Assembly (NCBI GenBank): GCA_002794465.1
Contig: MTSL01000141.1
Coordinates: forward strand, 1 to 10,197
DNA length: 10,197 nucleotides
Source: Paramicrosporidium saccamoebae KSL3
Taxonomy: Eukaryota > Fungi > Cryptomycota
Direction of reading: 5' to 3'
Shown here: piece by piece, positions 1-10,197 of the stretch
Layout of the letters: each line of letters begins with the position of its first letter
Numbering within the stretch: the first letter of the stretch is position 1
Notes under the pieces: model-generated
What the model saw: the letters and a program-made list of their open reading frames with translations, nothing else
The model's database searches: none
What the model was told of the DNA's origin: nothing
Made by a program: the position numbers and the translations under genes

Positions 1-80
1 CTCATACTCTCATACTCTCATACTCTCATACTCTCATACTCTCATACTCTCACACTCTCACACTCTCACACTCTCACACT
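1..80. repeat. 8-bp tandem array: 6x CTCATACT then 4x CTCACACT, probably continuing beyond the left edge
   Basis: Read directly: ten perfect 8-nt units, switching from T to C at unit position 5 from unit 7 onward. The array starts at base 1. Confidence 0.97.
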
Positions 81-159
81 CTCGCTCGCATTTCAACCTC
101 ACTCTGCTTAATTTGGCATGGCTTTCCGTTCGATTTAGGAATATTACGGCGTCAGTCTC

Positions 160-1305
160 ATGGAGACCATTGGGAGACAGGAATTGATGGGGAGACGTGA
201 ATGTTCTTTGACACTGACTGACCGCGAAAGTGATTACGAAACGGAACTGGCGGGAAATTGTGTGTTGAGTGCACGAAATTGCAAAATACTCATTAAACAA
301 GGTGGACACCGACTCTCCTCCAACGCCTTTGAGAGTTTGAACAGTTTCATTGTCAATTTCCTACAATGCATCGGACGAAAGATCACCACACGAGGGGACC
401 ACACTGAGCCGACGGTTCCATGGACACAGGTGATGGACGCAGCATCAATATTGGTGCCGTCGCTGGAGGGATGGTTTGGGACATGGCACACCTTATTAAC
501 ACAACACGCCACAATCCACCCCATTGCCGAGGTGCCTTGTTGTCGGGAAATTGCTGATAGATGCAGTTTGACCATCCCAGAAGAGTGCGAACGCATCCTC
601 CGTCTGTCAATGCATCCATTGGCAGTTTTGGATGGAGTGGCACTGAGCAGTATTGTTTGCACAATGAACGATGTGGTGCAGTGGGTGGTGCGAGTGGCAG
701 TGCGAGTAGTCGAGTCCAAGGGATTGGGCACCGTCAGGAAGGGAGAGATGGAGGCGGTTCTGACAAAGGCCCCCATTTTTGCAACTCTCCAAAATCCAGT
801 AGGATGCACCCGTGATCGGCCGGATTCAATTCTCTACGACTTTAACTTGCAGGAGATTGAGTCGACTGTTCCGTATAGTGTAAACGATCAGAAGGACTCC
901 AGTCAATCATCCCCCTTAATGAACTCGCCCGTCATGGCATTCCCTCTTTTGGAATCTCCCATATTGGATTCTCCCATGCTGGATCCCAGCAAGAGCCAAT
1001 CCATTTCAGTGCCAAAAATGTTGACACCAGCCGACTCGCCCATATCCTCGTCGCCTCTTTCAAAGTCCCTCTTGGCTGTCGGAGAACAGAGCCGAATAGT
1101 AGCATGCACGGATGCCTCCTGTTCCTGGATCAAAGTGACCCCCGCACTGACCGGGCACTTTATGGAATCGCGCGGCGTCGAAACTGACCTCATTGAGCCG
1201 ATCCGTCAGATTGAACAACCGCCGAATCAAATGGACCAAATGCAGAGGGAGATTGAGATTTTGAAAGAATTGATGGGTAAACTACTAAAAACATCCAACG
1301 ATTAA
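160..1305 (+). CDS. 381-aa protein with tandem histone folds (H2B-like then H2A-like), an S/T-P-rich linker and a C-terminal coiled coil
   Basis: Long ORF. aa ~41-100 (KILIKQGGHRLSSNAFESLNSF...TVPWTQVMDAASILVP) aligns by eye with the H2B core ([23 protein letters not shown]...TITSREIQTAVRLLLP). aa ~133-210 (RCSLTIP..ERILR...) aligns with the H2A core (RAGLQFP..HRLLR...). The start could be M1 or M10. No HMM search was run. Confidence 0.7.
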   Translation: METIGRQELMGRRECSLTLTDRESDYETELAGNCVLSARNCKILIKQGGHRLSSNAFESLNSFIVNFLQCIGRKITTRGDHTEPTVPWTQVMDAASILVPSLEGWFGTWHTLLTQHATIHPIAEVPCCREIADRCSLTIPEECERILRLSMHPLAVLDGVALSSIVCTMNDVVQWVVRVAVRVVESKGLGTVRKGEMEAVLTKAPIFATLQNPVGCTRDRPDSILYDFNLQEIESTVPYSVNDQKDSSQSSPLMNSPVMAFPLLESPILDSPMLDPSKSQSISVPKMLTPADSPISSSPLSKSLLAVGEQSRIVACTDASCSWIKVTPALTGHFMESRGVETDLIEPIRQIEQPPNQMDQMQREIEILKELMGKLLKTSND

Positions 1306-1545
1306 TAATACACTATATGTATATATTATGCAAAAGAGAACCGGTCTAGTATCATCAATCCCGCAGCCACCAGCCGCCAGCTCATTGCAGTCTCACTGGT
1401 ATGGTGGCGGTCAGATTAACCCCCACCTCAAAACACTGCCTCATAATTCATACTTTATCTACACTCTAATCCACCAAGCCATAATCTACATCTTAAAACT
1501 ACCTCATAACAATCAAATTTATGTATATCCTGCAATTATCGTCTA

Positions 1546-2643
1546 CTAGGCACTGCTACGCTCAATTAGCTCGGCCCGCAGCTGCGCAGTACGTTCCTCT
1601 GTCGACTTTGCATTGCCCTTTTTCATGATCCCCGCCCGCACCAACATGCCCTCGGCAGCCAAATCCCATTGGGGATAGATGCTAGAGAGATTTACAATGA
1701 TAAACCCAACGACAACACACACTCCGGCGGCAGTACGATAGGCATGGAACGTGCCCTCTTCCAGATATTCTACCAGGAGAGTTAGTGGGATATTAAAAGA
1801 GATCCCAATAGCCACTACCAGGGGAGAGGTGCACACAAAGGCAACATTCCAGAGATAATTGGGAATGAAGCCGCCAAGGAACACGTTGATAAGGATCAGC
1901 TTGACAGCGTCGTAGGATGGCCATTCCAGCACCTCTATTCCGCTTACATGCAGACCCAATAGCACGATCCATGCAAGTCCCAGGGTGTATAATCCTCCAA
2001 AGGCAAACAGCAGCGGCATGCTGATCCTCGATTCGTCAATGGATACTTTTTTGAGGAAAATGGAGTAGACTCCGTAGAGGACCGCCCCCACCAAGGCAAA
2101 ACTGTTCCCCAACGTCCGAGTATCCTCACTCGAGAATTCGGGGATTCCCAACAGAAGCACCCCGCCGACACTAATAAAAACGGCGAGGATGCGGAAAAGA
2201 GAAAGCACCTCGACCCCCATCATCCAACCAAAGAAAAGCGTAAAAAACCCACAGGTGGACGCCAAAATAGAGGCGCTGCCCACCGAAGTGGCACCAAAGG
2301 CAATGTTGGTGGCATAGTTGGAGGCCAGATACAGGGCGAAAAAGACGAACGCGATATTGGAAATCTCTCGCTTCGTAAACGGTGGCAATTCGCTTGGCTT
2401 GGCATCCGACTTTTCAAGACGCTTCACAGGGTCCTCTACCACCAAAAACACAAAGTACAACAGAAACGACAAATTCGTCAGATAGCACATCATGAACGGC
2501 TTGTCGTATTCTGCCAGGATTCGTCGGGTCAGGAACGATGAACCCACCCAAAACACCACCACAAGGATCAACGATGCTAACCCAATTAGGTACGTGGGAC
2601 ACGCTCGTGACCGCAGTGGGTTCTGCGATGCATTTTGGTCCAT
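1546..2643 (-). CDS. DMT/EamA-superfamily transporter, SLC35F5 / yeast THI74-YML018C-like, ~365 aa
   Basis: About 10 hydrophobic segments and family-like motifs: LVVVFWVGSSFL, YDKPF, TSVGSASILAST.GFFTL, GN..AL.GA..YGVY, YLW..A...TSPLV..IG.S..IPL. The start is placed at M32 (2643) of the 2736-based ORF; the upstream ATG is not excluded. Confidence 0.85.
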   Translation of the reverse strand: MDQNASQNPLRSRACPTYLIGLASLILVVVFWVGSSFLTRRILAEYDKPFMMCYLTNLSFLLYFVFLVVEDPVKRLEKSDAKPSELPPFTKREISNIAFVFFALYLASNYATNIAFGATSVGSASILASTCGFFTLFFGWMMGVEVLSLFRILAVFISVGGVLLLGIPEFSSEDTRTLGNSFALVGAVLYGVYSIFLKKVSIDESRISMPLLFAFGGLYTLGLAWIVLLGLHVSGIEVLEWPSYDAVKLILINVFLGGFIPNYLWNVAFVCTSPLVVAIGISFNIPLTLLVEYLEEGTFHAYRTAAGVCVVVGFIIVNLSSIYPQWDLAAEGMLVRAGIMKKGNAKSTEERTAQLRAELIERSSA

Positions 2644-2913
2644 CGCACTTCCAGAAACGGACGTCAACCCTTGTCGTCTGTCCGTTGGCGAGCCAATTAT
2701 ACTGCTTGTTCGTCCTAACCAATCGCATGTGTGCATGGACCGACCCTTATTCGACAGCTGTCGTTCGACAACAGCCGAATCGGATCAGATAGAATATAAT
2801 AGATTTTGCAATAGAGGCTCACCCTTGTGAGTTTTTGATCAGTAATACAGAAACACGCTACACTTTCAATAAATGGAATAAAGTACTCGATACTACAACA
2901 ATGGACTGATGAT

Positions 2914-3609
2914 TTATTGATACTGGTTGAGGGAGACTTGCGAAATGTTTGTAAATGCATCGAGCTCATGCTCGTGCAGATGCGGAAAGACTAACGATAG
3001 ACAAGAAACTGAAGACAGAGAGGGCACGGATGACAGTGCTGGCGATGATGGGGCATCGTATACTGGAGATGCACACTCGGGAATGATTTGCGCCTGAATT
3101 CCTACTAGTCCGGTCCGTGCAATCATTGTTGCCACAGATTCGGCATCTCCCTGAATTTTTAGCTGTGTGGAAGAGATGAATTGTGAATTTGCATCAATCG
3201 AATCCAGTCCCGCCAACAGCGACATCATTTTGTCACTCCACAAACCCGTCTCTCTCACATACCTTGCCACCACATCCCTGCCATTCCCGTTGGTATCAAT
3301 CTGTGGTGGAGTTAGGGTCAGGATAAAAGTCCGAGTTGGTCCGTTTCCTCGTGCAGGAATGTATCCAGCGAGCAATTGAAGCCGCTCCTGGAAAAACCGA
3401 CCCAATCCACTCACACCAAGACGACGTCCTGCAAATGGCAGTCTGGCTGGTCGTGGGTTCCAGCGTGTCCAGACTCGCGTCGGTGGTATGCGTCGTTGCC
3501 AGAGAATATATCGTAAGAAGGGAATGTGCTCTCCATATGACCCATTGTTCAACCGTTTACTTAGCCCGTTGGCCAGCTCCCGACACCAGCGCCGCATTCC
3601 CTCCAACAT
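2914..3609 (-). CDS. Hypothetical protein (231 aa as read through, possibly containing micro-introns)
   Basis: The only long ORF filling the gap between two genuine genes. An AT-rich tract lies just before the ATG and AATAAA overlaps the TAA stop. No recognisable domain, and the exon structure is uncertain. Confidence 0.45.
   Translation of the reverse strand: MLEGMRRWCRELANGLSKRLNNGSYGEHIPFLRYILWQRRIPPTRVWTRWNPRPARLPFAGRRLGVSGLGRFFQERLQLLAGYIPARGNGPTRTFILTLTPPQIDTNGNGRDVVARYVRETGLWSDKMMSLLAGLDSIDANSQFISSTQLKIQGDAESVATMIARTGLVGIQAQIIPECASPVYDAPSSPALSSVPSLSSVSCLSLVFPHLHEHELDAFTNISQVSLNQYQ
3388..3414 (-). other. Candidate 27-nt in-frame intron (GTGAGT...TTTTTCCAG) in the orphan ORF
   Basis: Strong donor, pyrimidine-rich acceptor, and a length similar to the two RTEL1 introns. 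There is no homology to confirm it. Confidence 0.45.
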
Positions 3610-3636
3610 AACCTTAATTTAAAAAATATTCTACAT

Positions 3637-6600
3637 TCAGACCCTTTTCAGCTGCGGGATCCGGGTGCGCAGTCGACATCTTGGACATTCCAGCTTTACT
3701 TGCAGCCAGGTGGTCCAGCAAGGGAAACAGCATACGTGTCCACATTTGGCACGATATCCGTTGTTGACAGTTTCTGTACAAATTGGACAGGCCTGGCTGA
3801 TTGTCGCCTGCGGGGCAGGAAGTGTCATGTCTGGAACGATATCGAGTGGCCGCTTTCCAATAGATGAGGTCGTCATAGTCCGAGTGGATCGGTTAGAGAC
3901 TAGTTGATCAAACAATTCAAGATGCTTGTTGGAAATAAAGTCTCTAAATCCCACTACCAAATCTTCCGCTTGGTTCTTCTCAAACAGTCCCAGGATCGTC
4001 AAGACCAGCTTTCGAATGTCAATCTGCTCTCCACGATATGCTTTCAAAATACTGTTAAACTCTCGAGTTGCATCTTTTCCAAGTCGACTCTTTAACACTT
4101 CTAGATATATTTGCGCCTGCCGATGTTTTTCAGTCTTTGCTGATGGCTGTATACTGGCCGGCTGTATGTTGGCTGGTGGTGCGTTGTTTGGGTTTACATT
4201 GCCGGATTTCACACTGAATGCTCTAACAAATGCATCGTTAACGGTAGGTGAATTATTCTCCAATTCAATCATTTTTGGAATGAGCAAGTTTTGTTTGGTC
4301 ACACGATTTGTATCAAAAAAGGAACGTGTCTCTTCCATAGTCTCTTTGGCAGCCTCAAAGTGTCTAAACAGAGAATTATCCATCTCCACTGGCTTATTAG
4401 CTTCATTTTCCAGTCGCTTTGACTCTTCACTGATTCGCTTGTGATCGAAAAAGTTGGTGAGATGGAGACGCATTTCTGCAAACGAGTCGTTGACCTTGAC
4501 ATGCGGACGAAGCCATTTCGATAGCTGTCCGATGGTACGCGGAGACGCAAAGCGATCGTCAAAAAGCAGAATAGCGCCATAGTCGTGTCGATGTCTGATC
4601 ACTCTGCCGATTGCTTGATTAACTGCTCGGGCTGCCTGTTGATTGTACCATTCATCGCCCGAGATGGAGCCCTCCTTGGAAAGGTCGTTGAGATATTGAC
4701 GCTTTAATTGAACGCGGGGATCCTTGAGGGGTGGATAGGGAATGCCGGTCACAATGACAGCTCGTCCCTTCCGATCGGCGAAATCTAGCCCCTCTGAGAC
4801 CTTTCCCCGACACACGGCAAAAAATATGGAGCCGTGGCCATTGCTAATGTGTCGATAATACGTGTCCATAACTCGACCCAAATCCCCCTTACTGCGTGGT
4901 TCAGTAACGGGATGTTTGAGCTGTGCAATCCGCTCGTATATCGACGACTGTCCCTCTGGGTCCTTTAGACGCCAAGCAGTTAAACACTGCTCCATCACAG
5001 CGTAAGAGGGAAAGAAGACAAGGACTCCATCCGGCACAATTTTACAAACCTCCCAGACCGACTGTCCCAACTCTGTCCGATACGAATCAGAGTTTCTCTG
5101 TTGAAAGGACGAGTTCAATGCCCCTCCATGAGGGCCTTTGGGAACCACGGAGCAAAAAATCTGCTCGTCACCAATGACATGGGAATTTTCCAGTTGGTGG
5201 GGGAAGGGAATCTGCAGCTCAGCTGCAAAAGAGGCAAGGGGTGATAGAGTGCCACTGGTCAAGAGGATTGAATAAATGCCCCGCTTCTGAAGTGCCCTCA
5301 AAGCAATTCCAGGATTAAAACACCAATAACTGATAGTTTTTCTGCTCCCTGTCAACCGACCCGGAGTTGATTCGATTGCCTCGGCAAACACTCGGAAATA
5401 TCGATGATCCGAATCGACAATGCTCCGTTCTTCCTCCTCGGCAGAGGAAATCTTGAAAATGGTACGCAGCGACCCTGCCATCAACTGCAATGAACTGCTA
5501 ATGTTGGCTTGTTTCTTAGTAAATTCGCTTTCTAAATATGCACGCGAGATGGCCTCAAGGTCGGCGAGGAGTTGCTTTACCTTTTCTTCAGTCACACTGG
5601 CACCACGTAGAAATTCAATTATAAACTCACCTCGTTGCAGCAACTGCCGATCTGCATTCAAGGGTAACCTTTCTAATTCAGCCCTAATCCGCATCAGCGT
5701 GGCATAACTACTCTCCAGCGCCATGGCATTTAGAGTGCCAACATATGTGCCGGTTTTGAGAAGATTTAGACAGCCCTCCACCTCCTTGACACATTGGGCA
5801 AGAATGTCGGTGGAAATGTCAGTGGAGCTGGCCTCACCACAAGTGCTCTCCACATTATGAGCCTCATCGAAAATGACTATGGCGTCGGTCAGATCCAAAG
5901 TAGAAATGGTTTGGGCCGTCTTCCGATCAACAAGATAATTATATGGCATCAGAACCAACTCGGCATCCAACAGGTCTCCCCGCGCCATGTAATAAGGACA
6001 CGCCCTACACATGAAATTGTACCTCTCCCCCTTACCGATGCATATTGCCCAATTTGACAATGTCCTCAATGTCGAGAAGATCTCCGCCCGCCCTCAGCAC
6101 CTCCAGTCGCTTTGTTGCATCATGCACCCGTCCATGCATTTCACACGCATTGCGTTTCACTAATTGACCACACACTGTCGTCATTGCTGAATTGGACTGC
6201 AGCTTTTTCACGGCGGGATTTGTGCAGAGCTGTTCCCTCGACCCCACCACAGCCAACTTTGGACGATACGCCGTTTTTCGTAGTTCAGAAATGACCTGTG
6301 TCAGCTGGGAATGAGTACGGCTGGCATAGATGATGAGCGGTGGACGTCGTCCTGGGCCGAGGGCATGCAAACGGGTAACCGGTGTCACGGGTAATGGCTG
6401 TTCTCCCACATATTGGTCATAGCCAGCCGACGATGCAGCCTGCAGTTGGGACTGTGCGGCCAGGACTGAGCGCCAAGCCAAAGTGGCACAAAGAAGACAC
6501 AATGTCTTGCCTGTGCCCGTGGGGCTCTCTAGCAAAGCATTCTTCCCCTACTGCTCAGCAGAGTGTGGATACGTACGTCTTTCAGAGCCTCAATAACAGT

Positions 6601-6678
6601 GGTCATGTAGGCTAGCTGCGGCTCATAGGCACTGTACGGGAAGGTGACTGACACTCCCGCTAGTTCATACGTTTTCAT
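3637..6678 (-). CDS. RTEL1: RTEL1-type XPD/Rad3-family FeS DNA helicase; exons 6678-6577, 6547-6036, 6004-3637; 993 aa
   Basis: The spliced N-terminus reads MKTYELAGVSVTFPYSAYEPQLAYM (Q motif)...GKNALLESPTGTGKTLCLLC (motif I). It also has YASRTHSQL, the FeS cysteines (QLC, VC, AC, CPYY), FDEAHN, LTSGTLSP, VCRGKVSEGLDF and RAVNQAIGRVIRHRHDYG. The C-terminus carries a harmonin-like helical domain (~4119-3900) and a RING (3789-3676). Exon lengths 102+512+2368 sum to 2982 nt, which is in frame. Confidence 0.92.
6005..6035 (-). other. 31-nt spliceosomal intron 2 of RTEL1 (GTAAGG...GTGTAG)
   Basis: Removing it joins DIEDIVKLGNMHR to ACPYY, restoring the conserved IEDLV.....CPYY segment. Retaining it gives an in-frame TAA. 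Confidence 0.9.
6548..6576 (-). other. 29-nt spliceosomal intron 1 of RTEL1 (GTACGT...CAGTAG)
   Basis: Removing it joins EALKD to GKNALLESPTGTGKT in frame. Retaining it gives a frameshift and a stop codon. Confidence 0.88.
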
Positions 6679-6762
6679 CAAAGAATAATGCATCTAATAA
6701 ATGCAGTCATGTCGTTTGTGCGGCTGGAGAGTAAGCAAAGGCGAAAAAATGTTTTGTAGATT

Positions 6763-6786
6763 CCTCATACCTCTCCTCATACCTCT
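6763..6786. repeat. Perfect 12-bp tandem duplication CCTCATACCTCT x2 in the divergent intergenic region upstream of RTEL1
   Basis: Read directly: units at 6763-6774 and 6775-6786. Confidence 0.9.
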
Positions 6787-7165
6787 CAACAGAGCAACGT
6801 CGTTAGAGAGCATGATTTCTGATCGGCCTAATAACCATTAGATCTAGTGCATCCTGAAGTCTCGATATAACTGACAGATTCGAGCAATTTATTGCCAAAG
6901 TTCAACATAAAGTCGATGACAGACAACCTGAGAGCGCACCTAAAAGTTGTTACTAATCAACCAGTTGCTCTTTGCAGTGAATATAAAAGACTTTACTCAC
7001 CACTGATCTATAACCCACATTGCATTCAACTTTTATATTTTACACCTCGACAAGTATCAAGACGCTCATTCACGCCACTGTGGCATGGACCTGTCATAAC
7101 TGCTCTGTTGAAGGCTCCCAACTGGCCAATCGTTGCTGATGCTCACCATGAGGTCCTCTCTGTTT

Positions 7166-7241
7166 CCGGGGTATTCGTTGCAATCATGAAACTGTCGCTC
7201 GTAGCGCTGTGTCTTTCCGTCTCTGTCAAAATCGTATCTGG
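7166..7241 (+). repeat. Copy 1 of a 76-bp 5'UTR plus signal-peptide segment (copy 2 at 9054-9129)
   Basis: 72 of 76 nt are identical to 9054-9129 by manual alignment, and the first 40 nt are identical. Confidence 0.95.
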
Positions 7242-8595
7242 TGTTTACTTTTACGGTGGCTACTGGAGTTTTAAACAAATTTGTCAAGCCAGGAAAGATG
7301 TCGCCAAGTTTCAGGCAATCTTAGAGGAGAAAACCCAGGGCGGCCTAGACAGCGAAAAACTTGAAAATTCATACAACATAATGAACGAGACACCGGAGAG
7401 ACGTATATGGCACTATGTCAAGTGCTACGGCACTCCTCAGCAAGCTGATGAGAGTTTGATAGCGGGTTTAGACTTGGTAAATTATGTTTACTGCATTGCG
7501 CTTGCCGATAATCCAGCTTTCCTTAGAACTCTGTCGAAAAAATTTCATAAGGCGATTATGAACCCAAACGGTCTGGTTGCCTTTGATGCTGTGAATCTTG
7601 CAAAGACGCTGCCCGACTTGAATGTATCTGAGGACGAGGATCTGCAAAAGTGCAGCGCCGAGCGGATCAATGAGCTGAAAAAACAGCGCGAGGATCTTAG
7701 CTTTGACCTAAAAAAGGCAATTCAGGCTGGGAATATTGAGGAGCTTGACCGTTACATTGCCAAAGAGCTCTGGGTACCATCTATCATCAATGTCAGAGCT
7801 GCGATCGAAGCTAATGAGCAAGAGGGTCTGCTGTACCTCCTGGAAAAAGTGAAATGGGTGCCTGGTGTTCGCCTCCTCAACAGTCTAACCAAGGCTAAGC
7901 GTGACGATGTCCTCGATTGCATACGCTCGTCTAATCCTGGCTGGAGGCCGAGTCAGAGAAATATTAACCGCGCCACCTTTTTTGGATACAAAGACGTTCT
8001 GGGCTTTTATGCCTCTGTTGATCCCGACATGCCTTCACCGAGCGAATCTGACTTGCAATCTGCACGCAAGTATTACTATTGGGACGTTGTTGAATTTTGC
8101 CTGAACAGATGGCCTCAGTCTTCTTTGAGTGTACTTGAAAAGAAAAAGTTTTATTCATATAAGATCTATGATGTTGCGAAGGGAGGGTATTTAGAAATTG
8201 TTAAATGGATTGCTAGCTCCTATCCCGACGGATGTCCACTAAACGGCGATTGTTTGGACATTTTATTTAAGAACAAACATTTCAAAGTCCTCGAATGGTT
8301 TACGAGCACTTACCCTGACAGAAAGAAGAAAATCCTGGAACGGGTCAATGTTGCAGCGGAAAAAGGAGATGTTGAGACGTTGAACTGGTATGGTAATCTA
8401 AACCCCGACTGGATCTTGAGTGCAGAGATCATTCGTGCTGCCATCAGTAAGGGACATTTATGTGTTGGTGAATGGGCCCTTAATAGGAAGGCTCCTAATA
8501 GTTGCGACGCGATGAAGTTTTTGATAACTATCAACAATGGGAACGCAATACGTTCATCAGATGAGGTAGAGGATGTTGCTGATAGAAAGAAATAA
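7186..8595 (+). CDS. Predicted secreted protein with degenerate 28-30-aa ankyrin-like repeats (paralog A, 469 aa)
   Basis: The ATG at 7186 opens a signal-peptide-like sequence, MKLSLVALCLSVSVKIVSG, and the paralog at 9074 uses the same start. Repeats include VAKGGYLEIVKW, AAEKGDVETLNW and AISKGHLCVGEW, with recurring W-x-P and YPD/NPD spaced 28-30 aa apart. Confidence 0.8.
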   Translation: MKLSLVALCLSVSVKIVSGVYFYGGYWSFKQICQARKDVAKFQAILEEKTQGGLDSEKLENSYNIMNETPERRIWHYVKCYGTPQQADESLIAGLDLVNYVYCIALADNPAFLRTLSKKFHKAIMNPNGLVAFDAVNLAKTLPDLNVSEDEDLQKCSAERINELKKQREDLSFDLKKAIQAGNIEELDRYIAKELWVPSIINVRAAIEANEQEGLLYLLEKVKWVPGVRLLNSLTKAKRDDVLDCIRSSNPGWRPSQRNINRATFFGYKDVLGFYASVDPDMPSPSESDLQSARKYYYWDVVEFCLNRWPQSSLSVLEKKKFYSYKIYDVAKGGYLEIVKWIASSYPDGCPLNGDCLDILFKNKHFKVLEWFTSTYPDRKKKILERVNVAAEKGDVETLNWYGNLNPDWILSAEIIRAAISKGHLCVGEWALNRKAPNSCDAMKFLITINNGNAIRSSDEVEDVADRKK

Positions 8596-9053
8596 ACAAC
8601 GGCAACTAGGGAATAGATCGGCTAGCAATGTTGTTATACAATCACTGCAGTCCGGATCTAAGGATCTCTAAGAGTCTCAGCAATCATGATCATTACAAGT
8701 GCCACCAGTCCAAAATAAATAGCGAGTCTTTAGGTATGCGCAGTTGCAATTGTCAAAACGTATGCACGTTCTTGCAGCACTCGACCATCCTATCTAACAA
8801 TTCCTCCTCTCTTACAAATGATATCTAATCAATCATCGCTGCTGGTTCTCAGTGAGGCATGGTAAGCCAACTCGCTACGTTTAAGGCCCAATAGCTCCCA
8901 TTGGAGGCTACGATCTGATGATGAGTCTTGCCCCATAAATGAAGACGATATTTAATGAAATGAGCTCTCGCTTGAAGTATCGCAATAAGGAGTTCCTGTA
9001 TGTAGGCTGTTGTATTACCACGGGGCACTTAGCATGGGGTTCTCTCTCTGCTG

Positions 9054-9129
9054 CCGGGGTATTCGTTGCAATCATGAAACTGTCGCTCGTAGCACTGTGC
9101 CTTTCCGTCTCTGTCAAAGTCATATCTGG
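9054..9129 (+). repeat. Copy 2 of the 76-bp 5'UTR plus signal-peptide segment
   Basis: 72 of 76 nt are identical to 7166-7241. Confidence 0.95.
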
Positions 9130-10197
9130 CTCTTCCTTAGATATTCGCAGTACTGAACAACCTAGGGAACTTATCGCCGAATTTCAGGCATCCTTGGAGG
9201 AAAGGTTCCAACTCGACTCCATCAACGGACGGCCTGAGAATGTACCTGACATGAGGGGCATATCGCATGAGTTGCGTGTATGGTTTTCTGCTAAATATGA
9301 TGGTACTTGTTGGCAAGCCGACTCGGACTTGGTCTGGGGTATAGACTTGTCAACTTTTCTCCCTTCCATTCTACTTGCTGACAACCCAATTTTCCTTGAA
9401 CGTTTATCGCCGCCCTTGGTCTCAGAAGTGATGAAACCATTAAATCTGATCAAGTATGACGCTGTGAACCTTGCAAAGACTTTGCCTGACCTGGCTGACT
9501 TTGCGGACACACTTCTACACCTGTTTCAGTCCGAGGGGATTATCAGGCTGAAATCTCAGCGTGATGAGGTAGATTTTGATTTAAAGTCAGCGATGAAGAA
9601 TGTCAGCATTGAGACTCTTGATAGTTACATCACCCAAGACCTGTGGAGACCAACGATGGATGATGTCTGTGATGCAGTCAAATCCAATGCGCAGCACTTG
9701 CAGCTCCTCTCGAAAGTGGCAAGTAGAATTCCCCATATGCTCTATCTCAACAGACTGAGTAAGGATGGCCGTGAAGATGTCCTTGGCTACATCCTTTCGC
9801 TGAATCTTGATTGGAAGCCGAGTTTGAAACACTTCCATGATGCCATTTTCGGCGGTTTTGAAGGCGCGTTAAAGTTTTATGCCTCTGTCGATCCCGACGT
9901 ATCTCCATCAAAAGAAGATTCGCTAAGATGCGCATATGTGTTCGAACATTGGGGCGTTCTTGCGTTTTGTCTGGAACGATGGCCCCAATATGTTTCAAGT
10001 GCATTTAAAAGACTAAGAACGCTGCGGCAAGGTGAGATTGATGTTGTTAGTAAACGGGGATTTGTAAAACTTGCTGAATGGGCTACCGCCGCCAATATCA
10101 AAAAAGAAGAAAAAGAAGCTGCTGAGAGGTTAGCCCTGAAGACGACTGCTCCAAAAGAGCATTTAAAAGTTCTCGTACAGCGTATTATCGTTAATCC
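9074..10197 (+). CDS. Paralog B of the secreted ankyrin-like protein, 3'-truncated by the window end (at least 374 aa)
   Basis: Manually translated with no stop before the edge: MKLSLVALCLSVSVKVISGSSLD... It shares LADNP, DAVNLAKTLPDL, FYASVDPD and FCLxRWPQ with paralog A. It is absent from the ORF track, presumably because it has no stop codon. Confidence 0.85.
   Translation, partial: MKLSLVALCLSVSVKVISGSSLDIRSTEQPRELIAEFQASLEERFQLDSINGRPENVPDMRGISHELRVWFSAKYDGTCWQADSDLVWGIDLSTFLPSILLADNPIFLERLSPPLVSEVMKPLNLIKYDAVNLAKTLPDLADFADTLLHLFQSEGIIRLKSQRDEVDFDLKSAMKNVSIETLDSYITQDLWRPTMDDVCDAVKSNAQHLQLLSKVASRIPHMLYLNRLSKDGREDVLGYILSLNLDWKPSLKHFHDAIFGGFEGALKFYASVDPDVSPSKEDSLRCAYVFEHWGVLAFCLERWPQYVSSAFKRLRTLRQGEIDVVSKRGFVKLAEWATAANIKKEEKEAAERLALKTTAPKEHLKVLVQRIIVN

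Follow-up and report, generated by a model that had tools for sequence, protein, structure and literature searches.

The gene, its protein and the family

The window, a stretch of 10,197 nucleotides from Paramicrosporidium saccamoebae (Rozellomycota; contig MTSL01000141.1), contains a complete single-exon coding sequence on the plus strand (160..1305) for a protein of 381 aa, here P0001. The region between 265 and 795 (+) is in frame with this ORF and corresponds to residues 36-212. The ATG at 160 has an in-frame stop just upstream, the coordinates of the deposited gene model are identical to those of the ORF, and in the alignment P0001 is collinear with its homologues from start to stop; the gene at 160-1305 is strongly predicted to encode a real, conserved protein. 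The minus-strand ORFs that overlap it (234..809 and others) are shadow ORFs of this conserved frame on the plus strand. The features are as follows (AF2, AlphaFold2).

160..1305, plus strand: complete single-exon CDS of P0001, 381 aa plus stop (ORF list)
160..264, plus strand: acidic N-terminal segment, aa 1-35, net charge -4, with a conserved DRESD[YF]E.E motif (composition, alignment)
265..516, plus strand: histone fold 1, H2B-like (AF2 helices, family profile, Smith-Waterman, hhalign)
271-297, 298-318 and 319-387, plus strand: alpha1, L1 (GHRLSS) and alpha2 of fold 1 (AF2)
388-420, 421-453 and 457-516, plus strand: L2, alpha3 and H2B-type alphaC of fold 1 (AF2)
517..576, plus strand: inter-fold linker, aa 120-139, structured in the AF2 model (pLDDT block 86-94)
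538-546, plus strand: PCC of an H-x3/4-H...P-C-C motif in the inter-fold linker (alignments; most members, not all)
544-561, plus strand: short linker helix at the position of H2A alphaN (AF2)
577..795, plus strand: histone fold 2, at the H2A/NF-YC position (AF2, fold-2 profile, register statistics)
577-609, 610-633 and 634-717, plus strand: alpha1', L1' and alpha2' of fold 2 (AF2)
718-738, 739-768 and 772-789, plus strand: L2' (KGLGTVRK), alpha3' and short alphaC' (KAPIFATL) of fold 2 (AF2)
796..1089, plus strand: disordered S/P-rich linker, aa 213-310 (pLDDT <50, without secondary structure)
1090..1197, plus strand: conserved C-terminal motif R[IY]VxC[TS]D..x[PS]W[IM][KQ]V ... F[VM][EQ]S[RT]GV[EQ]TD, aa 311-346 (alignment)
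1228..1290, plus strand: C-terminal amphipathic helix, a short coiled coil of leucine-zipper type, aa 357-377, MQREIEILKELMGKLLK (predicted helix)

Together the two folds make up just the N-terminal half of P0001, a modular protein that also has a zipper and a conserved motif towards its C-terminus, a point overlooked in the preliminary description. The linker that follows them (20% Ser, 13% Pro, net charge -6) holds seven of the eight S/T-P sites of P0001, the remaining one being at aa 327, together with four SP[LVI][LM] repeats and a TPADSP motif that is conserved among close relatives. The C, D and W of the C-terminal motif are invariant across 22 sequences; this motif probably forms three short, beta-like strands, and searches of PDB sequences and of Pfam found no match to it. 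Positions 41-69 of the profile of the C-terminal module matched only coiled coils among PDB sequences (GCN4, NEMO-GCN4 chimeras, IF1 and the DC-SIGNR neck), and its matches to the Pfam family HALZ are weak (best E=0.0016). The net charge of the whole protein is -12. We found no evident classical NLS in P0001, and no signal peptide or hydrophobic N-terminus (Kyte-Doolittle maximum of 0.64 over the first 40 residues).

Homologues fall into about 31 representative clusters at E<=1e-3, 12 of which have E<=1e-30; P0001 and the protein P0002 are 45% identical over 92% of the length. None of the family members is named and nearly all are environmental sequences, and one orthologue is syntenic, lying in the same GCP/RTEL1/EamA neighbourhood. 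A repeat homologue search with a 31-sequence alignment returned only five members, all already known. No relative turned up in a scan of 2.9 million viral contigs or in one of metagenome contigs. Paramicrosporidium is an intranuclear parasite of amoebae, and the paper describing its genome does not mention histones.

The two predicted histone folds

With 27 sequences, AF2 predicts a single chain (pLDDT 93.2, pTM 0.89; domain numbering in the model plus 29 gives ORF numbering) with the secondary structure alpha1-L1-alpha2-L2-alpha3-alphaC followed by alphaN-alpha1-L1-alpha2-L2-alpha3-alphaC, and with bridge residues in both L1/L2 pairs. An initial run with four sequences gave a low-confidence model (pLDDT 43), which the 27-sequence run supersedes; the Foldseek ranking is the same for both. 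In the PDB search, H2B-H2A(.Z) chains occupy ranks 1-20 and all except two of the first 33 places (TMq 0.66-0.74, E from 1e-5; probability 1.00 and TM of about 0.74 over about 180 columns), the best matches being single-chain H2B-H2A(.Z) constructs (TM 0.70-0.77), and lower matches include Melbournevirus H2B-H2A (0.65), SOS (0.58-0.65) and HMk (0.49). Against BFVD, giant-virus H2B/H2A fusions come first, ahead of H4-H3 doublets: Clandestinovirus H2B/H2A leads the list (E=1.8e-6, TMq 0.75), and fusions from Marseillevirus and Pithovirus come next. Residues 36-212 are thus strongly predicted to be an intramolecular histone pseudodimer, i.e. a double histone fold with a canonical handshake and two L1-L2 beta-bridges; the preliminary description had proposed such self-pairing, and both the predicted handshake and the first-ranked Foldseek matches agree with it.

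Fold 1 is probably related to H2B. The short matches to H2B listed in the preliminary description (LSSNA/ISSKA, LNSF/MNSF, TV/TI and AASILVP/AVRLLLP) all lie within a single Smith-Waterman alignment, whose score of 42 against human H2B corresponds to z=4.8 and was matched by none of 2000 shuffles. A profile of 27 family sequences searched against all PDB sequences gave 165 matches at E<=10, and all 60 of those listed are H2B; their E-values are individually marginal (0.02-0.13), with 2.5e-5 for a tandem H2B construct, and they span L1-alpha2-L2-alpha3. Using hhalign, fold 1 has P=7e-4 to H2B and P>0.15 to the other classes. Fold 1 is probably H2B-derived, with a predicted alphaC of H2B type. 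When fold 1 was compared with fold 2 (hhalign, P=0.078, 11% identity), an internal duplication of one fold was ruled out: there is no sign of one, because fold 1 is closer to H2B than to fold 2.

The preliminary description aligned fold 2 without gaps to H2A residues 42-96 (ORF numbering being that of H2A plus 114), and the register holds, with agreement of the hydrophobic pattern at 38 of 55 positions (p=0.004), but an H2A-specific sequence match does not: identity is limited to three of the 55 residues, with a BLOSUM z-score of 1.9 (p=0.03). In this same register H2B, HMfB, NF-YC, NC2alpha, fold 2 of SOS and H4 all outscore H2A, so the register is one of histone folds in general and is not specific to H2A. 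A Smith-Waterman comparison with H2A was no better than with shuffled sequences (z=0.09), hhalign left fold 2 unclassified among histone-fold references, and the fold-2 profile matched the archaeal-type histone HmvA (8bdk, E=0.0023) and TAF12 (E=0.61) among PDB sequences, H2A being absent from the matches. A predicted alphaN-like helix (aa 129-134) precedes alpha1' and a short alphaC-like helix (aa 205-210) follows alpha3'. Fold 2 is H2A-class by its position and by these alphaN and alphaC helices only, not by sequence. It is also the best-conserved stretch of the family (G188, T191 and P205 are present in 15 out of 15 sequences).

Profile libraries overlook the entire family, which is too divergent for Pfam, and this is a caution for histone surveys. 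A Pfam search of the ORF, the doublet region, all 27 members (to E<=10) and the C-terminal module gave no histone-fold model; the check proposed in the preliminary description, against the Histone (PF00125), CBFD_NFYB_HMF (PF00808) and CENP profiles, thus came back empty for every one of the 27 members. Since Pfam profiles match none of them, the evidence for homology is the family's own profile together with the structure. Searches of PDB sequences with a single sequence or a 4-sequence profile also found nothing, and only the 27-sequence profile succeeded.

A recent review (2026) lists double histone folds in archaea, bacteria, giant viruses and a few eukaryotic families (SOS, ABTB2/Cca3S, SPT3 and histone-identical animal doublets), with no fungal family except SPT3. 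Our homologues are all nameless, so the impression at first reading that no described family fits has held up, as has its core, namely a single chain with an H2B-like fold and then a fold in the H2A position, without acidic patch or basic tail. P0001 and its homologues are best read as a new non-nucleosomal double-histone-fold family. It adds a cellular H2B-then-H2A doublet, with a C-terminal module of its own, from a deep fungal lineage, the Rozellomycota.

Lost nucleosomal features and a retained basic site

The positions equivalent to the acidic-patch residues E56/E61/E64/D90/E91/E92 of H2A read N/W/R/A/P/I, exactly as noted in the preliminary description, which was also correct in reading V and T at the equivalents of H2A R42 and R77 and in describing the N-terminus as not basic (aa 1-35 have a net charge of -4). 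This acidic segment stands where histones have a basic tail. The doublet is about neutral (net charge +1, pI 7.8; human H2A +17, H2B +18), alpha1 of fold 2 is acidic, and the docking domain of H2A is absent, the chain being disordered directly after alphaC'. In fold 1, H2B K85 aligns to E83 and R86 to a gap, so the basic L2 contacts are gone. Of the three DNA-binding sites of histones, the doublet has lost two. Lacking basic tails, an acidic patch and a docking domain, and having lost the equivalents of H2A R42/R77 and H2B K85/R86, P0001 is not a nucleosomal histone.

One surface is kept family-wide, formed by alpha1/L1 of fold 1 (R39, K42, R51 and S53) and L2/alpha3 of fold 2 (K187, G188, T191, R193, K194 and K203). 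This basic end corresponds to the DNA-binding site that H2B-L1 and H2A-L2 form in histones. The opposite L1-L2 site is variable among members in length and sequence (the length of L2 of fold 1, for example, varies in the alignment). The family offers a natural example of the histone surfaces that persist after nucleosome formation is given up: one L1-L2 site is kept and the rest are lost.

Possible function and comparison with known double histone folds

As a whole explanation we favour, with moderate confidence, a family of non-nucleosomal H2B-H2A-type doublets that has one basic site and is probably dimerised by its zipper; its function is inferred. The single basic L1-L2 site would bind a polyanion, most likely DNA; by analogy with the SOS histone domain, it could instead bind a phospholipid, or else a peptide that is acidic or phosphorylated. 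The C-terminal leucine zipper, which probably dimerises P0001, would join two chains and so make the binder bivalent, and the S/P-rich linker and the conserved beta-like motif may serve in regulation (by proline-directed phosphorylation) or in partner binding. By the simplest route, an H2B gene and an H2A-class gene would have fused and then diverged in Paramicrosporidium-like Rozellomycota and their uncultured relatives, and the family would be a lineage-restricted invention. Several points speak against this explanation: Pfam histone-fold models match none of the 27 members, the H2B profile matches are individually marginal, the whole protein is acidic and shows no evident classical NLS, and the conserved basic patch could suit a protein or a lipid instead of DNA.

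A possible but unlikely alternative is that the doublet serves solely for contacts with proteins or membranes and never touches DNA, as in the SOS histone domain or in the role proposed for ABTB2-type doublets, its basic end being occupied by an acidic partner peptide, by its own C-terminal motif (autoinhibition) or by acidic phospholipids. The neutral doublet in an acidic protein fits this, as do the two lost DNA-binding sites and the conserved C-terminal motif, which may have a partner; SOS is a clear structural neighbour (TM 0.58-0.68), and the known eukaryotic non-histone doublets work via protein interactions (2026 review). Yet the site that is retained is exactly the canonical L1-L2 phosphate-binding site of histones, with four to seven conserved basic residues, the sequence is unlike that of SOS (hhalign P=0.78), and a Pfam search found no GEF, ankyrin or BTB domain. 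An independently fused, stripped-down H2B-H2A pair could also be a dimeric, non-wrapping mimic that caps, or competes with H2A-H2B, at H3-H4 tetrasomes, histone chaperones or importins of the parasite or even of its amoeba host; we think this improbable, but a chromatin antagonist of this kind, if real, would be the first H2B-H2A doublet in that role from a cellular organism other than an animal. Still less probable is the reading in which an H2A-H2B decoy competes for H2A-H2B chaperones or importins or caps H3-H4 tetrasomes, perhaps on the chromatin of the amoeba host. The overall shape is indeed nearest to true H2A-H2B dimers, and the parasite lives inside the host nucleus; chaperone complexes are common among the PDB matches, though this simply reflects the use of single-chain H2B-H2A in such entries. 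The surfaces seen by chaperones and H3-H4, however, are unconserved (the basic DNA-binding face, the acidic patch, the docking domain and the alpha2-alpha3 face of H2B), there is no signal peptide or hydrophobic N-terminus, and the family and its synteny resemble those of an ordinary vertically inherited gene.

The origin of the doublet also has a rival, capture from a giant-virus H2B-H2A fusion gene rather than an independent cellular fusion, which we consider very unlikely. Such viruses share amoebal hosts, the order (H2B then H2A) is identical and Clandestinovirus H2B/H2A is the best BFVD match; but the family profile matches cellular H2B with no viral doublet among the 60 listed PDB matches, no relative was found in the viral contigs, and identity to viral doublets is only 8-17%. 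Fusion order by itself is weak evidence for capture, because SOS and animal doublets acquired the same order, and our family appears to be another independent instance of it. Lastly, the silence of Pfam and the three identical residues out of 55 in the H2A alignment might suggest that the resemblance is due to chance and that there is no histone fold. That is hardly credible, and we exclude it because of the profile matches (the listed ones all to H2B, and that of fold 2 to HmvA), the high-confidence structure prediction (pLDDT 93, pTM 0.89, Foldseek probability 1.00) and the conservation in homologues.

Among known systems, the H2A-H2B dimer and the engineered single-chain H2B-H2A(.Z) proteins (PDB 4m6b, 6w4l and 4nft) share with the AF2 model of P0001 the handshake pseudodimer with the H2B fold first, the H2B-type alphaC and the H2A-type alphaN and short alphaC. 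They differ from it in sequence (11-17% identity), in the DNA-contact arginines and lysines, most of which are replaced in P0001, and in net charge, which is about 0 in the doublet of P0001. In addition, P0001 has a long disordered stretch, a zipper and the conserved motif near its C-terminus. The giant-virus doublets (of Marseilleviridae, Clandestinovirus and pithovirus-like viruses) are natural single-chain fusions in the same order (TMq 0.61-0.75). Together with H4-H3 doublets they form nucleosome-like particles. The P0001 gene, in contrast, is cellular, syntenic in a relative and without basic character, and the resemblance is structural only.

The SOS histone (H) domain is, like P0001, a non-nucleosomal eukaryotic doublet with an H2B-like and then an H2A-like fold and low identity to histones (2026 review); SOS, found in animals plus Capsaspora, continues into DH-PH-REM-Cdc25. 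P0001 does not: no DH-PH, REM or Cdc25 domain was found in the Pfam search, as had been said at first reading, and its structural match to SOS is weaker than that to H2A-H2B. ABTB2 (Cca3)/Cca3S, known from animals only, has the same order and low histone identity, with a non-nucleosomal role proposed (2026 review); compared by description, P0001 differs in having no ankyrin repeats or BTB/POZ domain (Pfam). As to SPT3, with its TAF13-like and TAF11-like folds, there was no match to Pfam TFIID-18kDa/SPT3 models and none among the top 50 Foldseek matches.

NF-YB/NF-YC, NC2beta/alpha and POLE3/POLE4 are also pairs of an H2B-class and an H2A-class fold that are not strongly basic. They are separate chains and bind DNA without wrapping it. 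P0001, in contrast, is a single chain, and its fold 1 scores with H2B and not with NF-YB, NC2beta or POLE3; none of the 27 members matches CBFD_NFYB_HMF, and the hhalign probabilities for this class are low. At the end of fold 2, KAPIF..L is similar to the F[DQ]FL helix found in NF-YC and NC2alpha.

The doublet gene and its surroundings

Two histone folds are encoded in frame within an ORF of 381 codons, with an in-frame stop found upstream of its first ATG. The public collection has one record of the encoded protein, on contig MTSL01000141.1 of assembly GCA_002794465.1. Paramicrosporidium saccamoebae is a rozellomycotan intranuclear parasite of amoebae (its genome paper cites MTSL00000000), and the neighboring EamA, RTEL1-like and GCP genes are all eukaryotic.

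Features in and next to the window (aa, residues of the doublet protein; secondary structure predicted by AlphaFold2)
1-83 (contig start): microsatellite with an 8-nt unit, 10.4 copies of CTCATACT that drift to CTCACACT; ~75 nt upstream of the doublet gene ATG
160-1305, plus: doublet gene; 265-795 encodes residues 36-212
265-516, plus: fold 1, H2B-like (alpha1 38-46, L1, alpha2 54-76, L2, alpha3 88-98, alphaC 100-119)
517-576, plus: structured inter-fold linker with a short helix (aa 129-134)
577-795, plus: fold 2, in the H2A position (alpha1' 140-150, alpha2' 159-186, alpha3' 194-203, alphaC' 205-210)
~3637-6693, minus: RTEL1-like helicase, near the doublet gene (Pfam: DEAD_2, ARCH_RTEL1, Helicase_C_2, HHD, C-terminal C3HC4 RING)
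6892-8595, plus: uncharacterised 567-aa ORF (deposited model 476 aa), no significant match in a Pfam search
in the window, near the doublet gene: EamA-type transporter gene
just past the window end: gamma-tubulin complex protein (GCP) gene

In the deposited annotation the helicase is cut in two (gene models 6032-6678 and 2998-6012); at their junction (~6004-6034) there is a 31-nt GTAAG...TAG intron, whose excision joins ...KLGNMHR to ACPYY... in frame.

Sequence and structural evidence for the doublet

The H2B matches claimed for fold 1 in the preliminary description are all contained in a single local alignment, which scores 42 (z=4.8 against shuffles). For fold 2, the gap-free register on H2A 42-96 and the hydrophobic pattern were borne out (38/55, p=0.004), but identity is just 3/55, and in the same register H2B, HMfB, NF-YC, NC2alpha, SOS fold 2 and H4 each outscore H2A. 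Fold 2 retains the canonical L2 threonine and the alpha3 acidic residue (GTVRKGE), versus R77 and H82 in H2A.

Pfam gave no match, even at E<=10, for the ORF, the doublet region or any of 27 family members, and PDB sequences gave none with single-sequence or 4-sequence profile searches. The 27-sequence family profile has 165 matches (E<=10) among PDB sequences. Each of the 60 listed is a histone H2B, and these matches span L1-alpha2-L2-alpha3 (rLSsnAFeaLnsF... vs ...LLLP) with E-values of 0.02-0.13 per chain (2.5e-5 for a tandem H2B construct). A fold-2-only profile matches the archaeal-type histone HmvA (8bdk, E=0.0023), then TAF12 (0.61) and H2B (1.2), and does not match H2A. With hhalign against reference sequences, H2B is singled out for fold 1 (P=7e-4, others >0.15) and no class is singled out for fold 2; the two folds share no detectable similarity with each other (P=0.078, 11% identity). 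The family profile, hhalign and fold-to-fold results argue that fold 1 is H2B-derived and that fold 2 is a generic histone fold, as judged from sequence.

An AlphaFold2 model built from four sequences has a pLDDT of 43, yet its helix pattern is already right; with the 27-sequence alignment, residues 30-218 reach a pLDDT of 93.2 and a pTM of 0.89. Bridge residues are predicted between fold-1 L1 and fold-2 L2, and between fold-1 L2 and fold-2 L1, a pairing that is the hallmark of the handshake. In a Foldseek search of the PDB, single-chain or fused H2B-H2A(.Z) molecules fill the first 20 ranks and, with two exceptions, the top 33 (TMq 0.66-0.74, E from 1e-5, identity 11-17%), and stand-alone H2B-H2A chains give TMt 0.71-0.77. 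The Melbournevirus H2B-H2A doublet ranks lower (0.65), as do the SOS histone domain (0.58-0.65) and the Methanopyrus doublet (0.49). Given the predicted bridges and this ranking, the handshake fold, whose absence had been named beforehand as grounds for refutation, is present in the model. The doublet at 265-795 is confirmed and its structural interpretation supported, although the label 'H2A-like' for fold 2 holds by architecture and fails by sequence.

A family of unnamed homologues

Among 5.8 billion proteins, a word-indexed search picked out three relatives with 37-45% identity. Their alignment was used to scan 1.84 billion cluster representatives exhaustively with HMMER, which retrieved 31 proteins at E<=1e-3 (24 at E<=1e-10, 12 at E<=1e-30); neither another profile search nor scans of viral and metagenome contigs yielded more relatives. 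Apart from the window's own protein, all members come from run assemblies or metagenomes. None of the 10 clusters looked up, nor any other homologue from the word-indexed search, has a name beyond 'hypothetical protein'. One homologue (P0005/P0032, 41-47% identical) has GCP, RTEL1 and EamA genes beside it, like the doublet gene of the window, which makes it the orthologue of a related organism; other members are carried on compact eukaryotic contigs. A related organism (Logan SRR28640822 contig) retains the GCP, RTEL1-RING, EamA and doublet gene neighborhood; EamA and the doublet gene differ from the window in relative orientation, indicating local inversions.

The cellular double-histone-fold families in a 2026 review are HMk and halobacterial doublets, bacterial doublets, SPT3, the SOS H domain (H2B-like then H2A-like; animals and Capsaspora), ABTB2/Cca3S (animals) and animal doublets at least 60% identical to histones. 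SOS, ABTB2/Cca3S and giant-virus doublets share the H2B-then-H2A order with the Paramicrosporidium family, but their accompanying domains are all missing from it; SOS has no detectable sequence relation to it, and the eukaryotic lineage it belongs to is another. Capture of the doublet from a virus is an idea with one point in its favor, structural resemblance: among predicted viral structures, Foldseek places giant-virus H2B/H2A fusions first, above H4-H3 doublets (Clandestinovirus, E=1.8e-6; Marseillevirus and pithovirus-like fusions too). From the shared order, the missing domains, the lack of sequence relation to SOS and the other lineage, we therefore classify the doublets as a new family with an already known architecture (ABTB2 being compared by description). 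The preliminary description, which recognised no described family, was right: the family is undescribed. It is of interest for histone-fold evolution, the double-histone-fold architecture itself being a known, recurrent solution.

Lost histone features, a conserved end and the C-terminal half

Every residue listed earlier for the acidic-patch positions and for R42/R77 is exactly correct, and the N-terminus, described as non-basic, is in fact acidic. By comparison with H2A/H2B, the docking domain, acidic patch and basic tail are all missing, and the equivalents of H2B K85/R86 and H2A R42/R77 are lost. The doublet is neutral (net charge +1, pI 7.8) and the whole protein has a charge of -12, versus +17 for H2A and +18 for H2B. 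Conserved polar positions gather at one end of the pseudodimer:

Conserved polar positions (n=15 full-length doublets)
fold-1 alpha1/L1: R39, K42, G49, R51, S53
fold-2 alpha2 end/L2/alpha3: R182, E185, K187, G188, T191, R193, K194, E196, K203

In the histone dimer of the established nucleosome structure, this end is equivalent to the H2B-L1/H2A-L2 DNA-binding site. The second L1-L2 site differs in length and sequence between family members, and in the Paramicrosporidium clade fold-2 alpha1 is acidic (PEECER). The doublet would be a non-nucleosomal module with one remaining polyanion-binding site, most likely for DNA, or alternatively for a lipid or an acidic/phosphorylated peptide.

The protein extends beyond the doublet, which is just its N-terminal half: three elements follow that the preliminary description did not see. 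The first is a disordered stretch of 98 residues (aa 213-310; 20% Ser, 13% Pro) with seven of the eight S/T-P sites of the whole protein (the remaining one lies at aa 327). Four SP[LVI][LM] repeats (SPLM, SPVM, SPIL, SPML) lie at 910-1056 (aa 251-299), where there is also a 15-nt tandem repeat (949-977) and a TPADSP motif common to the close relatives P0002, P0004 and P0005; the repeats and TPADSP are candidate proline-directed phosphorylation sites, through which the linker would exert regulation. The second is a motif (aa 311-346), R[IY]VxC[TS]D..x[PS]W[IM][KQ]V...F[VM][EQ]S[RT]GV[EQ]TD, with C, D and W invariant in 22 sequences, which matched nothing known in sequence and profile comparison. 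The last is an amphipathic helix (aa 357-377) whose profile matches coiled coils only, e.g. GCN4 zippers; by dimerising, it would render the protein bivalent.

In the inter-fold linker, most full-length members keep H-x3/4-H-x6-10-P-C-C (505-546, aa 116-129), which could be a metal site; it is missing from P0004, P0005, P0011, P0023, P0025 and P0031. A second subfamily (P0006-P0010, P0012, P0013, P0015, P0018, P0021, P0030) has the C-terminal motif TRYVxC[ST]D...QSTGVQTD and an extra helix-like conserved motif in the linker, EEMSVAELA[RK]LVNERL, missing in the Paramicrosporidium clade. Four short members (P0022, P0026, P0027, P0029) consist of the C-terminal module only and may be fragments or separate genes.
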